Shown: piece by piece, positions 1 through 64,000 of the stretch
Layout: each line of letters opens with the position of its first letter
How positions within the stretch are numbered: position 1 is the stretch's first letter
IMG/VR virus record: IMGVR_UViG_3300050821_009835
Span: 124,001 to 188,000 of that record
Strand: one strand, 5' to 3'
Length of the DNA stretch: 64,000 nt
Position numbers and translations under genes: made by a program
Notes under the pieces: generated by a model
Databases searched by the model: none
The model's input: only the letters and a program-made list of their open reading frames with translations
Told to the model about the DNA's origin: nothing

Positions 1-76
1 GGCAGTGGGCCGCAGTTGGGCGGTGCTCTGGAAGTAAGTGAGGGATAGGCTAATAACCTATCCCTCAATTTGTTGA

Positions 77-961
77 TTAAATGAGCGATAGAGCCGTTCC
101 GCATTGAGCGCAGAACTTCTTATCGCCCTTAGATTTCTTACCACAGGTTTGACAAGTTGACCTAGTTTTGACAGTGACAGCTTTCGCTACAGGTTCTCCA
201 CCTACCGCACCCCGCAGTTTAATCACGATGACTTCAGTTTGTTCGTGGCATGCGAAATCAGACGCATGGCAGAATTGCTGATTACTTTCGCTTCCCGGCA
301 CCGTAATACCGCTGTCATCAACGTTATCACCCCCAGACTGAGAGGAAGCATCTGCGGAATTGAACGCCATCATGTTGGTATTGCCATTTTGCATGGCACC
401 GATATTTCCAGAAGTCGCTGAGTAAGAAACGTTATCCGAAGATCCTACAAAGCCAGAAGTAGACTGCCCAAAGCCAAAAGACCCGCACCAGATTGGATCC
501 CATGGATAACCCCAAGGACGCGGATAATAAGGCCTGTTCCAAGGCCAATAATAATCATAGTAATCGTGATAGTGAGTCCGTGTAATATGAACATCCTGAG
601 TCGTAGCGACCTTTTCTGTCCTGTATTCAATACGAACCAGCCCATCGTCGGCCTTTAGCCCACGATGCTTTTCGATCTGCTTGGTACGAGGGATGAATTT
701 GAAGCGGTTACCCGATTGCAGATTTCCGTTGCGGATGTAACGTTCCAATTCAAGAGACTGATTCGGTCCGATGATAAGCCAAGTACCTTCGGTAGCATCT
801 TGTCCATCTACGAGAATTTTTACTTGAATGCGTTTAGAGTTGAGGTTCTTGAGTAGAATAGAATATTCTGAACCGAAGGGAATACTAACAGTGTTGTCGG
901 TGTCACGTAAGACTTGACCGCCAACTTTAATGCATGCAACTAACTTCTGAAAATACACCAT
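77..961 (-). CDS. Hypothetical phage protein with C-terminal zinc ribbon
   Basis: 294 aa ORF with AGGAG RBS; C-terminal CQTCG...FCAQCG. Confidence 0.6.
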   Translation of the reverse strand: MVYFQKLVACIKVGGQVLRDTDNTVSIPFGSEYSILLKNLNSKRIQVKILVDGQDATEGTWLIIGPNQSLELERYIRNGNLQSGNRFKFIPRTKQIEKHRGLKADDGLVRIEYRTEKVATTQDVHITRTHYHDYYDYYWPWNRPYYPRPWGYPWDPIWCGSFGFGQSTSGFVGSSDNVSYSATSGNIGAMQNGNTNMMAFNSADASSQSGGDNVDDSGITVPGSESNQQFCHASDFACHEQTEVIVIKLRGAVGGEPVAKAVTVKTRSTCQTCGKKSKGDKKFCAQCGTALSLI

Positions 962-1092
962 GGTGTTCTCCTTGTACAGGACGCACCCACTAGGACGTCC
1001 AGATTGAAAGTGGGTTGGATTTAACAGCTTGGCGGTTTTCTCTCCGCCATTAACTAAATACTAGAAGTTGTAGATTCGGGATAAATTAGCGA

Positions 1093-2730
1093 TCAGATTA
1101 GAAACACTTGAACTTGTAAATTGTTCAAACAAATGGTTACTGCAGCTGCACCTGTATTGATTAACTGGATCGCAAAGCCAAAATTGGAATCATTGATGAA
1201 TGTGCTTGTGACAATCCCACCCCAGTTGTCAGTTGGTCCTCCAATTACTTCTTTAAGAACTTGTGAGGTCCAGGGAGTGTTCAAAACTCTACTGGCATAA
1301 GAACCATAAGGGCCGTATAATTGTACGCTCTGAGTAAAGATTGTTCTGGAATTATCGGGATAACGGCTATAAAATTTCTGAAAAGAAATCTCTATCCCAG
1401 CTACAGTTTTGTTTGTGGGAATTTCAAAGTTAAAACCAGAGACAGGGATCGTTACAGAATCATTACCCGCCAAACCTATAACAACCCAGTTTGAAGAAAC
1501 CTCATCTGTTAGAGAATTTGAGATGTTGTTAAGACCGCGAACACTGGACAATGAGACAGACTGCTTCACTGCTGTGGATTTGTTTCCTGAATTTACCAGC
1601 ACTACAGAAGAGATAACTCCCTTCAAAACAGAAATCCCAGCAACATAAGCAGAAGTTGCCCCGGATTCCGTGGTTCCTGATCCAGAACTAATACCAATTG
1701 AAGCCCCAATCAAGACCCCCTTCGCACCCAGTTTTGCCGTATGGGTAATCCGACCAACAGCACTTCCTATTAGGATTCCTGGAGAATGAAGCAGAGCAGT
1801 TTCAGTAGCAAGCCCGGTAGAATTTCCGAGTAGTGCGCCCTTAGCTTTTAAGTCACTAAGGCAAAAAACAAAGCCTGTAATAGAGCCGCGAAGCCGCCCA
1901 GTATCCTGGGTGACACCAGTTACAGTTGAGGTAGCAATTAGAAAACTCGATAATTTACCGAGTGCCTTTATAAGAGCAGTTTCACTTGCCGCTCCCACTC
2001 CCACGCCCAGGAGCTTACCCGTAGAGCTCAGCAATCCGGTCATAGTAGTATGCCCGGAAGAATTTCCAAGCAAGCCCACCATGGCGACTAAATGACCAGC
2101 TAAAGTTGCGCGTCCAGTTGAACTCCCAATGAGGACTACTGTTCCTTTTAAAACACCAGATTCAGTTGCTCTAGCAGTCGAAGATCCTATCAGTACTCCA
2201 GCCGCCTTTACTGTTGCACTTCCTGAAGCGTGGCACGTCAGAGAAGCAACTAAGGTCGCCTTTCCACTAAGTAAAGCCGTCTGATATGTAGTAGCGGATA
2301 TACTTCCGGCCAAACTCCCCACTGCTTGAAGCAAACTGAATTCGGAAGCAGCTCCAGTTACTAAACCAGCAAGTAGACCTGTTAAAGTGAGTTGAGCCGT
2401 CGACTGGGCACTAGCGACTAAAGCGCCGACAAGTGTACCCGTTGCTAAAAGCACAGCAGATTCAGAAGCTAACCCAGCCGAAACACCAATACTCGAGCTG
2501 TATGCAACGATGTTAAACAACTGAATTGCAGGGAGAGAAATTACTGAGGCAGCCTTTTCTGCATAAATTACGGGTGCAGAAGAGGGAGGCTCAAGGACAA
2601 TAACAGAAGTGGTGTAAGCAGCAGGAACCAAAACTCTTCCAAGAAGAGTCAGAATGGGTGCAGTGGTTTGCCCCGCACTTAACGGGTACAGTATCGGGGT
2701 AGAGGCTGGATTCTCCAATACTATATTCAT
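1093..2730 (-). CDS. Gly/Ser/Ala-rich repeat protein, probable virion/decoration protein
   Basis: 545 aa with ~25-aa degenerate GxLxGxSxGxAT repeats plus a C-terminal beta domain (GFNFEIP...DNWGG...INDSNFGF). Confidence 0.55.
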   Translation of the reverse strand: MNIVLENPASTPILYPLSAGQTTAPILTLLGRVLVPAAYTTSVIVLEPPSSAPVIYAEKAASVISLPAIQLFNIVAYSSSIGVSAGLASESAVLLATGTLVGALVASAQSTAQLTLTGLLAGLVTGAASEFSLLQAVGSLAGSISATTYQTALLSGKATLVASLTCHASGSATVKAAGVLIGSSTARATESGVLKGTVVLIGSSTGRATLAGHLVAMVGLLGNSSGHTTMTGLLSSTGKLLGVGVGAASETALIKALGKLSSFLIATSTVTGVTQDTGRLRGSITGFVFCLSDLKAKGALLGNSTGLATETALLHSPGILIGSAVGRITHTAKLGAKGVLIGASIGISSGSGTTESGATSAYVAGISVLKGVISSVVLVNSGNKSTAVKQSVSLSSVRGLNNISNSLTDEVSSNWVVIGLAGNDSVTIPVSGFNFEIPTNKTVAGIEISFQKFYSRYPDNSRTIFTQSVQLYGPYGSYASRVLNTPWTSQVLKEVIGGPTDNWGGIVTSTFINDSNFGFAIQLINTGAAAVTICLNNLQVQVFLI

Positions 2731-2739
2731 GTATCCCCG

Positions 2740-3264
2740 TTAGAGTGAAGGTTGAAGTGTGTTTATAGTTACTCCAGCCAGATTTCCCGAAACAATTGTA
2801 GAGACCAGATAATGATTTTGACCAGAGTAAAAAGTGGGGCATTGATAGTTTCCGTTGCTATCTGATGTCGTCTGTCCCACCATCAAATCACTGGAAGTTA
2901 AATACGCCTTAATCACTGCTCCTCCAAGCGGATTGGAGTATTGATCAGTGCATGTTCCACGGAAGAAATAGGGGCGAAAGGTTCCGAGAGAATACGCCGG
3001 AGGGACCTCCCATACTCCTGAAAGTCCTGCGTTGTCCTCTCCCATGGTCACGAAGCCCTGGGTCATATCTCCTGCCGCCAAAGAAGAAGCATACCACAAT
3101 TCCAGCCATGGCACATACTGTTTAAACAACGTACCGAGATTACGTTGTTGATAGTTCCAATAGAACTGAGGACTGGCCAAATTGCCTCGTTCTTCGTCCC
3201 AAATAGTCAGTATGGAGTTCCAAGTACCCGCCCCCACTGTAGCAGAATTTAAAAAAGTTGACAT
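2740..3264 (-). CDS. Probable virion accessory protein with C-terminal prealbumin-like (carboxypeptidase-regulatory) domain
   Basis: 174 aa; GTCTDQYSNPLGGAVIKAY...TTSDSNGNY motif. Confidence 0.5.
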   Translation of the reverse strand: MSTFLNSATVGAGTWNSILTIWDEERGNLASPQFYWNYQQRNLGTLFKQYVPWLELWYASSLAAGDMTQGFVTMGEDNAGLSGVWEVPPAYSLGTFRPYFFRGTCTDQYSNPLGGAVIKAYLTSSDLMVGQTTSDSNGNYQCPTFYSGQNHYLVSTIVSGNLAGVTINTLQPSL

Positions 3265-3276
3265 TGATTCCTCAAT

Positions 3277-3492
3277 TTAGGCGGGGACTAGTACATCTTT
3301 GCCAGCTTGCAACTGTTGACGCTGATGATGATTTTCTACACACTCCCGTGCAGAATCGAGCATTGCCAGCGCATACATCTTATCATCAATGTTGCCCGCC
3401 ACACTCATCGAACCATCCCGACGACATCGTATACGTATCTCTGAAACGATGTCATCCTCACGCATTTCTCGAGCTTGTTCAGAAGTTATCAC
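3277..3492 (-). CDS. Hypothetical protein
   Basis: 71 aa ORF tightly packed in the operon. Confidence 0.5.
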   Translation of the reverse strand: MITSEQAREMREDDIVSEIRIRCRRDGSMSVAGNIDDKMYALAMLDSARECVENHHQRQQLQAGKDVLVPA

Positions 3493-3498
3493 TGTCGT

Positions 3499-3927
3499 TT
3501 ATTCATCCACCACGAACCAGAAGTTCATAGAAGCAGAGTTTGTGGCAAGGTTCCAAATCAAAATTCCTGCACTCGGGGCCAAAATAAGACCACGTGGGAA
3601 TGTCCAGATTACACCTGCTCCAGCGGTGGCAGGAAGACCAATCCTGCGGAAGAAGTTGGATGGAACAGTGGGTGCCACTGACCAGGCCACAGCGCACTTA
3701 GAGTTGCCAGCCGGATCGTTTGGATTTTCCTGCTGGACAGTGACAGGGGAAGTTTGCGTTTCCGTATTACCCGAACGACCAAGCCCGTAAGTAGAGGCCG
3801 TAGCAGTGATTAAGTTGATGCCAACTTCCATAATACGTGGAGCGTTGGCCGAAGAAGCCATAATATCGCCTGCAGCTGCTCCGGTTGTAGTTACAGTGGT
3901 GTTGAGAGAAAGAGAATAGATTGCCAT
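3499..3927 (-). CDS. Hypothetical, probable structural protein
   Basis: 142 aa, beta-rich composition, AAGGA RBS. Confidence 0.55.
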   Translation of the reverse strand: MAIYSLSLNTTVTTTGAAAGDIMASSANAPRIMEVGINLITATASTYGLGRSGNTETQTSPVTVQQENPNDPAGNSKCAVAWSVAPTVPSNFFRRIGLPATAGAGVIWTFPRGLILAPSAGILIWNLATNSASMNFWFVVDE

Positions 3928-3936
3928 AGTTGTCCT

Positions 3937-4407
3937 TTATGTTTCCGTAATTGTCAATTCATCAACTGCAAATGATGGGGTTATTCCATTGTTGACAGTT
4001 AACGAGCTTGTCAAAGCCCCAGAATAAAGTAGAGGTGTCGCTCCGCTAGATTCAAGCCCAATGCCAAAGTAAGTTTCTACTTCTGGTCCACTTGACGCTT
4101 GTGGGAAGGTAATTGCTGCTGCATTATTGATCGTTTGACCAGAGAGCGTCCAACCGGATGCTGAGCGAACAACCGCTTGGCGTGCATAACCTGTGTAGGC
4201 CGCCTCGCTAGTGCTTTGAGAATTTCCACCAGAGGCTCCCGGGTCCGCAGTATGCAGGCTAACGTACAAAGAGGTAGCCGGGGTCCCGCCACCATTTTGT
4301 GCTAGTGTAAAACCGGAGGTATTTAAAAGAGAAGAACCTCCGGTTGTTACGGCTTGAAAAATCAGGGCTAACAAGCCTGCTGAGTAATTCGTTGCTTTAC
4401 CTGCCAT
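3937..4407 (-). CDS. Phage tail-fibre-associated/structural protein
   Basis: YVSLHTADP...SEAAYTGYARQAV...ITFP motif typical of this small phage family. Confidence 0.6.
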   Translation of the reverse strand: MAGKATNYSAGLLALIFQAVTTGGSSLLNTSGFTLAQNGGGTPATSLYVSLHTADPGASGGNSQSTSEAAYTGYARQAVVRSASGWTLSGQTINNAAAITFPQASSGPEVETYFGIGLESSGATPLLYSGALTSSLTVNNGITPSFAVDELTITET

Positions 4408-4425
4408 AGGTTCTCCTGAAGTGCC

Positions 4426-5220
4426 CTAGTTAGCCACAAGTGCAAGATCAGCCTCGAGCTGTTTCAATACCAAAGGCCATGCGGTTGTAAAGTGATCTAG
4501 CCAGAAGTTGAAGAGCAAGGCGTGACTCTCGTCGCAATAAGTATTCCAGAACGCCCAAGTCATCTTCTGTAATTGACCCCATGTAATGCAAGTTGGGCCA
4601 ACAGAGTCATAGGCAGCAACGATAACGCTGTGGCCACCCCAGCTTCCTGGCTGGCTGTTAGCATCGGTTTTTGGGTCACCAACAACATCCCACACTCCTC
4701 CAACTTGTGACTGAGCTGAGACCGGCAATTGTAAACCAATGTCCACTATCCCAAAGGTTTGAACAGATTGCATAATGTGAAGTGTACTGTTTGGAGAAGG
4801 ATCAGCATAAGCGAACAGAGGGAACTTCTTCTTGTGTGGGTAGGGCTTTCTCTTATGCCCTAAACCATTCTTTCGAACATAATTAAGGACGTCAATGATA
4901 ACGCCCCCTTGATCGGTCGAAGGATCTCCCGGTACATAACCGCAGGCATGTTCATAAAGATTTAGAATCAAGACATCGGGGGGTGTAATTAAACCCACAG
5001 GCGTGTTCAGGGAAACGACCTGATCTCCATGGCCGATGGCGGCGCAAGTACAATTTCCAAGTGTGTCATTAAGCATCATACCCCAATTAGTGACATCACC
5101 AAACCAGCTCAAGCTGGGAGGGGGAGTAGGCAACCCGGCGAATAGTCTTTCAGCTTTGAGCGTTCTTTCATCCACTAGTGGAGCTTTCTTCCCTAATTTC
5201 AGCGTAGTTACATCGAGCAT
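4426..5220 (-). CDS. Papain-like (C1-type) cysteine peptidase
   Basis: LNDTLGNCTCAA catalytic-Cys motif, SWGGHSV His motif, TWG. Confidence 0.7.
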   Translation of the reverse strand: MLDVTTLKLGKKAPLVDERTLKAERLFAGLPTPPPSLSWFGDVTNWGMMLNDTLGNCTCAAIGHGDQVVSLNTPVGLITPPDVLILNLYEHACGYVPGDPSTDQGGVIIDVLNYVRKNGLGHKRKPYPHKKKFPLFAYADPSPNSTLHIMQSVQTFGIVDIGLQLPVSAQSQVGGVWDVVGDPKTDANSQPGSWGGHSVIVAAYDSVGPTCITWGQLQKMTWAFWNTYCDESHALLFNFWLDHFTTAWPLVLKQLEADLALVAN

Positions 5221-6719
5221 GATAAGACTCCTTTTGAAACCACTTTTGACACGTACTCTAAAGGGTACGGTATTTGGGGAATTGGCTTATCCAAGAAGCC
5301 AGAAAGGGCAGCCCAATGATCATTCCCCTCCATGTTCATGACTAACAAATCTTGTGGACGATCTTTAAAATATTCTAGAACTTCAATGTTATGACGGCGG
5401 TAGATTTCCAACATCACATCAGGATTAAAGTCTTTTTGGCCATATAATGCTGAATGAAGTTGGTTGCTGATAGGATAGATATCCCATAAATAGCGGGTTG
5501 GGTTATACCTTGGATCCCACAATCTCGAAATGCTCTTCAACCACTTCTCCTCATCACGAATTGTCAAAATGAATTTGGAGCCGGGGTAAGCTCGGTCCAA
5601 TTTCTGATAAAGAAGAGGAATCGGTAAATCGCAAAGAGAATACCAGCGTTCGAGTGTTTTTGAGCGATATCGCATGACCGTAAAATTGCCACAGGAACAT
5701 TTGCGAATTGTATCTTCAGTAGCACCATATTGCACTGAAGTTTTGCATTCACTATCTCCATGGTGGCCGTGAAAATGCGCGTTGTAATCATGACCACAAG
5801 TGCACAACGGGGAGGTCATCTCGTGCCAAATTAGCGGGGCTTCCCCATTCCCCCAGTGTAGGCTGTCAAATCCAAGAATCTGAAAAGCTTTGTGCAATGA
5901 ATTGGTGGCAGTTTTATGCATGCCAATGCCAAAAACTCTAGTGGGAACCGCTTTCAATTCGGTGGGATTGGAGCCAAAATTCTTAAACACTGTGCCGAGA
6001 CCAAATTTACCGAAATTAACTACGGTTTCAACGCGATTAGAAAGCACCCTGGCCTCATGCTTATTTTCATATTGGCGTGCGTGCGGATATTCTCTAAAGC
6101 GAACCTCGGAACTATGGGGAATTGTTTCCAAGTAGCGATTATCTATGTGTCGCATTGTGTAACCCATGCGCTCTAGGCGATAAATCAAATCCATGTCCTC
6201 TCCTCGCCAAGTAGAGAAGATTTCATCATAACCTCCAGCTTTAACAAAATCCTGCGCCCTAATAGCTAATCTACCCGCATATCCTCGAGCAGGACGAAGG
6301 GGGCCATGCGGAAGACTGTGAATCAAGGGGAAGTCAGGACAAAGGAAAATTCCAGATTCATTAAATTTTTCATTTATGAAACGAGCAAAGCCGTGGCCAG
6401 TGAAATTATCAGCATCAAGAGTCACTAGAATATCCGCACCTTCTAGGATACCCAGTCTTGCTGCTATGTTCTTTGCGTGAGCTACGTGAAAAGGTACATC
6501 TTCTCTGTAACTATAGACATTTAGATAGCCATTAAGAATTGTAAGTTCGTGAACAGTTTGAAGATATTCTAGAAGCCCGTCTTGACTATTGTAGTCCAGA
6601 AGAACGAATTTACAATTAGGATAATTAGCATTATCTGCTAAATTTCGAGGCAAGGTTTGTTTAATATGCTGAGCGCGACCTTTGCAGGTAATACAGAAAA
6701 CAATGCTTCTATCAATCAT
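5208..6719 (-). CDS. GT2/GT7-type glycosyltransferase fused to a sulfotransferase (Sulfotransfer_4-like)
   Basis: N-terminal CITCKGR, TLDADN, GGYDE..W.GEDMDL; C-terminal VFGIGMHKTATNSL PAPS loop and YPGSKFILTIRD. Confidence 0.8.
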   Translation of the reverse strand: MIDRSIVFCITCKGRAQHIKQTLPRNLADNANYPNCKFVLLDYNSQDGLLEYLQTVHELTILNGYLNVYSYREDVPFHVAHAKNIAARLGILEGADILVTLDADNFTGHGFARFINEKFNESGIFLCPDFPLIHSLPHGPLRPARGYAGRLAIRAQDFVKAGGYDEIFSTWRGEDMDLIYRLERMGYTMRHIDNRYLETIPHSSEVRFREYPHARQYENKHEARVLSNRVETVVNFGKFGLGTVFKNFGSNPTELKAVPTRVFGIGMHKTATNSLHKAFQILGFDSLHWGNGEAPLIWHEMTSPLCTCGHDYNAHFHGHHGDSECKTSVQYGATEDTIRKCSCGNFTVMRYRSKTLERWYSLCDLPIPLLYQKLDRAYPGSKFILTIRDEEKWLKSISRLWDPRYNPTRYLWDIYPISNQLHSALYGQKDFNPDVMLEIYRRHNIEVLEYFKDRPQDLLVMNMEGNDHWAALSGFLDKPIPQIPYPLEYVSKVVSKGVLSCSM

Positions 6720-6773
6720 GGACTATTCCTGTTTGGGTTTAATACTTGCCTAGCGTCGCCGTTAGGAAATAGA

Positions 6774-7457
6774 TCAATGTGATATCAAAAACTGCACATC
6801 TGCTGAATCTGCGTCAATCCAGATTGTTCCGTCAGTTTGTTGAAACAGGGCAGCTGAAGGAATCCAAACCTGAGCAAATTCACCTGAGGCTACCATATAT
6901 TGTCCTTCGCAAGAACTGCCCACCGTAGCTTGACGGCCTTGGGCATCGGGCGAAGAATGGAGAACGAAATAATGCGTGGAAGGAGTGGAAGAAACGCTTC
7001 CCGTACTTGGAGTTGAGGAATACGGTGCAAGATTGACAATGGCAGTAAAACCAGTTGAGGTCACGTTTAAAACCTGAAGGGTCAAACCACTGATAGGAGA
7101 AGATACAGGCGGGGAGGCCAATGTTACAACTGTCCCAAACGTGACGGTTTGACCGGCAACAAAGGGGGGATTTGCCAAAGTGACTGTCAAGACATTGGGA
7201 TTGACGATAATGATACCACCTAATCCAACAACCGAGCCTGAAACTGTGACGATGGCGACGTTAGTTAAAACACCGGATTCAGCTTTTGTATCAGCGTTGT
7301 AAACAAGTAGAAGATCTCGGCCTGTTGCTGTGAAATTGTTGAGGTTAACTGGGTCGGCAGAGACCAATTCACCTGTCCCATAAGCATCCAGTTGACCCTG
7401 GAGTGCGCCCGAACTGAGTAAAGTATTAAGCGAAGCTTGTAAAAGTGTGCGAGGCAT
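6774..7457 (-). CDS. Hypothetical, probable structural protein
   Basis: 227 aa, Thr/Val/Ser-rich, GGAGG RBS. Confidence 0.5.
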   Translation of the reverse strand: MPRTLLQASLNTLLSSGALQGQLDAYGTGELVSADPVNLNNFTATGRDLLLVYNADTKAESGVLTNVAIVTVSGSVVGLGGIIIVNPNVLTVTLANPPFVAGQTVTFGTVVTLASPPVSSPISGLTLQVLNVTSTGFTAIVNLAPYSSTPSTGSVSSTPSTHYFVLHSSPDAQGRQATVGSSCEGQYMVASGEFAQVWIPSAALFQQTDGTIWIDADSADVQFLISH

Positions 7458-7658
7458 GACGAGAATTGCCCTCCTATTCTAAAACAGGAAGGTGATTTTC
7501 GTTGGATTAACGGGGCTATTCTTTTCCTGAGGTTCAATGACTCTCATTCTGCACCTCATGAATCTGATGTATATTGTGAAAATCCTGACTGACACAAAAA
7601 GATAGAACAACCAAACAGATAGCAATGACAATCAAACAAATCGGTTCGACATTTCTAT

Positions 7659-7874
7659 TTATGCCCATTGCAACCACCAGAAAAACCACATCATAGATAT
7701 TCCAATGAAAATAATCCCAAGAGGAAAATTCATTAGCATAAATCCGAATGCTGTGATCGCCCATCCCAGAACAAATCCCCAAGCTCTAACGCTTTGATCT
7801 GGGAGATTTATTGCTGCCCACGCAAGAATGAAACTTGCGATGCTCCAAACCCTTATGCTGGGATCTAGTTTCAT
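7659..7874 (-). CDS. Small membrane protein
   Basis: 71 aa with 2-3 hydrophobic segments; ATGA overlap with the upstream gene. Confidence 0.5.
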   Translation of the reverse strand: MKLDPSIRVWSIASFILAWAAINLPDQSVRAWGFVLGWAITAFGFMLMNFPLGIIFIGISMMWFFWWLQWA

Positions 7875-8365
7875 GGCATCATATCTCTAATGTAGGCATA
7901 CAATGTATTAAACGGGATCCACCCCTTGTCGTGAGTAAGAAATCCCCAAGTGCGTTTCTTTGCCCCCGTGAACACCAAAGACCAGGCAGGGGCTTTTAAT
8001 TTCAAACGATGAAAATCGGTGGCCTTATGATAAATGATCGATCCTGGGCGCTTCCATTTCTCAGTCTGAAGAGAATCAGAATCGTCAGCCTCAGGATACT
8101 CACAAACCTCGGTATACCCTGTCTTTAAAATAATGGAGACGAAACTCCAGGGATGGTCGTGGCATGCACGTTCATAATCACTGCGAACAATATGGTGAAG
8201 GTAGATATGCGGGCGGTATTTTCCGCGATAGATGTAATACCTTCGTAGATAGAGGTCGTTGTAATTCTCTGTCCCATCTAAATTTACTCCCCAAATATCT
8301 TGATATGGGACTCCGAGACAACGTAAAATACGGTCACCTAACGTGTTGATGTCGGAGACTGGCAT
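7871..8365 (-). CDS. Cupin-fold protein
   Basis: HDHPWSFVSIILKTGYTE and FHRL cupin metal motifs. Confidence 0.6.
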   Translation of the reverse strand: MPVSDINTLGDRILRCLGVPYQDIWGVNLDGTENYNDLYLRRYYIYRGKYRPHIYLHHIVRSDYERACHDHPWSFVSIILKTGYTEVCEYPEADDSDSLQTEKWKRPGSIIYHKATDFHRLKLKAPAWSLVFTGAKKRTWGFLTHDKGWIPFNTLYAYIRDMMP

Positions 8366-8441
8366 TATCGTTGTAATACTGGGAATTTAAGAATACAGCA
8401 CAACAAGGTGAGAAAGGAATGCAGTAAGAATTTCTAGAGAT

Positions 8442-8520
8442 TGGTGGGACAGGTAGGATTCGAACCTACAACGCGCGCATCTTCGGTGCGCCGCTCTACC
8501 GAAATTGGAGCTACTGCCCC
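8442..8520 (-). tRNA. tRNA-Phe(GAA), C33 variant
   Basis: Full cloverleaf; anticodon loop CCGAAGA; encoded CCA. Confidence 0.85.
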
Positions 8521-8524
8521 TCAA

Positions 8525-8990
8525 AATACAGAACACATTTAGACGCCGACTGTGATGTCAGCGACGCTAACGAAACGAGTTATCAATTCACTCCGGACCC
8601 GAGTTTACCGGGGGTACCACTAACTTTTGATAGAAGTTAGAAACTAGAGGAGCGACCAACCAGGCTCGCCGCCACCACCACTCACTCTAAATCAACGACC
8701 GGGGAGTGAGACCCTTAAAATTCAGGACTATACTGCGACTGGCTACGCAGGATCGCGGGACATCTACCCGAGGGTACAGCATTATCGAGCGTCCTGAAAA
8801 CTTTAATTGGCAATCGGCCTCGTAATTTGCAATCCGAGGTAAACGCCGAACCTTGGACATATCGCAATCCGTGCAACCAGATTAGCGCGGTAGCGGTCTT
8901 CAGGCGAAGTATTGATCTTCGATCCGGGTGTGCTGCCCGGTTGCCAGCTGCACTGTAAACAAGCTCGACTGTATTAGAGCCGTGCATCGA
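8525..8990 (-). ncRNA. Candidate ~460-nt structured ncRNA, family unassigned
   Basis: No credible ORF; many perfect hairpins and a multibranch closed by TTCAGGAC/GTCCTGAA; flanked by tRNAs. Confidence 0.5.
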
Positions 8991-8996
8991 AGAAAT

Positions 8997-9069
8997 TGGG
9001 TGCGGTCGCCGGATTCGAACCGGAGTACGAGCTTATGAGGCTGCGTGTGGCCCATTCCACTTCCCCGCA
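8997..9069 (-). tRNA. Degenerate tRNA(CAT), probable pseudo-tRNA
   Basis: CTCATAA loop, TTCGAAT, CCA; mismatched acceptor and bulged anticodon stem. Confidence 0.55.
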
Positions 9070-9074
9070 TAAAT

Positions 9075-9290
9075 CTGGGAGACGCTAGGCGACTCCACTT
9101 ACAAGGCGCAAAGCGCCTCGCTAGATCTCTTTGCCGCTAGTCTTACACCAATCGCTTCTGGCCAGAAACGAATCCAGCGGCTCAAAGGAAGTGACTCACA
9201 ACGTTTCATCAGCTACAACTCCCAGCGTCTAGAACGCATTGACTGACGTTGTACCACTCCGTGCGCCGGGACCAACATACCCAGCTTTAC
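9075..9290 (-). ncRNA. Candidate structured ncRNA
   Basis: Non-coding inter-tRNA segment with stems ACAACGT/ACGTTGT, CGTTTCTG/CAGAAGCG, AGGCGC/GCGCCT. Confidence 0.35.
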
Positions 9291-9319
9291 TTTGAAAATC
9301 TTTCGGGTTCCGTTAAACA

Positions 9320-9396
9320 TGGTAGCGGGGGTGGGATTTGAACCCACGACCTGTTGATTATGAGCCAACCGAGCTGCCAGACTGCTCCACCCCGCA
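9320..9396 (-). tRNA. tRNA-Met(CAT), initiator-like body
   Basis: TGCGGGGTGGAGCAGTCTGG.. fMet-like 5' end, U1:U72 mismatch, CCA. Confidence 0.85.
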
Positions 9397-9398
9397 AA

Positions 9399-9743
9399 TT
9401 ATTCGTACCGGATCAAATACATCGACGGTGCAACGTCATGGACTTCTTGCTGCGATGGTCTTAGCTTCTGACCTTTGCGCTTGAACTCCACAAACAAAAC
9501 TTTACCATCTTTAATGGCAACACGATCGCATACAACCGTGGGTGAGAAGACTTTATACCCCTCTTCTCTCAGCTTCGCAGCCATTGCTTCTTCGGCGGCG
9601 AGTTGATTTCGTCTAGATTGGCTTCCCGTCTCAGACGTAAAAGGCTTCACAGGCTTGTTATGATTCTTCCCACGAAAAGCCTCTAAATTCCTACGTCCCG
9701 CTGCAATCCAAGCGGCGTTGCTTGAACCTTTTGTTGCTTTCAT
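9399..9743 (-). CDS. Free-standing PD-(D/E)XK (VRR-NUC-like) endonuclease
   Basis: CDRVAIKDGKVLFVEFK...LRPSQ motif; lies between tRNAs. Confidence 0.65.
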   Translation of the reverse strand: MKATKGSSNAAWIAAGRRNLEAFRGKNHNKPVKPFTSETGSQSRRNQLAAEEAMAAKLREEGYKVFSPTVVCDRVAIKDGKVLFVEFKRKGQKLRPSQQEVHDVAPSMYLIRYE

Positions 9744-9761
9744 CTCTATTCAATACTTAAT

Positions 9762-10061
9762 TCAATACTTAATAGTTTTGTCGTGTCGTCTAAATTCATT
9801 TTGTGACTCAGCCAATTTTCTGGCGTTACGACGCTTTCGTTTATCCGACAAATACTTAGCAGAGTGGCACATTCTACAGCCACAATTCAAATTGAATTTG
9901 GCGTACTTACCCCACTGCATTTCCGCCAACCATTTCCGATTAGACTCGCTGCCTATACTATACGAGCCACATGACCAAATTCGGGTAACAATGAACTTTC
10001 TACGAGAAATAATACCCTCTCGTACAGTCCGCCGCTCCTGACGGTTACTTGGATGATTCAT
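9762..10061 (-). CDS. Hypothetical basic protein
   Basis: 99 aa, AAGGAGG RBS, CGCRMCH motif. Confidence 0.5.
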   Translation of the reverse strand: MNHPSNRQERRTVREGIISRRKFIVTRIWSCGSYSIGSESNRKWLAEMQWGKYAKFNLNCGCRMCHSAKYLSDKRKRRNARKLAESQNEFRRHDKTIKY

Positions 10062-10230
10062 GACCTGCCTCCTTGAACGGCTACTATGCCGCTTGAGTAG
10101 TGTTAGCCATGAATCCTCCTTAGAAATTTGCCGAGTATCCGATACTGTGTTTGGGCAGTTAATCGCCTCTGCTTGCTTTGGCGCTATAGCCTCGGAAGGG
10201 TCCGCAGATTCTCGGCGTCCCTAACAAGTT

Positions 10231-10305
10231 TGGAGCCGCTAGAATGGTATGAACCATCCGACCCCCGGACTAAATGTCCGGTGCTCTACTCTGAGCTATA
10301 GCGGC
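10231..10305 (-). tRNA. Atypical tRNA-Lys(TTT)-like
   Basis: All four stems pair and CCA is encoded, but A33, D loop lacks GG, and T loop is 6 nt (TTCATA). Confidence 0.6.
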
Positions 10306-10324
10306 CTGTTTATATGAGTCCTTG

Positions 10325-10396
10325 TCAGACTCTCTTAATAAGCCATACGATCAAAACAATTACGATGATGGTTCCTAATACGCCTAAACCTAGCAT
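10325..10396 (-). CDS. 23-aa single-TM small protein (MLGLGVLGTIIVIVLIVWLIKRV)
   Basis: Strong AAGGAGG RBS, fully hydrophobic core; below the ORF-track cutoff. Confidence 0.55.
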   Translation of the reverse strand: MLGLGVLGTIIVIVLIVWLIKRV

Positions 10397-10446
10397 GTGA
10401 CCTCCTTATTACTGCATTACTGCACTACAGCGGTATACATGAGGTT

Positions 10447-10950
10447 CTAGAAGTTAAAATCATCGCTTAGATTCACTTCTTTACTCGGCGCGGACAATTC
10501 ATTAAGTAAGAGATTCTGAACTCCATTGCACTTTAGAATCGGTGTCCGATAAATTCCTTTGTTGCCCAAATATGACTGAAAACTTCCATTTCTAGGAGCT
10601 GAACTCGCAAAGGTTCGATCGAATTGCTCTTTGAACGGTACTCTTGGAGAATCCGCGAAAAGCGATGGACCCTCAAACTGGTGCTTCTGATATTCTTCCA
10701 AAGAACCGTACTTCTCTACTCCCGCTGCTACCTCTCCAGCTTCTTTCTCAAAGCCAACGAAGTTACCACTGACCGCAGCTGCGATTTTTACAGCTGAAAT
10801 ATCATCCATCGCGGCTTCGTCTTTATCAGCTGGATTTTCTGCCAGCCACAAATCTACAAATGTTAGTGGAGCATCTAATTCAGGGTGGAGATTATCGCCA
10901 TCACGCTTAACCCGTATACCTCGTGCTTCCACAGCAAATTTCATGGTCAA
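10447..10950 (-). CDS. Hypothetical protein
   Basis: 167 aa with AGGGAG RBS. Confidence 0.55.
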   Translation of the reverse strand: MTMKFAVEARGIRVKRDGDNLHPELDAPLTFVDLWLAENPADKDEAAMDDISAVKIAAAVSGNFVGFEKEAGEVAAGVEKYGSLEEYQKHQFEGPSLFADSPRVPFKEQFDRTFASSAPRNGSFQSYLGNKGIYRTPILKCNGVQNLLLNELSAPSKEVNLSDDFNF

Positions 10951-11027
10951 TCTCCCTGTGTATAGTACTCGGAATTGACCAAACCTTTTACCAGTTCCCT
11001 TTTACGTGTCCGTGCTCTGAGATATTT

Positions 11028-11104
11028 TGGTCGGGAATACAGGATTTTAACCTGTGACCCCTCGCGCCCAAGGCGAGTGCTCTAACAAGCTGAGCTAATT
11101 CCCG
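11028..11104 (-). tRNA. tRNA-Pro(TGG), atypical T loop
   Basis: C1-G72, A73, CCA; T loop TTAAAAT; D loop lacks GG. Confidence 0.75.
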
Positions 11105-11113
11105 AAATTTACG

Positions 11114-11246
11114 GAAGCCCTCGTGCACGTGATTCCTTTTCAGGCTGAACCGTGAAGTTCTAATCCGTAACACTTACAGATGGTCTGGGCATCTCCGCCC
11201 ATCGACATCGGCGCACTCTATTCTCTGCGAATATGTGCGGGACTTC
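11114..11246 (-). ncRNA. 6S-RNA-like long hairpin with central bubble
   Basis: Closing stem GAAGTCC/GGGCTTC, asymmetric central bubble containing a GAAC/GTTC mini-hairpin, apical TGGGC/GCCCA stem. Confidence 0.45.
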
Positions 11247-11253
11247 TCTACAA

Positions 11254-11332
11254 TGGTAGCAGCGGGTGGATTTGAACCACCGATCTTTCGGTTATGGGCC
11301 GACTGCACTAGGCCAGACTGTGCTACACTGCC
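11254..11332 (-). tRNA. tRNA-Met/Ile2(CAT), C33 variant
   Basis: Cloverleaf; loop CCCATAA; CCA. Confidence 0.8.
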
Positions 11333-11339
11333 AAAATTT

Positions 11340-11417
11340 TGGTCGGGACAGCCAGATTCGAACTGGCGACCTCACCCACCCCAAGGGTGCGCGCTGACCA
11401 GACTGCGCTATGTCCCG
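11340..11417 (-). tRNA. tRNA-Pro(GGG)
   Basis: Canonical cloverleaf; loop TTGGGGT; CCA. Confidence 0.92.
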
Positions 11418-11420
11418 AAA

Positions 11421-11539
11421 CGATGTTCCAATGTAGGCGTCCTCGACAGCCTCGTGAACCCTCGACTGGCGGGTCTTTCTTTCCGTACATCCAGCCTACC
11501 TTGCGGCAGCTGGTCGGCCCAGCGACTCATGGAACATCG
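11421..11539 (-). ncRNA. Candidate ~120-nt structured ncRNA
   Basis: Perfect 10-bp closing stem CGATGTTCCA/TGGAACATCG, inner TGGGC/GCCTA and CGAC-AGC/GCTGTCG stems, GCAA tetraloop hairpin. Confidence 0.45.
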
Positions 11540-11694
11540 GTACAACCAAACTTGTTTCCAGACTTCCACTGGATGTCGTTCACCTGTACGATCCTAGAAC
11601 GTCGCGATTTGTGCTACCACTTCCCGCAAGGACGATACTTGCGGGTGAATAATGCTTTCAGCCAATTCATACTGACTTGCGCCCTCCTTGGAGG

Positions 11695-12114
11695 CTAACA
11701 AAATCGTCTGCTGAAACACTCTATACAGTCATTCTGAAAACCACTCCTCGTACTTCTGTTCTTGTGGAATTTATCAACTGAAAGAAATGCTTGGTGACCA
11801 CTACACCAAGCCATATCTTTTGGTGCTTTGTCGTATTTTGAGTGCCAAGGAATTTTTCCTTTAACACCAGCAACGTAGTTGCAACGCCTATGGCTAAATG
11901 CAATGTTATCCAAATCCCAAAATAGCGCAGGATCTATATTCTGCCAAGGCTGCTTGTGTTCTGTACTCAATTCGTCTGCAGTTTCAATCCTCCTTTGGCA
12001 ATGGAAACATGTGTCTAATCCCGCCTTTTTCACGAGGGAGAACTTAATCTGCTTTTCTAAACGGCCACAAGCTGTACTAAACGAAAGACCTAATTGCTGT
12101 GATTTCCTGTCCAT
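11695..12114 (-). CDS. HNH homing endonuclease (start revised to MDRKS; the upstream part of the listed ORF is tRNA)
   Basis: CFHC...EHKQPW...NIAFSHRRCN HNH motif. Confidence 0.75.
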   Translation of the reverse strand: MDRKSQQLGLSFSTACGRLEKQIKFSLVKKAGLDTCFHCQRRIETADELSTEHKQPWQNIDPALFWDLDNIAFSHRRCNYVAGVKGKIPWHSKYDKAPKDMAWCSGHQAFLSVDKFHKNRSTRSGFQNDCIECFSRRFC

Positions 12115-12152
12115 ATTTAAGGGCAGGAAAAACGGTTTAGTCTCACACTTAT

Positions 12153-12226
12153 TGGTCTGGAAACCGGGATTTGAACCCGGACTACACCGCCCCGAACGGT
12201 GGGTGCTACCGTTATACCATTTCCAG
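12153..12226 (-). tRNA. tRNA-Pro(CGG)
   Basis: Loop TTCGGGG, C1-G72, A73, CCA; D arm resembles tRNA-Gln. Confidence 0.8.
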
Positions 12227-12227
12227 T

Positions 12228-12302
12228 TGGTCGGCGCGGCAGGGATCGAACCTGCGTGACCTCGCTCCCAAAGCGAGTGCCTGTCCTCTAGGCTACGCAC
12301 CG
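12228..12302 (-). tRNA. tRNA-Pro(TGG)
   Basis: Cloverleaf; loop TTTGGGA; CCA. Confidence 0.9.
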
Positions 12303-12309
12303 AAACAAG

Positions 12310-12700
12310 CCCGATGCCGAAGCAGAGCGGGTACAATCGAGGCTGATGTTTTGGAATTGCCTTACTTTACAGCGGCCTCGAGCCTAGCAGCACGAGGCGG
12401 ACTCTAGAGAACGAAGTCCATGCCCTCGTGCACGGTAGGCATGCACGGTCGAATCATCGTAAATGGTCGCATGATGTTCATAAAATGACGGCAGTGGGTA
12501 ATTCTCTGAACGCTACTGCCATACGTTCCCGAGGATGTAGACTATTGAGTAAAACTTGGGTCAAGCACCCACATCTATGCTCCCCACTCAGGTACAGCAA
12601 CAACCTATAACATCAACATTCCAACAACATCAACACAGGCACGGGTGCCGGGTGATGTTCCCTGCCTGCTATTCAATTACTTCGGAAGTCAGGAAATCGG
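12310..12700 (-). ncRNA. Candidate ~390-nt structured ncRNA
   Basis: No credible ORF; hairpins GGCAGT/ACTGCC, CGTGCA/TGCACG, GGACT/AGTCC, GCCTCG/CGAGGC; TGTTG-rich tract. Confidence 0.4.
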
Positions 12701-12709
12701 GTAGGAAAA

Positions 12710-13165
12710 CTAATTTTTATCCTTAACGTTGATATACCCACGGCATTTCTTACTTCTGCATGAACAAACAACCAGCTCAGCAGCCCAATCGAAATTATAG
12801 TCTACGGTCAACTCTTCGCCTTTCTTAATAGAGCGACGGGCGACATAGTAAACTCGATGTCCGTGAAACCTAACCGTCAAATTAGGATCACAGGAATGAT
12901 TGATAAACTCTGCACCGCTGCCACCCGTGCGTCCATCAATGAGCCAATACCAAGGATCACCAATCTGCCAAATGTAGATGAGATTTTCTTCTGGTGTATC
13001 CTCAAAAAGCTGCTTGGCCGCCTTTCGGTTATAAAGGACACCTGTATATTCGATGACGTATCGTCGTGCTGGAATTTTCTCTTCAGTAATGACCCCATAA
13101 CGATGGATAGGGGACTTGATTAGCTTAAGCCGAAACCAAGCATAGTCCTGATTGATCTTAGACAA
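12710..13165 (-). CDS. SET-domain protein-lysine methyltransferase with post-SET cysteines
   Basis: SPIHRYGV, FINHSCDPN, GEELTVDYN, CSCRSKKCRG. Confidence 0.9.
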   Translation of the reverse strand: MSKINQDYAWFRLKLIKSPIHRYGVITEEKIPARRYVIEYTGVLYNRKAAKQLFEDTPEENLIYIWQIGDPWYWLIDGRTGGSGAEFINHSCDPNLTVRFHGHRVYYVARRSIKKGEELTVDYNFDWAAELVVCSCRSKKCRGYINVKDKN

Positions 13166-13712
13166 TAAAACTCCTTCGCAACTCCATCAGGAGTTTGCCC
13201 AACCAATTTTGCCCCGGCGCTTCGCACTCAGGTCTTTCACCACAAACACAATTACCCCAGAAATTGTCATGCCAAGTGTTTCCCTCTACCAATTCAGCAG
13301 AAAACGAGGCCATTAGTTTCCGCTTGAGGATACTATACGTGAATTTTTGTTGGAGTAAGTCACGCATGATAGGGATGTTTACTTGAAACCAATCCTTCCT
13401 AACCCTGGACTTCATGTTGGCCGCCATGCGCTTGGCCTGTCCCGGTTTTAACCCCTCATAACGAAACCGTGCTCGGATTTCCGGGTCTAGGAACTTAGCA
13501 GCTTGGTAGGCATGTTCCGTAGAGTCATAGACCTCTTCCGTATATGTGGTACCAGGCACGGCATAATGAGTCATCCCACCCCAAACCAGAGTCTGGCCAC
13601 CCAGCCCAACTCTAGCAACAAACAGCTTGACCTTAACCGGGCCATAGAAATTAGAATAGACAAACCACGGGCCTTCAAAACGATCGATTAAAGTTGGGAG
13701 CTGTACTGTCAT
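13158..13712 (-). CDS. NADAR (YbiA-like) family protein
   Basis: SNFY, STEHAYQAAKF, QKF, LVEGNTWHDNFWG, GQNWLGKLLMELR. Confidence 0.9.
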   Translation of the reverse strand: MTVQLPTLIDRFEGPWFVYSNFYGPVKVKLFVARVGLGGQTLVWGGMTHYAVPGTTYTEEVYDSTEHAYQAAKFLDPEIRARFRYEGLKPGQAKRMAANMKSRVRKDWFQVNIPIMRDLLQQKFTYSILKRKLMASFSAELVEGNTWHDNFWGNCVCGERPECEAPGQNWLGKLLMELRRSFIV

Positions 13713-13951
13713 TTCAATTTCGCTGCGATAGCCTCGATTCCGAGACCCTTAAAGACAACTGGAATATCTTCCAAACCGTAATCCGCCATGCACCCAGCCA
13801 ATTCGCGCTCGGGAACTGATTCATGGTCATCAGCCGGACAGTATTGCCCACCATCCTCAGTGCTAGGATGATAGTCGAATCCATTCATTTTGATCTTGGG
13901 TTCGTTGGCGAGACAATAGTAACATTTAACCATTGATCCCAAACCTCGCAA
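13709..13951 (-). CDS. Hypothetical protein
   Basis: ATGA overlap with the NADAR gene. Confidence 0.45.
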   Translation of the reverse strand: MRGLGSMVKCYYCLANEPKIKMNGFDYHPSTEDGGQYCPADDHESVPERELAGCMADYGLEDIPVVFKGLGIEAIAAKLK

Positions 13952-14291
13952 CTTCTAAAAAACGAATGAGTTGTCCTAGAGGAAAATCTTCAACTCTCTT
14001 AGGATCGGCTACAGTTTCAAACCAATTTTCAGCAACCAGAGCTAGTTGGTGAAACCCGGTACGACACCCAGAGGGATTTGGCCAATCTGAATAAGCATAA
14101 TCGCAGTCTGTCCCAAAATGAAGCAGGCGATGCAGTCTATCAGACAGCAATTCAGTGCTGGTGAAGGCCTCCCGACGCTTTATCTCAACATTGAGTTCAG
14201 CAACCTCCATGGTAGCATTCGAAAATCGCGCCCGTAAAATCTCCATGGGCATTCCCTTCACAGAACCATAATACTCTGCTAGCTTATTCAT
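13926..14291 (-). CDS. Hypothetical protein
   Basis: 121 aa in the operon. Confidence 0.5.
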   Translation of the reverse strand: MNKLAEYYGSVKGMPMEILRARFSNATMEVAELNVEIKRREAFTSTELLSDRLHRLLHFGTDCDYAYSDWPNPSGCRTGFHQLALVAENWFETVADPKRVEDFPLGQLIRFLEVARFGING

Positions 14292-14586
14292 TGTGTTCTT
14301 TCTGTAACTCCTGAACGGCTTCAGCTAACTGGAGGAAAAGGCTATACAAACAGCCAATTTCATGACCGACATCCAAGTTGTCAGCATCCCAAACAATATG
14401 CTCAGGGTCAGCAAACAGTCGATGAGCCGAGTAAGCGCGGCGTTCACTACGATATTTGAGACACTCCAATCGCGATGTAGCTGAATCGATGGTGTGTTTT
14501 AGAGCTTTTGTATTAACTTGCACGAAATCTCCAATGAGAGGTTGGATTCCTACCATGAAAAGAGACCCAGAGTCTCGACCTCTCAT
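14284..14586 (-). CDS. Hypothetical protein
   Basis: 100 aa in the operon. Confidence 0.45.
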   Translation of the reverse strand: MRGRDSGSLFMVGIQPLIGDFVQVNTKALKHTIDSATSRLECLKYRSERRAYSAHRLFADPEHIVWDADNLDVGHEIGCLYSLFLQLAEAVQELQKEHNE

Positions 14587-14603
14587 TGATATTCTACTGA
14601 GGT

Positions 14604-14911
14604 TTAAGTTGATTCAGGTAATTTGGCAAGAACTTCATCCATTTTCGCGAGCAACTTTTCCATGCGCTCACGATCTAAGTCATTCTGCCGGTTATTAGAC
14701 ATCATGATCAGCGGATTCTGAAATGTGCTGATGATTGTTAAGATCCAATTGAGGAAAAGAAACGGGTAGGGATCAAAGGTTGTTTTGTGATAAAGATTTA
14801 CGAAGACCCAGAGGATGCTTGCCCCCCTCCGAACCATGCAATGAAAGGCCAGCTGCCACTAAACTCCGTAACGATGTCAGCCCACTTCTGAGCAAATGTA
14901 CGATTTTCCAA
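14604..14911 (-). pseudogene. DUF1003-like membrane protein split by a frameshift at a G6 run
   Basis: Upstream frame ..ADIVTEFSGSWPFIAWFGG joins downstream ASILWVFVN..FDPYPFLFLN..QNPLIMMSNNRQ. Confidence 0.65.
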
Positions 14912-15090
14912 TTCTCATAACCCTCCTTGGTTGAGATAGCCTCGCGGCTAACCGCTGTTACACTTACCGCTTTTAGAAAAGCTGAAGTGTCAATACTAAG
15001 AAATTAGCGAATTGAGAATTGGTGGGGGAAGTATCCCACTGTAAGGATGGAGTGCGATTCCACTATGCCTTGCCGAGTTTCCCTGAATTT

Positions 15091-15179
15091 TGGTACCGGG
15101 TAGGAGAGTCGAACTCCTAAAGAGCTTGCGCTCCACTAGGGCTTGAGCCTAGCGCGTTTTCCATTTCCGCCAACCCGGC
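15091..15179 (-). tRNA. tRNA-Leu(CAA)
   Basis: Class II cloverleaf; loop CTCAAGC; CCA. Confidence 0.88.
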
Positions 15180-15765
15180 AATAATTTGGTGTCTGTGAAT
15201 GACAGTTAGGGCACAAATATACCAGATTCTCACGCTGTTCATTGCCGTGATTCCCGTCTACGTGGTGAATCTCTAAAACCAATTCCCGATTACACCACCA
15301 ACTACTCAAACCACAGTATCCACAGACACTCCCCTGCTCACGTAAGACTCTACGGTACCTTTCCGCCCTCGGAGCCTTTTCCCAGGACGCCCCAGCTATC
15401 CTAGCTCTAACTGTGTCGTGCCCTCTGTGCCTTGTTTCTAAGGTAAAAGGAATTCTAACTTCTTTCGGAACCTCATCTTTACAGTGAAGAACGTGAGCAC
15501 AATACCCCTGTTTATCTTTTTTACGCCACCAACCCTTACAGTTTGAGCATTGATACTTATAGCGTCGAGGATCAAACCCAGTTTGAAACTGATTTCCTCC
15601 TATAGTACGCCCCTTCAAACTTAGAGCTATTTTAAGATTGATTTCTCCTCGATTTTCTCTTGTGCTAAAACCTCGAGCACATTTCTCTCCACAGAACCGT
15701 CCGCTCCCGTAGGAGCCGTCATGCGAACTTCCACAATTTTCACATTCTCTAAATGTGTCTGCCAT
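15136..15765 (-). CDS. HNH homing endonuclease whose 3' end overlaps tRNA-Leu(CAA)
   Basis: CGYCG..LEIHHVDGNHGN..NLVYLCPNCHSQT; N-terminal CENCG..GRFC..C zinc module. Confidence 0.85.
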   Translation of the reverse strand: MADTFRECENCGSSHDGSYGSGRFCGEKCARGFSTRENRGEINLKIALSLKGRTIGGNQFQTGFDPRRYKYQCSNCKGWWRKKDKQGYCAHVLHCKDEVPKEVRIPFTLETRHRGHDTVRARIAGASWEKAPRAERYRRVLREQGSVCGYCGLSSWWCNRELVLEIHHVDGNHGNEQRENLVYLCPNCHSQTPNYCRVGGNGKRARLKP

Positions 15766-15800
15766 ACTACCCTCTAATAGAGGATAGAAAGCTCAAACAT

Positions 15801-15884
15801 TGGTACCTGGTGAGGGATTTGAACCCTCAAACCTTTCGGTACGGGTTTCTAAAACCCGCGTGTATGCCGTTCCACCAACCAGGC
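15801..15884 (-). tRNA. tRNA-Leu(TAG)
   Basis: Class II cloverleaf; loop TTTAGAA; CCA. Confidence 0.9.
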
Positions 15885-15969
15885 AAATTCATTGAGACCT
15901 ACCCGGCATCCGTCGTTCGCTAACGCACGTTCCGGCACCCTTACGAGCGGCTTGACCCGGTCTCAAATT

Positions 15970-16055
15970 TGGTGCATCCGAGAGGAATCGAACCTCCACC
16001 CCATTGCTGGGACTGGCACCTCAAGCCAGCGCGGCTTCCTTTACGCCACGGGTGC
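15970..16055 (-). tRNA. tRNA-Leu(GAG)
   Basis: Class II cloverleaf; loop TTGAGGT; CCA. Confidence 0.88.
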
Positions 16056-16066
16056 AAACTTAAGTT

Positions 16067-16146
16067 TGGTGCGCAAGGTGGGCTTCGAACCCACAAATCC
16101 GCTGATTCTGAATCAACGAGGTATTCCAAATTCCCGTCACTTGCGC
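16067..16146 (-). tRNA. tRNA-Leu(CAG) lacking the long variable arm
   Basis: Loop TTCAGAA; Leu-like D loop; variable region only ~6 nt; CCA. Confidence 0.8.
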
Positions 16147-16159
16147 GAACATCTAAATC

Positions 16160-16249
16160 TGGTGGCGCATATAGGATTCGAACCTATTCAGGCCGCTAGG
16201 GCCACGAGTTTTACAGACTCGCGAGACTCTCCCACTTCCCCGATACGCC
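16160..16249 (-). tRNA. tRNA-Tyr(GTA)
   Basis: Class II cloverleaf; loop CTGTAAA; CCA. Confidence 0.88.
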
Positions 16250-16269
16250 ATATTCCGAACAATAAAAAT

Positions 16270-16288
16270 GCCGACCATTAAGGTCGGC
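16270..16288 (-). terminator. Intrinsic terminator at the upstream edge of tRNA cluster 1
   Basis: GCCGACC/GGTCGGC hairpin followed by ATTTTTATT. Confidence 0.55.
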
Positions 16289-16525
16289 TGCTTTCCTCTA
16301 ATCTACGTCTCTGTTATCCGACGCAGACCTCGGCGCAGCCGCTGGTAAGCAGTAAATATAGATACAAGTTGGCTGCGATATTCTTCATATTGATATAATA
16401 CTAGGAAGTTAAGAATTTCAGCTAAATTAGCGATTCCGCATATCGGCGCAGGACGGCGGCGAGTTTCGGTGGGTCTTTGCGAAGCTGGAAATTGTACCAG
16501 TCGTGCCACGAGTCCCAGTCCATGC

Positions 16526-16780
16526 TCATGAACGGCGCGAGCGAATCGCGCATGACATAGAATGCCTGAAGATGTTGACCGTAATAGTTTTTCTCGGACT
16601 GACCAGCCCGTCGCTCCTCATGGAGCTGAACGACTGGTCAAGTTGAACAACCGGGCGGCGGCGGATAGAACGGTCTGTACCCACCATTGTAGAAGCTATA
16701 GCGAGAGCCTCAGCTGCTGTGAGTTTAGGATCGGTTGCCGCTACATAAGGTTTGGGCGATTTGCGACGAGGAACTGCCAT
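16526..16780 (-). CDS. Hypothetical protein
   Basis: 84 aa in the operon. Confidence 0.45.
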   Translation of the reverse strand: MAVPRRKSPKPYVAATDPKLTAAEALAIASTMVGTDRSIRRRPVVQLDQSFSSMRSDGLVSPRKTITVNIFRHSMSCAIRSRRS

Positions 16781-16784
16781 TGGT

Positions 16785-17258
16785 CTAAACTACGGCGGGC
16801 AGGAGGGATTTGACTAATTGTTGACCTTCTGGGAGTAACGTCGTTTCGGCTACATCAAAAATTTCGGGAACGTGAACGATTAGCTTAGATTCATCTTTAT
16901 GGGGATCGTGTATTTTGACACCGTCCATATAGAAATGCTCGTCCAACTCATGCAACTCAAATCGTCGAAGCATGTTGTAAATTGCACGTCCATGCAAGTC
17001 CATGTCCATGTCTGCAAAAAGAGTTGGCCCAGGAAGACCCAAATCGATAAGATTACCTGTAACGGTATCCTTGACCTTGACCGTCAAAAAGATGAAAATT
17101 GAAGAATCATCACGGTATAAGTCCATCCTCTTGTAATCTTTTTGCAATGTCCAAGTGCAGTCTCTTTGCCGATACTCCATCCGTTCCAACAGATCTTTCA
17201 AGCGAGCTGCTAGGGGACTCACTTGATGGAGATGATCCGGCTCGCAAATCACTTTCAT
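16785..17258 (-). CDS. Hypothetical protein
   Basis: 157 aa. Confidence 0.5.
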   Translation of the reverse strand: MKVICEPDHLHQVSPLAARLKDLLERMEYRQRDCTWTLQKDYKRMDLYRDDSSIFIFLTVKVKDTVTGNLIDLGLPGPTLFADMDMDLHGRAIYNMLRRFELHELDEHFYMDGVKIHDPHKDESKLIVHVPEIFDVAETTLLPEGQQLVKSLLPAVV

Positions 17259-18393
17259 GCTGTTTGATACTGAATTTTCCCTTCAGACTGCGAATTCTAG
17301 CCGCTTCGATAGGGTTGGCAAGCTTGGCACAAATCTCAATCAATTCATCTGCAGATTCTAATTCTGTGACTGTTGGATTGACGGCTTCGTCTTCTGCGCG
17401 AACTCGGCTTCCTAATTGAATTTGCAAACAACCATACTGAGCTTGCAGTTTGCGCAGTATGTTAACCACGACCTGATTATCCTTATCCATCACCACCATT
17501 AGAGAATTCATACGGGGCAGAATAGTTAGGATCGATTTAGTTACATCAATAGCTCCAAAAATCTCATACACCAATTTACGAGCAAAGAGAACATCGTGCA
17601 AAATTTCTCCACCAGATTTAGAGACGAATGGATACTCAATTCCGTCTGCCCAAAACCAGGTTCCGCTCTTTTGGGTCTCAGCCGCGACATTAGGAAACCC
17701 CGGCCCGGTATCACGTCGTGCCATAAGTGGACTTGTGCCTGGCGACCAAATGAGATAGTAAACTTCGAGTTGAGATAAAACGCGCAAGTACTTATCTGCG
17801 CCCATGCCGAGCATGCTTACGTTGTTACTGTCCGCAAATGCAGGAGTTTTTCCCATCGGAGAAACACGGAAGCTGATTGCAGGCGTAAAGTTGGTGATAA
17901 TTTTAAGGGAACGAATGGTGCTGAGATACAAATTGAACGCATTTTCTTGCTGAGTCAACGGAATCTTTACCATCGTGTCTGCTGCACCGAGCGGGCGCTC
18001 TCCAGGTCGCAACAGAGTTGATTGCTTTTTCTTCCACTCTTTTTCAATTCTTTGGATTTCTTTTTGGGCATCGGCTGTTTGGTAAGCCATGCCATTGTAA
18101 TGCTGAAGGTTAAGTAGAATTTGACTGAAGATATTATAATCCAACAACGGGTGCAGCAATTTCAAAACACAATGGCGATCATATCCTGTCGGCTCAACCT
18201 TGACCGCTGGCCCTGCCTCCATCCAGCAGTCCCGAAACATGTGATAAAGTATAGCCTGCCAGTGATCTGTACGACTAAATGGGACATGAGAAAGCCGCTT
18301 CTCCCATTCTGCCCTCATCGTTTCTTCAGATTTCCAAACTTCTAATATCCGTTTTTTAAAACAATTCGCAACCTTCTGATAGATTTCTTGCAT
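17110..18393 (-). CDS. Hypothetical protein (C-terminus possibly extended by an indel)
   Basis: 427 aa; 149-nt overlap with the next gene. Confidence 0.55.
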   Translation of the reverse strand: MQEIYQKVANCFKKRILEVWKSEETMRAEWEKRLSHVPFSRTDHWQAILYHMFRDCWMEAGPAVKVEPTGYDRHCVLKLLHPLLDYNIFSQILLNLQHYNGMAYQTADAQKEIQRIEKEWKKKQSTLLRPGERPLGAADTMVKIPLTQQENAFNLYLSTIRSLKIITNFTPAISFRVSPMGKTPAFADSNNVSMLGMGADKYLRVLSQLEVYYLIWSPGTSPLMARRDTGPGFPNVAAETQKSGTWFWADGIEYPFVSKSGGEILHDVLFARKLVYEIFGAIDVTKSILTILPRMNSLMVVMDKDNQVVVNILRKLQAQYGCLQIQLGSRVRAEDEAVNPTVTELESADELIEICAKLANPIEAARIRSLKGKFSIKQHESDLRAGSSPSSESPSSSLERSVGTDGVSAKRLHLDIAKRLQEDGLIP

Positions 18394-18534
18394 CCGCGAC
18401 TCCCAACAATTCGTACAGTTTTCTTGTTATCCATAAGTGTCTTTGGTAATGACTTTGCAGGATTGAAGAAGTTATAGGCAAAACAGGAAAAGACTTGCAG
18501 CAAATCGGGCACACGTGGGTCGTCCTCGGCTTAA

Positions 18535-19236
18535 TCACAACCCTACTTTTCGCTGCCCTTTGATTGAAGATTTCCATGCTTCCCAGAGAGGAATCTTTTC
18601 CTTCATTCGTTTAATGACTGTTTCAATACTCACCGGGTAGAAATTGTTTGGATCCACACCGCAGTCCATAGACAACCACTGATATTGCGTATGATGACAA
18701 TGCGGGCAAGTATTGTCTTCTGGTAAGGCTCCGTGGCTATGCCCGTAGAGCTGCCAGACCCCTTTGTGGCTACCATGCCAGACACGCATAGAATAATGAC
18801 ACAACGTGATATGCGGCGTATCCCAGCCAGCAGGTTTAATTCGGATTAGATCTTTCATCCACACAAAACAATCAGGAATCTCAGCAGCCACCTGATCGTG
18901 ATTCCCGTAGATGAAGTAGAAATTTCCATTCATCTGATAACGAGTTTCTCGAGCCAATGCTGGCTTAACTTTGAGAAACATATCTCCTAATTCATAGACA
19001 AGATCGCCTTTTTCAACAACTTCATTATGATTGTCGATGATGCGCTTGTTCATGTCCCAGATGTTTGCAAACATGGGACGTGGAGGGGCTTCAGTCTGCA
19101 CCATTTTCGCTTGGCAGCATGAGGTGAGTCCGTCAGGTTCAGAAGTCTTAATAGGACGTTTACAGGCAACGCAACCGCGTTTTCCTCTTACCAACATCTC
19201 GTGAAACAGATGCTTGTCCCCCGAAAACCATATCAT
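18535..19236 (-). CDS. Calcineurin-like metallophosphoesterase
   Basis: WFSGDKHLFH, VYELGD, GNHD, LCHY, LYGHSHG. Confidence 0.85.
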   Translation of the reverse strand: MIWFSGDKHLFHEMLVRGKRGCVACKRPIKTSEPDGLTSCCQAKMVQTEAPPRPMFANIWDMNKRIIDNHNEVVEKGDLVYELGDMFLKVKPALARETRYQMNGNFYFIYGNHDQVAAEIPDCFVWMKDLIRIKPAGWDTPHITLCHYSMRVWHGSHKGVWQLYGHSHGALPEDNTCPHCHHTQYQWLSMDCGVDPNNFYPVSIETVIKRMKEKIPLWEAWKSSIKGQRKVGL

Positions 19237-19489
19237 CGGGATTCCTCGATTTACGTTCGCCATATTTGTCTAATACCTTTTCAAGCAATGAACGGGACAA
19301 AGGAGGAACATCCATAGCATCAGCAATACAGGCGTCCAAATGAAACAGGGCCATACCTGCACCTAACACTTTTCCCAATGCTGACTTACGATATTTTAAT
19401 TCGTAGATGCCAACAGAAAACATCGCCAAATGCCAGACGCTTTTATACGCACGCTCCGTTTGTAGATCTTTTCTCATGAGATTCTCCAA
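19160..19489 (-). CDS. Hypothetical membrane-associated protein
   Basis: 109 aa in the operon. Confidence 0.4.
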   Translation of the reverse strand: MENLMRKDLQTERAYKSVWHLAMFSVGIYELKYRKSALGKVLGAGMALFHLDACIADAMDVPPLSRSLLEKVLDKYGERKSRNPDDMVFGGQASVSRDVGKRKTRLRCL

Positions 19490-19621
19490 TAGAACGTTCC
19501 CAATCCTTGCGGAATGCTCGCTCTATAAAGAATCCATTCAGTCTTAAAACTACCACAACAAGCGCAATCAAAGCTAGAAACGCCAGAGAAGGCCAAGCAA
19601 GCGGAGACCAAGGATAGAATT

Positions 19622-20632
19622 TCATAAACCAGGGCACAGCTCCAAAGCAAGATCAAGTGTTGGTTTATCATCACCAGCTAACGCAATAAGCACATCGCGT
19701 GGCTCAGATGTAGCTACGTTGCTTACGGCTTCGTCCATAGACTGAAAGAAGTCCGTAATGTTCTCCAGTTTACCCACGGTCTCCATTCCTTTGTCTGCTG
19801 TACGAAATGCAACATCTAAAGGCTTTGTGGGAATGGGAACTTCTCGGGGACGATATGCACCTTTTTCCGTGAATCGAAGAACCGTAGCAACTACCGGGTG
19901 ACCGTCTTCGTCTGTAGGTAAAGCCGCCCGTGCTAGGGATCCTAGCTGAACATGGGTCACATTTCCCACTTCATTTATGCCAGCCCGGCTATGATCGTGG
20001 CCCCAAAGCAGAAAATCATAATCACAATCCGCAACCTCATTATACCCAATTTTAGTCGCCCCCCATAGTGAGCCGCGTTCACCAAGTGCCCCATATTGAT
20101 GAACGATTCCAACACGATACTTCGCCAGCGCGGTGCGGAGCGGAGCGTTTAGGATACGCTCAAGAGTTTTCAAACCATCATGTTCATACGGGAAGGCGTC
20201 GACTAATACCCCGAAAGTTTCTGTCTTATTTACAAAAAGAATGGACTGTTTAGTCAGGTCATGATACACCCCGGCTGCGATAAGAATTCCAAGAGGAGAA
20301 TCGGGTAGTGTGGACATTTTGTCCCACTGAATGTCATGATTTCCCACTGCCCCTATCACGACTCCCTCTGGAAAAGACCCGAATATTCGGGTAATTTTTT
20401 CAATCAAAGAACAGGAGTTTCCAGGATGTTTGGGCTGCTTATAATGGAAACAATCCCCTCCAAAAAGGGCCACTCCATCCACCTTAAAACAGAGGTCTTT
20501 AACAAAATTCACCTTATCTAGGATGGCTTGTTGGTAGTCGTCTCTTCTTCTCCCAATAGGAATGGCAGATAAATGAGCATCTGTGAAAAACACAAAATTT
20601 ATCTCATTCGATGGTAGGATTTTAACCAGCAT
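19622..20632 (-). CDS. SbcD/Mre11/gp47-like nuclease
   Basis: FFTDAHL, GGDCFH, GNHD, VHQ, GHDH, GSL motifs; same operon as the SbcC-like ATPase. Confidence 0.8.
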   Translation of the reverse strand: MLVKILPSNEINFVFFTDAHLSAIPIGRRRDDYQQAILDKVNFVKDLCFKVDGVALFGGDCFHYKQPKHPGNSCSLIEKITRIFGSFPEGVVIGAVGNHDIQWDKMSTLPDSPLGILIAAGVYHDLTKQSILFVNKTETFGVLVDAFPYEHDGLKTLERILNAPLRTALAKYRVGIVHQYGALGERGSLWGATKIGYNEVADCDYDFLLWGHDHSRAGINEVGNVTHVQLGSLARAALPTDEDGHPVVATVLRFTEKGAYRPREVPIPTKPLDVAFRTADKGMETVGKLENITDFFQSMDEAVSNVATSEPRDVLIALAGDDKPTLDLALELCPGL

Positions 20633-21054
20633 TAGACTGGAACATCTTCTGGCTCCGTGTTAGTCACGGTATAAGTCCCATCTTCTTCAGGAATAACAAA
20701 CCAGATAGGTAGGCCAAATTTCTCGGCAATCTTACGCTCTGCCTTTACACCAGTTGAAATTGAAAAGCCGGGAATAGTAAGAATCCACATTTCCGAGCAG
20801 CGAGAAAGGATGCATTCATCAAAATTTGCCCAGAACTCCCACTCAATAGGCAGAATACAACGTTCCGCGATCGGATGAGTATGAGCAATTGGAGAATAGA
20901 AATGGCGACCATCTTTGATATTATTCATCAGCCAACCCATACAGTCTACGGCCTTGTGGAATCTAACAGTCCACATCTCCTTATCTTTGTGAGTGTAGGG
21001 AGAAGCCAGATAGATCAGTTTACCAAAGAACTCTGGTTGTTGAGCGATATTCAT
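20632..21054 (-). CDS. DUF1937 / nucleoside deoxyribosyltransferase-like protein
   Basis: IYLASPYTH, YSPIAHTH, STGVKAE. Confidence 0.75.
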   Translation of the reverse strand: MNIAQQPEFFGKLIYLASPYTHKDKEMWTVRFHKAVDCMGWLMNNIKDGRHFYSPIAHTHPIAERCILPIEWEFWANFDECILSRCSEMWILTIPGFSISTGVKAERKIAEKFGLPIWFVIPEEDGTYTVTNTEPEDVPV

Positions 21055-21530
21055 TAGGCCTCTCTAGGTTTAGGCTTAATACTTCGAATGTGGCGAAACG
21101 CAACTCCTGCCTCCTGAAACATCTTCATCGCCTCTTTGTAATCTTCAGCGTATTTTTCGTTATTGAGATCCGGCATAAGCCCCACAAGATTTTTGATGCC
21201 ACACTGACAAAGAGCGGCGGCGCAAGGCCCACAGGGAAATCCGTGATCACCATTTAAATAAACAGTTCCACCCGTGAGAGAAATTCCAACACGTGAAGCA
21301 TTGAAGATAGCATTCTTTTCTGCGTGGATAGTCCAGATGTATTTTAATGGGCGTTCAGATCTTTCTTCAACTGTATCATCCACCCCACGCGGGAAACCAT
21401 TATAACCAACCGTAAGAATTTCTCGACTCGGGCCAATAATAACACAGCCAACTTTGGTGGTGTCTTTGCTCCAACTAGCAATCATCGCGGCCATGTCCAT
21501 CAACCGCTGATCCCAAAGACTCATCCCCAT
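21054..21530 (-). CDS. dCMP deaminase
   Basis: SKD.TKVGCVI, GYNGFPRG, IHAEKNAI, PCGPCA. Confidence 0.92.
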   Translation of the reverse strand: MGMSLWDQRLMDMAAMIASWSKDTTKVGCVIIGPSREILTVGYNGFPRGVDDTVEERSERPLKYIWTIHAEKNAIFNASRVGISLTGGTVYLNGDHGFPCGPCAAALCQCGIKNLVGLMPDLNNEKYAEDYKEAMKMFQEAGVAFRHIRSIKPKPREA

Positions 21531-21533
21531 AGG

Positions 21534-22103
21534 CTATTCCTTGGAGTCGAGCTTACCCGTGATAGCTGGGTCAGGCTCACCAACTGCGGCTGTACCAATA
21601 CCAGGAATGCCATCGTCCTTATGAATCGGATCCGGTGTGACAACCGTTTTTTGAAGAGCGGCCTTAATCTCTCTTTTGGTCGACTTCGGGTTAGAAAGAA
21701 CTTGCTGCGCCTCAACCGGGACGGCTACAGAAACATGTTCCAATACAGAGATTGGGGGAGATCCAGCGGGACTGAATTTTTCGCCACTATCAGGTTCATC
21801 AAGAATCTTTTTGGCAGCAGAAACTCCTTCTACAACTGAGGGCAGCATAGTGAGTGCGCTCTCCAACGAAGGGCTAGTAGCTTGCTGGGCCGCCAACCCG
21901 GCTGTAACTTGCTCAACTTCCTCTTTTATGTGGTTAATTTGGCTAATATGCTTGGCATATTCTTCTGCCAAATCCTGACCCCAATACGTATAAGGAAAGA
22001 GAACTTGGGAAACAACTCCCTGTTGGTGAATAACATTAACGATATATGTTCCGTCACCTTGCTTTTCAACGGTTACATCCTTGACCGGGAAAATCTTCGA
22101 CAT
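21534..22103 (-). CDS. Hypothetical protein
   Basis: 189 aa. Confidence 0.5.
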   Translation of the reverse strand: MSKIFPVKDVTVEKQGDGTYIVNVIHQQGVVSQVLFPYTYWGQDLAEEYAKHISQINHIKEEVEQVTAGLAAQQATSPSLESALTMLPSVVEGVSAAKKILDEPDSGEKFSPAGSPPISVLEHVSVAVPVEAQQVLSNPKSTKREIKAALQKTVVTPDPIHKDDGIPGIGTAAVGEPDPAITGKLDSKE

Positions 22104-22105
22104 AT

Positions 22106-22417
22106 TTATTTCTCCTGTAATGAATTGTACTCGGCGATTAATTCCTCGCCCGTTTTTAATTGTTCTTCCAAAGCGGTAACCTTTTCAGTTAATTGAGCCT
22201 GAATTTGTTGCGCCATAGTTTCAAGTTCTTCCGCCGAAAGGGCTTCTGGCTTTTCGATTCCTAATTCTCGCAACTTCTCTTGAGCATTCTCTAACTGACC
22301 TTCTTCACGCCCAATATCGCTGATGATCTGATCACGCTTGGTAGCGAAAATTTTGATCTGCTCTTGAACTTGCTTAAGATCCACAGATATGCTCCAACGG
22401 CTTCCCACACTTATCAC
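22106..22417 (-). CDS. Coiled-coil protein
   Basis: Heptad-rich, Glu/Gln/Lys composition. Confidence 0.5.
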   Translation of the reverse strand: MISVGSRWSISVDLKQVQEQIKIFATKRDQIISDIGREEGQLENAQEKLRELGIEKPEALSAEELETMAQQIQAQLTEKVTALEEQLKTGEELIAEYNSLQEK

Positions 22418-23537
22418 AGAGACCGTTTTTTGTACACAATTCCTTAAGGTCGGTCTCTAACTGAATGAGTTCGACTTTTTTATCCACGACTCTCCGAATT
22501 ACCTGTGCAGCTTGACCCGTGTGTTTAATACTAGCCTGCAAGCTAATCGCGGCAGAGAGAATACTTTCCATTTCTCCAACAACAGCATTCAGTTTCCTCG
22601 CAGCAGCTTGCTCGTGCAAAGCTTCTAACTTCCCGGCTAAACTCGCGGTCTCATTGATGACTTTAGCATTACGACTGAGGTTGACAATATTGTTCCAACG
22701 ATTGATGGTTGCCTCAAGTTGAACATCCATATCTCGCAGTCGGAGCATGCGAATCTGCGAATGGATGGTACTTCGGAGATATGCCACCATATCCTGCAAC
22801 CGTTCTGCCTCTAAGGTGTCAGGTATGAATAGGGACGCTTGCAATCGTCGCAGAGGAACGAGTCGAGTCTTAGTAGAGGAAAGTTCCCGAAACCAAAAGC
22901 CTATCGTCTCCAATGAGCGTAGTTTTGGTTCTAGGGCTTTAATCCCCTTGTCTACCAAAATTCCTTTTGTAAAAATCTGCTCTAGATTTTCACAACGTTC
23001 CTCAGAATCGCCAATCTGCTCAGCTAATGTTTTAGCCTCACTATTCTTTTGGGTAACAAAGAGATTGGCTTGTTTCTTACCGTATTCCAGTTTCTCCGTT
23101 GAAGAGAAGGCTCCAAGAATAGTGTTTAGCTCTGTTGGCCCAGCACCTTCCAACATGAACTGCTCGCCAAACTGCGAAGCAAAGATCGGGTCGATCTTAT
23201 ACTCACCAACTTGAACTTCTCCAGCATTAAGATCTTTAAGAGCATCAGGAATACCCTTAGCCAGACTGGTATATTCACCTTTGTCTGTGAGGTATTTTGT
23301 AGAGCTGTTGGCTTTACGAACAGCTTTAATTGTCTTCCCTTCGTGCTCAAGGGTAAGTTCAAGTTGGTCTGCCCCTATACGGACACGCTGTTCGGGAATT
23401 TCGTTACGAATAAGACCTTTGAGGGCGCGGAAGATGGCACTCTTACCCGCAAAGGACGGGCCAATCATAACTACAAAACCGTCTAAATTCAGGGAGAACT
23501 CAGGCCAGGCTTGGAAATTTTTACCAGAGAATTTCAT
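22374..23537 (-). CDS. SbcC/Rad50/gp46-like ATPase, N-terminal half ending at the zinc hook
   Basis: KNFQAW, Walker A GPSFAGKS, coiled coil, terminal CDKCG; no signature motif or Walker B. Confidence 0.75.
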   Translation of the reverse strand: MKFSGKNFQAWPEFSLNLDGFVVMIGPSFAGKSAIFRALKGLIRNEIPEQRVRIGADQLELTLEHEGKTIKAVRKANSSTKYLTDKGEYTSLAKGIPDALKDLNAGEVQVGEYKIDPIFASQFGEQFMLEGAGPTELNTILGAFSSTEKLEYGKKQANLFVTQKNSEAKTLAEQIGDSEERCENLEQIFTKGILVDKGIKALEPKLRSLETIGFWFRELSSTKTRLVPLRRLQASLFIPDTLEAERLQDMVAYLRSTIHSQIRMLRLRDMDVQLEATINRWNNIVNLSRNAKVINETASLAGKLEALHEQAAARKLNAVVGEMESILSAAISLQASIKHTGQAAQVIRRVVDKKVELIQLETDLKELCTKNGLCDKCGKPLEHICGS

Positions 23538-24043
23538 GAACTAAGAGGATTGCACCCCGGCGCTTCATTACGAAGTGCTTTAGTTTCTGGTCCCGGCAGC
23601 AGACAACCGTGTTGATTGGACAAATCGTTAAATGTCTTCAAACCCCCACCCAAGATAGGAAATTCACTAGATGAAACACCAGCCAATCGCTCAATATCGC
23701 TCGGGCGACCATAGATCATCAGTGCCCGAACAATCAAAGAAGCAACTTTAATCATACGGATGCGAACTGAGCCGCCATCCGGGGTAAAGTTGCTCATTGC
23801 TAGAGGAATTTCATCCCAATATTTCTTGGCAAAAACCCACCAATCACCTAAGGAGAAAGGGGAACCTGCTGGGCCTGTGGTTCCGGCATGGACATCCTGG
23901 TCTTTTACACCTTCGATAAGAGAAATCTTACGTTTGCCATCCTTACCGCCCCAACCCTTAGAATATTCTCCCTCCTTGCGGATGCAGTCAATCACTTCCT
24001 CAAAGGTCAGCCCGGTACCTAGTCCATTACGTGCTTCACTCAT
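23534..24043 (-). CDS. Hypothetical helical protein, possible MazG-like fold; paralog of 26536-27003
   Basis: Shared blocks FAKKYWDEI, FTPDGG.VRIR.IKV, GRPSDIERLAG.SSSEFPIL.GGLK. Confidence 0.55.
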   Translation of the reverse strand: MSEARNGLGTGLTFEEVIDCIRKEGEYSKGWGGKDGKRKISLIEGVKDQDVHAGTTGPAGSPFSLGDWWVFAKKYWDEIPLAMSNFTPDGGSVRIRMIKVASLIVRALMIYGRPSDIERLAGVSSSEFPILGGGLKTFNDLSNQHGCLLPGPETKALRNEAPGCNPLSS

Positions 24044-24051
24044 AACTCCTC

Positions 24052-24330
24052 CTAACTTTGTGTTCTTTGAAATGGAAACGAAAACGAGGGGCAGCCGCAG
24101 AGATGACCGTAAAGGTCGAGACTTATTTCTGCTCCGTCCAAATCTGTAATCTCATCATTCGAGCAGACACAGTGCGAAGTTAGGCATGAATCTTTTTCAG
24201 CTTGTGTTTGGTGATAATGCCATTTACCATACGGTTCACCAGCCCAACAACTAATTTGAGCGTCAAATTCGTCGACATCACAAACACTGCGACGCCCTTC
24301 TAATGCGACTTGGTCTTCTATCGTTGGCAT
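24052..24330 (-). CDS. Small Cys/His-rich hypothetical protein
   Basis: 92 aa in the operon. Confidence 0.45.
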   Translation of the reverse strand: MPTIEDQVALEGRRSVCDVDEFDAQISCWAGEPYGKWHYHQTQAEKDSCLTSHCVCSNDEITDLDGAEISLDLYGHLCGCPSFSFPFQRTQS

Positions 24331-25685
24331 TATTCCTCTATTTCGAAAGCTTTACTGATGGTGAGTGATTCTTCAGCCTCGTCAAACCCTTTGGTGGATT
24401 CATCACCATCCAAATACGCACGCTCTTCTCCCGATGGTGCCTCGCTTACAAATCTAGTGGACTGATCGTTATCAATTGCTTCTCCAACCAATACACTTAG
24501 CTTGCTAAGCACTTCTGGATTCTCATCAATGACAAGATCCTGAATAGCTTCTTCTTTGGACTTATAAGTAGCAATAGCATCATCAACCGAAGTCCCTACG
24601 TACCAAAGTTTTCTAGGACTATAATCAATCAAGCCATACTGACGGGCCAATTCGCGGATGCTTAAATTTTCATCCTGACCCGGGATCTTGCCGACACCTG
24701 TAGGTCGAATCCAGATGAATCCCTGACGATAGCCTCCCCCGCCAACTTTATTCTTTAAAGTGCGGACGCGCATGCGTTGTACCACTTCAAGATCCTTAGT
24801 TTCAGGAGTAGCGGGTTCAAGGATGAAATCGTCTTTGGTGCCCGAACCGTATAAATCAACAGGTCCTGGCTTAAAACTCTTCATAACTTTGACATTTTCA
24901 ATCATGATGGCAGGAGTGAAACGGCAAATCCAGCCGCCTGGTAGAGTGTAGGGCATGTTGGCAAAGGTTGGGTATTTCTGCGCATTCTTAGCGTCATTGC
25001 CATCCTCAATACGATCCCGGATTTGATTCGTGATCATTAAAAGACAGTTAAACTCTGCTAAATGAGGAAGCATGTTATCATAGAATTTTGTCATGACGCG
25101 AGGATGAACCGCCATGTCTGCTTTAAAAGCCTTTCCAGACAAAATGTCACTCATCGCAACCTTACTCTTCATACGTGGGATAGAATCACAGACGAATAAA
25201 CGAACGCCTGCTGTCATCAAACGTATCATGTCCTGCTGACAATCTTCAACAGAGTCCGGCTGCTTGAAAAACAGCATGTTGGGCGATACGTCTACTCCCA
25301 TCTCCCGTAGATAGTTTATAGTACCAGTTCGTTCAAAATCATAAACTGAAACAGGTTCTTTGGTGAACCTCTGGAAATTACAAAGCATTTTGTAGATGCT
25401 GGTAGATTTAGCGGTTCCGTCCTTTCCATGAACCTGCGTAACACGACCACGAAATCCCATGCCGCGTAAACGTAAAACGTGGTCGTAAACAAGCATACCA
25501 TAGGGAACAAGTTCTTCCACATCATCCGACTTCAGCACCTTATAATCGTCGTCCAACTCACCACGAGCCTTTAGCAGTGCTTCGCGACGTTCAGCAGCCG
25601 TCCAATCCCGAGGATGCTTAACTTTCTCTTTCTTAACCGCAACAGTCTTCTTTGCAGCTGCTTTCTTCTCTTTCGTTTCTGCCAT
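24330..25685 (-). CDS. recA: RecA/UvsX-like recombinase
   Basis: GRVTQVHGKDGTAKST Walker A, DFER, FVCDSIP Walker B, ITNQIRD, TLPGG, KNKVG. Confidence 0.85.
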   Translation of the reverse strand: MAETKEKKAAAKKTVAVKKEKVKHPRDWTAAERREALLKARGELDDDYKVLKSDDVEELVPYGMLVYDHVLRLRGMGFRGRVTQVHGKDGTAKSTSIYKMLCNFQRFTKEPVSVYDFERTGTINYLREMGVDVSPNMLFFKQPDSVEDCQQDMIRLMTAGVRLFVCDSIPRMKSKVAMSDILSGKAFKADMAVHPRVMTKFYDNMLPHLAEFNCLLMITNQIRDRIEDGNDAKNAQKYPTFANMPYTLPGGWICRFTPAIMIENVKVMKSFKPGPVDLYGSGTKDDFILEPATPETKDLEVVQRMRVRTLKNKVGGGGYRQGFIWIRPTGVGKIPGQDENLSIRELARQYGLIDYSPRKLWYVGTSVDDAIATYKSKEEAIQDLVIDENPEVLSKLSVLVGEAIDNDQSTRFVSEAPSGEERAYLDGDESTKGFDEAEESLTISKAFEIEE

Positions 25686-25699
25686 GGAGCGTTCCCTCT

Positions 25700-26530
25700 C
25701 TAAACTGGATAATCAAAACGACTCAGAACTTTCTTGGGTTGAGCCGCATCGCGGACACAAATCGTAAAATTCTGCTTCTGGTAACTGTAGTAATACTCGG
25801 GTCTCTGCCCGGTTGTATGAAGTAATCCTTTGGTTGTGACACGAACATTACGGCCCTTACCGCGCTCTACAGGTGCGGCATCACAAAGTGTCTGAAGATA
25901 CTTAGGCTGGACCTCTTCGGGCATTCCGAGAAGAACACTACAAGCAGCCCGTGCTACCATTGTAAGCATGACTGCATCACAGGCATCCCCATCAAGATTT
26001 GGGAAACGTGCTTTATCAAGAAAAGTGTAGGCTTGTTTGATGTTTTCCCCTTTGTTATTGCCCTTAGTGTACAAACCCATCAATGAACGGAGTGTACTAG
26101 CATTGATGGTTAGAATTTTAATCTGTTGGAAGCGATTAGCTAAATCCCCATCTGAAAAGATGTGCTCATGAAACACTGCATTTACTCGATTAAGAAAATC
26201 TTCTCCGGGAGTGGGGGCTTCCATGACAACCATAAGACCCATTGATACAAGCTGGGGGGCACAAAAAGGAAGGGAAACTCGATCTAACATTTGCTTCAAG
26301 TACATAGCCATCAATTTGGCGCGAAGCCAAACGGGGTTCTTAGTTTCCTGGGGCTTACAAGATCCAACATCCAACCATTTAGCGGTTGAGGTTCCTGATA
26401 CATCCTCGCTGGGACTAACGTGCATGAAAGCGTAACCCGTGCAAGAAAGTGACGGGTCGAGCCCCATGATGAGCCAGTGATTGACATCAGTCACCGCAGG
26501 CGGGATGTTTAGAACAGCAGGCTTAGGCAT
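25700..26530 (-). CDS. RuvC-like Holliday junction resolvase
   Basis: MGLDPSLSCTGYA, VVMEAP, DGDACDAV catalytic motifs. Confidence 0.8.
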   Translation of the reverse strand: MPKPAVLNIPPAVTDVNHWLIMGLDPSLSCTGYAFMHVSPSEDVSGTSTAKWLDVGSCKPQETKNPVWLRAKLMAMYLKQMLDRVSLPFCAPQLVSMGLMVVMEAPTPGEDFLNRVNAVFHEHIFSDGDLANRFQQIKILTINASTLRSLMGLYTKGNNKGENIKQAYTFLDKARFPNLDGDACDAVMLTMVARAACSVLLGMPEEVQPKYLQTLCDAAPVERGKGRNVRVTTKGLLHTTGQRPEYYYSYQKQNFTICVRDAAQPKKVLSRFDYPV

Positions 26531-26535
26531 CGCGA

Positions 26536-27003
26536 CTATTTCAATGGGTTACAGTTCGGGCTTTCGTTTCTCAGACTTTTAGTTAAGGCAGATGGGATCA
26601 AACATCCTTCTTCGCTGGATAAAGCATCGAATATTTTCAACCCGCCGCTAAGAATAGGAAATTCGCTAGATGACTTTCCAGCCAAACGCTCGATATCGCT
26701 TGGTCGCCCGTGAACCATTAATGCTCGAGTTAGCAAATTCAAAACTTTGATTATACGGATGCGCACTGCCCCGCCATCTGGTGTAAAGCTAGTCATTGCT
26801 GCGTCAATTTCGTCCCAATACTTTTTAGCAAAAGTTTTGAAATCCGCAATCGAGTAAGGTTGGCCAACCAACGGTTCCAGAGAATGAACATCGTTGTCTT
26901 CCACTCCCTCTACCTTAGAAATCTTTCGTGAGCCTTTGGCCCAACCTTGTGAGTACTGCATTTCTTTCTGGATACACTTCACTGCCTGTTCAAAGGTAAG
27001 CAT
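26536..27003 (-). CDS. Hypothetical helical protein; paralog of 23534-24043
   Basis: Long near-identical blocks shared with the paralog. Confidence 0.55.
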   Translation of the reverse strand: MLTFEQAVKCIQKEMQYSQGWAKGSRKISKVEGVEDNDVHSLEPLVGQPYSIADFKTFAKKYWDEIDAAMTSFTPDGGAVRIRIIKVLNLLTRALMVHGRPSDIERLAGKSSSEFPILSGGLKIFDALSSEEGCLIPSALTKSLRNESPNCNPLK

Positions 27004-27139
27004 GTTTTCTCCTTAACAAAAATTGTAAACTAACGGGATAAGAGCCCATTTCCTCCCAGCAAATGTACCAACCCCATTACACCTAACAAGAAAATCAAAG
27101 TTAACACTCCAATGTAGACGACGTGCCTCGGTTCGATAT

Positions 27140-27880
27140 TCACTTATTCTCCTTGATAATCGTAATGGGAAACCCAGCCTCAGCTACTTCTTTCTCCAGA
27201 AAGCACTCCTTTAAACTTTGTGCCCAAATCTTCTTGCCGGTTGGGTTACGTGGGTCCTCTTGCCAACGATAGCCTCGAGCCTTAGCAAGCTCTCGATCAT
27301 CATAACTAACAAGAGCTTCCACCATTACACTGGGCTGTTTTGCGAGGAAGATGACTCGTTCAAGATCGTAGTTGTCCAGAACCTTGAGCATGGTCATTAC
27401 ATCGAATACCGCTCTGTGGGGAAATGGGTTAAGAAATTGATGGTCCGCCGCCATATAAACCAGCTTGCGGCTCATTTTATGTTCTAATTCACCCAACTCA
27501 ATGTCAGTGTTAGTGTCGATCCAAGTCTTATTCAGATCCGGATCATAGCCGTATCGAGCGCACCAAGCATTGAAGAAGATTCGATCAAAGCGTGTACCAT
27601 TATGGAAACACGCATAATCGGCCATCTGGTACCAAAGGAGGAATTGCTTCAGGGCTCGTTCGTCTTCATAGCCGTACTTTTCGCACAATTCCGGTGTAAT
27701 GCCGTTAATTTTAGCTGTAATAGGGTCCCATTCACAACCAGCCCATGGCTTGACAAGATAACCCATCACTTTTATGGGTGCATGTAGTTCAGTCTCCCAA
27801 AGAACCATGCCAACTTCTGTTATAGCATTCTTTTCTGGAGAAAGGCCGTTGGCCTCGAAGTCACCACCTAAGAGCAGCAT
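27140..27880 (-). CDS. DnaQ/DEDDh 3'-5' exonuclease
   Basis: DFEANG, HNGTRFD, IDT, HRAVFDV. Confidence 0.85.
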   Translation of the reverse strand: MLLLGGDFEANGLSPEKNAITEVGMVLWETELHAPIKVMGYLVKPWAGCEWDPITAKINGITPELCEKYGYEDERALKQFLLWYQMADYACFHNGTRFDRIFFNAWCARYGYDPDLNKTWIDTNTDIELGELEHKMSRKLVYMAADHQFLNPFPHRAVFDVMTMLKVLDNYDLERVIFLAKQPSVMVEALVSYDDRELAKARGYRWQEDPRNPTGKKIWAQSLKECFLEKEVAEAGFPITIIKENK

Positions 27881-28260
27881 ATGGGAATCTGTAACCCCAG
27901 TTCCCGCTTCAACTTAGTCTTGGCTTTATACTGTTCGAGAGGTTTAAGTCGATTCTTAGCCATCTTCTTATCGACAGCGTCCTGCGCGCTAAACCCGCGC
28001 TCCTCGGCGTATGTCCACAAGTTGAGTTGGATGTCCGCGACTTCACCTTCGTCAGCTTCAACCGGGGTCCCAGCTGCTGCGCGACGTTCAGCCTGACCAA
28101 CCGATAGGTTGACGGCAGATTGAATTTTTTCTTTGGAAAGGCCAGCGGTTAAACCAAGTTCAACCGCTTCCTCGATGATGGCAAGCGCACGGCCTTGAGG
28201 CCCGGACCATTCTGGGAATGTCTCAGAAACCCATGCGTGAACTGATTTTTGAGTTTCCAT
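27868..28260 (-). CDS. MazG-like nucleotide pyrophosphohydrolase
   Basis: IIEEAVEL ... GEVADIQLNL ... VDKKMAKNR. Confidence 0.7.
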   Translation of the reverse strand: METQKSVHAWVSETFPEWSGPQGRALAIIEEAVELGLTAGLSKEKIQSAVNLSVGQAERRAAAGTPVEADEGEVADIQLNLWTYAEERGFSAQDAVDKKMAKNRLKPLEQYKAKTKLKRELGLQIPICCS

Positions 28261-28275
28261 TAAAGTGAGTTTCCA

Positions 28276-29169
28276 TTAAAGTGCATCGATATTTCCTAAT
28301 TCTGCCTCTTCCGAAGTCTCAGCAGATGCTCCCGACAAAGCCGCCTTCAACTCGAGTAACGTGACTTGCTTACCCAGCTTGGCTCGTAACTTCTTACCAT
28401 CTAAATACGGTTTGATGGCCTCAAGAACAGCTTCCTGCACCTTCGGGTCAGAACGCCACCGCGCCTTACCTGCCAAAGCGTAGTTGTAGCCACCACCCGT
28501 TTCAGCATTTTTCCACGCGAAAGTAAAGTCAATATCATAAACGGTCGGACTGTCCGTGGACCAAGGACGTGCGATTTCCTCGGGAGGCAAACCACTCAAA
28601 GTCTGGAATCCCTGACGAGATAGCTTGACCCACTTAATATCAAACTGAACAGGATCCTTATATCTCGTCTTCCCGTCTTCTCCTTTAACAGTCGCATACT
28701 TACCGTCCTTGGCGACGTTAGTGTAGTGAACGGCTAAACAAGCGATGGCCAACTCAGCAGGTTCCTTACAATCAGTGCAGCAAATGGCCTCTTCAGTGAT
28801 ATTGCCGTGCTTATCACGAACAGAATGACAAGCAAAGGTGCCCTTCCCCTTGATCCAATGAGAGTAGCCTTTCTTCGGCTTCACACTGACAAGAATAGGA
28901 AGACCCGTCGCGTCTCCGATAATACTAGCACGAACTTTGTCAGTCGTACCCTTTGGCGGCAGGAGTTTACGAAGGCCAGTCTCCTTCATAAGTTCTTCAT
29001 CGCCGAATTCTACATCTTCTACAACGCCTTTCACGGGTGCTGAACTCTCAACTTCTTCTCCAGCATCGGCCACTTCGGTGGCTGGTTGAGGAGCAGGTGT
29101 CTCTACGGCAGGTTTAGTCGGTACAATTCCCGCCAATTCATCTGTAACTTCTTCAACAAACTTAGCCAT
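28276..29169 (-). CDS. Probable single-stranded DNA-binding protein (gp32-like)
   Basis: Aromatic OB-like core with Cys/His ligands and acidic tail EEAELGNIDAL; replication-gene context. Confidence 0.6.
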   Translation of the reverse strand: MAKFVEEVTDELAGIVPTKPAVETPAPQPATEVADAGEEVESSAPVKGVVEDVEFGDEELMKETGLRKLLPPKGTTDKVRASIIGDATGLPILVSVKPKKGYSHWIKGKGTFACHSVRDKHGNITEEAICCTDCKEPAELAIACLAVHYTNVAKDGKYATVKGEDGKTRYKDPVQFDIKWVKLSRQGFQTLSGLPPEEIARPWSTDSPTVYDIDFTFAWKNAETGGGYNYALAGKARWRSDPKVQEAVLEAIKPYLDGKKLRAKLGKQVTLLELKAALSGASAETSEEAELGNIDAL

Positions 29170-29524
29170 TTTGATTCTCCTTTACTTCTTCCGCTTTGCG
29201 GAGTCTTCCCAACGTTACAAATTTAATTTTACGCTTGTCTTTAGTGAGCGAAACAACGTAGTCACCTTTTTCGTCTCTGCTAAAAGGAATCTTTCGAAGG
29301 ATCCCTGGCCGATGATGAACTCTTAGTTTTGCGAAACTGTTCAATTTCAAACTGAAGTTGTCGATGCCAATGTTATCCAGCAGAACTTCTTCAATGCCGG
29401 AAATTACAGTGGCAAGAATAGCTTCAGTTTCTTTTTTGGTTAAAGATTTATCTCCAATAACCGGGGGTAGTATCTTTTGAAGATGTGTGATCAGTTGCCC
29501 GCGACCTTTGATCTTGTCAGCCAT
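29162..29524 (-). CDS. HU/IHF-like DNA-binding protein
   Basis: Helical N-terminus, LKLNSFAKLRV...R..PF arm, IKFVTL. Confidence 0.7.
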   Translation of the reverse strand: MADKIKGRGQLITHLQKILPPVIGDKSLTKKETEAILATVISGIEEVLLDNIGIDNFSLKLNSFAKLRVHHRPGILRKIPFSRDEKGDYVVSLTKDKRKIKFVTLGRLRKAEEVKENQNG

Positions 29525-29531
29525 TGTTTCC

Positions 29532-30323
29532 TTAACAATAGATACTACTGTTTCTTAGTGCTTGAGCTGTTCCATGCCAAATGTTAGTGATTTTAAGAGT
29601 GCATAGAAGTGGGTTATATCTCAGAATTCGCCATTTATTCAGCTCTAAAATAGACGCTCGCAAACGATTCAACTCTAGAGAACGGCTAATGTCCTTGAGT
29701 ACTTTAAACTTACTGGGACGCACTCCAAACTTATGCGCAGCTTCCTCATCCTCGTCTTTCGCATAGACAAGTGCAATGCAATCTCGATAGAGAGTGTTTA
29801 ACCTGTACTGAGGATCCACGTTCACTGGAAGCCAATCTTTTGATGACCAAGGCTCCGGCCATGGCTTAAAGGGTTCTGGAGTAAGGCCAGTAAGCAACCA
29901 AACAGATTCCCACACGGCAGCAGTTATGTCCAAAATCGGTTCCTTGATGAGTTCGTCAGCGAAAGCAGCAATTTCTGTAGGTGTCTTTTTAATCCCTAGA
30001 ATTGACGCAGCATGACGAACTACAGCATAAAGACCCGAGCTTCCTTTAACGAGTGGGGAGATAGAAAATAAGTCAATCATTCTACGAACTTGTGGTGAAA
30101 ATTCTAGATTCCAAGAATGCTCTACTTGATAAAGAAACGATTCTTGGTTCCCCAGGACATCTTCATCCCGAACAATATCCTTGAACTGAATAGGAAGACC
30201 TAAGAATTTTGCGGCAAACTGCTCCTGAACTGGATCATAACCAATAAGAATATTGTGCTTTTTTATAGTTTTCTGATCAAGCAAGGCGGGAGTAGACGGG
30301 TAGGAGGTTTCTTTGACGCCCAT
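29532..30323 (-). CDS. Hypothetical protein (possible replication accessory)
   Basis: 263 aa in the replication operon. Confidence 0.5.
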   Translation of the reverse strand: MGVKETSYPSTPALLDQKTIKKHNILIGYDPVQEQFAAKFLGLPIQFKDIVRDEDVLGNQESFLYQVEHSWNLEFSPQVRRMIDLFSISPLVKGSSGLYAVVRHAASILGIKKTPTEIAAFADELIKEPILDITAAVWESVWLLTGLTPEPFKPWPEPWSSKDWLPVNVDPQYRLNTLYRDCIALVYAKDEDEEAAHKFGVRPSKFKVLKDISRSLELNRLRASILELNKWRILRYNPLLCTLKITNIWHGTAQALRNSSIYC

Positions 30324-30324
30324 G

Positions 30325-30960
30325 TTATGCTGATACTAAAGGGGAAGGAAGTACCTCATAATTACTGCCTTTAGTCTTCCATGTATAAAATGAACCGGCA
30401 GGGCAGCCGCAATCCCTTACTCGGTACTCTGTACCACAACCAGCACAACACTCCACCTTTTCGGGATCCAGAATATCTTTCATGAATAGATTGAAAGTCT
30501 GATAGCGAGTAACGGGCTGAATTGCTCTAAGGTGACTAAGCCGGGTATCGTACTTCCCTCCATGCTTAAACGCGCCTACATCTTGTAAATGAACAAAGAT
30601 ACTGCTGATAACATCCTTTTTATCTTCTTCTTCCGGGCCAATAACAATACATTTCTTACCCCAAGCCAACGCCGCGCCAAATTCAGCAATGCGCGTGTTA
30701 CGTTCCATGGGGATACCTGGATCAAAGAGAATCAAAGTATCTGCACTAGCAATATTGAAGAGATCACGCTCAGAAAAATTTTGACATTCAGAATGTAGAG
30801 AAGTGTAGATGAGGGTTTTGTTATCTGAAGAAGTGAACTGTTGCTTCTGATGAAGCCATTCAGCAGTAATGGTGTACCCAATAGCTGCTAATCGGTCAGC
30901 ATATCCAAGAATGCGTCCCTGCCAAGAAAACGGGCCTGCCGGGTAGATGTTCTTCATCAC
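30325..30960 (-). CDS. Nucleoside 2-deoxyribosyltransferase-like protein
   Basis: IYPAGPF, D...I..AD.LI, AEFGAALAWGK. Confidence 0.7.
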   Translation of the reverse strand: MMKNIYPAGPFSWQGRILGYADRLAAIGYTITAEWLHQKQQFTSSDNKTLIYTSLHSECQNFSERDLFNIASADTLILFDPGIPMERNTRIAEFGAALAWGKKCIVIGPEEEDKKDVISSIFVHLQDVGAFKHGGKYDTRLSHLRAIQPVTRYQTFNLFMKDILDPEKVECCAGCGTEYRVRDCGCPAGSFYTWKTKGSNYEVLPSPLVSA

Positions 30961-30979
30961 GATTTAATACTGTTTATTC

Positions 30980-31294
30980 CTATGCACCTTGGAAAATAGC
31001 GATGATATAAAACAACACACCAACAGCAAGAGCGGTCTTCAATACTCTGCTAGAAAATTTTCTTGCGGTGTCAAAAGCGAGCATTCCCACCAGAATCATC
31101 ACAAGCAAAACACAACACGCTGCCCAATTACTCACCAAAAGTGGTAAAGCATTCACAAAATAGATTTTAGCTTGCACCGGGTGGTAGAAACACCAAGCAG
31201 TGATGAGGAAAGGCATTGCAAGCAGCCACAGGAAAAGAATGACTGTGTCTACAAGAAAATCTCCAATCCAACTTAGAATGTCTAGAATTTTCAT
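30980..31294 (-). CDS. Membrane protein
   Basis: Three hydrophobic segments. Confidence 0.5.
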   Translation of the reverse strand: MKILDILSWIGDFLVDTVILFLWLLAMPFLITAWCFYHPVQAKIYFVNALPLLVSNWAACCVLLVMILVGMLAFDTARKFSSRVLKTALAVGVLFYIIAIFQGA

Positions 31295-31327
31295 GGATCC
31301 TCTACCTAGAGTCTACGTATTTAACGA

Positions 31328-32083
31328 TTATTTCGGGTAGCTCGTTGATTCTGTAGGTTTTTCATTTTGGAACCGCTTATGTGCTTCCGCCACTAGAGAA
31401 ATGTACTTTTGAGCATCCTTCAAATGCAGCATCACTCGCCTTCCCAAAGAGGTTAGAGAATACACCTCTTCTTCGTGAGTATCCATTATCCCATAGCAGA
31501 CACTAACGAGACAGAATGCTTCAACCAATTGACGTAGGAGATTGCTTTTAAAAGCTATCTGCTGTTCTGGCGAAATTGGTTTCCCGGATTTATCAGTCAG
31601 CTCTATTTTAACCGCTGCCGAAAGCGAATCGACCATGTACTCATGTTTGGGATCATTCAGCTCACAGAGAAGCACAAGATAAAGAGTTCTCAATGCAGTC
31701 TCAAATGTACCCTGAAGCTGTCGAACCTGCTCTAAGATCAACTCTCCAACGAGGAGAGCCACCCCAAACGTTGCCCCCCACTTTATGGCAAGGTCTGGTG
31801 TATTCGGCATGAGATTAAATTCTGTCATGGTTGGATACATAGCATATTTTTCAAGCAAAAGAGATTCAGCCTTCATAATTGTAAAAACCTTTTCCTTTTG
31901 CTTTTCTTCAGGTTCATCTTCAATAGCCTGTAAATTTTCATTGCTGGCGATCTTAGCGAGTTCCTCAGCAGTCTGGCGAGTACAGAGCTTCTGCCGAAGT
32001 AAGACCTTCTTGAGATCCTCAATGGTGCGGATATTGATTAGCGGGATAGAAGCTGGTTGTGGAGAAGGGCGGCGAAGATTCAT
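31328..32083 (-). CDS. Hypothetical protein, possible C-terminal winged helix
   Basis: YSLTSLGRRV motif. Confidence 0.5.
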   Translation of the reverse strand: MNLRRPSPQPASIPLINIRTIEDLKKVLLRQKLCTRQTAEELAKIASNENLQAIEDEPEEKQKEKVFTIMKAESLLLEKYAMYPTMTEFNLMPNTPDLAIKWGATFGVALLVGELILEQVRQLQGTFETALRTLYLVLLCELNDPKHEYMVDSLSAAVKIELTDKSGKPISPEQQIAFKSNLLRQLVEAFCLVSVCYGIMDTHEEEVYSLTSLGRRVMLHLKDAQKYISLVAEAHKRFQNEKPTESTSYPK

Positions 32084-32095
32084 GCTTTCTATTAC

Positions 32096-32374
32096 TTAGA
32101 TTTTAACTTGGAGCATGCGAGTGAGGTAAACAACAAGGGGACGAAGATTATCGAAAGTCTCTGAAGGGCGAGTGCCAACCTGAGCCACAAAGAAATCTCC
32201 GGCATAGATATCGGCTATCCAATTCCAATCATTTGTTTTCCCCATCGCACGCCAAGCAGGAACGTCTTTCAACGAGCGACGCCAGGCATAGGTGATCCCG
32301 GTATCGGTAGGAATCAGCTTCTCCAACGTAGCATTGAAGACTTTGATGTCTTTTGGTTTAGGAAAACGCAGCAT
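32096..32374 (-). CDS. Hypothetical protein
   Basis: MLRFPKP start adjacent to the upstream stop. Confidence 0.45.
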   Translation of the reverse strand: MLRFPKPKDIKVFNATLEKLIPTDTGITYAWRRSLKDVPAWRAMGKTNDWNWIADIYAGDFFVAQVGTRPSETFDNLRPLVVYLTRMLQVKI

Positions 32375-32376
32375 TG

Positions 32377-32570
32377 CTATTCCCAATACAGCCGATATTG
32401 GGTGCCGTAAATCTCATTCAATTTTTTGAAATAGGCATCCGTTTTGATTTTGCACATCCATCCATCGCCCTTGCAAACAACACCCTCCCAGACCGAGTAA
32501 TCTCCACGACGAACGGCATCAATAAACGGTTGATTATTCCTTTGAATCTGTCTATTGAATAAAACTACGC
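32377..32570 (-). pseudogene. Start-less C-terminal remnant of an RNA-ligase-like nucleotidyltransferase
   Basis: Frame reads NQPFIDAVRRGDYSVWEGVVCKGDGWMCKIKTDAYFKKL...YWE*; no start codon after the upstream TGA. Confidence 0.5.
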
Positions 32571-32575
32571 CTCAT

Positions 32576-34330
32576 TTAAACCTTTGCCTTTGGGCGCAGG
32601 AATTGAATCGAATCCGTCCACCATTTCGGCAACACATACTGGTTCTTGGTGAGGAAAAACTCAAAAGCTGAGTCTAAGATATATGTATGACTCTTATCAG
32701 TTTTTGATCGTACAGTTCGGCCCGTGGCTTGCACCATTGCAAGTGCTGTCAACCACTGATAATATGCCGGGTCTCGCTCCAAACGAGCTTTCTGATAAAC
32801 ATCCAGGGCTGGGTACATTACTTTACAGATTATCGCGAACCGACCTAGATCATCTTTAAGATCCAATCCTTCACCCATTGAAGGGGACATAAGCACCGTG
32901 GGTTCCAAACTTTCCATGTGCCGCACTATAGCAGCTTCACGGTTCCCTTGCTCCGAATTATGGGTAATAATTCTAGGACCAAATCCTCGAGAAGTCAAAT
33001 ATTCCACAAGGTAATTCGTGATCTTGTAGCTATGGGTATGGATGATGCCCTTCTTCCCTGCGTATTTAGTCAACAACTGAACAACACCATCCGCCATATG
33101 AGGCATCGTTTGTTCGATGAACTTCTGTGACATTGATCCGCAAGGCCAGAAGAAGATTGGGCGATTCTCCAGCGGGAATTCACTGCCTAGCTTCACGATC
33201 GTGGCTTCTTCTTTAGAGATGCCCAAATTGCGCATGACGGTTGTGAAGTCGAGAATCGTCGCGCTCATCATCAGAATCTTGTTTGCTTTGCTGAAAAGAA
33301 CCTCATCCGCAAACAACGTCGCGGTCAACGGTTTAATGGTGAGATTACCCGATTCCTTGCTGTTCTTATCCGTGTTGGTCCAGCATAGCCAATTACTCGG
33401 ATCATTACTGTTGATGAAGCGATTCAGGCGGCAAGTGTACTTATCATACGAATCGAGTTTCTTAGCATACTTAATGGCTTCATCTCGATTGCCTGAAAGT
33501 TTGGCTTCTTCAAGAAGATCTTCCAGCTTTTGCATGTAAGTTACTAGAGCAGGGCGAAATGCACTGACTAACCATTCATAAGTTTTGGCATTCTCACCCG
33601 GCTTGATAAAAGGCATCGGACCAGCACCGACTTCCTCATTACGCTTGCGAGTGATGACAGTATCAGTGAAGCCTAAGACTTGTGATTCAACATTATGCCC
33701 TTCATCCAGCACCAGCATTTCTCGAGTACCCAGCTGCCCAGCATATTGCGTCTCATTCAGGAAATAGGCGAAATTCATCGTACCAACGCCAGAACTCAGC
33801 ATTGTTCTTTTCGCGTATCTGTAAGGGCAACTCTCACAAACCGTCCGCTCATCACCCTGCTTTGCAGAATTGTTGAGAAGGGCACCCGTATCACAATCAG
33901 TATCGTGATCGCTACACCAATAGTTTGACTTGCCTTTAAGTTCTACCAGACCCATTTCTTCAAAATCTGACATGTATTGTGCAGTTAGAGATTTTTGCGG
34001 GGATAAAATATACCCGCCAACTCGATGTTTATCCCCACCATAGCACGGTTTGGTCTTTGCCCATGACGCGGCAGCAATTGCCAGTCCGGATTTTCCTGTG
34101 CCTGTTGGAGCCTCTATGATTACGAACTTCTTTTCTTGCTCATAGGATTTTTCAACGGCAGAAAGGGAAGCATCTTGTGAAGGGCGAACAGCCTCAAAAG
34201 GGAAGTGGTCACGCAGATTGGGCGAGAAGTTGGTTTGGATGTTCATCCGCTTCTTGCCACTAGAAAGTTTTGGTGTCGATTCGAGTTGAACCAGCGGGTT
34301 ATTGACGGTTGCCATCTTCTCTCCACTCAT
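32576..34330 (-). CDS. DinG/YoaA/XPD-family Fe-S helicase
   Basis: EAPTGTGKS, GKSNYWC..C..CPY, LDEGHN, MSATI, GLDLKDD..R, QATGRTVRS. Confidence 0.92.
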   Translation of the reverse strand: MSGEKMATVNNPLVQLESTPKLSSGKKRMNIQTNFSPNLRDHFPFEAVRPSQDASLSAVEKSYEQEKKFVIIEAPTGTGKSGLAIAAASWAKTKPCYGGDKHRVGGYILSPQKSLTAQYMSDFEEMGLVELKGKSNYWCSDHDTDCDTGALLNNSAKQGDERTVCESCPYRYAKRTMLSSGVGTMNFAYFLNETQYAGQLGTREMLVLDEGHNVESQVLGFTDTVITRKRNEEVGAGPMPFIKPGENAKTYEWLVSAFRPALVTYMQKLEDLLEEAKLSGNRDEAIKYAKKLDSYDKYTCRLNRFINSNDPSNWLCWTNTDKNSKESGNLTIKPLTATLFADEVLFSKANKILMMSATILDFTTVMRNLGISKEEATIVKLGSEFPLENRPIFFWPCGSMSQKFIEQTMPHMADGVVQLLTKYAGKKGIIHTHSYKITNYLVEYLTSRGFGPRIITHNSEQGNREAAIVRHMESLEPTVLMSPSMGEGLDLKDDLGRFAIICKVMYPALDVYQKARLERDPAYYQWLTALAMVQATGRTVRSKTDKSHTYILDSAFEFFLTKNQYVLPKWWTDSIQFLRPKAKV

Positions 34331-34357
34331 ATTATACGGTTGGGGCGAGAGGATCAG

Positions 34358-34597
34358 CTAAATCTGCTCTTGACGTTCAACTGAACAACGAATTGGTGGC
34401 AGCTGCCCAAAAGTCTTTAATGTTAAGTACAGATACCCAGTTAAAAATAAGAGGAATCGCTCGCGTAGAGTCAATCGCCATTTGGTTTCCACGTAAGGCC
34501 CGATAATATTTGCTGGAAGTGTTAAATACTGTGGTTGACTCTTAGCTATTTCAACAAAACGTGCGTTCACACGAAGTTCTGGTTTAATGGGTTTCAT
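34358..34597 (-). CDS. Hypothetical protein
   Basis: AKSQPQYLTLPA motif; ATGA overlap. Confidence 0.5.
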   Translation of the reverse strand: MKPIKPELRVNARFVEIAKSQPQYLTLPANIIGPYVETKWRLTLRERFLLFLTGYLYLTLKTFGQLPPIRCSVERQEQI

Positions 34598-35259
34598 AGT
34601 ATCGCTCTAAAACAATCACTTGTGCAACTGTAACGTTGCAAGGCTTCCTTCTTACAAATACTAAGTTCTTCGTCATGAAGAAACTCCAAAATGTTTTCCG
34701 CAATATCCCAAATCTTCGCACGAAACTGATTATCCTTCATTCCAGAGAGATTTGCACAATACAACTGGAGCCTGCCTATGTGGTGTTCGCAAAAATCACG
34801 AGGCAGGCCACTATATACTTCCACCCCGCACTTTCGAAGAAGAAGAATAGCATCCTCCAATCTTTGCTGAGGCGCATCAATGTGATTATAGATACAGCAA
34901 AGTTTAAACCATAATTTCTGGCGAGTAGAAAGATCATCCCATTTTGGTGCTGCTCGAACTGCTAGTGCAACAAGGATGTCCGCCTCCATTTGCTCAACCC
35001 GAAGGAAATTCAAGCACCCTTGAATTTCCTCTGGTTCCATACTGAGAAAACGTTCGCGACGACGTTCTTTTTCTTCTCGTATCAGACGAGACGAGCAAGC
35101 AGCTTCGCCTGCTTCGCCTACACAGCACAAAACTAATTCTTGATAAGGAATTGAAGGAAGGCTGGTTTCATCAAACCTTTTACCGTGAGCGATTAAATCA
35201 TCACGTAGAAGATAAAAATTCTGCCTCGGGGTTCCCAGGTTCTCTATTTCGATTTTCAT
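34594..35259 (-). CDS. Hypothetical protein
   Basis: 221 aa. Confidence 0.5.
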   Translation of the reverse strand: MKIEIENLGTPRQNFYLLRDDLIAHGKRFDETSLPSIPYQELVLCCVGEAGEAACSSRLIREEKERRRERFLSMEPEEIQGCLNFLRVEQMEADILVALAVRAAPKWDDLSTRQKLWFKLCCIYNHIDAPQQRLEDAILLLRKCGVEVYSGLPRDFCEHHIGRLQLYCANLSGMKDNQFRAKIWDIAENILEFLHDEELSICKKEALQRYSCTSDCFRAIL

Positions 35260-35356
35260 GCGTCACACGCCCAGCCCCAAGGCATGCCTTGCAAAGTTGG
35301 TCATGAATCTCACCATCTCCATCACAGGCTGGGCAAATATCGTCTTCAGGAAGCAT
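35201..35356 (-). CDS. Small DnaJ-type zinc-finger protein
   Basis: CPACDGDG...CKACLGAG. Confidence 0.5.
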   Translation of the reverse strand: MLPEDDICPACDGDGEIHDQLCKACLGAGRVTHENRNREPGNPEAEFLSST

Positions 35357-35624
35357 TAGGAATTCGAGGTTCAAATTCGAGTGTGTCCAAATTAAGCTGC
35401 CAAACAGCAACATCAATGGCTAAGTCTTTCACCAATCCAGAAATCCAGTCTCGAAAACTCGCATCTGCTGTTCGCGCATGCGTTGTAGCATTCTGAAATT
35501 GAATTTGAGAATTGAGTTGTTGCCACTGTAGTTCCCGAGTTTTATATTTTTGAAAAACATCGAGAGTGGGTTTTACAGGTGGAGAAGACTTTGGAGACGC
35601 CGATTCTATTACTTCCGTTGCCAT
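35346..35624 (-). CDS. Hypothetical protein
   Basis: 92 aa; preceded by the AGTATTGA motif. Confidence 0.5.
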   Translation of the reverse strand: MATEVIESASPKSSPPVKPTLDVFQKYKTRELQWQQLNSQIQFQNATTHARTADASFRDWISGLVKDLAIDVAVWQLNLDTLEFEPRIPNAS

Positions 35625-35659
35625 AACGTTTCAATACTTGATTGCATAACGTTTCAATA

Positions 35660-36331
35660 TCAATTTGCCAAACCTACTATTTGCCAAGTAGTGGATCCAT
35701 CAGACTCTAAAACTACACACTGACCCTGGTTGGTTAAAACATAGGAAGTCATGGAGAAAGCCGCCCCTATAAATTGCCCGGCTACGGGGTTCAAGGAAGC
35801 ACCCCCTCCTGTGGTTGCTGTCAAAATCGCTTTGATGGTCTGGCCTTGGTATAAAGTAGCATCAGGTAGCTGAATTGGTGCATTCCCAGAAGCGCCGACT
35901 GAAATTTTCACTAAAGTCTTAAAGTTGGTTCCTCCAGCAGCCACAGTACCTCCAGAAGCCGTGAAAGTCTGTACGCTATCCCCCATATTTGCCCAAGCAG
36001 CAGCTGTAGAACTCGTGGCCACAAGTACCTGCCCTGAACTTGGCGGGGTGCTGCTAATTTGTACCCCGTAAATCTTATTGGCATTGATGATACCCGAACC
36101 AGAGAATGTTAAATTGGCCCCACTGCCCACTACCATTAAAGCACTGGTATTAGTACCACTAAGGAGATTCTCAAATCCAGCGGCGGCTCCCGCCGAAAAG
36201 AAACTTGGATCCAAAGTTCCATCGCTGTTTGTCACAATAGGAACACCTGGAGCGGCAGGGCTTGTAGCTGCACCCTCAACAAGATCATAGAAGAAGGTTT
36301 GCTGGTTAAGAATTAGAAGAATTGTGGCCAT
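35660..36331 (-). CDS. Probable virion/fibre protein
   Basis: Gly/Ser/Thr-rich; PSSGQVLVATSSTAAAW fibre-like motif. Confidence 0.55.
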   Translation of the reverse strand: MATILLILNQQTFFYDLVEGAATSPAAPGVPIVTNSDGTLDPSFFSAGAAAGFENLLSGTNTSALMVVGSGANLTFSGSGIINANKIYGVQISSTPPSSGQVLVATSSTAAAWANMGDSVQTFTASGGTVAAGGTNFKTLVKISVGASGNAPIQLPDATLYQGQTIKAILTATTGGGASLNPVAGQFIGAAFSMTSYVLTNQGQCVVLESDGSTTWQIVGLAN

Positions 36332-36365
36332 TGGTCCTTTTCAAGCTCGATAATGCTTCTAAAAG

Positions 36366-38777
36366 TCAGTTGATTGTTCCATTGTTTAGTATAGCATTGT
36401 TGATAGTAACCACAGGACTCCCACCCGAGGATACCCCAGTTCCAGTCAATGGCAGCAAATCCGGAGAGGATGCTGCGTTCGAAGCTACGTTCACGTTCGC
36501 CGAGTAAGAAATTGCGCTGGTCGGCGTAAACGTAACCACAATATTACAGGACGCACTGGCAGCCAGTGTTGAACTGCAAGTTCCCGCACCCGTCAGCGTG
36601 TAAGCCGCCGCCCCGGTACCCGTCAGCGAGATGACGATACTGCTCAGCGTCGCCGTTCCGGTATTCGTAAGAACTATCGTCTGCGGACTGCTAGTGGTAG
36701 TTACCGCTTGATTGCCGAAGGCCAGGCTAGATGGGCTATAACTAGTTGCTGGAGCTGGTGCCGTACCCTGAAATGGGTGAGGATAAGTAAATCCACTGCC
36801 CCAAGTGGGGGAACATGTATTCGGGAAAAAGTCCGTCCCAGAAATTAAGTACGGGGCGTCCGCCGCGTTCGGTACATTGATGATCGAACCAGTCAACCCG
36901 GAAATTGTATTGTTACATGCATAGATAGGAGCGGATACCTGACCCGGCCCATATCCCGGTTGATCCCTGAACGGCTTCGTGCCGTTCGTATTATCTACAT
37001 ATCGAGTACAGGTGCCCCCGCTCACGCATTGAGTCTCGTTATCGGTGGACAGAAACTTTTGCGGGCTAGATGTAGCCACCACGCCTCCTGCGTTCGCCCA
37101 GGCGCTCCCGTTGTCAATTGTAAGATCAACGAAGCACGTGCCGAAAAGTGTTCCCGCTCCCAATCCCGCCCCAGCAGTGAATTGAAAACTTGTAGCGTTG
37201 CTGGCCGTCACCGACCAAAGACCGTTGTAACCACTCGGCGTAATATCCATGCAAGCTACATTGTTTGTTCCCGTGCCAGGATTCAGCGTACTAGTGATCG
37301 TGACGGTTGTCGAAGACTCGCTCGCTGCCGTCACCGGGATTGGGGTAGAAATCGTCTGGTTGAAGGGGTTGGGACGGCTTCCTCCACTCGTAAACGCTTT
37401 AACGGCCTTGTAATTATAGGTTCCGGAATTGTTAGAGGTGGGACCGATTACTGCGTCCGCTGCGTAGGCATTGCTGGCTTGCCAGTCGGAAGCACCAAGA
37501 GTATTTTGAACTCCGTCAATTCCATTCACTTCCCAATTAAGATCAGGTCCTCCCGTGCCTAGTCTAGCAGCGTCAGTGGGTTGGTCTACTCGATAGATCG
37601 CTAATGGGCAAGGACTCCAGCCTCCACCACCGCTATTAAGGAACGTGTTATTCTCTAAAATCCCCGTACCACTACGCCAGTTGCACAGGATGATCGAACT
37701 GGCACTAGGATTGTCCCAAGTAAGGCTATACAGTTCTAATCCGATTGTGCCTCGCGTTTCGCCGCTGTCGTACCCGTGCCCACCCGCAATGAAAGAACCG
37801 ATACCATATGAGTAGCGTAAAGCGAGACTGCCCCCTGTATAAAAATCAGCGACTCCTTCAGTCCCGTTCGTGGCGAAGTAAAAGAAACTGTCTTCGACGT
37901 ACTGTTCATTCTCCGTACCCACGGGATTAGGAAGCAGCCAATTAGAGAATCCATCCGTACCGAAGTCTCCGTAAATTTCAAATGGTGCCGTAGGCGGCCC
38001 TGCCGACGAGTCCTGGTACAGAAGGTGATCACTCAAGCCATTCATGTCCAAAATTGCAAACAGTCGAGGATCGGCGTTCGGAGACTTGATGTGGATATGA
38101 TCGATACGGTAACCGAGAGTTCCTACGGCTCCTACAAGTTGAAGGAGGCCGTTTGAGTACGCAGAATTAGGAGTTAGCGTCATTCCAGTCAGCCGTACAA
38201 ATGCCGTATTGGCTGCTCCTGTGATGTTCAATGTTTGCACACCACTTGCGGCCAATGTCAAATTGGTATTGTCCGTAACGATCATCGGGACTACATAGTT
38301 AGCCCCTGAGAGAGTGGGCACAGTACCCGTAGTGATAAGCGTGGTAGGAGAACTGACTGAAGAAATTGTATAGGGTTTGCCAGCTACGTAAACGGTGCCC
38401 GTCCAGCCCGTATTGAACATCGTACCAGAGACATAAGTAACGGTCGTTCCACTGCTATTCACAGTGCCAGAGCCAGAAATACCCCCGGAACTTGCACCGC
38501 AACCGAATTGACAGGTGTTTGCTCCTTCAATAGTGAGCGCAGGATTGTTTGTACCTGTAAAGGCGGGACAGCCCGTTGGGGGACTTGCGGTAATCCCAGT
38601 ACCTAAAGAAGTAGCCGAACAGCTAGGAATCTTGACTATCGTATTGCATGCGGAAACTGAGTTCAACGCCGTCTGTATATCCGAAGCTGAACACGAATTC
38701 GCGTTAATAATCGTCTGCGCACTCGCCCCAAGGACAAGCAAGAGCAGCAAGATAGCAGCGAGGAAAATTTTCTTCAT
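36366..38777 (-). CDS. Secreted beta-rich protein with C-terminal ASH/Hydin-type Ig (choice-of-anchor D) domain
   Basis: Signal peptide MKKIFLAAILLLLLVLGASA/Q; SPSSLAFGNQAV...LTNTG...SC.I.VTFTP. Confidence 0.7.
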   Translation of the reverse strand: MKKIFLAAILLLLLVLGASAQTIINANSCSASDIQTALNSVSACNTIVKIPSCSATSLGTGITASPPTGCPAFTGTNNPALTIEGANTCQFGCGASSGGISGSGTVNSSGTTVTYVSGTMFNTGWTGTVYVAGKPYTISSVSSPTTLITTGTVPTLSGANYVVPMIVTDNTNLTLAASGVQTLNITGAANTAFVRLTGMTLTPNSAYSNGLLQLVGAVGTLGYRIDHIHIKSPNADPRLFAILDMNGLSDHLLYQDSSAGPPTAPFEIYGDFGTDGFSNWLLPNPVGTENEQYVEDSFFYFATNGTEGVADFYTGGSLALRYSYGIGSFIAGGHGYDSGETRGTIGLELYSLTWDNPSASSIILCNWRSGTGILENNTFLNSGGGGWSPCPLAIYRVDQPTDAARLGTGGPDLNWEVNGIDGVQNTLGASDWQASNAYAADAVIGPTSNNSGTYNYKAVKAFTSGGSRPNPFNQTISTPIPVTAASESSTTVTITSTLNPGTGTNNVACMDITPSGYNGLWSVTASNATSFQFTAGAGLGAGTLFGTCFVDLTIDNGSAWANAGGVVATSSPQKFLSTDNETQCVSGGTCTRYVDNTNGTKPFRDQPGYGPGQVSAPIYACNNTISGLTGSIINVPNAADAPYLISGTDFFPNTCSPTWGSGFTYPHPFQGTAPAPATSYSPSSLAFGNQAVTTTSSPQTIVLTNTGTATLSSIVISLTGTGAAAYTLTGAGTCSSTLAASASCNIVVTFTPTSAISYSANVNVASNAASSPDLLPLTGTGVSSGGSPVVTINNAILNNGTIN

Positions 38778-39148
38778 TCACAACTCCAGGTGAACGTATC
38801 GTGGCACTCGACCGTCAAACCGTGAGATGTGCCTAAATCTTGACTCGGTTTAATGTCAAACGCTCCGCCGTCCGAACAAGATTGTTTTCCATCCCGTACC
38901 ATCGGGTGGCTATCGTGTCGCTGAATAAACCCACACCCATTTGACGCTTTAAAGTAGATTGAACTTCTGATTCCCACAACAGAACGAGGAGTGGCTGCTG
39001 TACGGCACTCTGAAATAGTCAATTCATTACCGTGGCGGGCATAGCAAGTGCGCTCGCTGAGCACGGTTTCTCCCTCAGCAATTCCCGCTACTTTGTTCTG
39101 GGCTGCCGCCGCGAGACAAAAGAGAAGAACGCACAAGAAACGCTTCAT
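38774..39148 (-). CDS. Secreted Cys-rich protein
   Basis: Signal peptide MKRFLCVLLFCLAAAA/Q; ATGA overlap. Confidence 0.55.
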   Translation of the reverse strand: MKRFLCVLLFCLAAAAQNKVAGIAEGETVLSERTCYARHGNELTISECRTAATPRSVVGIRSSIYFKASNGCGFIQRHDSHPMVRDGKQSCSDGGAFDIKPSQDLGTSHGLTVECHDTFTWSCE

Positions 39149-39825
39149 TGCACCGACCCCGCTGACCAAGTATTAAGCTGATTGACAGTCGAACCTGACC
39201 CAGAATCAACATCAATTCCAGGGTTTCCTGTAGTGTAAGTTGTGTCCGTTGCAGTCGGCGAAAGAGCCACACCATTCACTTTTAAAGTCAATACACTCCC
39301 CTTAATTTGCAGATTAACGATATCACCGAGTGCTGGCGTTTGAGAATAGGTTTGGAGAGTCGTAAACCCACCTGGTTGATCTGATCTCTGAATATAATAA
39401 GTGGTTGAACTTATGTGTGTTTCCGCCCCTCCACAATATCCCGTTAAATGACCACTGCTTCCAGCTGCGCGAACACATACCATAGTTGTATTAGAACCTG
39501 AAATCGTGCCGAGCGTTGCCTGAGCAAACTGATTATTAGTCCAGGTAAATCCTGTCCGATCATCACAAGAAGCAAACCCAGCAACACCACCATTTGGCGT
39601 AGAGATTTTACCATCGTTACAGGCGCTACTATAAGGCGAATTCTCCCAATTAGCATTGTAAGTATGCAGATTCGTTGCAGCCGTACCACTGAACGTATCC
39701 GTATCGAGTATCGTTTGACCACCAGCCGGAGGCTGAGGTTCAAGAAGCCCAGGCATTACCCCCTGGGCATAAGCAGAAATCGAAAGAATAATAATTAGAA
39801 ATAGGCGGGTTAGTTGTTTGTCCAT
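39145..39825 (-). CDS. Secreted beta-sandwich protein (start revised to MDKQL)
   Basis: Signal peptide ..FLIIILSISAYA/Q. Confidence 0.6.
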   Translation of the reverse strand: MDKQLTRLFLIIILSISAYAQGVMPGLLEPQPPAGGQTILDTDTFSGTAATNLHTYNANWENSPYSSACNDGKISTPNGGVAGFASCDDRTGFTWTNNQFAQATLGTISGSNTTMVCVRAAGSSGHLTGYCGGAETHISSTTYYIQRSDQPGGFTTLQTYSQTPALGDIVNLQIKGSVLTLKVNGVALSPTATDTTYTTGNPGIDVDSGSGSTVNQLNTWSAGSVQ

Positions 39826-41471
39826 GCTGTCGTCGCTCCTGCTCCAATGGCTTCCCAAGTGGTGGAATCTGTATCTTGTACGCAGAGGAAATCCCCTGCA
39901 CTTCCAGGTGATACCAAGCCAGTGGCTGAACCCGCAGTACCCGCTATCCCCTTGTAGTACATCGTCACACCCGTGGTAGGAACAAACGAAACAGCGTGAG
40001 CTACAGTGTGGTAATTCCCCACACAAATCGCCGCACCAGAACCCGTAGGCACAGGTAAATCAACGACATAAGCTCCAGAGGTGTTGTTATAAATAACCTG
40101 ATTCTGAAGAGTAGCACTAAACGGCGACCCAGTAGTCTTCACGAATTTACAACCTAATCCCGTGTATGCTGTGGTTGCTATGGTGGCAGAATTATCACAA
40201 GCTGACGGAGCGGCATTTGGGGCTTTAAACAGCGTAGACCCATTCACCTGAAAATCTGCAATGTCTACGCTCGTCCCCGAGGGGTTATTGAAGATTGCAC
40301 CCACCGTAGACGTGCTCCCGGAAGTCGCAGTCACCTGAGTAAACGCGCCAGTGCTCGGAGTCGTTCCGCCGATAGCTCCAGGACTAGGGAAGGATGACGT
40401 AGACGCACCCAGCGCGACGGAAGTCCCAGCAATGTTGATTGTTGAGTTCGCTAAAGCGGCATTTGGCACTGAACCAAAACTAGGATCAGCACCAGTATTG
40501 CCAAGGAGCACTGTGTTTGTCGTTCCCACAGCCGTACCTCCAAGCTGTGTTGTGGTGCCCTCATTTAATGTAACACCATGAGCAGTGCTAACGCTATTAA
40601 CATTAACAGAACCACCCAGTGAAGTGGATTGTCCTTGCACAGTAATGGAAGAATTAGAAAGAGCCGCATTCGCGACTGTTCCGAAACTTGGATCTGCCCC
40701 CGTATTTCCAAGCAAAACGGTATTATTTGTACCGACTGCCGTTCCTCCCAATTGAGTTGCCGCTCCTTCATTCAAAGCGACACCATGAGCAGTCGTCACG
40801 CTGTTGATGTTGACCGATCCACCCAGTGAAGTAGACTGCCCTTGAACTGTTATCGAGGAGTTAGTTAAAGAGCCATTACCAATATTCGTAAGTGTGTTGC
40901 TCGCCCCACTGATCGTCTTATTCGTTAATGTCTGAATGTCCGACGTACCAACTACTGTTCCCGCAGGTGCCGCTACGCTCCCTACTACACCCGTTGCCGT
41001 GGTTACTGTAACCAATCCAGTAGAAAGTGCTCCTGGTAGCAAGAATCCCGCAGCAGAATGTAAGTCCAAAATGCCACTCCCTCCTGCTGTGATCGTGTGA
41101 CCAGAAAAAGTAAAATCACCCACGCAGCCAAAGACTCCGGCATTATCATACTGAAGAGATGATCCTGTCGTCGTGCAAGGTGTCCCGCTGACGGATACCC
41201 AGGAGGGTACGCCAGTGCTAGTCTCTTGGAGGACTCTAGTTCCCGAAGTGTTTCCAGGCAAAAGCGCCCAAAAAGTGCATTGTCCGGATGAAAAAGTTGC
41301 GCAATAAACCAAGTCCCCCGATTCCAATGCCGGGGGGAACAGATTTATACGGTCCTGTGCCGCTGTTTGCCCCCCAGTACCACCCTGAGGAATGCGAAGA
41401 ACAGTTTGCGCAAATGCAGAGAGTGAGAGCATTAATACTAAAGCGGCGAGGAATTTTGTGACGTTGCGCAT
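39810..41471 (-). CDS. Tail-fibre-like repeat protein with signal peptide
   Basis: MRNVTKFLAALVLMLSLSAFA/Q; LRIPQGGTG, QTLTNKTISGASNTLTNI, duplicated ~69-aa unit. Confidence 0.65.
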   Translation of the reverse strand: MRNVTKFLAALVLMLSLSAFAQTVLRIPQGGTGGQTAAQDRINLFPPALESGDLVYCATFSSGQCTFWALLPGNTSGTRVLQETSTGVPSWVSVSGTPCTTTGSSLQYDNAGVFGCVGDFTFSGHTITAGGSGILDLHSAAGFLLPGALSTGLVTVTTATGVVGSVAAPAGTVVGTSDIQTLTNKTISGASNTLTNIGNGSLTNSSITVQGQSTSLGGSVNINSVTTAHGVALNEGAATQLGGTAVGTNNTVLLGNTGADPSFGTVANAALSNSSITVQGQSTSLGGSVNVNSVSTAHGVTLNEGTTTQLGGTAVGTTNTVLLGNTGADPSFGSVPNAALANSTINIAGTSVALGASTSSFPSPGAIGGTTPSTGAFTQVTATSGSTSTVGAIFNNPSGTSVDIADFQVNGSTLFKAPNAAPSACDNSATIATTAYTGLGCKFVKTTGSPFSATLQNQVIYNNTSGAYVVDLPVPTGSGAAICVGNYHTVAHAVSFVPTTGVTMYYKGIAGTAGSATGLVSPGSAGDFLCVQDTDSTTWEAIGAGATTAWTNN

Positions 41472-41482
41472 AATAGTCCTTT

Positions 41483-41932
41483 TTAAAATCTGTACCAGGC
41501 GGCTAGATCAGATCCCAGTACAGGAGCAGTAAAAATGGCGATGGTAGAACCTGAAAGAGTAAAATCAATTCCTGAACTCAACACTTGCCCATTCTCAACA
41601 AGAATTAGGCTGGCGGCGGGGTTCGGAATATGGGCTAGAGTAAAAGTTGCATTAAAGCCATCAATAACACCTGCCGGGGTTTCCGCATCAGAAAAATTTG
41701 GAACATTTCCGCCAGACTGTCCACTATTGGAAATGAAGCCTAAAGAAATATTTGATCCGGATATGGCTGAAACTGCAAGCAAATCCCCAACATTGTATGG
41801 AGCGGCATTTGGCAACTGAATGAAGAGGTCACCGCCCAATGGTTGTGCGCCAATAGCCACCTGACCCACTAAAGAACCTGTGGCGATAAAATACCCATTA
41901 ATCAGTTGATATTGTGGCGTTTGCCAGCTCAT
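41483..41932 (-). CDS. Probable virion structural protein
   Basis: ETPAGVIDGFNATFTLAHIP..NGQVL..GIDFTLSGSTI motif. Confidence 0.6.
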   Translation of the reverse strand: MSWQTPQYQLINGYFIATGSLVGQVAIGAQPLGGDLFIQLPNAAPYNVGDLLAVSAISGSNISLGFISNSGQSGGNVPNFSDAETPAGVIDGFNATFTLAHIPNPAASLILVENGQVLSSGIDFTLSGSTIAIFTAPVLGSDLAAWYRF

Positions 41933-42024
41933 AGATGTTTTGCCTTTAGATTTCTGACCTTGAAATGCTTCTATCTATTATGGAAGCCAGAAAGTCAACC
42001 TATTTATTTTTGGAAGCCAGAAAG

Positions 42025-42735
42025 TCAATCTGTTCTTGCGGGCCATTGAACCCTATGGTGTTTCTTTTCTAACAGCTCGGGAAAATCTTTGTCGGCGTCT
42101 GTATCCACGCTAATGTTACCCTGGGGTTTCGGGGTTTTGTTCCCATCCATGCCTGGGCCGCCTGTATCCCATTGAGCCTTTTGATCTGCATTCGTACCAA
42201 CCCCCTCCTGAATTTCCCCACTTTGATCGTATCCATAACCTGTTTTTACGAGAAACACAGCCCTTTTTCGCTTACCTTCCATTGTCAAAGCTTCCAACAT
42301 GCTGTGAAGTTTGGACAAAGCATAAGACTGATAGAAGGATGCTGTGGTGAAATCACCAGCCTTGGCATACAACTCGGCTACCTGGGCATCGTGACCAGCT
42401 CGTTCGGTTGTTTTGTACAAATCAATGCGGCCCGAACGTTGGGCGAAGATGTCTCTCAATCCCATAAGCAACTCTTCTAGTTTCGGTTCAGTTCGTTCGT
42501 ACAGGATCTTCTGTTGTTCTGATGTGCTAAATGGAAGAGAATTCCAGAGGCCAGAAACATTATTATAAGTATCACGGAGATAATTTACGTCCTGAGGCCA
42601 AGTGGCTCCTGATTGCAGAAGTTCGTTGGTGAATTGAGGCTTGACCTTGAGAGAAGGAAACGAGGCACCCGCGAGTTTGGGGATGGAAGGCCGTCTCCGC
42701 GCTGCTTCTTGCAATGTCTCTAATGGGATTGGCAT
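42025..42735 (-). CDS. Hypothetical protein
   Basis: Likely start MPIPLE. Confidence 0.5.
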   Translation of the reverse strand: MPIPLETLQEAARRRPSIPKLAGASFPSLKVKPQFTNELLQSGATWPQDVNYLRDTYNNVSGLWNSLPFSTSEQQKILYERTEPKLEELLMGLRDIFAQRSGRIDLYKTTERAGHDAQVAELYAKAGDFTTASFYQSYALSKLHSMLEALTMEGKRKRAVFLVKTGYGYDQSGEIQEGVGTNADQKAQWDTGGPGMDGNKTPKPQGNISVDTDADKDFPELLEKKHHRVQWPARTD

Positions 42736-42923
42736 GAAACCCTCTACTAAACTTCGTAAATTGGGTTTCCACGCTACCAAAACCACTTACATGAAGACAT
42801 TTCTTCAGAGGTGCCTATAGAAGGGCGCTAGAGTTGCATTTCAAGTTCGGACTCTTGTCCGAACAAGGTCCATATGAGACGACTATCGCGGTAGTCGTTC
42901 CATGAGACTCAGAAAGCCAGGAT

Positions 42924-43515
42924 TTAGTTCCTGGCTTTCGATTTTTGAGGAAGTGCGTACTTCTTCCAAACTTGAGTGTCTAAATCTTTCGCTGACATTC
43001 GTCGTTTCTTGGCTTCTGCTATAAACACTTGCTCTAATTCAAGATAGTGTTTACCGCTAGGAGTTGTAACCGGAGCCTTATAACCCTGGGCACGGAGCCA
43101 TTTCAGAACATGAGTATCCAACGGGACACAAGCTGTCTCTGGTTTATAATAAAGCATAATCATACGAGCGGTCTTTGGCCCGATGCCCTTCACTGTCTCT
43201 AATTCTGCTACCGTCGTGTTTAGCGGATCCTTAATTTTATGTACAACCTCGTTCATAGCACGAGCAATTCGCGTATACTGGCCCATGCGATGTGCTCTTA
43301 ACCGCCATTCGAGCATTCCTTTGGTTGACAAGGTGCTGAATGCGCTGGAATGGGGTTTGGATGTAAGGAGGAAAGGAGGGCAGTCCGTAGAGAAATTTCT
43401 CTACTTTGACTGCTGTAGCATCAGCAGGCTTGTTGCAAACACAGATTCCAAAAATTATCCACTCTTCTAGACGCTGGCGATCCCAAGGTTGAGTTAGATC
43501 GTAAGGATCGATCAC
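42924..43515 (-). pseudogene. HhH-GPD/OGG-like DNA glycosylase split by a 1-nt frameshift near 43320
   Basis: N-part MIDP..EEWIIFGICV..PFQRIQHLVNQ continues in another frame as GMLEWRLRAHRMGQY..VKGIGPKTA..LDTHVLKWL. Confidence 0.65.
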
Positions 43516-43793
43516 ACTCCCTCCACATAAGGATCCTCTAATCTTGGTGAATCATGGAGAGGATTAGTGTCACCAGGACGAGGGATTGCCATACCGCCTA
43601 CAACAATCGGAACGAGTCCCATCTCTTCTTCGGTTTTACCGTCATACCCGCCGTAGAACTGATCCGCAGTCTCATTTTCGTAAAATGGAGATATGCGCGT
43701 GAAGCCGCGTTTCTTAGCGGATTGACCTCTGTAGAAAGCGACTCGTGGTTCAATGTATTGCATTTTAATTGATACTAGATGTCCAATATCCAA
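43512..43793 (-). CDS. Hypothetical protein
   Basis: AFYRGQSAKKRG..SPF motif. Confidence 0.45.
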   Translation of the reverse strand: MDIGHLVSIKMQYIEPRVAFYRGQSAKKRGFTRISPFYENETADQFYGGYDGKTEEEMGLVPIVVGGMAIPRPGDTNPLHDSPRLEDPYVEGV

Positions 43794-44416
43794 GGTTTAT
43801 TTACGGGACGATAGGCTTCATCCACAGCCGCTGCGTTGTAGAAAGCGGTATCCCCATATTGCCGCTTACCATATCCTCCATGGATGTGGCCAAATACATG
43901 AATTTTCGGTTTAGTGCGTTCTACCGCTGTTATCAATTCTGCACAACCCACATGCTCAGACCCAAGATGAGCAGCGGCTTGGTCCAAGATTCCCATAGGA
44001 GGGCCATGAGTAACCAATATATCGAGGCCGGAAGGTATCAAATCCCAGTATTTATGGAGCTGGCCTCGAGTGACGTTGAATGCCCAAGAATAGAACCATG
44101 GTTGCCACGGACTCCCATAGAATTTCAAGCCCATGATTTCAATCCCGCTATCTTCTAAATAAACGATGTTCGGATAATCGGCCTTGAGCAGTTCGATTGC
44201 CTGTTTCTTCTGCCTTTCAAAAAGCCAATCATGATTACCCGCAATAACTATCTTATGAGAATGAGGAAGAGATTGAAGCCATTTACTAACCATGGTAACT
44301 TCTGATACGCGCCCACTCAGGGTAAGATCACCCGAATGGACAAGAATATCCCCATCTGGAACCTATACTTTATCATGAAAATTATGGGTATCAGAAATTA
44401 AGATTAAACGAGGCAT
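43775..44416 (-). CDS. Metallophosphoesterase (239FB/MPPED-like) with an in-frame TAG at 44363-44365
   Basis: MPRLILISDTHN..KV*VPDGDILVHSGD..GNHD..THGPP..FGHIH, all in one frame. Confidence 0.8.
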
Positions 44417-44474
44417 TACTCTTGTATACTTCAAAGGGAGAGAACTTCCTGATTTCTGTTAATGGAGGATTCTT

Positions 44475-45134
44475 ATGTTTATTGATTCGAATATCCAATC
44501 CGCCCCCGGCTGGGGATCTCACGTACAATCTGACGGCTCAGATGTGGGTGGCTGGGATCCAGCAGTATACACCATTGATCAAACTTTTCCGCCCAGCTGC
44601 CGATTTTTTCTTCAAGGTACAAAAAAGCAGGGGTCACTCCCCACAGTAGACTGGTACATTGCGCGCCCAGTACAGGCCAATACCGGCAATCTACAATTAA
44701 ACTTCAGTCTAACGCCAAATACAAATTTGCTTAACAACTATCTGTTCGAAACTGATTGTAAGTTATCGATAGACGAATACACCTACAATTTTTCGTTGCA
44801 GGTGCTTGTGGGAAGTTGGAAATTAGAGATTTCCAATCAAAAAGGCGATTGGGTAGATACTGGATTTACAGTCCCACCTTTCGTTCCTGGTGTTGCAACG
44901 CAGTACGAATTGGTCTACCGTTTTAATACAACAACCAAACTCTATTCTATTCTAACAGCTTCCATTGGTGGACAAGCATTTGAAATCCCTTCTTCATTGG
45001 GAAATCTAACCGCCATCAAAACTGGATGGACTGACACCTTGATTCAGATGCAACGTTCCTTAACGGAAGAAGCAGGGGACGCTAATCAAAGCGCAAGCGA
45101 CCAACTAGATGCTTGCGAATTGATTTGGAGTTGA
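44475..45134 (+). CDS. Hypothetical beta-sandwich (lectin-like) protein on the opposite strand
   Basis: 219 aa, GGAGG RBS, aromatic/beta-rich. Confidence 0.55.
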   Translation: MFIDSNIQSAPGWGSHVQSDGSDVGGWDPAVYTIDQTFPPSCRFFLQGTKKQGSLPTVDWYIARPVQANTGNLQLNFSLTPNTNLLNNYLFETDCKLSIDEYTYNFSLQVLVGSWKLEISNQKGDWVDTGFTVPPFVPGVATQYELVYRFNTTTKLYSILTASIGGQAFEIPSSLGNLTAIKTGWTDTLIQMQRSLTEEAGDANQSASDQLDACELIWS

Positions 45135-45141
45135 CCGAATT

Positions 45142-45215
45142 TGGCGGCTATACCGGGGCTCGAACCCGGTTCTGCTGATTGAGAATCAACAATCCTACCC
45201 ATAGACGATATAGCC
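45142..45215 (-). tRNA. tRNA-Glu(CTC)
   Basis: Cloverleaf; loop TTCTCAA; G73; CCA. Confidence 0.85.
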
Positions 45216-45219
45216 GAGA

Positions 45220-45295
45220 TGGTGGCATACAGGGGAGTCGAACCCCTCATCATCTGGGTGAAGGCCAGAGGACCAAACCGATAGTCGGGTATGCC
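45220..45295 (-). tRNA. tRNA-Glu(TTC), C33 variant
   Basis: Loop CCTTCAC; CCA. Confidence 0.75.
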
Positions 45296-45329
45296 AAAAC
45301 TAACTTGTTTGTGAGCTAACAGTACAAAC

Positions 45330-45405
45330 TGGTGGAGACGGCGAGATTCGAACTCGCGGCCTCATCGTTGCGAACGATGCGCTCTCCCAACTGAGCTACA
45401 TCCCC
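45330..45405 (-). tRNA. tRNA-Ala(CGC)
   Basis: G3:U70; loop TTCGCAA; CCA. Confidence 0.92.
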
Positions 45406-45412
45406 CAAATTT

Positions 45413-45486
45413 TGGTGCTCCGTAAGCGAATCGAACGCTTGCTTTCTGCATGTCGAACAGACGCTCTACCACTGAGCTAACAGAGC
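45413..45486 (-). tRNA. tRNA-Val(GAC), C33 variant
   Basis: Loop TCGACAT; CCA. Confidence 0.85.
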
Positions 45487-45488
45487 TT

Positions 45489-45959
45489 TTACTTCGTAAC
45501 CGGGACTACCTGAGAAGGGATCACCACTTCTGTCCCTGGTACAGTCGATCCGCCTGTTTGGGGTGGAGTCGCTGTAGTAATGGTCGTACTCGTTGTCCCC
45601 GTACTGGTGGAGGGTGCTGGACTCGGAGCATCCGGGCTCATTGTCTTCAATAATGCGCCAAATGCTGAACCAAATGCACCTGTATCAAACGTCAAACCAT
45701 TCAGAGCAATCCCGTTATCCGAAGCAATTGTCCCGTTTTGGATCAACTGCACCACCGTGTAGTACATGTGCTCGGCACGATAAAAAAAGAATACAGAAGC
45801 GACTGCTAGAATTATGATGTTCCCGCCACGAGAATTCGTAATCGTAGCAAAATCCTGCCACACTCCTACGGAGGGGAGCTTCCCCTGATACCACATTACC
45901 ATGAAGGAGAGATATACTACAATCACTCCCGCCCACATTTCCCAAGTTATCGTCACCAT
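45489..45959 (-). CDS. Multi-pass membrane protein with Thr/Pro tail (holin-like?)
   Basis: Three hydrophobic segments; GAGG RBS. Confidence 0.55.
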   Translation of the reverse strand: MVTITWEMWAGVIVVYLSFMVMWYQGKLPSVGVWQDFATITNSRGGNIIILAVASVFFFYRAEHMYYTVVQLIQNGTIASDNGIALNGLTFDTGAFGSAFGALLKTMSPDAPSPAPSTSTGTTSTTITTATPPQTGGSTVPGTEVVIPSQVVPVTK

Positions 45960-45993
45960 TTCGCACCTCTACTATCGAGGCTCGAAAGTCAAA

Positions 45994-46800
45994 TCAATCG
46001 TAGAGTCTCCAAAGTTTTTCTACTGGCAACCCAGTTACCGAAGCCACTTCTGAAAACGTGGGCTGCAATTCTTTTTCAAAAAGAAATTGTACTTGAGGAC
46101 ATTGCTGCTGCTTAGCACTCGTTCTTGCAGAAGGCCAGCCCTTGATTTCTACCAAATTTCCATCTACTAAAAAATCCGGGTAGAAATTGTATCGCACTCC
46201 CTCAAACTCGTAAGATAATGGCCGCCAATTTCTTTCTACTTTCTTTCCTAGCTGCAACGAATGAATGAGATAGGCACATTCCCAGGTGGACTGTACAAAC
46301 ATACCATGGTAGTATCCTGATTTACTACGGCCTCCACCTTCCCGTATTCCACCGCAGCGACCTTCAGCCTTTGCTTTGGCTAAACCTTCTTCATTGTGCA
46401 ATTTTCTACACGAAAGACAAACTGTCCAATTCCTAGGTATTTCTTGCCCACAAGCACAACGTTTAGGAGGCTTAGGAGGTAATAAAGAAACCCTATCATG
46501 GTGAGCCTGAGATATCCTTCTGCGAGTTGTTAACAAACACGGTCTTGTATTCGAACAAGACACAGAACAAGTTAACCCCTTACGTCTAGAAAATTGTTTT
46601 GGGGTGCATTCCAACAAAAACTGCTTTCCACAAACAACGCACTGAACCGGGTAAAGAACCTTTCGTTTGTTTTTCTTTGCCACTGCCAAATTCAAGGCTA
46701 CTCTGTCTGGACGTTTGAAGCAATTACGTATGTGCGCTCCCCAACTTCGCCCATCCTTAGGAAATCCTTCCCTACTTAGTCCACAGTACTGACAAGTCAT
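45994..46800 (-). CDS. TnsA-like PD-(D/E)XK homing endonuclease
   Basis: QSTWE, FYPDFLVDGNLVEIKGW; N-terminal zinc modules. Confidence 0.75.
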   Translation of the reverse strand: MTCQYCGLSREGFPKDGRSWGAHIRNCFKRPDRVALNLAVAKKNKRKVLYPVQCVVCGKQFLLECTPKQFSRRKGLTCSVSCSNTRPCLLTTRRRISQAHHDRVSLLPPKPPKRCACGQEIPRNWTVCLSCRKLHNEEGLAKAKAEGRCGGIREGGGRSKSGYYHGMFVQSTWECAYLIHSLQLGKKVERNWRPLSYEFEGVRYNFYPDFLVDGNLVEIKGWPSARTSAKQQQCPQVQFLFEKELQPTFSEVASVTGLPVEKLWRLYD

Positions 46801-46863
46801 TGGTTTACAACCTCTATAATCAACTCAGATAGTTGTAAATCAAGACTCAACAGTCGCTTATTT

Positions 46864-46942
46864 TGGAGCGGAAGATCAGATTTGAACTGACGAAATGCTG
46901 CGTTGGAAGCGCAGTGCCTTAACCAGACTTGGCGACTCCCGC
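46864..46942 (-). tRNA. tRNA-Gly(TCC)
   Basis: Loop CTTCCAA; U73; CCA. Confidence 0.9.
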
Positions 46943-46951
46943 AAAACATTC

Positions 46952-47325
46952 GCGCTGAACCTATAGCCAGGATTTTGTCGTGGACGACCATTCCTCTAGG
47001 CCACCCGTTACCGTGTGGCTCAAGCTCTCTACCCGCTGATTCCCCACTTCTTACGAAGTGAACGGGCCGGATCAGCCCTGCTCAGCCTATTTGAGATTGC
47101 TCCACGTGGAGATTGCCCGTTTCACCCTATGCTATGGCTGCGAGCCCCTCCCGCATTTAATCCCCAGTCGAGGGAACCAAGTCACAGACTCGTCTCTGTT
47201 GCTCTAATCGTCATTACGCCTTTCAGCGTAACGCTAGGGAGTTACCCTACACGCCATCCTGTGGAGTCCTGAACTTCCTCGGTAAGCAATTCCATCCTGC
47301 TTAACGCGATCGTCCAGTTCAACGC
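46952..47325 (-). ncRNA. rnpB: RNase P RNA, A-type-like, lacking P13/P14
   Basis: GAGGAAGTTCAGG (CR-I), ACAGAGAC (CR-II), GGGTGAAAC (CR-III), CTCCACGTGGAGCAA, AGAGGAAT (CR-IV), ACAAAATCCTGGCTA (CR-V); P1 GCGTTGAACT/GGTTCAGCGC. Confidence 0.92.
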
Positions 47326-47363
47326 AAATTTCAAAGATCTAAACCAAAGTTGCCTGAGCAACT

Positions 47364-47600
47364 TTAATTTTGGTGGAGAACACGGGATTCGAACCCGTCT
47401 GTATTCCGCATTGCAAGTGCAGCGGCCACTCCCAGCAGTCCCGATCCCCCTAACCCCCTTAATCGTTCAATCTCATTGGCAGCTTCTTCAAGTAAATCAG
47501 CCAATCTATCAGGCTTCCCTTCTTGCACGCTCTTCCGTGTAGAAATCTGACGTCTTATCTCAGCTCGCTTGCGTAATCTCTCAATGAGATCTTCGTTCAT
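47364..47600 (-). CDS. Conserved-type phage hypothetical protein whose frame runs through a tRNA-Ala
   Basis: ERLRKRAEIRRQI..RKSVQEGKPDR.ADLLEEAA.EIE motif. Confidence 0.55.
   Translation of the reverse strand: MNEDLIERLRKRAEIRRQISTRKSVQEGKPDRLADLLEEAANEIERLRGLGGSGLLGVAAALAMRNTDGFESRVLHQN
47371..47449 (-). tRNA. Atypical tRNA-Ala(TGC)
   Basis: G3:U70; loop CTTGCAA; CCA; weak D arm; G8. Confidence 0.7.
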
Positions 47601-47604
47601 AAAT

Positions 47605-47680
47605 TGGTGGAGCTAGTCGGGTTTGAACCGACGGCCTCTTTCATGCCATGAAAGCGATCTCCCAACTGATCTATAGCCCC
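47605..47680 (-). tRNA. tRNA-Ala(GGC)
   Basis: GGGGCTA 5' end, G3:U70; loop ATGGCAT; CCA. Confidence 0.9.
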
Positions 47681-47683
47681 AAA

Positions 47684-47854
47684 CTCGAGGGGTCTCGGGG
47701 ATTTCACGAAACGTTCCAGCCGTCGCTGTCTATCCCAGACCCTGAAAGCCCTAACGTGCACCTACTGGGACTCTGCTCTGCCGCTGAGCTACACCCCTGT
47801 CGGGATGGTTGGATTCGAACCAACGACCTGAGTCCGATCGATGCACAGGCTTTC
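47684..47854 (-). ncRNA. Circularly permuted tRNA-like (YrlA/Y-RNA-like) RNA, copy 1, with 3' extension
   Basis: Order: long stem, T arm (GTTGG TTCGAAT CCAAC), loop-closed acceptor stem, D arm (GCTC AGCGGCA GAGC), long stem. Confidence 0.75.
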
Positions 47855-47858
47855 GAAA

Positions 47859-47937
47859 TGGAGATGAAGGCAGGATTTGAACCTGCGATTACAGAGGTTG
47901 CAGCTCTGCCCCTTTAGCCAGACTTGGGTACTTCATC
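47859..47937 (-). tRNA. tRNA-Cys(GCA)
   Basis: Loop CTGCAAC; U73; CCA. Confidence 0.9.
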
Positions 47938-48579
47938 ATAAAGTCGTACGAAATCTTGTCCGTACTTGCCAGAAACATGATCCAAAATACCCTGCATCTG
48001 TTCCCACATTAGAAGATGAATCTTCCTGCTTCCAACGGCATCCAGTTTTCTCTACAAGATATCCTTGTCCACTACAAAACCCTTAATCTCTACTAAACTC
48101 CCATCCGCCAACTTGAAATCCGGTGTGTAGAAATGAACCACTTCATTACGGTCTAAGTAACCGAATCTTTCCCGATTTCTTTCAAAAGGAACACCGTGTT
48201 CCAATTGATAAATTACCCAAGCAAGTTCCCAAGAAGAGTCGCACCAAATTCCTTGATATCGGCCTTTAATGCCTCGCCCACCTCCCTGGTTGCCCAATCC
48301 TAATCGCTTCCTAGTATCACCAATCTTTTTCTTAGTTTCTTCGGACGGCGGTCCTGCTTTACTCCCGGTTCTAGCCCTTGCTGCTGCTTCTACTAAAGCC
48401 CGAACCTTTTCGTTTTCTATAGTCAACCCCTTATTCCAAGGTATCGTGCGTTCAGCTGGCTTAAAACTTACTCCTTTGCCATGCATCCTCCAAATGTGAC
48501 TTGTTAAGCCAAATAAGGACATTTCTTTCCGGCAAATAAAACAGCAAACAAAACCACCCTTAGAGCCTGTTGTTGGCAT
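47914..48579 (-). CDS. TnsA-like PD-(D/E)XK homing endonuclease with an in-frame TAG at 48052-48054
   Basis: CDSSWE..YTPDF..LVEIKGF; frame continues 46 codons past the TAG (..YGQDFVRLYDE) to a TAA inside tRNA-Cys. Confidence 0.75.
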
Positions 48580-48613
48580 AACTCCCTCTAAATAAGAGTA
48601 GGAAGTTTAAAAC

Positions 48614-48646
48614 CAGCTCTGTGCCTTACCACTTGGCCAACGGTCC
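48614..48646 (-). pseudogene. Orphan 5' half of a tRNA (Cys-like), truncated at the anticodon
   Basis: GGACCGTTGGCCAAGTGGTAAGGCACAGAGCTG followed directly by the endonuclease leader. Confidence 0.65.
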
Positions 48647-48659
48647 ATCTAAACTTTTT

Positions 48660-48734
48660 TGGCGGTGACGACGAGAGTCGAACTCGCATCCTACTCCGTG
48701 ACAGGGAGGCACTCTACCATTAAGCTACGTCACC
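48660..48734 (-). tRNA. tRNA-Asp(GTC)
   Basis: Loop CTGTCAC; G73; CCA. Confidence 0.9.
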
Positions 48735-48744
48735 GCATAAAACT

Positions 48745-48818
48745 TGGAGCGGGATAGGGTAATCGAAACCCTTTCTCCGGTCTGGCAGACCAGGGCACAC
48801 CCAATGTACCAATCCCGC
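48745..48818 (-). tRNA. tRNA-Gly(GCC)
   Basis: Loop CTGCCAG; U73; CCA. Confidence 0.88.
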
Positions 48819-48874
48819 TTTAAACGATGCGAATCTATACGCTCAAGACGTTCGTCGCGCCTAAATCTAAATTT

Positions 48875-48951
48875 TGGTACAGGGTGAGGGACTCGAACCC
48901 CCGACATTCTCCTTGTAAGGAAGACGCTTCTACCAACTGAGCTAACCCTGT
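48875..48951 (-). tRNA. tRNA-Val(TAC)
   Basis: Loop CTTACAA; CCA. Confidence 0.9.
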
Positions 48952-49177
48952 ACATTCTATCGTAAAATAGAAAAGACGCCATTAACAGGCGTCCTCGTTT
49001 TACGATTCGGATGTCTTGTTTTACTCTCCGAATCCCTCCGAGGACACTTGCCCCTCCGCCGCGACGCAGCATTCAGCTGCAGTACCGCTATCTCGCACGA
49101 AAGTGTTATTGGTCGTCATGTTATAATAATACCTAGGTATTTGGAAAATCGGGTATAACTAGTGAAATAAAAACTAA

Positions 49178-49203
49178 AGGCCCGAATCTTCTTCTTCGGG
49201 CCT
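49178..49203 (-). terminator. Intrinsic terminator
   Basis: AGGCCCGAA/TTCGGGCCT hairpin followed by TTAGTTTTTATTT. Confidence 0.7.
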
Positions 49204-49239
49204 TCTACTGCCGATGCCGTCGATCGTTACAGGACAACA

Positions 49240-49275
49240 TTAAAAGTTGAAAGGAACCATGATGGTTTTTCGCAT
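49240..49275 (-). CDS. 11-aa small ORF (MRKTIMVPFNF)
   Basis: Strong AAGGAGG RBS; sits between the large ncRNA and the terminator. Confidence 0.4.
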   Translation of the reverse strand: MRKTIMVPFNF

Positions 49276-49715
49276 AGTTATTGTCCTCCTTTTCTTAAAT
49301 TGCACAAAATTCGATCCCCAGCGAGGCCTATGGTATCCCCGCTTCTTTAAAGAGAGCCAACACCCTCCTCCGTTATTGTAGTCCTCCGGTGTTGGCCTTG
49401 GGCGGAGATCTCTGCCCCGTCGTCGACCGGGTTGGCTCCCTCCGCCTCAATTCACTCGGGTGCATCCTACTTCCAGCGGCAATTTGGTTCCGTTTTAGAC
49501 CTAAAGACTTCTTAGGAATCCAGTTTCGGCAGCACCCGCGCTTTTGCGTTTACATCGTACGCTGTGGACGTGTACCTGACCCGCTCCGACCCGAACGTGG
49601 CCGAACGATCGTTGGCAAACGGCGGCTAACGCTTCCCACAGCTAAACTTAATCCAGGAACGCCCTCCTGCGCTCAACAAGGCAGTTATGCACTATACACC
49701 GTGTTCCCGAACCCT

Positions 49716-49791
49716 TGGTGGAGGATGCAGGGATCGAACCTGCGACCTATTGCTTGCAAAGCAATCGCTCTCCCAACTGAGCTAATCCCCC
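49716..49791 (-). tRNA. tRNA-Ala(TGC)
   Basis: Canonical; G3:U70; loop TTTGCAA; CCA. Confidence 0.93.
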
Positions 49792-49887
49792 GACAGCAGC
49801 GTGTCCGAATACCGCGTTGCTCTGCGTTCACAGACTTCGATTCCGACTCGCACCTGACCTCCGGGTAACTTCCCTCATAGTACTCAG

Positions 49888-49938
49888 AAAGTACAGAAAA
49901 TACAAAAGTACAGAAAATACAAAAGTACAGAAAATACA
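49888..49938. repeat. Three exact tandem copies of the 17-nt unit AAAGTACAGAAAATACA
   Basis: Read directly from the sequence. Confidence 0.9.
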
Positions 49939-50314
49939 TCGGCTACAGTAACCCTGCACGTTGAACTATTGCCAGTTAGACTTCGGGACGTTGCCACCGT
50001 CGCACCTATGATGCTTCGGGTTATGCGGGTCATGACTCCCGTGGCAGTGGGTTTTAGCCCTAACCAACCGTGCACAGTATGCAGCCGAATCTTAAGCCTT
50101 AGAAGAACGCGGCGGGAAACTTCCTAGGCAAGTCCCGCCGCATCTCTATCCGTTTCTCCGCCAGGACTGCGCGAGTACTCGGGCTGCTCGTTGCGCGTAT
50201 ACTCAGCGCGATTACCTCTGGATGACCGCTCTGGTGGTCCTGCGTTGCTCTTCGTTACTAGCTGTTAGGCCTCACGGGTGCTGCCCGCTCTGGTCCTCCT
50301 GCGCTTCATCCAAA

Positions 50315-50487
50315 CTCGAGAGGTCTAGGGGATTTCACGATAGTTCCAGCCGTCGCTGTCTATCCCAGACCCTGGAGCTGTCAACGCATCGTCTACTGAG
50401 GTCTGCTCTTCCATTGCGCTACATCCCCTTAACGGAGAAGGAGGGAATCGAACCCCCGACCTGACCTTATCGACGATACTCTGCTCC
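50315..50487 (-). ncRNA. Circularly permuted tRNA-like (YrlA/Y-RNA-like) RNA, copy 2, with 3' extension
   Basis: T arm GGGGG TTCGATT CCCTC; acceptor-like stem closed by GTTAA; D arm GCGC AATGGAA GAGC; compensatory stem changes versus copy 1. Confidence 0.75.
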
Positions 50488-50494
50488 AAACTTA

Positions 50495-50810
50495 TGAAGC
50501 GATTCCTGTTGGTACTTGGTAGCTATCGAGTCTACCCTAAGCACGAATCGACCAAACCAACGCGATACCACACGGCAATCTTTGCTGCTGGCTCCCATGA
50601 TTAACGACCTTTGGGTATTAGTATCCGGAACGGTCGTCTTACATAACCTTGACGGTCGTCTTACATAACCTTGACGGATCTGCCAGCAATTCTTTGCGAG
50701 GTAGGCAATGCATTTGTACAGCCAACCAGTCCTCGACTTCTGAGCTTCGTAGTCATCCGAAGACGCTTACCGTTTCCGGCCTGTCTCCGGTTCACTCACT
50801 CAGCTTCTAT
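50495..50810 (-). ncRNA. Candidate ~315-nt structured ncRNA
   Basis: Ends GAAGC/GCTTC; stems CTGAG/CTCAG, TGCTGGC/GCCAGCA, GATTC/GAATC, GGTAG/CTACC; GAAA and TTCG tetraloops. Confidence 0.5.
50630..50673. repeat. Two exact tandem copies of the 22-nt unit ACGGTCGTCTTACATAACCTTG
   Basis: Read directly from the sequence. Confidence 0.9.
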
Positions 50811-50819
50811 GTTTAGATA

Positions 50820-51101
50820 CTACGGGGCTGCAATAGAAATCGGGTAGTCAATATTCTGACACCGAATTCCCAAAAGAATTTCACCCCAATACAACTCACA
50901 TTTCCCGCAAAGCTCGCGTACCTTTAGCCAAGGTCGTTGACCATTCATGGCTTCCACGAAATCTCCAGTACAAAGCCCATACTTTTTCTCATTATCATTG
51001 GGTTCATCAATATAGCATTCGTGCTTTGGCGTTGTTGGGCTGGAGGAATCTTTAATGAGGCAGTGCGTTGGATGCGAAGTTGAAATTTTTGAATGTTTCA
51101 T
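50820..51101 (-). CDS. Hypothetical Cys-rich protein
   Basis: ATGA overlap with the upstream gene. Confidence 0.45.
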   Translation of the reverse strand: MKHSKISTSHPTHCLIKDSSSPTTPKHECYIDEPNDNEKKYGLCTGDFVEAMNGQRPWLKVRELCGKCELYWGEILLGIRCQNIDYPISIAAP

Positions 51102-51358
51102 TGTGCTCCCTGGGGCGACCCAATAGTTTTGACGACTCGCGGCTTAATCTGTTCATACAGCTGAGTCATCTGTTGGAAATCCCGGGCAGCATTCAACATC
51201 GTTTGTTGAGTTGCGTACACGGCATACATAAACTCACAACGAGCGCATGCTCCTTTGACACCACCGCGCCCTTCTTTTTCTGGGTTATATCGCGTATGTT
51301 TGTCGCAATGAATCTTAACTCGACTGTTCATCTTCAACCTTGTTCTTATGTTTAACAT
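51098..51358 (-). CDS. Hypothetical protein
   Basis: AGGAGG RBS; C.KH..YNP...G...C.RC motif. Confidence 0.5.
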   Translation of the reverse strand: MLNIRTRLKMNSRVKIHCDKHTRYNPEKEGRGGVKGACARCEFMYAVYATQQTMLNAARDFQQMTQLYEQIKPRVVKTIGSPQGAQ

Positions 51359-51373
51359 CTCCCCTCCTAAAAG

Positions 51374-51400
51374 TTACGGCCTCGATATTCGAGGCCGTTA
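51374..51400 (-). terminator. Intrinsic terminator
   Basis: ACGGCCTCGA/TCGAGGCCGT hairpin plus U run. Confidence 0.65.
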
Positions 51401-51513
51401 TTTGGTTATTGTTGGTTTCTTAGGCCGTAGCCTTTACTGCTGCGCACCGTCCTGCGAGACATCCTCTCAGATTGTACGGCGTCTTGTTGTTCACTCCGGC
51501 ACAGCAACGAGTT

Positions 51514-52437
51514 TCAGCTATTGACTTCTGCCAAGCAACCGTACTTCAACGGCTGTAGAGTCCAATTTTCGATCTTTGCCTTGTTGATCTGGATGTCTTG
51601 CTTCACTGTGCTTAATTCAAACTCTAGGCGCGACTGACGATTGGCAATCTCCTGATTGAATTCGTATTGATTGGCTTCTTTGGTAAAGGTCTTGGTGTAG
51701 CCCACGCGCTTGCCGTTCTCCCACTTTTGGCACTGTACGTCCACGCTGACTAACGACGGTAGCGTCTTAAGAGCCGCAACAATTCCTTTGCGATGTGATT
51801 CAAGTACAGGAGCAAAGGCGATGTTAGCCTCGTTAGAAAGTTCGTACGGCTTATATTCGACTCCGAAACATTTTCCCACACGATATCCAGCATGATTATA
51901 ATCGGACATCTGATAACCATGCATCACCATTCTAGTGGCGACATCCAACTTCTGGCGGCGAGCGCAAATCGCGCAGATGCCTGTGTTAAAGTTTTCAGCA
52001 ATCAAGTCCGCTTCTGACTTCTCAACTGGGCGGCGACCCTTCACAACAAAGGGCTTTATAGCTTTGATCAGTTTGCCAATCTCGACCACTTCCCGCAAGA
52101 ATTCCATGTATTCGAGGATGAGAGGGTTGCCAAAGCCGTGCTGTTTCTCTAGATTGCGGAGAACTTTGGGGGCGCTAGTGGTATTCATGTAACAAGAGAC
52201 ATCATAACGCGGATCATTCGAATCCCAAGTAACGGCAGACGATCGTTTCTGGACGTAGAAAGGCTCTGCGTAAGAGTTGGTAGCGTCATCTATGCTTCTG
52301 CTGATGACGTATTTTGCATCCTCAACTTGAACGTTCCAGATCTTTTGTGCAGCGAGGCCTGCTTCGAGGACAGCAATCTGCTCTTGAAATCGAGGAGCTT
52401 TGTTTCCAAGAGCCGCGAAGATCTTGGGTGTGTTCAT
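51514..52437 (-). CDS. Hypothetical protein
   Basis: 307 aa; GICAIC..HGYQ..G.CFG motif; TTTACC-N17-TAGAAT promoter just upstream of the ATG. Confidence 0.6.
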   Translation of the reverse strand: MNTPKIFAALGNKAPRFQEQIAVLEAGLAAQKIWNVQVEDAKYVISRSIDDATNSYAEPFYVQKRSSAVTWDSNDPRYDVSCYMNTTSAPKVLRNLEKQHGFGNPLILEYMEFLREVVEIGKLIKAIKPFVVKGRRPVEKSEADLIAENFNTGICAICARRQKLDVATRMVMHGYQMSDYNHAGYRVGKCFGVEYKPYELSNEANIAFAPVLESHRKGIVAALKTLPSLVSVDVQCQKWENGKRVGYTKTFTKEANQYEFNQEIANRQSRLEFELSTVKQDIQINKAKIENWTLQPLKYGCLAEVNS

Positions 52438-52482
52438 GTAGTTATTCTACGGCACTTACAAAGAATTCGGGTAAAGGATCGC

Positions 52483-53109
52483 CTAGTTCATCAGTTTTCG
52501 TTCTGCTTCAATAGTTTTCAGTAATTTCGCTGATTCTGACACAACTCCTACTCGCTTTTCAAATTCCGGAACTTCCATTAAGAATCCCACCATCGGTTTA
52601 TCTTGGTCTAAAACTTGCCCCAAAAGACCTCGCAGTGTAAAATCCCAACCCGTAAGAAGATGTTCGTTAGTAAAACGACGATGATCATCAACAATAGGAA
52701 TTTGACCCGGTGCGAGGTACCAAATAAAGTCATATTTACGAGCCTGTTCCCACAATGAAATTACAGTAGTCCCAAACTCTAAAGGTGACATAAGTTCCGG
52801 GTGCGGGGCACAAACATGGTAGAAGTAGTTTATGAGATCCAATGGGGTTTCATCCCCAATAAAATCAGGGAGCAAACTTTCCATTTCAAGACGCACGGAT
52901 ACATACACTCGTTCAAAATTGACATGCTCTTCGGGAGTCATATTGGGAAAGAATTTTGTATGTGGTATTTGGCCTAGTTGCTCCATACGAGCGAACACGG
53001 CTGCGTGAACATCAGTATCGATAATGGCTGGAATTTTCAAGGCCTCGGATACAGCCTTGGTGAGTGTGGATTTTCCAACACCGCTTACACCCGCTATGCC
53101 AATCTTCAT
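52483..53109 (-). CDS. P-loop nucleotide kinase (AAA_28/NadR-like)
   Basis: GIAGVSGVGKSTL, DETPLD, DDHRRF. Confidence 0.7.
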   Translation of the reverse strand: MKIGIAGVSGVGKSTLTKAVSEALKIPAIIDTDVHAAVFARMEQLGQIPHTKFFPNMTPEEHVNFERVYVSVRLEMESLLPDFIGDETPLDLINYFYHVCAPHPELMSPLEFGTTVISLWEQARKYDFIWYLAPGQIPIVDDHRRFTNEHLLTGWDFTLRGLLGQVLDQDKPMVGFLMEVPEFEKRVGVVSESAKLLKTIEAERKLMN

Positions 53110-53378
53110 CCTAATTTAATCCTCCCATTGTTGGGCAGAGTTGAAGGAATCTCTCCGGGCTGAGCAACGAGGATAGAAGGGACCTCAACTTCAATGGTGT
53201 TAAGGCGAGTTACACGCATGCCGAATTCCGTCGGCTCGATAAATCCAGCTTGCATAAACGTGCTAACGAGTCTGTTAATGGCTGCTTGAACTGCTGCTGG
53301 ATCTGATGATACATCGTATGACTTGGTGATCTCTCGACCGTCGAAGGTCACCATTTTTAAAATCAATTTGTACTCCAT
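53106..53378 (-). CDS. Hypothetical protein
   Basis: 90 aa. Confidence 0.45.
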   Translation of the reverse strand: MEYKLILKMVTFDGREITKSYDVSSDPAAVQAAINRLVSTFMQAGFIEPTEFGMRVTRLNTIEVEVPSILVAQPGEIPSTLPNNGRIKLG

Positions 53379-53387
53379 AAATCAATC

Positions 53388-55391
53388 CTAAGGTTTGTCC
53401 GTAATCATTAGTCGGACATCCGTCTTTTTCATTATTGCCCACGGCCTCTGACCCTCGTCATAAGCGACAGCAGCAACAGTACCAAAATCTGCGAGCTCGC
53501 ATACTCCCCCAGCAGAGCAAGCCAATTCTTTGGCTGAAGTCGTGCTATCTTCCTTTTCAAATTCTGGAAGCCGAGACCAATCAAGGGTTGGAAATTCCGA
53601 CACTCTCTTTTGATACTCTCCCTCTGAAATTTCTGCGTAGGGTGGTTGCCGATAAATTGTTTCTGAATATGGGAGGAAACTTACGCCACCGATTTCTTCA
53701 AAGTGTTCGTAAACCCAGGCAGCCACTTGTATCCATTCATGCTGCTTAACATAAATTGTTGTGGAGGGATTATGTTCGCACCAATGACGTAGATACGTCA
53801 AATATAGTTCAAGTTGCTGAACAGCCGTTCTGGTTCCACGCTTTAAGCTGTTCTTTGGAGATTCTAAAGGGAAGTAGAAGACGTCCACATCATTCGGCTT
53901 AGTAACGTCCGGCTCACTAGGTACACCTGAAGCTTTTAAGAATTGACCCAAGGGATCTTTACGATCACCTCTTACGGCTCGCAAGATGTAATCCGACCAA
54001 CGGTCATGAATACCCGAAGAACTTCCGCAAAGCTGGCTTACTGTTCCCGAAGGTTTTGTACATGTAATTGCAACAGAAACATTAATGCCCAACCGCTTGG
54101 CCCAATCCTTACAGACAGTTAGTGCATACTCGCGAAGCTCGTCTAGGAGTGTCTCTAATTCGGGGCCGTTCGTACTTAAGAGTACATTATCGGCAATGCC
54201 GGTTAGAGACACTCCAAGCAATCGTTCTTCCTCGGCATTCTTCTGCCAAATCTTGCGAAGATAGCGGAAGTCAGTCAAGGTCGATTGCAAGCAGCCAAGA
54301 ATGACTGCGTGGCGAATCTTGTGTTTTAAAGTTTGTTTAGTATCTTCAGGGCGGGCAACGACTTCAGTTAAGTTGCACAATCCACAAGGCCGAAGGTAGA
54401 TTTCTGCGCATGGGTTTACTCCAAAGTTAATACCCTTGTATTTACGTCTACCAGTTTTCTTGGCTTGATGAACTGCGGCTTCTCGATTAAAAATACCTCG
54501 CTCGCCTGCTTTGCTCTCCACGAGCGTGAGCCATTCACGCATGAAGATTTCAACCTCAGGTTTTTCCGTATAAGCAACAGAATTGTTACTCAACGCGCGA
54601 TGAGGTGAATCGATCCACCATTTTCCATTTTTCGCATTACGCATACGATCATCTGAAAGATTAGAAAGAGATAAAAGAGCACTCCGCCGAACCCCACCAG
54701 AAACTGCACAATCGGCAATCGTACACATGAGATCGTGACACTCTAAGGAGTTGAGTTTTCTGCCAGCAGCATTCTGAAAAAGATTAACAGCAAAACGGAA
54801 GCAACGTTCCAACGGTTCCGGGCCGGATGCGCGGCCACCGAAGGTCTTCAAGACAGCACCCGCAGGACGCAAAGCACTGGTATCCCACTTAGGAATAAGA
54901 CCACCGTACAGCAAAGATATTAGCTGCCGCAGTGAAGTAGCCCACCCGATTTTACTGTCCATGACTTTGATAACAGTGTTCGTTGGATAGAAAGTTTCTG
55001 CAATAGTTGGCATTAATCCAACAAATTGCCGTTCAACTGAAAACCCCACCCCCACACCGCACATACTCAGATACAGAGTCTCATCGAATGCTCGTGGGTC
55101 GTCCACAATTACAAAAGAGCAGTTGAAGCCAGCCACTTGATCTTTTTCCAGTGCCGGGCCAGCCGTCATCAAAGCACGCATAGAGGGCATGACTTCAAGA
55201 TTAAGAATAGCTTTTTCTAGTTCCGCCGAAGTTTTTTCACGCCCGTCTTCGGGGATTCTTGGGGTAAAAAATTCACTGTAACGATGAACAGTTTCGTCCC
55301 AGTTTTCTCTGCGATTTTCTTTTGGAAGCCAGCGTGCGTAGCGGCTTTTGTGTATGAATTGTTGAAAAGGCGACATCTTGGTACTAGACAT
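53388..55391 (-). CDS. nrdJ: Class II (adenosylcobalamin-dependent) ribonucleotide reductase
   Basis: PSMRALMTAG, FNCSF, VSGGVRRSA, NPCAEI..CNLTE, KPSGTVSQL, C-terminal CSAGGVCE. Confidence 0.92.
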   Translation of the reverse strand: MSSTKMSPFQQFIHKSRYARWLPKENRRENWDETVHRYSEFFTPRIPEDGREKTSAELEKAILNLEVMPSMRALMTAGPALEKDQVAGFNCSFVIVDDPRAFDETLYLSMCGVGVGFSVERQFVGLMPTIAETFYPTNTVIKVMDSKIGWATSLRQLISLLYGGLIPKWDTSALRPAGAVLKTFGGRASGPEPLERCFRFAVNLFQNAAGRKLNSLECHDLMCTIADCAVSGGVRRSALLSLSNLSDDRMRNAKNGKWWIDSPHRALSNNSVAYTEKPEVEIFMREWLTLVESKAGERGIFNREAAVHQAKKTGRRKYKGINFGVNPCAEIYLRPCGLCNLTEVVARPEDTKQTLKHKIRHAVILGCLQSTLTDFRYLRKIWQKNAEEERLLGVSLTGIADNVLLSTNGPELETLLDELREYALTVCKDWAKRLGINVSVAITCTKPSGTVSQLCGSSSGIHDRWSDYILRAVRGDRKDPLGQFLKASGVPSEPDVTKPNDVDVFYFPLESPKNSLKRGTRTAVQQLELYLTYLRHWCEHNPSTTIYVKQHEWIQVAAWVYEHFEEIGGVSFLPYSETIYRQPPYAEISEGEYQKRVSEFPTLDWSRLPEFEKEDSTTSAKELACSAGGVCELADFGTVAAVAYDEGQRPWAIMKKTDVRLMITDKP

Positions 55392-55575
55392 GAAGACTGA
55401 TCCTTGCGAAATGAAACTTAACAGCGGTTTGAGCAACAACCTGGGTCAGAAATTTATGGGAAAAATTCATTAGCGAAAAATTGAACATGGTGACTTAATA
55501 CTGTGTTTACGATGGTTTGCGGGGTATTATTAAAATCCCGAAAAGTTCTAATTTTTCGGTAAAACACTGACATTC

Positions 55576-56037
55576 TTAGTAAGGCCGCCAACGATGTTGT
55601 CTACCTGTAATTTCGGAAAGAGGCACCGGGCCGTGTTTTAGTCTTTCCTCGATAGACAACTTGCCCCCGGTTTGCTTAGTCAAAATCTCTTCCATTTCTT
55701 TTCGTCGTTTCTGGGTCCAAAACTGGCCCATCATAGTGTCGATAGAGTTAACAAGATTGCAAGGCAACTGGAGAATTTTACGCCAAAACGGATCGTCTGT
55801 TTGTTTTGCCCACTCCAAAGATTCGGAGATATCTGGGTAAGCATATTTTTTCAAAATAGGGAAAAGTTCATCCGCCCAAAGTTCCAGGGCACCTTCGGTG
55901 CCAAATCTTCGAGGGCAGCCAAGAAATGACCAAAAACGGGCTGCTAATTTCTTAGCTGCTTCCGGGGTTGGTTTTAAAACCACCACCACTGGCTTAACGG
56001 CGCTCATTGTCCTACTTCCTGCATAATATCCTGCCAA
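55576..56037 (-). CDS. Hypothetical replication-associated protein
   Basis: Directly downstream of the initiator-like gene. Confidence 0.45.
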   Translation of the reverse strand: MAGYYAGSRTMSAVKPVVVVLKPTPEAAKKLAARFWSFLGCPRRFGTEGALELWADELFPILKKYAYPDISESLEWAKQTDDPFWRKILQLPCNLVNSIDTMMGQFWTQKRRKEMEEILTKQTGGKLSIEERLKHGPVPLSEITGRQHRWRPY

Positions 56038-56594
56038 TCTGAACTCAGTTCATTTTCCGTTTTGCTTCCGCGTGCCGCTGGCTCTTCTGTTCTGTTTGGA
56101 ACGTCTGGTATATCTGGTACTTCTGGAATAGGCCGCCTTTCCGTATCACCATCCGCCGCTCTTCCGCCGCCTTTCCGTATCACCATCCGCCGCTCTTCCG
56201 TATCACCATCCGTATCACCATCCGTTTTTTCCTCATAAAATGGAACGCACTTACTCCCGTTCTTCCAAGCGTTTAGCCGCTTATTGCTCAGTTTTCCACC
56301 TTGAGGTTCAAACTTGTTAATTAGTATGTTGTAACCCTTGTGTGTGCCATCGCCTTTTCGATAATTTATATATTTGTTTTCTCTAAGACGAGTTAGCGAC
56401 CGTTGAATTGACTGTTTCAGACGGGGGTTGTCAAAACCGTAGGCAATACCAAGTGCGGACCCGTGATAGATGCCCGTAGCCCAATTACACTCGTAGTGTA
56501 GGTACAGATAAATGCCTAAATCTTGGGGGGAAATTTTACCCTGTTTGATGTGCTCGCGTAGGCCATTGCGAAGTCTTGCAAATCCATCGTTCAT
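56004..56594 (-). CDS. Replication-initiator-like winged-helix protein
   Basis: N-terminal FARL..GIYLYL..W..G..SLTRLRENKYI wHTH followed by a repeat linker; next to the DnaB-like helicase. Confidence 0.6.
   Translation of the reverse strand: MNDGFARLRNGLREHIKQGKISPQDLGIYLYLHYECNWATGIYHGSALGIAYGFDNPRLKQSIQRSLTRLRENKYINYRKGDGTHKGYNILINKFEPQGGKLSNKRLNAWKNGSKCVPFYEEKTDGDTDGDTEERRMVIRKGGGRAADGDTERRPIPEVPDIPDVPNRTEEPAARGSKTENELSSDWQDIMQEVGQ
56132..56224. repeat. Iteron-like repeats (4 x TCCGTATCACCA, including an exact 34-nt duplication)
   Basis: 12-mer at 56140, 56174, 56197, 56209; 34-mer at 56132-56165 and 56166-56199. Confidence 0.8.
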
Positions 56595-58096
56595 TTTATA
56601 CTCTCGAGAGTAGCCAATGCTGGATCGTAATCGGAAGGTGGCTTAATGTCGGATACTTTAGCTCTAGAACCACCAACCCAACCATTAGGCGACATCTTTG
56701 CTAGAAAAGGGTCAAAGCCCACGCCGTCGCGATCTTTAGGGCAGGAGAACATTACATCGTAACAACCTTGTGGGTCCTGTCCTTTGTTGAATACTCCCAC
56801 GATGAAAGTCATACTACGGCCTAACTCTTTTTCATTGTTGATGGCGCTGGGTTTATACACACCGTCCTGTTCTTCTTTCGCTGCCCGGTTCAACCCCTCT
56901 TCATTAACTTGTACAGGAGAAATTATACACATCCCTCGTCCACCGTCAAAGACCATGCCAAATTGACGGATATCTTTGATCATCGCACTCATCTTAGATC
57001 GTTGATCATCGGTATTTCTAGAGGGCGGTTCGAGCAACTGAATATAATCGAGCAAGACTGCATCCAAAGGAGCCACTAAGTCTTCGGTTTCAATTAGAGT
57101 TTTAATGTGCTCCCAAGAAGCAACACTGGGTTTTCTAATGGTAAGTCTTCCTTCTATGGTTTCTTTAAAATCTTGAGCAACTTCAATCCACATACGAAGT
57201 AAATCGGTTGTAAGCTGCTTCTTTCTTTTTTTAGCATAAGTTAAGGCTTCATATTTTCCACCAAATTTTGGGTTGTTAGCGTGCAGAAAAATAAATTTGT
57301 CACGTTCAACCGTTTGGCTATTTTCAACGGAAATGTGAAGTACGTTTCTTCCCGCCGCAGCCATGTTATACAACATAAAACGACTTACAGTGGATTTCCC
57401 GCTGCCTAAGTACCCAAGAATGCCAATAAAATCCTGGCGTTCTAGGTAGAAGTCGCTGAATCCACATTCTAATTGGGGGATACTCAATGATTGTTGGTAT
57501 TCTTCAGGACCAAGATGAGCTTCTGTTTGCACCACTATGGGCTTGAGAGTATTGCTGGCATCCACCAGAAGTCCTTCTTCTAATTCGTGCACTAAATATT
57601 TGAGTGCATCACGAGGACCAGACATTTTCTTGTTGCGCTGACCCATGAAATTCATTTCGATGCTGCCCAAATTAATGCCGTTAGTCAATTTTAGAACGTT
57701 GGTGATCCGACGCATTTCCCAATCTGTACACCAGTCTTTGAGGACCACAGCAAGATCTGCTGGGTCATGAATAGTAAGATCGGTTTGGCTTCGATAATCT
57801 TTTTTAAGAGCATCCAGCAATTCATCATTTTTTTCAGTAGATTTAACTTCTTCAAGGAGAATTTCGTAGCTAGGGAGTGTGCCTGTTTCTTGCGCAGTTT
57901 TCCATAAGGCAGCAAGGAGGTCAAATTGTACATCGTCAGCGGCGGCAATTCGTTTAAGAATGACGTAATAGTCATTCATCCAGGACCAAACATTGGCCGA
58001 ACGAATTTGTTCTTCCGAAGAATTTCCGTGGCGAAGAAGGGAGTGAAAAAGACGCCACCAGTTGAAAACAGGGTCTGGCTTCTTAGTCGGAGGCAC
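56591..58096 (-). CDS. DnaB-like (SF4) replicative helicase
   Basis: GYLGSGKS Walker A, ISVEN, VLLDYIQL Walker B, SPVQVN, KDRDG. Confidence 0.85.
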   Translation of the reverse strand: MPPTKKPDPVFNWWRLFHSLLRHGNSSEEQIRSANVWSWMNDYYVILKRIAAADDVQFDLLAALWKTAQETGTLPSYEILLEEVKSTEKNDELLDALKKDYRSQTDLTIHDPADLAVVLKDWCTDWEMRRITNVLKLTNGINLGSIEMNFMGQRNKKMSGPRDALKYLVHELEEGLLVDASNTLKPIVVQTEAHLGPEEYQQSLSIPQLECGFSDFYLERQDFIGILGYLGSGKSTVSRFMLYNMAAAGRNVLHISVENSQTVERDKFIFLHANNPKFGGKYEALTYAKKRKKQLTTDLLRMWIEVAQDFKETIEGRLTIRKPSVASWEHIKTLIETEDLVAPLDAVLLDYIQLLEPPSRNTDDQRSKMSAMIKDIRQFGMVFDGGRGMCIISPVQVNEEGLNRAAKEEQDGVYKPSAINNEKELGRSMTFIVGVFNKGQDPQGCYDVMFSCPKDRDGVGFDPFLAKMSPNGWVGGSRAKVSDIKPPSDYDPALATLESIK

Positions 58097-58196
58097 TATA
58101 TACCTCCGATAAAACGAATGTTTATCATGTAGTATTCCTTAAACAAAGAGAGCAAGGCCCTCCAGTGGAGTAGATAATACCGCTTTTTCCCGTATC

Positions 58197-59312
58197 ATGC
58201 TATATACCATGAATGACAGCATTTTCAGAATACAGTCCATCGACCGTAATTTGATCCATTGGGAAGACCATCTTCTGGATCTCAGTCCTTGCGAAAAAAT
58301 TGGTGGCATGTGGTTTAAACGAGAGGATTTCTTTGCCCCTTTAGGATTTGGTGGTATCAATGGCAGCAAACTCCGTGTTTGCATTTGGCTAATTAACGAA
58401 GCACTCAAGCAAGGGGCCAAGGGGGTTTCGCATGGTGCTGTGATAGGTTCCCCTCAACATCCCATGGTAGCTTGTATTGCTGCTCATTACAATGTTCCAG
58501 TGATTGATTGTATTGGTACTAAGAAACCACTTGAACACGAAACTTTAGCGACGGCTGCATGGATGGGGGCAGAATTCCGTTCGTTTAATCCGGGCTTTGC
58601 AGCTACATTAAACAGCAAGGCCGAACAGATTGCAAAAGAACTTAGATATTTCCATTTAGAAACTAACATCACTGTAGATCAGGAGAAGAATCCTGCGGCT
58701 CGGGTGGAAGCATTTCACAAGGTCGGCAGTGTGCAGGTCCAAAATATTCCTGATCACATTGAGAACATCATCGTGCCAGCGGGTAGTTGCAACAGTGTGA
58801 CCTCTGTCTTATACGGGATTGCCCAATATCGCCCCAAGAATCTCCAGAATGTTATCCTCATGGGCATTGGTTCTTGCGGTAGTTCTGATCCGACTTACAT
58901 CCATCGTCGTCTGCAAATTATCGAAGGAGTAAGTGGAGTAAACTCTCAGGACATGTTTGGTTGGTTCCTGAACTACAAACACAACAATCCTAGCCAAAGC
59001 GCGGCCACTTGGCCTCGTAAATTCTCACCTATCTACACATTAACCCATTATGATGTAAATGGGGGCTGTGGACAGTGTAAGAAGTGCGAAGGAGGGTATT
59101 GCACCTACAACGATCTGATGCCCTATCGATTTAATGATCTGGATTTTCACCCGAGGTATGAGGGTAAGATGATGTGTTTCATGGGAGATCATCTATCCGA
59201 ATTCCAACAGTATCTCAATGACAAGACACTCTTCTGGATTGTTGGATCTAAGCCATCTGCGGCAGCGATGGCTCCGGTATTGAAGGAGAAATTTGGGGAT
59301 TTTTATGAGTGA
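58197..59312 (+). CDS. PLP-dependent enzyme (fold type II, ACC-deaminase-like) of the DNA hypermodification cassette
   Basis: WFKRED..GGINGSKLR PLP lysine, GSPQ, VPAGSCNS, FHPRYEGK, LFWIVG. Confidence 0.8.
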   Translation: MLYTMNDSIFRIQSIDRNLIHWEDHLLDLSPCEKIGGMWFKREDFFAPLGFGGINGSKLRVCIWLINEALKQGAKGVSHGAVIGSPQHPMVACIAAHYNVPVIDCIGTKKPLEHETLATAAWMGAEFRSFNPGFAATLNSKAEQIAKELRYFHLETNITVDQEKNPAARVEAFHKVGSVQVQNIPDHIENIIVPAGSCNSVTSVLYGIAQYRPKNLQNVILMGIGSCGSSDPTYIHRRLQIIEGVSGVNSQDMFGWFLNYKHNNPSQSAATWPRKFSPIYTLTHYDVNGGCGQCKKCEGGYCTYNDLMPYRFNDLDFHPRYEGKMMCFMGDHLSEFQQYLNDKTLFWIVGSKPSAAAMAPVLKEKFGDFYE

Positions 59313-60525
59313 TCTTTTCTACAGCCCGTTCGATCAAGAAGTCATAGGGCTTGACAAAATACTCGTGTGTTCAGCAGATCATACGACTCCAGGCCGCTAT
59401 TGTGAACTTTTGGGCTTGTTTGAACAACAGGATCTTAAAGAGGGCATGGATTTTCGCAAGCCGGAATTCCGAAGGGAAGTATTTCTACGTTTCTACGAGT
59501 TCTGCCTGAAGTATCGGCTGCACGCCGGGGCTAGTCTACCCTACATGACGTTCCCGTTCTTGAGCAAAGAAATTGGTTGGGGGCGGGAGGAGTTGCTGTG
59601 GTTCGTTTTCATCAACGGGAACACTCAACATCCGTTGACTTCTTGGGTTATTTTCAATCAGTTCCCTGACTTTGCTAATCTAGATATCCCGGCTCTGGAT
59701 GCTTGGTACAACAAGGAATGGCCTCGTCTTGAATTTGACACAGATCGTCGACACCAGAAACGCGATTTTATCAAATCGGTTACTCGCTATAAGGAACTCT
59801 GTGGATGTAGAGATCAAGCGTGGCTTTTTCACAACCAAATAGTAAGCGACGACCCACTTGAGAATTTTCAAGTTGTATGGGATATGGTGCGTAAGGATTT
59901 CTATTCTTTTGGTCGTATGAGTACGTTTTCTTATCTTGAGTACCTGCGTATCGCTCGGCTGAACATTGAGCCGAACTCTTTGTTTCTAGAAGACATATCC
60001 GGGAGTAAATCGCTTCGTAATGGTTTGGCAAAAGTATTGGGCCGGGATGACCTCGATTGGGGTGGCCCGGATAACCCTACAGGGTTCGAAGGAAAGTATA
60101 CTCCTCAGATGATGGATTGGTTGAAAAAAGAAGGTGCCATCCTTCTTGAGGAAGCTAAGAAAAGATTCAAAGGCCGGGATTTCGCTCAGGATGTGACTTA
60201 TTTTACGCTGGAATCGGAGTTCTGTACTTACAAGGGCTGGCATCGCTTAAATCGGCGTTACCCTGGAGTTTATGCTGATATTTTTCATGGAAGAATTAAG
60301 AAAGCCGAGGCCCGTTGGCCCGAAGAGGATTTTTCGGTCTTTTGGAAGATGCGTCAGCAAATGTTGCCTCAGTATTTGCGTCTTGAGGATAGTCCTGGGG
60401 ATCCTGGTTTAAAGCCTGAGAAACAAAATCACTACCGAGAAACTGGGCAGGTTATCATGATGTTGGACTGGTCCTGTTTTAAGAATGATTTTAACGATAG
60501 AATTTTGAGTATTGAAGCAACATGA
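59293..60525 (+). CDS. Amino acid:DNA transferase (aGPT-pyrophosphorylase clade 2-like)
   Basis: W..F..GNTQ, FDTDRR, FGRMSTFSYLE, SGSKS.RNGL, FTLES..C.YK, RRYPG.Y.D; flanked by a PLP enzyme and a kinase. Confidence 0.75.
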   Translation: MGIFMSDLFYSPFDQEVIGLDKILVCSADHTTPGRYCELLGLFEQQDLKEGMDFRKPEFRREVFLRFYEFCLKYRLHAGASLPYMTFPFLSKEIGWGREELLWFVFINGNTQHPLTSWVIFNQFPDFANLDIPALDAWYNKEWPRLEFDTDRRHQKRDFIKSVTRYKELCGCRDQAWLFHNQIVSDDPLENFQVVWDMVRKDFYSFGRMSTFSYLEYLRIARLNIEPNSLFLEDISGSKSLRNGLAKVLGRDDLDWGGPDNPTGFEGKYTPQMMDWLKKEGAILLEEAKKRFKGRDFAQDVTYFTLESEFCTYKGWHRLNRRYPGVYADIFHGRIKKAEARWPEEDFSVFWKMRQQMLPQYLRLEDSPGDPGLKPEKQNHYRETGQVIMMLDWSCFKNDFNDRILSIEAT

Positions 60526-61169
60526 AATGCCTTATAACTATCCTCGGGGCGGGGGCATCGGGTAAGTCCACGCTAACTCGTGCGTTGTGTGGTTCTGGAG
60601 GAAAAGAAGAAGTTGTCTTCTACAATGTAGAAGGCAAGGCAGAAAAAGCTAAATTTGTCCTCTTTCCAAACGGCGCTGCGATAGCGGGGAACCTACAAAG
60701 CACCTCTGATTCTGTCAGCAGTATGGAAGCCCGTTCTTTACTAATCCAGGATTTGCTTAAACGTCCAGATGTTCAATTCGTGGTCACAGATGGTGTTCGT
60801 TCGAGTAAGAAATGGGATGTAGACTGGGTACAGGAGAAGTTGGACTGCGCCGTTGTCTATGTGTATTTGGATATCCCCCTGGAAGAGAATCTTCGACGTT
60901 TAGTGGCAAGAAGAGCAGCCAAGGGTAAAACGGAGATGAATCCGAAGACGTACGAGAACATGTTGGCATTCCGCGAGCGAGCTGCCTTTGTTTGGAAATC
61001 TGCCATTGATACTTACAAACGTCAGCCTGTTAAGTTTATCAAATTGATTGAGGGCCAGACTGTTCAGGATTGGACTCGTGAAGTTAAGCGAACCATTTCG
61101 CAAATGTTTGACTCTGAAGATCAACGTGCGAAAAGAGCGCAGCACTTTAAAAACAGCACTAGTTATTAG
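60522..61169 (+). CDS. P-loop kinase, probable 5hmU DNA kinase
   Basis: ILGAGASGKST, VTDG, YLDIPLEE.L.R..ARR; cassette context. Confidence 0.7.
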   Translation: MKCLITILGAGASGKSTLTRALCGSGGKEEVVFYNVEGKAEKAKFVLFPNGAAIAGNLQSTSDSVSSMEARSLLIQDLLKRPDVQFVVTDGVRSSKKWDVDWVQEKLDCAVVYVYLDIPLEENLRRLVARRAAKGKTEMNPKTYENMLAFRERAAFVWKSAIDTYKRQPVKFIKLIEGQTVQDWTREVKRTISQMFDSEDQRAKRAQHFKNSTSY

Positions 61170-61200
61170 CAGTAAATTAGAACTTTTAAACAGGAGAAAC

Positions 61201-62451
61201 ATGAAGCGATTTGCGTTAATGGTACTAACTTCTCTCGTCCTTTCACTCTGTGCTTTTGCTACATCCTCGGATACAGTAGAAGTCAATTTTGCCCGCTGTG
61301 ACACCGACAATTACGGGATGATGCCTTACTTTGGTAACAAAATATCTTTGGCTACAATCGGGGCATTTGCTAATGAGACATTTGGAACTATCGTCAATGG
61401 TGGTGGTTCAATTGGCAATTGTAACCCAGGCTTTAATCAGTTTGGCAGCGGAGTGGTATTTGAGTTCGTACCCCCTGCGAACTACTCTGTTCTAACAACT
61501 TTTGCAGGAGGCGATGGTTTTTACCCACAGACAAATGTAGTCCAAGATTCTACCGGGACTATATGGGGAACTTTAACCCGAACTGGGGCCAACGGCGGTG
61601 AGATATTCTATCTCAAGTATTCCAGCGGTGTTTGGAATTTAACCGAACCGTATAATAACGTAAGTGGGCCTCCAAAGGGAGACATCGTTCTCTCTTCGTG
61701 TGGTTCAGACCAGTGTCTCACTGGTACTACAGACCAAGGCGGGGCTAACGGTAACGGTGAGATTTGGCAGTATGACATAACAAACCCCAACTTTACCGAC
61801 GTCTATGATTTGAAAGCGGTCAGTGGTGGGGTGTACCCTGACGGTAACAGCATTCTTGGAGGCTTGGCGTTAGGGAGTTCCGGGGTGTTCTACGGGGTTG
61901 CGTCAGGCGGTGGTGCTTATGGGCAAGGAGTGATATTCTCTTGGAGTCCAACATCTGGGTATACTGTTCTCTACAATTTCTGCCCCGCAGGAGGAAATTG
62001 TGTTGATGGTGCTGTTCCATACGGTGCCCCTTTCATCGACAGCATGGGAACTTTATATGGAACCACTGGAGGTGGGGGAGATTCCGATAGCGACGGTGTT
62101 ATCTATCAGTATGTTCCTGGCGGTTTTCTAACCGTGCTTCACACTTTCGGTAATTCCGATGGTAAGCAACCTGTAGGTGAATTGGTATCATCCGGAACCA
62201 AGTTGTGGGGTACTACAACTTACGGCGGTGCTCACTCTTGTGGAGTAGTATTCTCGTACTCTGGAACTACATACACTGATGTGTATGACTTCCAGGGCGG
62301 AACTACTGATGGGTGTAATACTTATGCTCCCATCACTTTTGACGGTGGCAGTATGTATACCATGACCAACAGAGGCGGAAACAACGGCGGTTCAATGGCA
62401 CCCGGTTGTTCCAGAAGTGGGTGCGGAGTCTTGGTAAAGATAAACCCTTAG
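61201..62451 (+). CDS. Secreted GloVer (Gloeo_Verruco)-repeat beta-propeller protein
   Basis: Signal peptide MKRFALMVLTSLVLSLCAFA; repeated G.LYGTT..GG....G.IF and T.LY.F....DG..P.G units. Confidence 0.8.
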   Translation: MKRFALMVLTSLVLSLCAFATSSDTVEVNFARCDTDNYGMMPYFGNKISLATIGAFANETFGTIVNGGGSIGNCNPGFNQFGSGVVFEFVPPANYSVLTTFAGGDGFYPQTNVVQDSTGTIWGTLTRTGANGGEIFYLKYSSGVWNLTEPYNNVSGPPKGDIVLSSCGSDQCLTGTTDQGGANGNGEIWQYDITNPNFTDVYDLKAVSGGVYPDGNSILGGLALGSSGVFYGVASGGGAYGQGVIFSWSPTSGYTVLYNFCPAGGNCVDGAVPYGAPFIDSMGTLYGTTGGGGDSDSDGVIYQYVPGGFLTVLHTFGNSDGKQPVGELVSSGTKLWGTTTYGGAHSCGVVFSYSGTTYTDVYDFQGGTTDGCNTYAPITFDGGSMYTMTNRGGNNGGSMAPGCSRSGCGVLVKINP

Positions 62452-62473
62452 ACGTTAATAATTTAGATTAACC

Positions 62474-62496
62474 GGGGCACCTTTAAAAGGTGCCCC
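62474..62496. terminator. Bidirectional terminator between convergent genes
   Basis: GGGGCACCT/AGGTGCCCC hairpin flanked by A/T runs. Confidence 0.7.
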
Positions 62497-62503
62497 ATTT
62501 GTT

Positions 62504-63121
62504 TTACGAGACAGTTGGGGAAGAACTGCCAGGTAGGGGTCCAAATTTAGGTTTGGCCTTTTGTTTTGCTCTAATCTTTTCTATCACTGTCCAGGCTCTA
62601 GCTAGTTCTGCTTCTCCAGCTTCATTCATCTCTAACTTTTGGGCATTGCATAAAGCTGAAAGTGTGACCATGACGCCACCAACCTCTTGGAATTTTTCTC
62701 CCACAGGGCGATTAAAGACATAGTCCACTAATTTGTGCGCTTCTTCTTGAGTTGTTCCACAGGCCTGAACAAGTTCTAGGGCTTCCTCAAGGAATCTGTG
62801 ATTACGTTCCACTTTATCGGTTGCAATCTCTTTGCCGAAGCAAGCATACAACCAATCGCGAACTCTGTTTTGGTAAGATTGTTTCTGAATTGACATGACC
62901 ACAAAATTACTGGGCTGCATGGCTTGACAGGACGCGGCTATGTAGGGTACGCTGAGGAGGATCTCTCGTCCAGAATAGAGTTTTGTTGTGGGATCCCATT
63001 CTCTGAGTAATAATTCATCACCAACTTGGTACCCACGGTCGTTTTTGCGTACCTCGAAAGTTTTGGTACCGGATAAGATAGTGGTGAAATAGATAGGCCA
63101 GCATTTCAATTCATGTTTCAT
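62504..63121 (-). CDS. ASCH/DUF3850 domain fused to a MazG-like NTP-pyrophosphatase domain
   Basis: HELKCWP.YF...SGTKTFEVRKNDRGYQVGD.L.LREWD plus RFLEEALELVQ...QEVGGVMVTL. Confidence 0.75.
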   Translation of the reverse strand: MKHELKCWPIYFTTILSGTKTFEVRKNDRGYQVGDELLLREWDPTTKLYSGREILLSVPYIAASCQAMQPSNFVVMSIQKQSYQNRVRDWLYACFGKEIATDKVERNHRFLEEALELVQACGTTQEEAHKLVDYVFNRPVGEKFQEVGGVMVTLSALCNAQKLEMNEAGEAELARAWTVIEKIRAKQKAKPKFGPLPGSSSPTVS

Positions 63122-63161
63122 CCTGTTTAATACTCAGGTATTTAGACACCGCTAGTGAATC

Positions 63162-63674
63162 TTGGACTTACGGCTGTCAGCAACAGGTTGTATGGATGAA
63201 CTATTTGAAGTAAAACTCCTTAATTACACCTTTCGTTTCAAAAGACTTACATGGCGAGAGGAGTTTCTTATCAAATTTCCCAAAGGGAAGGATCAAACAA
63301 GGGTGTATCTTTCTCATGCACTTAAAGAAGTATCTGGCCTTTCGGTAGAAACGATTGAAGAAGCCACACGTATTTTGGAGGCTCTTCCATCAGCCATTTC
63401 TAGTCGAGTTTTTCGTATCTATAAAGGACAGATTCAACCCAATCAGAGATTTGAAACGGCAGCTTTGTACAAAGCCCCAGAACCCAATAAGTTCCGGGTG
63501 TTGCTACAAGACGATGAGACTGAGAAAGACGAACTTGCTGAGCGGGCGCGCATACGACTGGAACAGCAATTTGGTCATCGTGAAGTTGCCGCAGCCACGG
63601 CAGTAGATCTTCAGATTTTAAAGGCTTCTAAATTACGTGGAGCCATTAAGGCAAGTCCAGAAAATGTCTCTTAA
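63162..63674 (+). CDS. Hypothetical protein
   Basis: 170 aa. Confidence 0.5.
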   Translation: MDLRLSATGCMDELFEVKLLNYTFRFKRLTWREEFLIKFPKGKDQTRVYLSHALKEVSGLSVETIEEATRILEALPSAISSRVFRIYKGQIQPNQRFETAALYKAPEPNKFRVLLQDDETEKDELAERARIRLEQQFGHREVAAATAVDLQILKASKLRGAIKASPENVS

Positions 63675-64000
63675 AACCGAACCCGCTAAGACTGACTCCC
63701 AGGTTTTTGGCGCTGGGGTTAAGCTTCTTCGACCGCGTAATCAGAAGGAGAAGAACGCATTGAGTGTCTCTGGGGTAGATCTGATGCGTAAGATTAGCGA
63801 AGGTGTAGTTCCACAAGCTTCTACTGCGCAAATTTTAGAAGTGCGAACGGTGATCTCCAAAAATTGCGAAGAGTTGATTGAACAAGGAGCGCGTATTCGC
63901 CCGTTAATGTCGGGCAATAAACAGATTGGTTGGGTTCGAGGCTTGCACATTGTAGAACGGAAGCTTTTGCAAAGATGGATTTTTGATACCAATGAATTTC
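63664..64000 (+). CDS. Partial hypothetical protein running off the window
   Basis: MSLKTEP.. open to the window end; overlaps the previous stop. Confidence 0.45.
   Translation, partial: MSLKTEPAKTDSQVFGAGVKLLRPRNQKEKNALSVSGVDLMRKISEGVVPQASTAQILEVRTVISKNCEELIEQGARIRPLMSGNKQIGWVRGLHIVERKLLQRWIFDTNEF

What the first reader, a model, noticed from the sequence alone, without database searches (positions are those of the whole stretch)
47684..50487. Two circularly permuted tRNA-like (YrlA/Y-RNA-type) RNAs with compensatory covariation
Seen: both minus-strand elements (47684-47854, 50315-50487) read long stem, AGGTC, T arm, acceptor-like stem closed by a short loop (GACA or GTTAA), TA, D arm, long stem, with no anticodon loop. 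The long stems differ in sequence but keep pairing (GTGCATC/GGTGCAC versus GTATCGTC/GACGATGC; GGACTC/GAGTCC versus AGGTC/GACCT) and keep an invariant CGAT/CAGTAG internal loop. Copy 2 keeps a tRNA-Ala-like GGGGATG with G3:U70. Established: T-AS-D order is the topology of bacterial YrlA Y RNAs, which bind Ro60/Rsr; CGAU/AGUAG matches a loop-E submotif; GUCGA/UAGAC resembles the Ro-binding helix. Inference: these are phage tRNA mimics, possibly decoys for Ro60/PNPase, RtcB or anticodon nucleases. No Ro60/TROVE gene is in this window.
Basis: partly seen in the sequence, partly recalled or inferred. Interest (0 to 1): 0.9.

Follow-up and report, generated by a model that had tools for sequence, protein, structure and literature searches.

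The report
Two phage Y-RNA-like tRNA mimics
Two small RNA genes in a roughly 265-kb soil phage fold like a circularly permuted tRNA, the hallmark of bacterial Y RNAs that normally partner the Ro60 protein, but no Ro60 gene was found in the third of the genome I could read, and each carries a conserved tail motif that also occurs in other phages, mostly beside their tRNA genes.

Summary
Both minus-strand elements (47742-47856 and 50371-50490) fold as stalk, variable loop, T arm, capped acceptor hairpin, D arm, stalk, with no anticodon loop. Rfam's YrlA model matches both over its full length (44.6 and 30.6 bits). That is below Rfam's 69-bit cut-off, but phage Y RNAs lying next to Ro60 genes score in the same range (29-45 bits). 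A model built from copy 1 alone finds copy 2 (E about 1e-11) and also finds Ro60-adjacent Y RNAs in other phages. Ten of 36 base pairs differ on both sides between the copies while pairing is kept. No TROVE/Ro60 or DUF2828 gene lies in the window or within about 10 kb on either side. The closest cultured relative, Tunturiibacter phage Tunturi_5, has an analogous element and no such gene anywhere in its genome. This motif is 95% identical between the copies, against 65% for the Y-like part. Its core recurs in Tunturi_5 and in IMG/VR phages, mostly in tRNA or tmRNA arrays, and matches no Rfam family. Verdict: a new variant of the known YrlA class, fused to an apparently undescribed RNA motif. 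Its partner and function are untested.

The parts
47742..47856 (-). Copy 1, YrlA-like domain (115 nt): a three-helix stalk enclosing a permuted tRNA-like core
   Evidence: Rfam YrlA 44.6 bits, E=6e-8, model 1-114. MFE fold z=-4.8. Seed of model R1.
47774..47829 (-). Copy 1 tRNA-like core: AGGUC, T arm, acceptor hairpin capped by GACA, UA, D arm
   Evidence: Fold. By eye, U8/A14, G15/C48, G18G19 with the UUCGA T loop, and G53-C61 are all present.
47836..47839 (-). Copy 1 stalk internal loop, 5' strand (GAUC)
   Evidence: Letters GAU are identical in both copies. GAU opposite GUA equals a bacterial 5S loop E submotif (own knowledge).
47763..47767 (-). Copy 1 stalk internal loop, 3' strand (CAGUA)
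   Evidence: Identical in both copies.
47681..47741 (-). Copy 1 3' module (conserved motif core 47693-47740); ends at the first base of tRNA-Ala(ggc)
   Evidence: 61 of 64 aligned bases identical to copy 2. Core shared with Tunturi_5 and IMG/VR phages. No Rfam match.
50371..50490 (-). Copy 2, YrlA-like domain (120 nt)
   Evidence: Rfam YrlA 30.6 bits, E=6.5e-4. R1 56.8 bits, E=1.3e-11.
50404..50462 (-). Copy 2 tRNA-like core: acceptor hairpin capped by GUUAA, with G3:U70
   Evidence: Departures from copy 1: D-stem G-A mismatch, A15/C48 instead of a Levitt pair, U6-U67 mismatch.
50310..50370 (-). Copy 2 3' module (motif core 50324-50370)

Best explanation
These are two genes for structured RNAs of the YrlA (bacterial Y RNA) class, carried by a roughly 265-kb phage related to Acidobacteriota jumbo phages.

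**Shown.**
- The fold: a permuted tRNA elbow on a 21-bp stalk.
- Reciprocal covariance-model similarity to Ro60-linked phage Y RNAs.
- Compensatory changes between the two copies.
- Their position inside a minus-strand array of tRNA genes and an RNase P RNA gene.
- A fused 3' motif that recurs in other phages.

**Inferred.**
- They are co-transcribed with the tRNAs and cut out by tRNA-end processing. Copy 1 plus its module fills the tRNA-Cys to tRNA-Ala spacer except for 2 nt after tRNA-Cys, so the cuts that free those tRNAs would release a ~176-nt two-domain RNA.
- The elbow presents a tRNA-like surface to tRNA-handling enzymes: RNase P (possibly the phage's own), the CCA-adding enzyme and modification enzymes, as shown for M. 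smegmatis YrlA.
- The stalk, with its invariant loop-E-like GAU/GUA loop, and the 3' motif hold a protein partner. That partner could be a Ro60 ortholog from the host or from the unread part of the genome, or another RNA-binding protein.
- The RNA would then work as a scaffold or gate that redirects RNA decay or repair during infection.
For: - Rfam's YrlA model matches both copies over its full length. The scores equal those of TROVE-adjacent phage Y RNAs: L043 39.9, L083 32.7, L022 29.0 bits (TROVE genes confirmed).
- Model R1, built from copy 1 alone, hits RNAs 100-2000 nt upstream of TROVE genes on the same strand: L126 38.3 bits (E=6e-6), plus L185, L125, L160 and L173.
- Ten compensatory pairs separate the copies, eight of them in the non-tRNA stalk.
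- Two Y-like RNAs per locus is usual in TROVE phages.
- Both elements lie in a minus-strand tRNA array. The nearest terminator-like sites on that strand are downstream of copy 2 and upstream of copy 1 (49205-49176 and 48996-48972; tRNA map).
- An RNase P RNA gene lies about 360 nt downstream of copy 1's module.
- Chen et al. 2014 (PMC4201824) reported YrlA RNAs in mycobacteriophages and showed that M. smegmatis YrlA is cut by RNase P and receives CCA.
- The 3' motif is conserved across unrelated phages.
Against: - No TROVE or DUF2828 gene lies in the window, in the 9 kb to its right, or among the called genes of the 10 kb to its left.
- The complete genome of the relative Tunturi_5 has none.
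- The GNCGAAN0-1G Rsr site is missing at the aligned position.
- Both scores are below Rfam's gathering threshold.
- There are no expression data.
- No homolog of this exact subtype was found elsewhere, so the covariation rests on two paralogs.
- Copy 2 is partly degenerate.
Confidence: 0.55

Rival explanations
1. Ro60-independent tRNA mimic. The elbow titrates or recruits tRNA-processing enzymes or tRNA-directed host defences, or it simply serves as a processing and stability punctuation mark in the polycistronic tRNA transcript. The 3' motif would be the functional payload.
For: - No Ro60-type gene in the window, in the ~19 kb of flanks checked, or in all 309 kb of Tunturi_5.
- 6 of 13 IMG/VR loci with YrlA-like RNAs show no TROVE or DUF2828 gene in the fetched flanks.
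- The canonical Rsr motif is absent.
- The phage carries its own RNase P RNA next door.
- The 3' motif also occurs without any Y-like RNA in other phages.
Against: - Model similarity to Ro60-linked Y RNAs runs both ways.
- Two thirds of the genome could not be read.
- The host may supply Ro60.
- An RNA lacking an anticodon loop cannot be a substrate decoy for anticodon nucleases.
Confidence: 0.25
2. Precursor of a two-piece, aminoacylatable tRNA-like or tmRNA-like molecule. RNase P opens the acceptor loop, CCA is added, and copy 2 (G3:U70) is charged with alanine.
For: - The topology equals the tRNA-like domain of permuted tmRNA genes.
- Copy 2's acceptor stem is that of tRNA-Ala(cgc) with one change.
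- M. smegmatis YrlA is cut by RNase P and receives CCA.
Against: - ARAGORN finds no tmRNA.
- The Rfam permuted-tmRNA model scores 15.9 bits, E=2.5.
- A 1-nt indel puts the two modules in different reading frames, and neither frame ends like a tag.
- Every phage tRNA whose 3' end I printed (seven genes) encodes CCA, but these elements do not.
- Copy 1 lacks G3:U70.
Confidence: 0.08
3. Decaying remnants of tandem tRNA genes (the 3' half of one plus the 5' half of the next) with no function of their own.
For: - A tandem tRNA duplication followed by deletion gives exactly this order of parts.
- Tandem tRNAs give weak YrlA hits of 22-23 bits.
- Copy 2 has mismatches.
- Homing-endonuclease-like genes and a tRNA fragment nearby show that the array is being rearranged.
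Against: - 15 stalk pairs beyond the anticodon-like stem have no tRNA origin, and six of them changed on both sides with pairing kept.
- The internal-loop letters are invariant.
- Scores are well above those of tandem-tRNA artefacts.
- Both copies keep the same junction to the 3' motif.
Confidence: 0.06

Closest known systems
YrlA RNAs (Rfam RF02553; S. Typhimurium, M. smegmatis, mycobacteriophages; Chen et al. 2014, PMC4201824)
   Same: T arm, capped acceptor hairpin and D arm in that order, closed by a stem, with no anticodon loop. tRNA tertiary-pair nucleotides are kept in copy 1. Full-length CM matches run in both directions. Two such RNAs per genome. In phages they sit in tRNA arrays.
   Different: Not next to a Ro60 gene. 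No GNCGAAN0-1G at the usual place. The stalk is a regular 21-bp rod with a loop-E-like GAU/GUA loop directly under the anticodon-like stem. The variable loop is AGGUC, as in the phage's own tRNAs. A conserved 62-nt motif is fused to the 3' end.
Ro60-adjacent Y RNAs of IMG/VR phages (e.g. L022, L043, L083, L126, L185)
   Same: Same Rfam score range (29-45 bits) and hit by model R1. Embedded among tRNA genes.
   Different: They lie 0.1-2 kb upstream of a TROVE gene and carry a GGGUCG(A/G)A 5' motif. None carries the 3' motif.
Two-piece (permuted) tmRNA
   Same: Permuted tRNA-like domain on a long interrupted helix. G3:U70 in copy 2.
   Different: No tag reading frame, no pseudoknots, no encoded CCA. 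Not detected by ARAGORN or by the Rfam models.
Permuted tRNA-like element of Tunturiibacter phage Tunturi_5 (PP885688, about 253,898-254,013; not annotated in the record)
   Same: T-acceptor-D order with a 6-bp anticodon-like stem, located in a tRNA array of a phage sharing a syntenic replication module with this one.
   Different: A 48-nt insert caps its acceptor stem. Its stalk is not evident. The 3' motif lies 1.4 kb away between two tRNAs, not fused to it.

Membership tests
YrlA / bacterial Y RNA | tRNA-like module in T - acceptor - D order closed by a stem, without an anticodon loop | tested here: met
   MFE fold; Rfam YrlA alignment over model positions 1-114 for both copies; R1 alignment.
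YrlA / bacterial Y RNA | Score at or above Rfam's gathering threshold (69 bits) | tested here: not met
   44.6 and 30.6 bits. The threshold also excludes phage Y RNAs that sit next to TROVE genes (29-45 bits), so it is not discriminating here.
YrlA / bacterial Y RNA | Rsr/Ro60-binding helix with GNCGAAN0-1G | tested here: inconclusive
   Absent where the Rfam model aligns it. AUCGAU (copy 1) and GUCGAU (copy 2) at the inner loop match 4 and 5 of the 6 motif positions. TROVE-linked phage Y RNAs show GGGUCG(A/G)A.
YrlA / bacterial Y RNA | Gene adjacent to a Ro60 (TROVE) gene | tested here: not met
   Profiles from 3 and then 64 phage TROVE proteins, and from DUF2828 proteins, give no hit at E<=1 in six-frame ORFs of the window or L192. 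The gene list for the 10 kb to the left has none. About 180 kb of the genome could not be read.
YrlA / bacterial Y RNA | Nucleotides for tRNA tertiary pairs (U8-A14, 15:48, G18G19 with the T loop, G53-C61) | tested here: met
   Read from the sequence. All are present in copy 1. Copy 2 has A15/C48 and a D-stem G-A mismatch, so it meets this only partly.
YrlA / bacterial Y RNA | Binds Ro60; substrate of RNase P, CCA-adding and tRNA modification enzymes | not testable with these tools
   Needs biochemistry.
Two-piece tmRNA | Tag reading frame with resume codon, pseudoknots, encoded or added CCA | tested here: not met
   ARAGORN finds none. tmRNA_permuted scores 15.9 bits, E=2.5. The reading frames differ between the copies.
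Permuted tRNA genes (algal/archaeal type) | An anticodon loop restored after joining the ends; bulge-helix-bulge at the junction | tested here: not met
   The junction is a 15-bp helix with a 4x5 loop. Joining the loop strands gives 9 nt without U33 (reading).
Hammerhead ribozyme (considered for the 3' module) | CUGANGA and GAAA cores around three stems | tested here: not met
   GAAA plus the UA dinucleotide after the closing helix (the cleavage-site position) resemble the hammerhead core, but CUGANGA is absent in all nine sequences. No Rfam ribozyme hit at E<=10.

The most novel reading that the evidence does not exclude
The ~45-75-nt 3' motif has the core GGG-W-W-AGA-Y, then a variable insert of 7-43 nt, then GGAACG...UCGUGARAUCCCC. 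It may be a new class of structured phage RNA domain that binds a conserved cellular factor or ligand. Here it would be fused to a Ro60-independent tRNA-elbow mimic, making a two-domain RNA that the phage's own RNase P helps mature. It occurs in at least four unrelated phage lineages and in four contexts:
- fused to the Y-like RNA (this phage, twice);
- free between two tRNAs (Tunturi_5);
- at the tip of a ~150-nt RNA beside tmRNA genes (the L287 group);
- upstream of an ORF (L303).

It has no Rfam family.
Probability: 0.3. Interest if true: 0.75.

Novelty: new variant of a known kind. Interest (0 to 1): 0.55.

Why it matters
Bacterial Y RNAs are understood only as partners of Ro60: they tether it to PNPase and gate its cavity.

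- **A test of Ro60 dependence.** A phage lineage that keeps two well-formed YrlA-type RNAs, and whose cultured relative has no Ro60-type gene anywhere in its genome, would show one of two things. Either phages supply Y RNAs to reprogramme a host Ro60, or the tRNA-like Y RNA fold has a Ro60-independent job.
- **A laboratory route.** Tunturi_5 and its host are in culture, which makes this question testable.
- **A new motif to characterise.** The fused 3' motif is conserved at the sequence level across unrelated phages and is missing from Rfam.
- **A self-contained toolkit.** The neighbouring phage RNase P RNA hints that this phage carries its own tRNA-processing machinery.

Tried and rejected
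**Searches that found nothing beyond this phage.**
- Exact and degenerate DNA patterns for the module and for the TCGAU...CAGUAG subtype, run against IMG/VR, JGI metagenomes and GTDB genomes, found only this phage. The single GTDB hit (L200) is an ordinary tRNA-Ala.
- The flanking 307-aa protein has no close relative in IMG/VR. DNA search of INPHARED phages found only tRNA matches.
- The module has no complementary target and no extra copy in the window.

**The hunt for Ro60 in the rest of the genome.**
- Two scans with TROVE alignments found 66 and then 369 TROVE-bearing contigs, with only the best 80 of the latter kept. This contig was not listed, which is inconclusive.
- Walking leftwards along the contig failed because the only place shown carries no DNA.
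- A TROVE gene from the same metagenome belongs to a different 90-kb phage.

**Identities rejected for the elements.**
- tmRNA, permuted tRNA, hammerhead, other Rfam ribozymes and riboswitches, and 5S rRNA: rejected on the grounds given in the membership rows.
- Protein-coding: rejected because of the frame shift between the copies.

**Structure of the 3' motif.** Covariation is insufficient. One pair covaries, no better than shuffles, and the fold energy is not unusual.

**Literature.** The supplements of Chen et al. 2014 are not held, so I could not check whether Acidobacteria carry rsr.
Full report
**What the window is.** It is part of a phage genome of about 265 kb. Two independent assemblies give contigs of 264,912 and 264,969 bp, and a 340-kb JGI metagenome contig is identical over the 4 kb of it that was fetched. 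The window carries 24 tRNA genes, all on the minus strand, a bacterial type A RNase P RNA gene (170 bits), replication and nucleotide-metabolism genes, and a DNA-hypermodification cluster. No close DNA relative exists among deposited phages. By protein, the nearest cultured relative is Tunturiibacter phage Tunturi_5, a 309-kb myovirus of Acidobacteriota from tundra soil. Its UvsX is 46% identical, and about 20 kb of replication genes are syntenic (PMC11924767).

**Check of the observation.** Both elements are as described. Copy 1 (47742-47856, minus) folds, without any constraint, into:
- an 8-bp outer helix;
- a 7-bp second helix;
- a 4x5 internal loop;
- a 6-bp anticodon-like stem;
- AGGUC;
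- a T arm with a UUCGAAU loop;
- a 6-bp acceptor hairpin capped by GACA;
- UA;
- a D arm.

The fold has z = -4.8, and no shuffle folds as well. Copy 2 (50371-50490) has the same plan with a GUUAA cap, but with a D-stem G-A mismatch, a U-U mismatch in the acceptor stem and A15/C48 in place of a Levitt pair. Its fold is less exceptional (z = -2.3). Its acceptor stem is that of the phage's tRNA-Ala(cgc) with one change, including G3:U70. Neither ARAGORN nor the tRNA model calls a tRNA there.

**Class.** Rfam's YrlA model matches both copies from end to end: 44.6 bits (E=6e-8) and 30.6 bits (E=6.5e-4) in a 3.3-kb search, and these are the only two such matches in the 64 kb. Both are below Rfam's 69-bit threshold. 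So I measured what real phage Y RNAs score. I fetched IMG/VR loci with the T-loop, short hairpin, D-arm pattern and confirmed TROVE/Ro60 genes beside three of them. Their Y RNAs score 29-45 bits and none reaches 69. In the other direction, a covariance model built from copy 1 alone (R1) finds copy 2 at 56.8 bits (E=1.3e-11). In 867 kb of other phage DNA it picks out RNAs lying 100-2000 nt upstream of TROVE genes on the same strand (L126 38.3 bits, E=6e-6; also L185, L125, L160, L173). The elements therefore belong structurally with phage YrlA-type RNAs. Tandem tRNAs, the known source of false positives, reach only 22-23 bits.

**Covariation.** On the model-based alignment of the two copies the Y-like domains are 65% identical. 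Of 36 pairs, 94.4% of cells pair, 10 pairs changed on both sides and 4 changed by wobble. Eight of the ten lie in the three stalk helices, which have no counterpart in tRNA. With partners slid by 1-3 columns the counts drop to 0-2 changed pairs and 41-48% pairing. Limits: there are two sequences, and the alignment was fitted to copy 1's structure. The internal loop keeps the same letters in both copies (GAU opposite CAGUA). From my own knowledge (Leontis and Westhof 1998), GAU opposite GUA is one submotif of bacterial 5S rRNA loop E, a common protein-binding site. This was not tested here.

**The partner question.**
- Profiles built from 3 and then 64 phage TROVE proteins, and from the DUF2828/DUF7788 proteins that sit beside YrlA-like RNAs in L057 and L093, find nothing at E<=1. 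This covers all six frames of the window and the 9 kb to its right.
- The called genes of the 10 kb to the left include no TROVE gene.
- None of the roughly 50 larger ORFs scanned with Pfam shows RtcB, PNPase or CCA-adding domains.
- I could not read the remaining ~180 kb.
- The complete Tunturi_5 genome, fetched in seven pieces, has no TROVE or DUF2828 gene. It does encode RtcB and a CCA-adding enzyme next to its tRNA arrays. It also holds an unannotated permuted tRNA-like element (Rfam YrlA 29.7 bits, E=0.003; R1 24.7 bits) whose acceptor stem is capped by a 48-nt insert.
- Ro60 is common in phages. At least 369 IMG/VR contigs encode it, several of them from this same soil sample.
- Local orphans are common too. 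6 of 13 YrlA-like loci show no TROVE or DUF2828 gene in their fetched flanks.
- The canonical Rsr motif GNCGAAN0-1G is missing where the model expects it. Only the inner-loop UCGAU resembles it.

**The 3' module.** The last ~62 nt of each element (47681-47741 and 50310-50370) are 95% identical between the copies (61 of 64 bases). They match no Rfam family at E<=10. They are out of frame with each other, so they are not coding.

A profile of the two copies gave a weak hit in Tunturi_5, in the spacer between tRNA-Val and tRNA-Lys. The alignment there shows the same blocks in the same order, with a different but still complementary outer helix.

A pattern taken from the shared 3' block found 30 other IMG/VR stretches besides the two in this contig. 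Eight of them (six distinct sequences) also carry the 5' block GGG-W-W-AGA-Y at 7-43 nt upstream, where about 0.05 would be expected by chance. In the L287 group the motif is the tip of a ~150-nt conserved RNA with a covarying closing helix, beside tRNA and tmRNA genes on the same strand. In L303 it sits 22 nt upstream of a small ORF. No Rfam family covers any of these places.

The motif's secondary structure remains unproven. A short closing helix has one covarying pair (C-G three times, U-A three times), no better than shuffles. A profile of all nine sequences finds no further member in 2.6 Mb of held phage DNA, so the motif is not a general companion of Y RNAs.

**How it probably works.**
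- *Shown:* the fold, the class, the compensatory changes, the array context and the motif's recurrence.
- *Inferred:* the elements are transcribed with the tRNAs. Terminator-like hairpins on the minus strand lie at 49205-49176 and 48996-48972. Copy 1 plus its module fills the gap between tRNA-Cys (ends 47859) and tRNA-Ala (starts 47680) except for 2 nt, so tRNA 3'-end and RNase P cuts would release one ~176-nt two-domain RNA.
- *By analogy with M. smegmatis YrlA:* RNase P may also open the acceptor cap and CCA may be added. The phage's own RNase P RNA gene lies about 360 nt downstream.
- *Proposed role:* the stalk loop and the 3' motif are the likeliest protein-binding sites. I consider a scaffold or gate role with a Ro60 ortholog (from the host or the unread part of the genome) or with another RNA-binding protein most likely. 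A Ro60-independent tRNA-mimic role is the main rival.

**Novelty.** YrlA RNAs in phages have been known since 2014, so the class is not new. Four things are new here:
- the subtype, with a regular stalk carrying a loop-E-like loop and no canonical Rsr motif;
- the lack of a neighbouring Ro60 gene in a lineage whose cultured member has none at all;
- the fusion to a conserved motif that appears to be undescribed;
- the neighbourhood of a phage-encoded RNase P RNA.

Noticed in passing
window 46948-47325 (-): A phage-encoded bacterial type A RNase P RNA (170.3 bits, full model) with a long insertion and a 43-position deletion, sitting between tRNA-Ala and tRNA-Gly. I saw none in the Rfam-scanned parts of Tunturi_5's two main tRNA-array regions, nor in 19 other phage loci carrying tRNA genes or the 3' motif. 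Two full-text searches gave no paper on phage RNase P RNA.
   Followed up: partly
window 45994-46800 (-) and 47917-48579 (-): Two paralogous endonuclease-like ORFs lie inside the tRNA array (weak Phage_endo_I and PHROG endonuclease hits). The second stops at an in-frame TAG after 175 aa. A 45-aa continuation then aligns weakly with the paralog's C-terminus (both end in RLYD) and overlaps tRNA-Cys. This is either a pseudogene or stop-codon read-through. The two pieces were searched separately.
   Followed up: partly
window 48613-48646 (-): An orphan 5' half of a tRNA (acceptor strand, D arm, anticodon stem up to CUG) directly upstream of the 175-aa endonuclease-like ORF. Its 3' half is missing, which looks like a scar of an insertion into an anticodon loop.
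   Followed up: no
window 49210-49715 and 49800-50310 (-): Two ~500-nt stretches without convincing ORFs or Rfam matches, lying between copy 2, tRNA-Ala and a strong terminator-like hairpin (49205-49176). They include a 17-nt unit repeated three times at about 49888-49937 and a GC-rich hairpin near 50110-50145. They may hold further RNA genes.
   Followed up: no
L057:3-1328 and L093:9919-11364 (IMG/VR loci): DUF2828 + DUF7788 proteins lie directly beside YrlA-like RNAs, where TROVE genes sit in other phages. The phage TROVE profile hits them weakly (E about 1e-4). This suggests a second, Ro60-like partner family for phage Y RNAs.
   Followed up: partly
L197:3898-4013 and L197:2463-2529 (PP885688 about 253,898-254,013 and 252,463-252,529): Tunturi_5 carries an unannotated permuted tRNA-like element and, 1.4 kb upstream of it, a copy of the conserved 3' motif between tRNA-Val and tRNA-Lys. 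The deposited record annotates no RNA genes in the stretches I fetched.
   Followed up: yes
L287:1688-1835, L296:118-268, L302:395-568, L308:2040-2187, L310:158-336: A ~150-nt conserved RNA with a covarying closing helix and the motif at its tip, beside tRNA and tmRNA genes in 47-112-kb viral contigs. No Rfam family matches it.
   Followed up: partly
window 58197-61169 (+): A likely DNA hypermodification cluster: a PLP-enzyme-like ORF, an amino acid:DNA transferase (ADDT, E=1e-18) and a P-loop kinase.
   Followed up: no
window 12710-13712 (-) and the left flank of the window: A SET-domain protein and a NADAR-domain protein lie next to the first tRNA cluster. A RelA_SpoT + InPase gene lies about 9 kb left of the window.
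   Followed up: no
window 8606-8718 (-) and 10234-10305 (-): A sub-threshold wcaG RNA match (29.7 bits, E=0.14), and a tRNA found by the Rfam tRNA model (42.9 bits) that ARAGORN missed.
   Followed up: no

What the first reader, a model, noticed from the sequence alone, without database searches (positions are those of the whole stretch)
49315..50311. ~1 kb ornate non-coding element with a tRNA-Ala embedded inside it
Seen: about 1 kb with no credible ORF, dense in long helices on both sides of a perfect tRNA-Ala(TGC). There are internal GCAGGAG/CCAGAGCGG repeats in the 5' part and a 3 x 17-nt linker expansion. Established: giant phage ncRNAs such as GOLLD and ROOL lie among tRNA genes, and GOLLD can contain tRNAs. 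Inference: a GOLLD/ROOL-class or new giant RNA, possibly cut by the co-encoded RNase P. It could instead be two separate RNAs flanking the tRNA.
Basis: partly seen in the sequence, partly recalled or inferred. Interest (0 to 1): 0.8.

Follow-up and report, generated by a model that had tools for sequence, protein, structure and literature searches.

The report
Small-RNA mosaic around phage tRNA-Ala
The 1-kb stretch is not one giant RNA but a string of separate pieces in the tRNA cluster of a soil giant phage; one piece is a new, conserved 150-base folded RNA that always travels with an alanine tRNA, and most of the rest is unconserved spacer.

Summary
The sequence features are real, all on the minus strand. 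There is no credible ORF, a 71-bit tRNA-Ala(UGC), a perfect 3x17-nt tandem repeat and a 22-nt imperfect direct repeat. Folding energies are not better than shuffles. No GOLLD, ROOL or OLE match appears at E<=10.

The stretch is the middle of a ~1.6-kb non-coding island between a conserved promoter-like block (~50,820-50,848) and a terminator (49,176-49,205). The contig is a 265-kb soil phage.

Only two parts of the finding are conserved. One is the tRNA. The other is a self-closed 150-nt module, M1 (50,088-49,939). M1 has 10 distinct relatives and 10-12 base pairs with compensatory changes (0 of 500 shuffles reach this), and no Rfam hit. In every relative M1 lies 4-132 nt 3' of a tRNA-Ala(UGC). 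In three contigs (two distinct sequences) a tRNA-Glu follows it directly. Only here does it lie 5' of the tRNA.

Segment A (50,311-50,100) and the 400-nt trailer (49,715-49,309) have no homologs in about 100 related loci. Metatranscriptome contigs cover 49,309-49,917 and 50,468-50,788 but not the part between.

Verdict: a chain of separately folding RNAs, probably cut apart by tRNA-processing enzymes. M1 is a new family of unknown function.

The parts
50816..50848 (-). Conserved promoter-like block at the head of the non-coding island (outside the finding).
   Evidence: It is collinear with L004:14783-14815. The exact motif is unique in the window. RNA contigs from two runs start about 25-30 nt downstream, at 50788/50789. 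Promoter function is inferred.
50490..50810 (-). 5' domain RNA of unknown function, containing a perfect 22-nt x 2.2 tandem repeat at 50630-50677.
   Evidence: nhmmer finds about 96 nt conserved in L003/L004 (E 1.5e-9). Exact metatranscriptome contigs cover 50468-50788 (X2) and 50617-50789 (X3). MFE z reaches about -3 at 50870-50691.
50312..50487 (-). Y RNA-like (YrlA-like) tRNA-mimic element. It abuts the 5' edge of the finding and is a paralog of 47681-47853.
   Evidence: Rfam RF02553 gives a full-length match at 30.6 bits; the paralog scores 44.6. Both are below the gathering score of 69. The last ~65 nt are 94-100% identical between the copies (D10/D12). Three closing helices are kept by different sequences in the two copies (read by eye).
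50100..50311 (-). Segment A, lineage-specific non-coding sequence. It holds the 22-nt imperfect direct repeat (50223-50244 and 50282-50303) and a GC-rich 12-bp hairpin (50108-50140).
   Evidence: The repeat is (D16). There is no homolog by nhmmer at E<=1 in about 100 related loci, and no Rfam hit. RNA depth is zero in X2 and X3. The paralogous Y-like copy is followed at this position by tRNA-Ala(GGC).
49939..50088 (-). M1, a self-closed ~150-nt structured RNA module. It is a rod of helices P1-P5 ending in a three-way junction with hairpins P6 and P7. This is a new family.
   Evidence: 83-90% identical copies occur in L007, L083 and L106, and 77-80% copies in L087, L089, L090, L100, L101 and L102. 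The covariance model scores 143-210 bits. On the model-fitted alignment, 12 of 48 pairs change on both sides, against 5.8 +/- 1.6 in shuffles (0 of 500) and 0-3 in slid controls. An independent MAFFT plus RNAalifold run gives the same fold, with 10 of 44 pairs compensatory. No frame is open across homologs. There is no Rfam hit in the window or in five relatives.
49888..49938 (-). Perfect 3 x 17-nt U-rich tandem repeat. It is an expansion of M1's own 3' tail.
   Evidence: TRF reports period 17, 3.0 copies, 100% matches. The repeat starts at the base after M1's last paired base. Its first 9 nt equal the single-copy tail seen in L083. DNA and RNA assemblies both break here.
49792..49887 (-). Linker and 5' leader of the tRNA.
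   Evidence: There is no homolog. It is covered, contiguously with the tRNA, by exact RNA contigs 49309-49917 (X2) and 49707-49871 (X3). A TTGTAT-17-TACTAT promoter-like site was read by eye at about 49906-49878; the scan did not call it.
49716..49791 (-). tRNA-Ala(UGC) with an encoded CCA.
   Evidence: ARAGORN. Rfam tRNA 71.1 bits, E 1.6e-13.
49309..49715 (-). 3' trailer domain. It is lineage-specific, transcribed and rich in GGAGG. Two short blocks (49553-49524 and 49473-49457) are shared with L004.
   Evidence: RNA contig 49309-49917 has depth 8.8, against 570 for the RNase P RNA contig. nhmmer finds no homolog. The two collinear blocks match L004:15600-15628 and 15666-15682 (E 0.07 and 0.8 in a small search space), and occur only in that phage lineage in IMG/VR. 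GGAGG occurs 5 times against 1.15 +/- 1.0 expected (1 of 500 shuffles; post-hoc).
49176..49205 (-). Intrinsic terminator-like hairpin plus U-run that closes the island. An 11-codon mini-ORF with an AGGAGG lies just upstream, at 49240-49275.
   Evidence: The terminator scan gives 11 pairs, 6 of them G-C, with a U-rich tail. The mini-ORF was read. No RNA contig covers 49180-49308.

Best explanation
The stretch is the middle of a ~1.6-kb non-coding island at the head of the tRNA/RNase P RNA gene cluster of a 265-kb soil phage. It is transcribed on the minus strand.

It is a chain of separately folding units, not one RNA machine. In order these are:
- a Y RNA-like tRNA mimic, just outside the 5' edge;
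- a 210-nt lineage-specific segment;
- M1, a self-closed 150-nt RNA with covariation-supported helices;
- a recently expanded U-rich 3x17-nt linker;
- a canonical tRNA-Ala(UGC);
- a 400-nt lineage-specific trailer.

The units are most likely made as one or two precursors and cut apart by the tRNA-maturation machinery. RNase P, whose RNA subunit the phage itself encodes 2.4 kb downstream, would cut at tRNA and tRNA-like 5' ends. RNase E/Z plus exonucleases would trim the 3' ends. M1 would then be released as a discrete small RNA, as the two stable non-tRNA RNAs of the phage T4 tRNA operon are (T4 from my own knowledge).

What is shown: modularity, M1's conserved fold, its constant linkage to tRNA-Ala, lack of conservation of the rest, and patchy RNA coverage.

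What is inferred: co-transcription, the cleavage sites, and that M1 acts in trans. My best guess is that it binds a protein or RNA through its invariant apical loop and junction.
For: Modularity:
- M1 occurs in 10 distinct relatives with entirely different flanks.
- The Y-like element is duplicated elsewhere in the window, next to a different tRNA.
- Relatives carry other small hairpin modules that come and go.

M1 fold:
- 12 of 48 pairs are compensatory, against 5.8 +/- 1.6 in shuffles (0 of 500) and 0-3 in slid controls.
- An independent alignment gives the same fold.
- P1 pairs M1's two ends, so it is a closed domain.

Linkage to tRNA processing:
- In all relatives M1 starts 4-132 nt after the CCA of tRNA-Ala(UGC), and within 4-14 nt in seven of the ten distinct relatives.
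- In L089, L105 and L100 a tRNA-Glu(CUC) starts about 10 nt after M1.

Non-conservation: nhmmer finds nothing for segment A, the linker or the trailer.

RNA:
- Exact metatranscriptome contigs cover 49309-49917 and 50468-50788. Depth is zero over 49976-50373.
- Coverage is non-uniform, unlike the flat 25x of the DNA run. The phage RNase P RNA contig is at depth 570.

The RNase P RNA itself scores 170 bits.
Against: - No read-level 5'/3' ends are available. The contigs are assemblies, and both DNA and RNA contigs break at the tandem repeat, so a continuous precursor cannot be shown or excluded.
- M1 itself was not found in any listed RNA run. Its expression is therefore unproven. Loss of small structured RNAs in library preparation is only an assumption.
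- All M1 homologs were retrieved through one exact 18-mer, so the invariance of that loop is partly an ascertainment effect. Two other patterns returned the same IMG/VR set.
- In the window M1 lies upstream of the tRNA, so its 5' end here is not set by a canonical tRNA.
- Lack of detectable homologs does not prove that segment A and the trailer are functionless.
Confidence: 0.65

Rival explanations
1. One giant, fast-evolving GOLLD/ROOL-like RNA of about 1 kb or more, whose 5' and 3' domains flank an embedded tRNA as in some GOLLD RNAs, working as a single folded particle.
For: It lies in a phage, inside a tRNA island, with a tRNA in the middle of about 1 kb without ORFs. GOLLD has a variable 5' region and can carry tRNAs in its linker. 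An RNA contig joins the tRNA to the 3' domain.
Against: - No GOLLD, ROOL or OLE hit at E<=10.
- GOLLD's defining conserved 3' domain has no counterpart: the trailer here has no homolog, even in phages whose RNR is 67-78% identical.
- M1 exists in relatives without either flank.
- RNA depth is zero over 49976-50373, and the covered part has mRNA-like depth (8.8 against 570 for RNase P RNA).
- MFE is not better than shuffles.
Confidence: 0.06
2. A two-piece (permuted) tmRNA. The tRNA-like element at 50487-50420 would be the acceptor piece, and segment A plus part of M1 (to about 50008) would be the coding piece with a tag reading frame.
For: ARAGORN at 90% of its normal threshold calls a permuted tmRNA at 50522-50008. 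Rfam tmRNA models give weak hits over the tRNA-like part (14.8-18.3 bits). The 7-bp acceptor-like stem of this copy has G3:U70 (read).
Against: - ARAGORN at its default threshold finds no tmRNA.
- The Rfam scores are far below the gathering score of 47.
- The proposed 31-residue tag ends in an atypical way and runs through a GC hairpin.
- The paralogous copy has G3:C70 and is followed directly by a tRNA, with no coding piece.
- The supposed coding piece would cut through M1, which is an independent conserved module.
- There is no homolog of the tag region anywhere.
Confidence: 0.03
3. A DNA-level element, such as a replication origin, iterons, or packaging or regulatory protein sites. The direct and tandem repeats would be protein-binding sites rather than RNA features.
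For: About 1.9 kb is non-coding and holds a 22-nt direct repeat, a 17-nt x3 tandem repeat and a 22-nt x2.2 tandem repeat.
Against: - The region is transcribed in patches.
- It contains a tRNA, a tRNA mimic and a covarying RNA.
- The GC-skew minimum and the switch of gene orientation lie at about 58 kb, not here.
- The repeats are absent from relatives.
Confidence: 0.05
4. The 3' trailer (49715-49309) is a lineage-specific sponge RNA. It would display Shine-Dalgarno-like GGAGG/GGA motifs in loops to titrate a GGA-binding protein (CsrA/RsmA type) or the anti-SD of ribosomes. This is compatible with the mosaic model.
For: GGAGG occurs 5 times against 1.15 +/- 1.0 expected (1 of 500), and GGA 17 times against 11.3 (5 of 500), on the transcribed strand only. 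Two GGAGG motifs sit in the 23-nt loop of a 10-bp hairpin in the MFE fold. The segment is present in RNA.
Against: The test was post-hoc, on a motif noticed by eye. The segment is not conserved in relatives. There is no Rfam CsrB/Rsm-type hit. RNA depth is modest. The host and its CsrA status are unknown.
Confidence: 0.1

Closest known systems
GOLLD RNA (Rfam RF01998) and ROOL RNA (RF03087)
   Same: They are encoded by phages and prophages, often next to tRNA islands, are large and lack ORFs. GOLLD sometimes holds tRNAs in its linker.
   Different: There is no covariance-model match at E<=10. No conserved large domain exists. Only a 150-nt module is conserved, and it occurs alone in relatives. 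RNA coverage does not span the stretch.
The two stable non-tRNA RNAs of the phage T4 tRNA operon (species 1 and 2, rnaC/rnaD; my own knowledge, not checked with a tool)
   Same: They are small structured RNAs of unknown function embedded among phage tRNA genes, made from the same precursor and released by tRNA-processing enzymes. This is the arrangement seen for M1 between tRNA-Ala and tRNA-Glu in L089, L105 and L100.
   Different: No sequence or structure comparison could be made here. M1 is specific to a small clade of soil and peat phages and is always tied to tRNA-Ala(UGC).
Spacer- or trailer-derived small RNAs of bacterial tRNA operons (for example 3'ETS-leuZ; my own knowledge)
   Same: A functional RNA cut out of the transcribed spacer right after a tRNA. 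In most relatives M1 starts 4-14 nt after the tRNA's CCA.
   Different: M1 is much larger, with a conserved multi-helix fold, and its target is unknown.
YrlA / bacterial Y RNAs (RF02553)
   Same: The element that abuts the finding (50487-50312) has the YrlA order of T-arm, acceptor-like hairpin and D-arm inside closing helices. Phage YrlA RNAs are known, and a 7-bp acceptor stem makes M. smegmatis YrlA an RNase P substrate (PMC4201824).
   Different: Its scores (30.6 and 44.6 bits) are below the gathering score of 69. No Ro60/TROVE gene was found among the 30 window ORFs scanned. It has an extra ~65-nt 3' hairpin.

Membership tests
GOLLD (RF01998) | Match to the family covariance model | tested here: not met
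   No GOLLD hit at E<=10 in scans of 8 kb and 1 kb around the finding, nor at the gathering score in the whole window.
GOLLD (RF01998) | Universally conserved 3' domain next to a variable 5' region | tested here: not met
   The 3' domain (49715-49309) has no homolog in about 100 related loci. Only two short blocks are shared with one lineage.
GOLLD (RF01998) | Phage or prophage location near tRNA genes; a tRNA may be in the linker | tested here: met
   There are 24 tRNAs in the window, and tRNA-Ala lies inside the stretch. PHROG hits show the context is a phage.
GOLLD (RF01998) | Single long transcript (>800 nt) covering the element | tested here: inconclusive
   RNA contigs cover 49309-49917 and 50468-50788, with zero depth over 49976-50373. 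These are assemblies at low depth, not reads.
ROOL (RF03087) / OLE (RF01071) | Match to the family covariance model | tested here: not met
   No hit at E<=10.
M1 module (family defined here) | Closed 150-nt fold (P1-P5 rod plus a P6/P7 three-way junction) kept by compensatory changes | tested here: met
   12 of 48 pairs change on both sides, and 95.8% of cells are paired, against 27-44% in slid controls. The fold is reproduced on an independent alignment.
M1 module (family defined here) | Lies immediately 3' of tRNA-Ala(UGC) | tested here: not met
   This holds in all 10 distinct relatives. In the window M1 is 147 nt 5' of the tRNA-Ala and is preceded by segment A. The window copy is a rearranged member.
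tRNA-operon stable small RNAs (T4 species 1/2 kind) | Bounded by tRNA genes so that tRNA processing releases it | tested here: met
   L089, L105 and L100 show tRNA-Ala, a 4-nt gap, M1, an ~10-nt gap, then tRNA-Glu. In the window only the 3' side is near a tRNA.
tRNA-operon stable small RNAs (T4 species 1/2 kind) | Accumulates as a discrete stable RNA | not testable with these tools
   No RNA run holding M1 was listed, and depth over M1 is zero in X2 and X3. Small RNAs are usually lost from such libraries.
YrlA (RF02553), flanking element 50487-50312 | Covariance-model score at or above the gathering score | tested here: not met
   30.6 and 44.6 bits against a gathering score of 69, although the matches are full-length.
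YrlA (RF02553), flanking element 50487-50312 | Encoded next to a Ro60/Rsr (TROVE) gene | tested here: inconclusive
   No TROVE domain in the 30 ORFs scanned. Only 64 kb of a contig of at least 265 kb is visible.
Two-piece tmRNA | Detected by ARAGORN or Rfam at normal thresholds, with a plausible tag frame | tested here: not met
   Nothing at the default threshold; a call appears only at 90% of it. Rfam gives 14.8-18.3 bits against a gathering score of 47. G3:U70 is present in one paralog only.

The most novel reading that the evidence does not exclude
M1 is a new class of phage RNA that is excised from tRNA-Ala precursors and acts in trans as an RNA-only assembly or a tRNA-directed factor. Its invariant 8-nt apical loop holds a 6-nt palindrome (UCAUGA), placed as in retroviral dimerisation loops, which could drive kissing-loop homodimers. 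Its invariant junction begins with GCA, the codon read by the tRNA-Ala(UGC) it always accompanies. On this reading M1 would be a miniature relative, in behaviour, of the self-assembling ROOL and GOLLD RNAs, or a trans-acting T-box-like tRNA binder.
Probability: 0.1. Interest if true: 0.7.

Novelty: new member of a known kind. Interest (0 to 1): 0.4.

Why it matters
It removes a false lead. This is not a new GOLLD/ROOL-size RNA, and long ORF-free stretches in phage tRNA islands can be mosaics of small units plus fast-evolving spacer.

It also yields a concrete new object. M1 is a 150-nt RNA with covariation-supported structure, absent from Rfam 15, found only in a clade of soil and peat giant phages, and always linked to tRNA-Ala(UGC).

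With the two Y RNA-like tRNA mimics and the phage's own, strongly represented RNase P RNA, the locus suggests that these phages bring a small kit of tRNA-related non-coding RNAs and the ribozyme to mature them. That makes the role of passenger RNAs in phage tRNA operons, open since the T4 species 1/2 RNAs, testable in a second system. No host is in culture yet. The only cultured relative found is an Acidobacteriota phage, and it is a distant one.

Tried and rejected
- Rfam at the gathering score and at E<=10, on the window, the finding and five relatives. Only tRNA, RNase P RNA and weak YrlA/tmRNA-like hits appeared, and none lay over M1, segment A or the trailer.
- Folding-energy tests on the halves and in 120-nt windows were not significant.
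- Cultured phage genomes: only tRNA-Ala hits.
- Coding potential: the ORFs hit relatives only through tRNA or M1 nucleotide identity, and no frame is open across M1 homologs.
- Decayed-tRNA hypothesis: no hidden T-arm exists in the finding apart from tRNA-Ala. Relaxed ARAGORN gives only implausible intron-containing calls.
- A degenerate second M1 after the tRNA: cmsearch without filters gives 0.5 bits, E 1.4, which is not significant.
- M1 in cellular genomes: 16 hits to the 18-mer in GTDB species genomes, about the number expected by chance. None fits the model, and L098 and L124 share only the 22-nt word.
- M1 in the other 70 RNR-linked phage loci: none.
- A recurring phage promoter motif: the conserved upstream block is unique in the window.
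- A tblastx hit of the Y-like tail to the RNase P RNA of L014 proved spurious on alignment.
- Literature searches for phage-encoded RNase P RNA and for the T4 stable RNAs found nothing usable in the held library.
Full report
**Where we are.** The window is part of IMG/VR contig UViG_3300050821_009835 (264,912 bp). The same sequence also sits in a 340-kb metagenome contig (L092, 100% identical over 1,901 nt). Neighbouring ORFs match phage families: ribonucleotide reductase phrog_367 at E 1e-162, and a DnaB-like helicase. The only cultured relative by helicase is the 309-kb Tunturiibacter (Acidobacteriota) phage Tunturi_5, at 26.6% identity. All genes around the finding are on the minus strand. 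The window holds 24 tRNA genes and a bacterial type-A RNase P RNA at 46948-47325 (170 bits against a gathering score of 100).

**Check of the observation.**
- tRNA-Ala(UGC) is at 49791-49716 on the minus strand (71.1 bits).
- The 17-nt x 3 repeat is perfect, at 49888-49938.
- The 'GCAGGAG/CCAGAGCGG' repeat is a 22-nt direct repeat, 86% identical, at 50223-50244 and 50282-50303.
- No ORF is credible. The candidates overlap the tRNA or the conserved RNA module, and they hit relatives only through nucleotide identity, on both strands and with frame breaks.
- The claim of unusually dense helices is not borne out. MFE z-scores are -0.40 and -1.02 for the two halves. In 120-nt windows only a few local hairpins reach about -2.

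**Extent.** The ORF-free stretch is larger than the finding. It runs from the end of ORF 50820-51101 down to tRNA-Val(UAC) at 48951. The block 50848-50816 is conserved with the closest RNR relative, L004. RNA contigs from two independent metatranscriptomes begin at 50788/50789. A terminator-like hairpin with a U-run lies at 49205-49176. I therefore treat roughly 50810-49176 as one non-coding island. Whether it is a single transcription unit is inferred.

**Test of the giant-RNA reading.** Three Rfam scans, at the gathering score and at E<=10 with lax filters, found no GOLLD, ROOL, OLE or any family other than tRNA inside 49290-50320. The 80 phage loci retrieved through the nearby ribonucleotide reductase share the same layout: RNR, a 300-aa protein, a non-coding island, then a tRNA array with RNase P RNA. 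Yet blastn and nhmmer find no counterpart in them for segment A (50311-50100), the linker (49930-49792) or the 3' domain (49715-49300). The one exception is two short collinear blocks in L003/L004 (49553-49524 and 49473-49457). A large ribozyme-like RNA would be expected to keep a recognisable core among phages whose RNR is 67-78% identical. This one does not.

**What is conserved: module M1.** A 160-nt block (50092-49930) is 83-90% identical in L007, L083 and L106. A covariance model built from three sequences, plus one exact-word scan of the metagenome collection, gave 14 matches and 11 distinct sequences at 143-210 bits.

The fold is self-closed. P1 pairs 50088-50080 with 49947-49939. A rod of P2 to P5 with internal loops follows, ending in a three-way junction with two hairpins.
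- On the model-fitted alignment, 12 of 48 pairs change on both sides, against 5.8 +/- 1.6 in column shuffles (0 of 500) and 0-3 when the partners are slid. 95.8% of cells are paired, against 27-44% in the slid controls.
- An independent MAFFT plus RNAalifold run recovers the same helices, with 10 of 44 pairs compensatory.
- Indels are not multiples of three, and every reading frame carries stops in some homolog.
- No Rfam family overlaps M1 in the window or in five relatives at E<=5.
- M1 is absent from the other RNR-linked loci and from GTDB species genomes. The 16 hits to the word there are about the number expected by chance, and none fits the model.

One caveat applies. All homologs were fished with one 18-mer from the apical hairpin, so the invariance of that hairpin is partly an ascertainment effect. 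Two other word searches, from the 5' and 3' strands, returned the same three IMG/VR contigs.

**Context of M1.** In all ten distinct relatives M1 lies just 3' of a tRNA-Ala(UGC). The gap from the CCA to P1 is:
- 4 nt in L089/L105 and L100;
- 12-14 nt in L083, L088, L007 and L106;
- 30 nt in L090;
- 90 nt in L101 and L102;
- 132 nt in L087.

The longer gaps are filled by an extra hairpin. In L089, L105 and L100 a tRNA-Glu(CUC) begins about 10 nt after M1. There, M1 is a cassette between two tRNAs, and RNase P on one side and tRNA 3'-end processing on the other would release it.

The window is the exception. M1 lies 147 nt upstream of tRNA-Ala and is preceded by segment A. The sequences that follow M1 differ among relatives and include other small hairpin modules shared by only some of them. 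M1 is therefore an independent, portable unit.

**The tandem repeat.** The 3x17 repeat starts at the base after M1's last pair. Its first 9 nt equal the single-copy U-rich tail of M1 in L083. The copies are identical, so this is a recent slippage expansion of M1's tail, not a designed linker. That reading is inferred.

**The 5' boundary.** Positions 50487-50312 give a full-length match to YrlA (Y RNA-like), with the order T-arm, acceptor-like hairpin, D-arm, at 30.6 bits. A paralog at 47853-47681 scores 44.6. Both are below the gathering score of 69. The last ~65 nt of the two copies are 94-100% identical. In the tRNA-like part, three closing helices are kept by different sequences (read by eye).

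The paralog is followed at once by tRNA-Ala(GGC). At the same position the copy next to the finding is followed by segment A. Its first 90 nt can close with a 6-bp acceptor-like stem and contain the two D-arm-like 22-nt repeats. This is my own reading, and no tRNA model supports it.

YrlA RNAs occur in phages, and one with a 7-bp acceptor stem is cut by RNase P (PMC4201824). No Ro60/TROVE ORF was seen among the 30 ORFs scanned. ARAGORN at a lowered threshold calls a permuted tmRNA over 50522-50008. I reject this for four reasons:
- nothing is called at normal thresholds;
- the paralog lacks G3:U70;
- the paralog has no coding piece;
- the call would cut through M1.

**RNA evidence.** Logan contigs of one DNA run and two soil metatranscriptomes were laid on 45200-51150.
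- DNA depth is flat at about 25.
- In RNA run X2, exact contigs cover 46319-47272 (RNase P RNA, depth 570), 49309-49917 (depth 8.8), 50468-50788 (4.1) and several mRNA pieces (3-11).
- Depth is zero over 49976-50373 and over some coding stretches. The signal is therefore RNA, not contaminating DNA.
- Run X3 independently has 49707-49871 and 50617-50789.

The 49917 end is an assembly break in the tandem repeat, because the DNA contigs break there too. But the next unitig (49909-50372), which holds M1 and segment A, is absent from both RNA runs. A search for RNA runs holding M1 listed none.

Three things follow. The tRNA is seen joined to its leader and to the 3' trailer, as a precursor. There is no evidence for one transcript across the finding. 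The silence over the Y-like element, segment A and M1 fits small processed RNAs being lost from such libraries, as some of the phage's tRNAs are (zero depth at 48583-48781). It equally fits no expression, and contigs cannot prove absence.

**The rest.** Segment A and the trailer are lineage-specific. The trailer is enriched in GGAGG on the transcribed strand: 5 against 1.15 +/- 1.0 expected, 1 of 500 shuffles (a post-hoc test). Two of these sit in the loop of a 10-bp hairpin in the MFE fold. This is a lead for a sponge-like role and nothing more. Downstream of the terminator, a small ORF (49119-49021) with its own terminator is conserved in many relatives. It is outside the finding.

**Conclusion.** The stretch is a mosaic of separately folding RNA units and unconserved spacer in a phage tRNA island, not a giant ornate RNA. 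Its one new, well-supported element is M1, a tRNA-Ala-linked 150-nt structured RNA. Its function is unknown. The most likely life cycle is co-transcription with tRNAs and release by RNase P and tRNA 3'-end processing. In kind it resembles the stable non-tRNA RNAs of the T4 tRNA operon (my own knowledge).

Noticed in passing
window 46948-47325 (-); also L004:17516-17878, L014:16327-16677, L005:16563-16891, L010:16768-17146, L007:7499-7881, L083:5068-5413: The phage encodes a full-length bacterial type-A RNase P RNA inside its tRNA array (139-267 bits across the clade, gathering score 100). In a soil metatranscriptome the exact contig over it has depth 570, against 3-11 for neighbouring genes. 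I found no report of phage-encoded RNase P RNA in the held library.
   Followed up: partly
window 47681-47853 (-) and 50312-50487 (-): Two paralogous Y RNA-like (YrlA-like) tRNA mimics score 44.6 and 30.6 bits, below the gathering score of 69. Their 3' hairpins are nearly identical, and the closing helices show compensatory differences. No Ro60/TROVE gene was seen in the 30 ORFs scanned.
   Followed up: partly
window 50490-50810 (-), repeat at 50630-50677: This is another non-coding RNA domain upstream of the finding. About 96 nt are conserved in L003/L004 (nhmmer E 1.5e-9), two metatranscriptomes contain it, and it holds a perfect 22-nt x 2.2 tandem repeat.
   Followed up: partly
window 49021-49119 (-) with terminator 48972-48996: A 32-codon ORF with its own promoter-like site and terminator lies just before tRNA-Val(UAC). 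The unit is conserved at the same place in L003/4, L007, L010, L019, L083, L101, L102 and L106. In L083 the ORF is longer and looks like a small lipoprotein (lipobox read by eye).
   Followed up: partly
window 49240-49275 (-): An 11-codon mini-ORF with AGGAGG 9 nt upstream lies in a hairpin just before the terminator at 49176-49205. No RNA contig covers it and no homolog was found.
   Followed up: no
window 49309-49715 (-): GGAGG motifs are enriched on the transcribed strand (5 against 1.15 expected; 1 of 500 shuffles; post-hoc). Two lie in one 23-nt hairpin loop at about 49345-49397.
   Followed up: partly
window 47371-47449 (-): ARAGORN calls a 79-nt tRNA-Ala(UGC) here, next to the RNase P RNA. 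The Rfam tRNA model does not report it at the gathering score, and it gets a weak tmRNA-clan hit instead (20.5 bits). It is an odd tRNA-like gene.
   Followed up: no
L004:16295-16699; L083 about 5640-6010 (-): HNH-type endonuclease-like ORFs (motifs read by eye) are inserted among the tRNA genes of relatives. This fits the high turnover of content in these islands.
   Followed up: no
window 59293-60525 (+): An ORF has an amino acid:DNA transferase (ADDT) domain (Pfam PF18724, E 1.2e-18), which suggests hypermodified DNA bases in this phage.
   Followed up: no
window about 58100: The cumulative GC skew reaches its minimum here, and gene orientation switches from minus to plus between 58096 and 58197. 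This is a candidate replication origin or terminus.
   Followed up: no

What the first reader, a model, noticed from the sequence alone, without database searches (positions are those of the whole stretch)
58197..61169. Thymine hypermodification cassette (PLP enzyme + amino acid:DNA transferase + 5hmU kinase) with no radical SAM gene
Seen: three overlapping plus-strand genes with the motifs listed in the features; dCMP deaminase and MazG-like genes lie elsewhere in the window. Established: in phages ViI and M6, 5hmU in DNA is phosphorylated, receives Ser or Gly from an aGPT-Pplase2 transferase, and is decarboxylated by a PLP enzyme; M6 also needs a radical SAM isomerase. Inference: this phage replaces T with 5hmU and makes a ViI-like 5-(2-aminoethoxy)methyl-U, or a new adduct, as anti-restriction armour.
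Basis: partly seen in the sequence, partly recalled or inferred. Interest (0 to 1): 0.7.

Follow-up and report, generated by a model that had tools for sequence, protein, structure and literature searches.

The report
ViI-type DNA hypermodification cassette, odd precursor
A soil jumbo phage of about 340 kb carries a real three-gene module (PLP decarboxylase, amino acid:DNA transferase, DNA base kinase) like the one Salmonella phage ViI uses to decorate thymine, but its only hydroxymethylase looks cytosine-specific, so the origin of the modified base is unusual and unresolved.

Summary
Three translationally coupled plus-strand genes at 58197-61169 encode three enzymes:
- a fold-type II PLP enzyme orthologous to ViI gp226 (the O-seryl-thymidine decarboxylase);
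- an amino acid:DNA transferase (Pfam ADDT);
- a P-loop kinase that iterative searches place with the six verified 5-hmdU DNA kinases.

No radical SAM gene was found in the 265-kb record or in 71 kb of extension.

The same phage exists as a 340,335-bp contig. That genome adds a second kinase (Pfam HMUDK_HMUD1) and an HMUDK_hel protein, so the ViI-like post-replicative kit is complete.

The only thymidylate-synthase homolog carries D143/C146/T147/D169/D177, the T4 gp42 dCMP-hydroxymethylase signature. It sits in the D177 clade (98/99 support). All dUMP hydroxymethylases examined have N147/N177. No Tet/JBP thymine dioxygenase and no ThyX were found.

A complete 300-kb relative (G013) has the same combination.

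The likeliest reading is that 5hmdCMP is made and then deaminated to 5hmdUMP by the phage dCMP deaminase, which feeds a ViI-like adduct on T positions. Direct hypermodification of 5hmC is the novel alternative.

Verdict: a new variant of a known kind.

The parts
58197..59312 (+). Fold-type II PLP-dependent enzyme, ortholog of ViI gp226 (O-seryl-thymidine decarboxylase). The predicted Schiff-base lysine K58 lies in GINGSKLR.
   Evidence: phrog_3650 E 3.7e-85. tblastn to ViI 140628-141764: 35% identity over 401 columns, E 1.7e-72. The genome search gives 44% and 54% in two pieces. PDB 1j0a E 3.4e-6, the template Lee et al. used for gp226 (PMC8989533). K58 aligns with ViI K92.
59305..60525 (+). 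Amino acid:DNA transferase (ADDT/AADT, formerly aGPT-Pplase2). The ORF is open from TTG 59293. ATG 59305 is the likely start because it matches the N-terminus of the 79%-identical relative L047.
   Evidence: PF18724 68.2 bits against cut-off 26.2. 40% identity to Mycobacterium phage Hangman gp3 and 28-29% to ViI gp247. 48 invariant columns shared with four homologs, among them ViI gp247. 76 columns at least 95% conserved across 70 homologs.
60522..61169 (+). P-loop DNA base kinase of the 5-hmdU DNA kinase (5-HMUDK) family, with Walker A GAGASGKST.
   Evidence: AAA_33 28.5 bits. M6 gp54: E 9.3e-7. Local jackhmmer from M6 gp54, or from this protein, recovers the six verified kinases plus this gene, a second own kinase and one unrelated PNKP ORF at much weaker score (the run from this protein adds one borderline hit at E 0.0046). 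Pfam HMUDK_HMUD1 itself gives no match at E 0.5 or better.
21054..21530 (-). dCMP deaminase. It is the candidate supplier of dUMP or, as proposed here, the enzyme that converts 5hmdCMP to 5hmdUMP.
   Evidence: PF00383 67.8 bits and MafB19-deam 39.9 bits. The ortholog in G013 is 42% identical.
58097..58196 (.). 100-bp divergent intergenic region between the DnaB-like helicase gene (minus strand) and the cassette. The cassette promoter is presumed to lie here.
   Evidence: Weak promoter-like sites on both strands (58171-58198 plus strand, 58124-58095 minus strand), not above the shuffle expectation. This is positional inference only.

Best explanation
The three genes are the core of a ViI-type post-replicative pyrimidine hypermodification pathway in a soil jumbo phage of about 340 kb.

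Proposed steps:
1. A 5-hydroxymethylpyrimidine in replicated DNA is phosphorylated on its hydroxymethyl group. The cassette kinase does this, backed by a second HMUDK paralog and an HMUDK_hel protein elsewhere in the genome.
2. The ADDT displaces the phosphate with an amino acid attached through a side-chain atom, so the alpha-amine stays free. Serine through its oxygen, as in ViI, is most likely.
3. The gp226-like PLP enzyme decarboxylates the adduct to an aminoethoxymethyl-type group. No radical SAM isomerase is needed.

The unusual step is upstream. The hydroxymethyl group comes from the genome's only thymidylate-synthase homolog, which is a dCMP hydroxymethylase by signature and phylogeny. 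The most likely link is that the phage dCMP deaminase converts part of the 5hmdCMP to 5hmdUMP. 5hmU would then enter DNA at T positions and be the cassette's substrate.

Shown: the gene content, family memberships, diagnostic residues, and conservation of the combination in a complete relative.
Inferred: every enzymatic step, the amino acid used, and the deamination link.
For: Cassette identity.

Full ViI-like kit:
- The second kinase at G000:245201-245800 passes Pfam HMUDK_HMUD1 (29.8 bits against 27).
- HMUDK_hel (147 bits) lies at 333,519-334,394 of the 340-kb contig of the same phage. The 11,742-bp overlap between that contig and the record has 0 mismatches.

No radical SAM.

The TS homolog is of the dCMP type:
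- It carries D143/C146/T147/D169/D177, like T4-type gp42. SPO1, SP10, PaMx11, PhiW-14, ViI and M6 all have N147/N177.
- All 120 nearest homologs carry the same signature.
- The tree separates the D177 and N177 clades at 98/99.
- The meaning of the residues comes from PMC8670742 and PMC13326640.

No other source of the hydroxymethyl group:
- There is one TS-family gene only.
- There is no Tet_JBP. Pfam finds none while the positive control G005 rings. A profile built from 53 5mYOX sequences also finds none.
- There is no ThyX.

The combination is conserved. The complete 299,875-bp record G013, which has direct terminal repeats, holds a single D177 TS, an adjacent PLP and ADDT, two kinases, three HMUDK_hel genes and a deaminase, at 41-57% identity.

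Evidence favouring a 5hmU rather than a 5hmC substrate:
- 62 of the 82 ADDT relatives at 46-79% identity have a 5hmU source within 10 kb. In 52 it is a 5mYOX; in 10 it is a TS homolog, and all 10 are N177.
- In no ADDT column is the jumbo clade fixed for a residue that differs from one conserved in the 63 T-type enzymes.
Against: - No enzyme here has been assayed.
- 5hmdCMP deamination by this deaminase is inferred only from gene content. That T-even dCMP deaminases accept hm-dCMP is recalled from memory and was not checked.
- The last 4.3 kb or so of the 340-kb genome was not seen. It holds part of a 1005-aa gene, a 303-aa gene and a cut gene of at least 405 aa, and no Pfam hit is on record for any of them.
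- The cassette kinase does not reach Pfam's HMUDK model.
- The ADDT is only 28% identical to the serine transferase gp247, so the amino acid may differ.
- A route through 5hmdCMP is more roundabout than a plain dUMP hydroxymethylase, and I know of no precedent for it.
Confidence: 0.45

Rival explanations
1. Direct cytosine hypermodification. The dCMP hydroxymethylase puts 5hmC into the DNA. The kinase, ADDT and PLP module then works on 5hmC and gives a 5-(2-aminoethoxy)methyl-cytosine-type base. No amino-acid-derived cytosine adduct made by an ADDT has been described.
For: - The only hydroxymethylase in two genomes, one of them complete, is D177/T147.
- There is no 5hmU-generating enzyme.
- The pairing is conserved across 41-57% protein divergence.
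- The exocyclic-methylene chemistry proposed for ADDTs is common to C5 chemistry on cytosine and uracil (PMC8989533, discussion).
Against: - No ADDT column separates the jumbo clade from 63 enzymes tied to thymine-derived 5hmU.
- Relatives at 57-60% identity sit next to N177 hydroxymethylases or 5mYOX.
- 40 other D177-TS phage records searched lack an ADDT, so the D177 enzyme does not generally travel with this module.
- Activity of the kinase family on 5hmC is not mentioned in the paper read.
Confidence: 0.2
2. Post-replicative thymine oxidation by an unrecognised dioxygenase. The candidate is the conserved 267-aa 2OG-Fe(II) oxygenase at G000:63390-64193, 0.5 kb upstream of the TS homolog. 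It would make 5hmU in DNA, and the D177 enzyme would serve a separate cytosine pathway.
For: - The closest ADDT relatives mostly use 5mYOX (52 of 82 loci).
- PMC13229309 reports thousands of divergent 5mYOX-like sequences that lack a Tet_JBP annotation.
- The oxygenase has an HxD...H triad and homologs on other 300-340 kb contigs. It is conserved in G013, about 6 kb from an HMUDK_hel and kinase pair.
- AlkB, a nucleic-acid oxygenase, is among its fold matches.
Against: - No similarity to Tet_JBP by Pfam, BLAST or a 53-member profile.
- The best fold matches are PKHD/YbiX and prolyl hydroxylases, with TM at most 0.47 by the query. No TET or JBP appears in the top 50.
- Atlas neighbours are 2OG-FeII_Oxy_3 and HalD-like amino-acid oxygenases.
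- There is no ParB partner.
Confidence: 0.13
3. A dUMP hydroxymethylase supplies 5hmdUMP. Either the D177 enzyme accepts dUMP despite its signature, or a second TS homolog lies in the unseen 4.3 kb.
For: - All other parts of the 5hmU toolkit are present: dCMP deaminase, dUTPase, a HAD phosphatase, NUDIX and MazZ-like pyrophosphatases, two kinases, HMUDK_hel, ADDT and PLP.
- About 4.3 kb of the genome is unseen.
Against: - N177 decides for dUMP and D177 for dCMP in mutational work cited in PMC8670742 and PMC13326640.
- All verified dUMP hydroxymethylases checked are N147/N177.
- Complete G013 has a single TS gene, and it is D177.
- The three genes in the unseen tail measure 1005 aa, 303 aa and at least 405 aa. 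None has a Pfam hit on record.
Confidence: 0.12

Closest known systems
Salmonella phage ViI (Kuttervirus) 5-NeOmdU pathway: gp67 and gp243 5-HMUDKs, gp247 serine:DNA transferase, gp226 PLP decarboxylase, gp160 (PMC8989533)
   Same: - PLP enzyme orthologous to gp226 (E 1.7e-72, same lysine motif).
- ADDT homologous to gp247.
- Two HMUDK-type kinases plus an HMUDK_hel protein.
- No radical SAM gene.
- dCMP deaminase and dUTPase present.
   Different: - ViI has an N147/N177 dUMP hydroxymethylase next to gp67. This phage has only a D177/T147 enzyme.
- The genes are clustered and translationally coupled here but scattered in ViI.
- The ADDT is only 28-29% identical to gp247.
- The phage is an unrelated soil jumbo phage of about 340 kb.
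ParB-dependent 5mYOX (T-dioxygenase) hypermodification clusters of mycobacteriophages and metaviromes (PMC13229309). Examples: Hangman gp1-gp4 and locus L051.
   Same: These hold the closest ADDT sequences: 40% identity for Hangman gp3 and 46-60% for IMG/VR loci. They also carry a P-loop kinase, and 55 of the 82 loci carry a PLP enzyme.
   Different: Those systems make 5hmU by oxidising T in DNA with Tet_JBP and ParB. This genome and G013 have neither.
Pseudomonas phage M6 5-NedU pathway (gp51-gp55)
   Same: Kinase homologous to gp54 (E 9.3e-7). HMUDK_hel homologous to gp55. A PLP decarboxylase step.
   Different: - M6 attaches glycine through its alpha-nitrogen and needs the radical SAM isomerase gp53, which is absent here.
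- The M6 ADDT and PLP enzyme give no direct BLAST match.
T4-type dCMP hydroxymethylase (gp42) and the 5hmC phages Xp15/Effie (5hmC carbamoyltransferase context, PMC8670742) and RsoM2USA (T4 beta-glucosyltransferase-like gene nearby)
   Same: The TS homolog shares the D143/C146/T147/D169/D177 signature and the clade. It is 49% identical to RsoM2USA_10 and 37% to Xp15 ZI.
   Different: Those phages decorate 5hmC with sugars or a carbamoyl group and have no ADDT. Here the only recognisable tailoring module is the kinase, ADDT and PLP set.

Membership tests
ViI-type thymidine hypermodification pathway | Amino acid:DNA transferase (Pfam ADDT PF18724) with the family's conserved motifs | tested here: met
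   68.2 bits against cut-off 26.2. The DTDRR, GR(L/M)S, GSKSxRNG, RDD and NRRY motifs are shared with ViI gp247. 76 columns are at least 95% conserved across 70 homologs, this protein included.
ViI-type thymidine hypermodification pathway | 5-hmdU DNA kinase (P-loop) | tested here: met
   For the cassette kinase, jackhmmer from M6 gp54 returns the six verified kinases, this gene, a second own kinase and one unrelated PNKP ORF at much weaker score. Pairwise E to gp54 is 9.3e-7. Pfam HMUDK_HMUD1 gives it no match. The second kinase, at G000:245201-245800, passes that model at 29.8 bits against 27.
ViI-type thymidine hypermodification pathway | PLP-dependent decarboxylase homologous to gp226, with the Schiff-base lysine | tested here: met
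   E 1.7e-72 to ViI gp226. Own K58 aligns with ViI K92 in an identical GINGSKLR motif. 1j0a is the best PDB sequence match.
ViI-type thymidine hypermodification pathway | A phage-encoded source of 5hmU: a dUMP hydroxymethylase (N177) or a thymine dioxygenase | tested here: not met
   The single TS homolog is D177/T147. There is no Tet_JBP/5mYOX, ParB or ThyX. The same holds in complete G013. About 4.3 kb of the own genome is unseen.
ViI-type thymidine hypermodification pathway | HMUDK_hel accessory protein (ViI gp160 / M6 gp55 family) | tested here: met
   PF18723 at 147 bits, at 333,519-334,394 of the 340-kb contig of the same phage.
ViI-type thymidine hypermodification pathway | 5-NeOmdU, or a related adduct, present in virion DNA | not testable with these tools
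   This needs nucleoside LC-MS. Only Illumina-derived contigs are available.
M6-type 5-NedU pathway | Radical SAM glycinyl-thymine isomerase (gp53) | tested here: not met
   PF04055 finds nothing in the record. The gp53 profile finds nothing in the record, the extension or G013.
dCMP hydroxymethylase (T4 gp42 type) | Asp at E. coli ThyA position 177 (dCMP specificity), acidic residue at 143 (hydroxymethylation), Cys146 nucleophile, and Asp169 kept (so not a 5hoC synthase) | tested here: met
   D143, C146, T147, D169 and D177. The criteria come from PMC8670742 and PMC13326640. The D177 clade has 98/99 support.
dCMP hydroxymethylase (T4 gp42 type) | Catalytic conversion of dCMP to 5hmdCMP | not testable with these tools
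   This needs the in vivo or in vitro assay used in PMC13326640.
5mYOX/ParB thymine-dioxygenase hypermodification clusters | A Tet_JBP-family dioxygenase, with or without ParB, encoded in the genome | tested here: not met
   The lone 2OG oxygenase folds like PKHD and prolyl hydroxylases, not like TET/JBP.

The most novel reading that the evidence does not exclude
In this jumbo-phage lineage the kinase, ADDT and PLP module acts on 5-hydroxymethylcytosine, or on both 5hmC and 5hmU derived from one dCMP hydroxymethylase. That would give an amino-acid-derived cytosine hypermodification such as 5-(2-aminoethoxy)methylcytosine, which has not been described.
Probability: 0.2. Interest if true: 0.85.

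Novelty: new variant of a known kind. Interest (0 to 1): 0.6.

Why it matters
Known amino-acid-derived DNA hypermodifications all start from 5hmU. That 5hmU is made either by a dUMP hydroxymethylase or by thymine dioxygenases.

Here a complete kit (kinase, transferase, decarboxylase) is paired, in at least two diverged jumbo phages, with a hydroxymethylase that looks cytosine-specific and with no recognisable 5hmU source.

Either outcome widens the known biosynthetic logic of phage DNA armour:
- a new feed-in route, in which 5hmdCMP is deaminated to 5hmdUMP so that one enzyme could supply both hm-pyrimidines;
- the first ADDT chemistry on cytosine.

Either would bear on restriction evasion, on reading modified bases in metagenomes, and on enzymes for DNA labelling. 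The question can be tested with four or five recombinant proteins and commercially available 5hmU and 5hmC phage DNAs.

Tried and rejected
- Megablast of the cassette against 50,697 phage records found nothing.
- The ORF at 61048-62451 was considered as a fourth tailoring enzyme and rejected. It is a signal-peptide, Gly-rich repeat protein with no Pfam or PHROG hit.
- Sequence search of the PDB with the ADDT and the kinase gave nothing useful. PaMx11 gp46 is too distant.
- No Hangman-type 5mYOX, ParB or kinase was found in the genome. An RsoM2USA beta-glucosyltransferase-like query gave only one weak match (E 0.014), which was not followed up.
- The 2OG oxygenase was tested as a hidden thymine dioxygenase. 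It has no phage homologs in GenBank phages and no similarity to Tet_JBP. Fold search is generic and shows no TET/JBP. This reading is kept only as a minor rival.
- MazG, MazG-like and PRA-PH Pfam models found nothing.
- The N-terminal extension of the G013 deaminase ORF is an endonuclease VII domain. It says nothing about channelling.
- Base specificity could not be read from the PaMx11 gp46 structure paper. That ADDT clade is too distant, and no substrate complex exists.
- The RNA-library contigs over the kinase and the downstream ORF are short and shallow, and may be DNA carry-over. They are not used as evidence of expression.
- The last 4.3 kb of the 340-kb contig could not be fetched, because look-ups return other assemblies without DNA.
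Full report
**Setting**

The window is bases 124001-188000 of a 264,912-bp IMG/VR virus record (G000) that CheckV rates 78% complete. The phage comes from soil metagenomes.

The same phage exists as a 340,335-bp JGI contig.
- That contig starts about 29 bases ahead of the record.
- An 11,742-bp stretch of the contig up to the record's end matches the record with 0 mismatches.
- The contig runs about 75 kb further.
- I walked that extension to position 336,044.
- An ENA assembly splits the genome at the same point into 264,969 and 75,412 bp.

**The observation**

Three co-directional ORFs fill 58197-61169.

The first (371 aa) is a fold-type II PLP enzyme.
- It scores weakly on Pfam PALP but strongly on phrog_3650, E 3.7e-85.
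- It matches the PLP enzyme of about 350 phage records, mostly ViI-like phages, at 37-39% identity.
- Against ViI itself it matches gp226 with E 1.7e-72.
- Its GINGSKLR motif is identical to ViI's. Own K58 aligns with K92, the lysine Lee et al. proposed for the internal aldimine (PMC8989533).
- Its best PDB sequence match is 1j0a, their modelling template.

The second ORF is an amino acid:DNA transferase.
- It scores 68 bits on PF18724 against a cut-off of 26.
- It shares 48 invariant columns with four homologs, among them ViI gp247.
- Its likely start is ATG 59305, which overlaps the PLP stop by 8 nt.

The third ORF is a P-loop kinase whose ATG overlaps the ADDT stop as ATGA.
- Pfam sees only AAA_33.
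- A local iterative search over five reference phage genomes plus this proteome returns the six experimentally verified 5-hmdU DNA kinases: M6 gp54, PaMx11 gp49, PhiW-14 gp37, SP10 gp186, and ViI gp67 and gp243.
- The same search returns this gene and a second paralog at G000:245201-245800.
- The only other hit from M6 gp54 is an unrelated PNKP ORF at a much weaker score. The run seeded from this protein adds one borderline hit at E 0.0046.
- The second paralog passes Pfam HMUDK_HMUD1.

Other points from the finding:
- The downstream ORF (61048-62451) is a secreted Gly-rich repeat protein and not part of the module.
- dCMP deaminase is in the window.
- A MazG-like gene in the window was not found with three Pfam models.
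- No radical SAM gene exists in the record, the extension, or a complete relative.

**The rest of the kit**

The 71-kb extension holds an HMUDK_hel protein (PF18723, 147 bits). This family includes M6 gp55 and is found in all five reference T-hypermodifying phages.

So the phage has two kinases, HMUDK_hel, an ADDT and a gp226-like decarboxylase. That is the ViI complement, clustered and translationally coupled.

**The twist**

The genome has one thymidylate-synthase homolog, at G000:64738-65577. I aligned it with E. coli ThyA, a T4-type gp42 and the hydroxymethylases of SPO1, SP10, PaMx11, PhiW-14, ViI and M6.
- It carries D143, C146, T147, D169 and D177, exactly as gp42 does.
- Every dUMP hydroxymethylase in the set has N147 and N177.

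The literature gives these residues their meaning.
- Position 177 decides dUMP (Asn) against dCMP (Asp).
- An acidic residue at 143 marks hydroxymethylases.
- D169N marks 5-hydroxy-dCMP synthases (PMC8670742; PMC13326640).

Further support:
- All 120 nearest database homologs (44-100% identity), many on 200-400 kb contigs, have the same signature.
- A maximum-likelihood tree separates the D177 clade from the N177 hydroxymethylases plus ThyA with 98/99 support. The D177 clade holds this protein, gp42, Xp15 and Effie, and RsoM2USA_10.
- Its nearest relatives in isolates sit in cytosine-modification contexts. Xp15 and Effie have a carbamoyltransferase next door, the 5hmC carbamoylation system of PMC8670742. 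RsoM2USA has a T4 beta-glucosyltransferase-domain gene 4.5 kb away and a separate canonical ThyA.

**Other possible sources of 5hmU**

- Pfam Tet_JBP finds nothing in G000, G001 or G013, while it does ring in the control record G005.
- A profile grown from 53 5mYOX sequences finds nothing in the record, the extension or G013.
- There is no ParB and no ThyX.
- A conserved 267-aa 2OG-Fe(II) oxygenase lies 0.5 kb upstream of the TS homolog. Its confident model (pLDDT 92) resembles PKHD/YbiX hydroxylases, prolyl hydroxylases and AlkB only loosely (TM at most 0.47 by the query), and no TET or JBP appears among the top 50 matches. Language-model neighbours are 2OG-FeII_Oxy_3 and HalD-like. It remains a minor candidate.

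**Is the pairing an accident?**

I looked from both sides.
- Of 82 IMG/VR loci whose ADDT is 46-79% identical to this one, 52 have a 5mYOX within 10 kb and 10 have a TS homolog.
- All ten of those TS homologs are N147/N177. In one, L144, an intein interrupts the motif.
- Of 41 D177-TS records searched, only one has an ADDT: G013, a 299,875-bp record with direct terminal repeats, rated 100% complete.

I fetched G013 whole. It holds:
- a single TS gene, again D143/C146/T147/D169/D177;
- PLP and ADDT genes side by side (45% and 57% identical to those here);
- orthologs of both kinases (41% each);
- three HMUDK_hel genes;
- a dCMP deaminase;
- the 2OG oxygenase;
- no 5mYOX, no radical SAM gene and no ThyX.

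The combination is therefore conserved across deep divergence in a lineage of soil jumbo phages. A missing genome end does not explain it.

**Which base?**

Two readings remain.
- 5hmdCMP is deaminated to 5hmdUMP by the phage dCMP deaminase, so 5hmU enters DNA and the module works as in ViI.
- The module works on 5hmC directly.

A differential-conservation test favours the first. In no column is the jumbo clade (7 sequences) fixed for a residue that differs from one conserved in 63 ADDTs tied to thymine-derived 5hmU. In addition, 76 columns are at least 95% conserved over all 70 sequences. This is indirect evidence, and the second reading stays open at about one in five.

**Product**

Without an isomerase, the PLP enzyme needs a free alpha-amine. 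The amino acid must therefore be attached through its side chain, as with O-serine in ViI (PMC8989533, section on decarboxylation).

The orthology to gp226 suggests an aminoethoxymethyl adduct. The ADDT is only 28% identical to gp247, so another amino acid cannot be excluded.

**Verdict**

- The cassette is real and is a member of a known kind.
- Pairing this cassette with a dCMP-type hydroxymethylase makes it a new variant worth a bench test.

Noticed in passing
window 61201-62451 (+); hairpin at 62474-62496: Directly after the cassette lies a gene for a protein with a signal peptide (MKRFALMVLTSLVLSLCAFA) and Gly-rich repeats. It has no Pfam or PHROG match. A strong 10-bp-stem terminator-like hairpin follows it. 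Short contigs from a soil RNA library cover it at 100% identity.
   Followed up: partly
window 20632-21054 (-): A DUF1937 protein sits directly beside the dCMP deaminase; from memory, this family has a nucleoside 2-deoxyribosyltransferase-like fold. A second such protein (Nuc_deoxyri_tr2) lies near the TS cluster at about G000:56.8 kb. They may hydrolyse or exchange bases of dNMPs as part of pool editing.
   Followed up: no
G000:58-68 kb (L058), outside the window: A nucleotide-pool cluster surrounds the TS homolog: NUDIX (59001-59699), a MazZ-like dGTP_diPhyd_N protein (61462-61944), a HAD phosphatase (62359-63378), a 2OG-Fe(II) oxygenase (63390-64193) and dUTPase (67229-67726).
   Followed up: partly
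G000:63390-64193 (L001:18-821): This 267-aa 2OG-Fe(II) oxygenase has no homolog in 50,697 GenBank phage records but 48 metagenomic homologs, several on 300-340 kb contigs. Its atlas neighbours include HalD/BesD-like amino-acid oxygenases, so it might hydroxylate an amino acid used by the ADDT.
   Followed up: partly
G000 about 11.1-15.7 kb (L148:11136-15729): A sugar-nucleotide cluster holds a GT2 glycosyltransferase, a short-chain dehydrogenase, two RmlD/GDP-mannose-dehydratase-like epimerases and a methyltransferase. It might glycosylate DNA (5hmC) or a surface structure.
   Followed up: no
whole record: The IMG/VR record is the first 265 kb of a 340,335-bp genome (JGI 3300021181, Ga0210388_10000011). 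An ENA assembly breaks at the same place. The extension holds structural-size genes, Ku, rIIB, a 5'-3' exonuclease, HNH genes and HMUDK_hel.
   Followed up: yes
L144:12846-14951: A dUMP hydroxymethylase next to an ADDT is interrupted by an intein of about 350 aa (CLAGDT...VLAHN/C), inserted four residues before the specificity Asn177.
   Followed up: partly
L051:9021-10550; L070:2302-4437: Relatives show natural fusions: an ADDT with a C-terminal P-loop kinase in L051, and one ORF matched by both the PLP and the ADDT profiles in L070. This supports a functional link among the three cassette genes.
   Followed up: partly
L047:11227-12900: In the 79%-identical relatives L047 and L049, a metallophosphoesterase gene and small ORFs lie between the ADDT and the kinase, so the tight overlap seen here is not universal.
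   Followed up: partly
window 62504-63121 (-); 53388-55439 (-); 56591-58096 (-): The cassette's neighbours are an ASCH/DUF3850 protein, a B12-type (class II) ribonucleotide reductase and a DnaB-like helicase. The cassette sits at a strand switch next to replication and nucleotide genes.
   Followed up: no
G000:238515-243776 (L057): PP2C phosphatase, UvrD helicase, NUDIX and NAMPT (NAD salvage) genes lie just upstream of the second HMUDK kinase.
   Followed up: no
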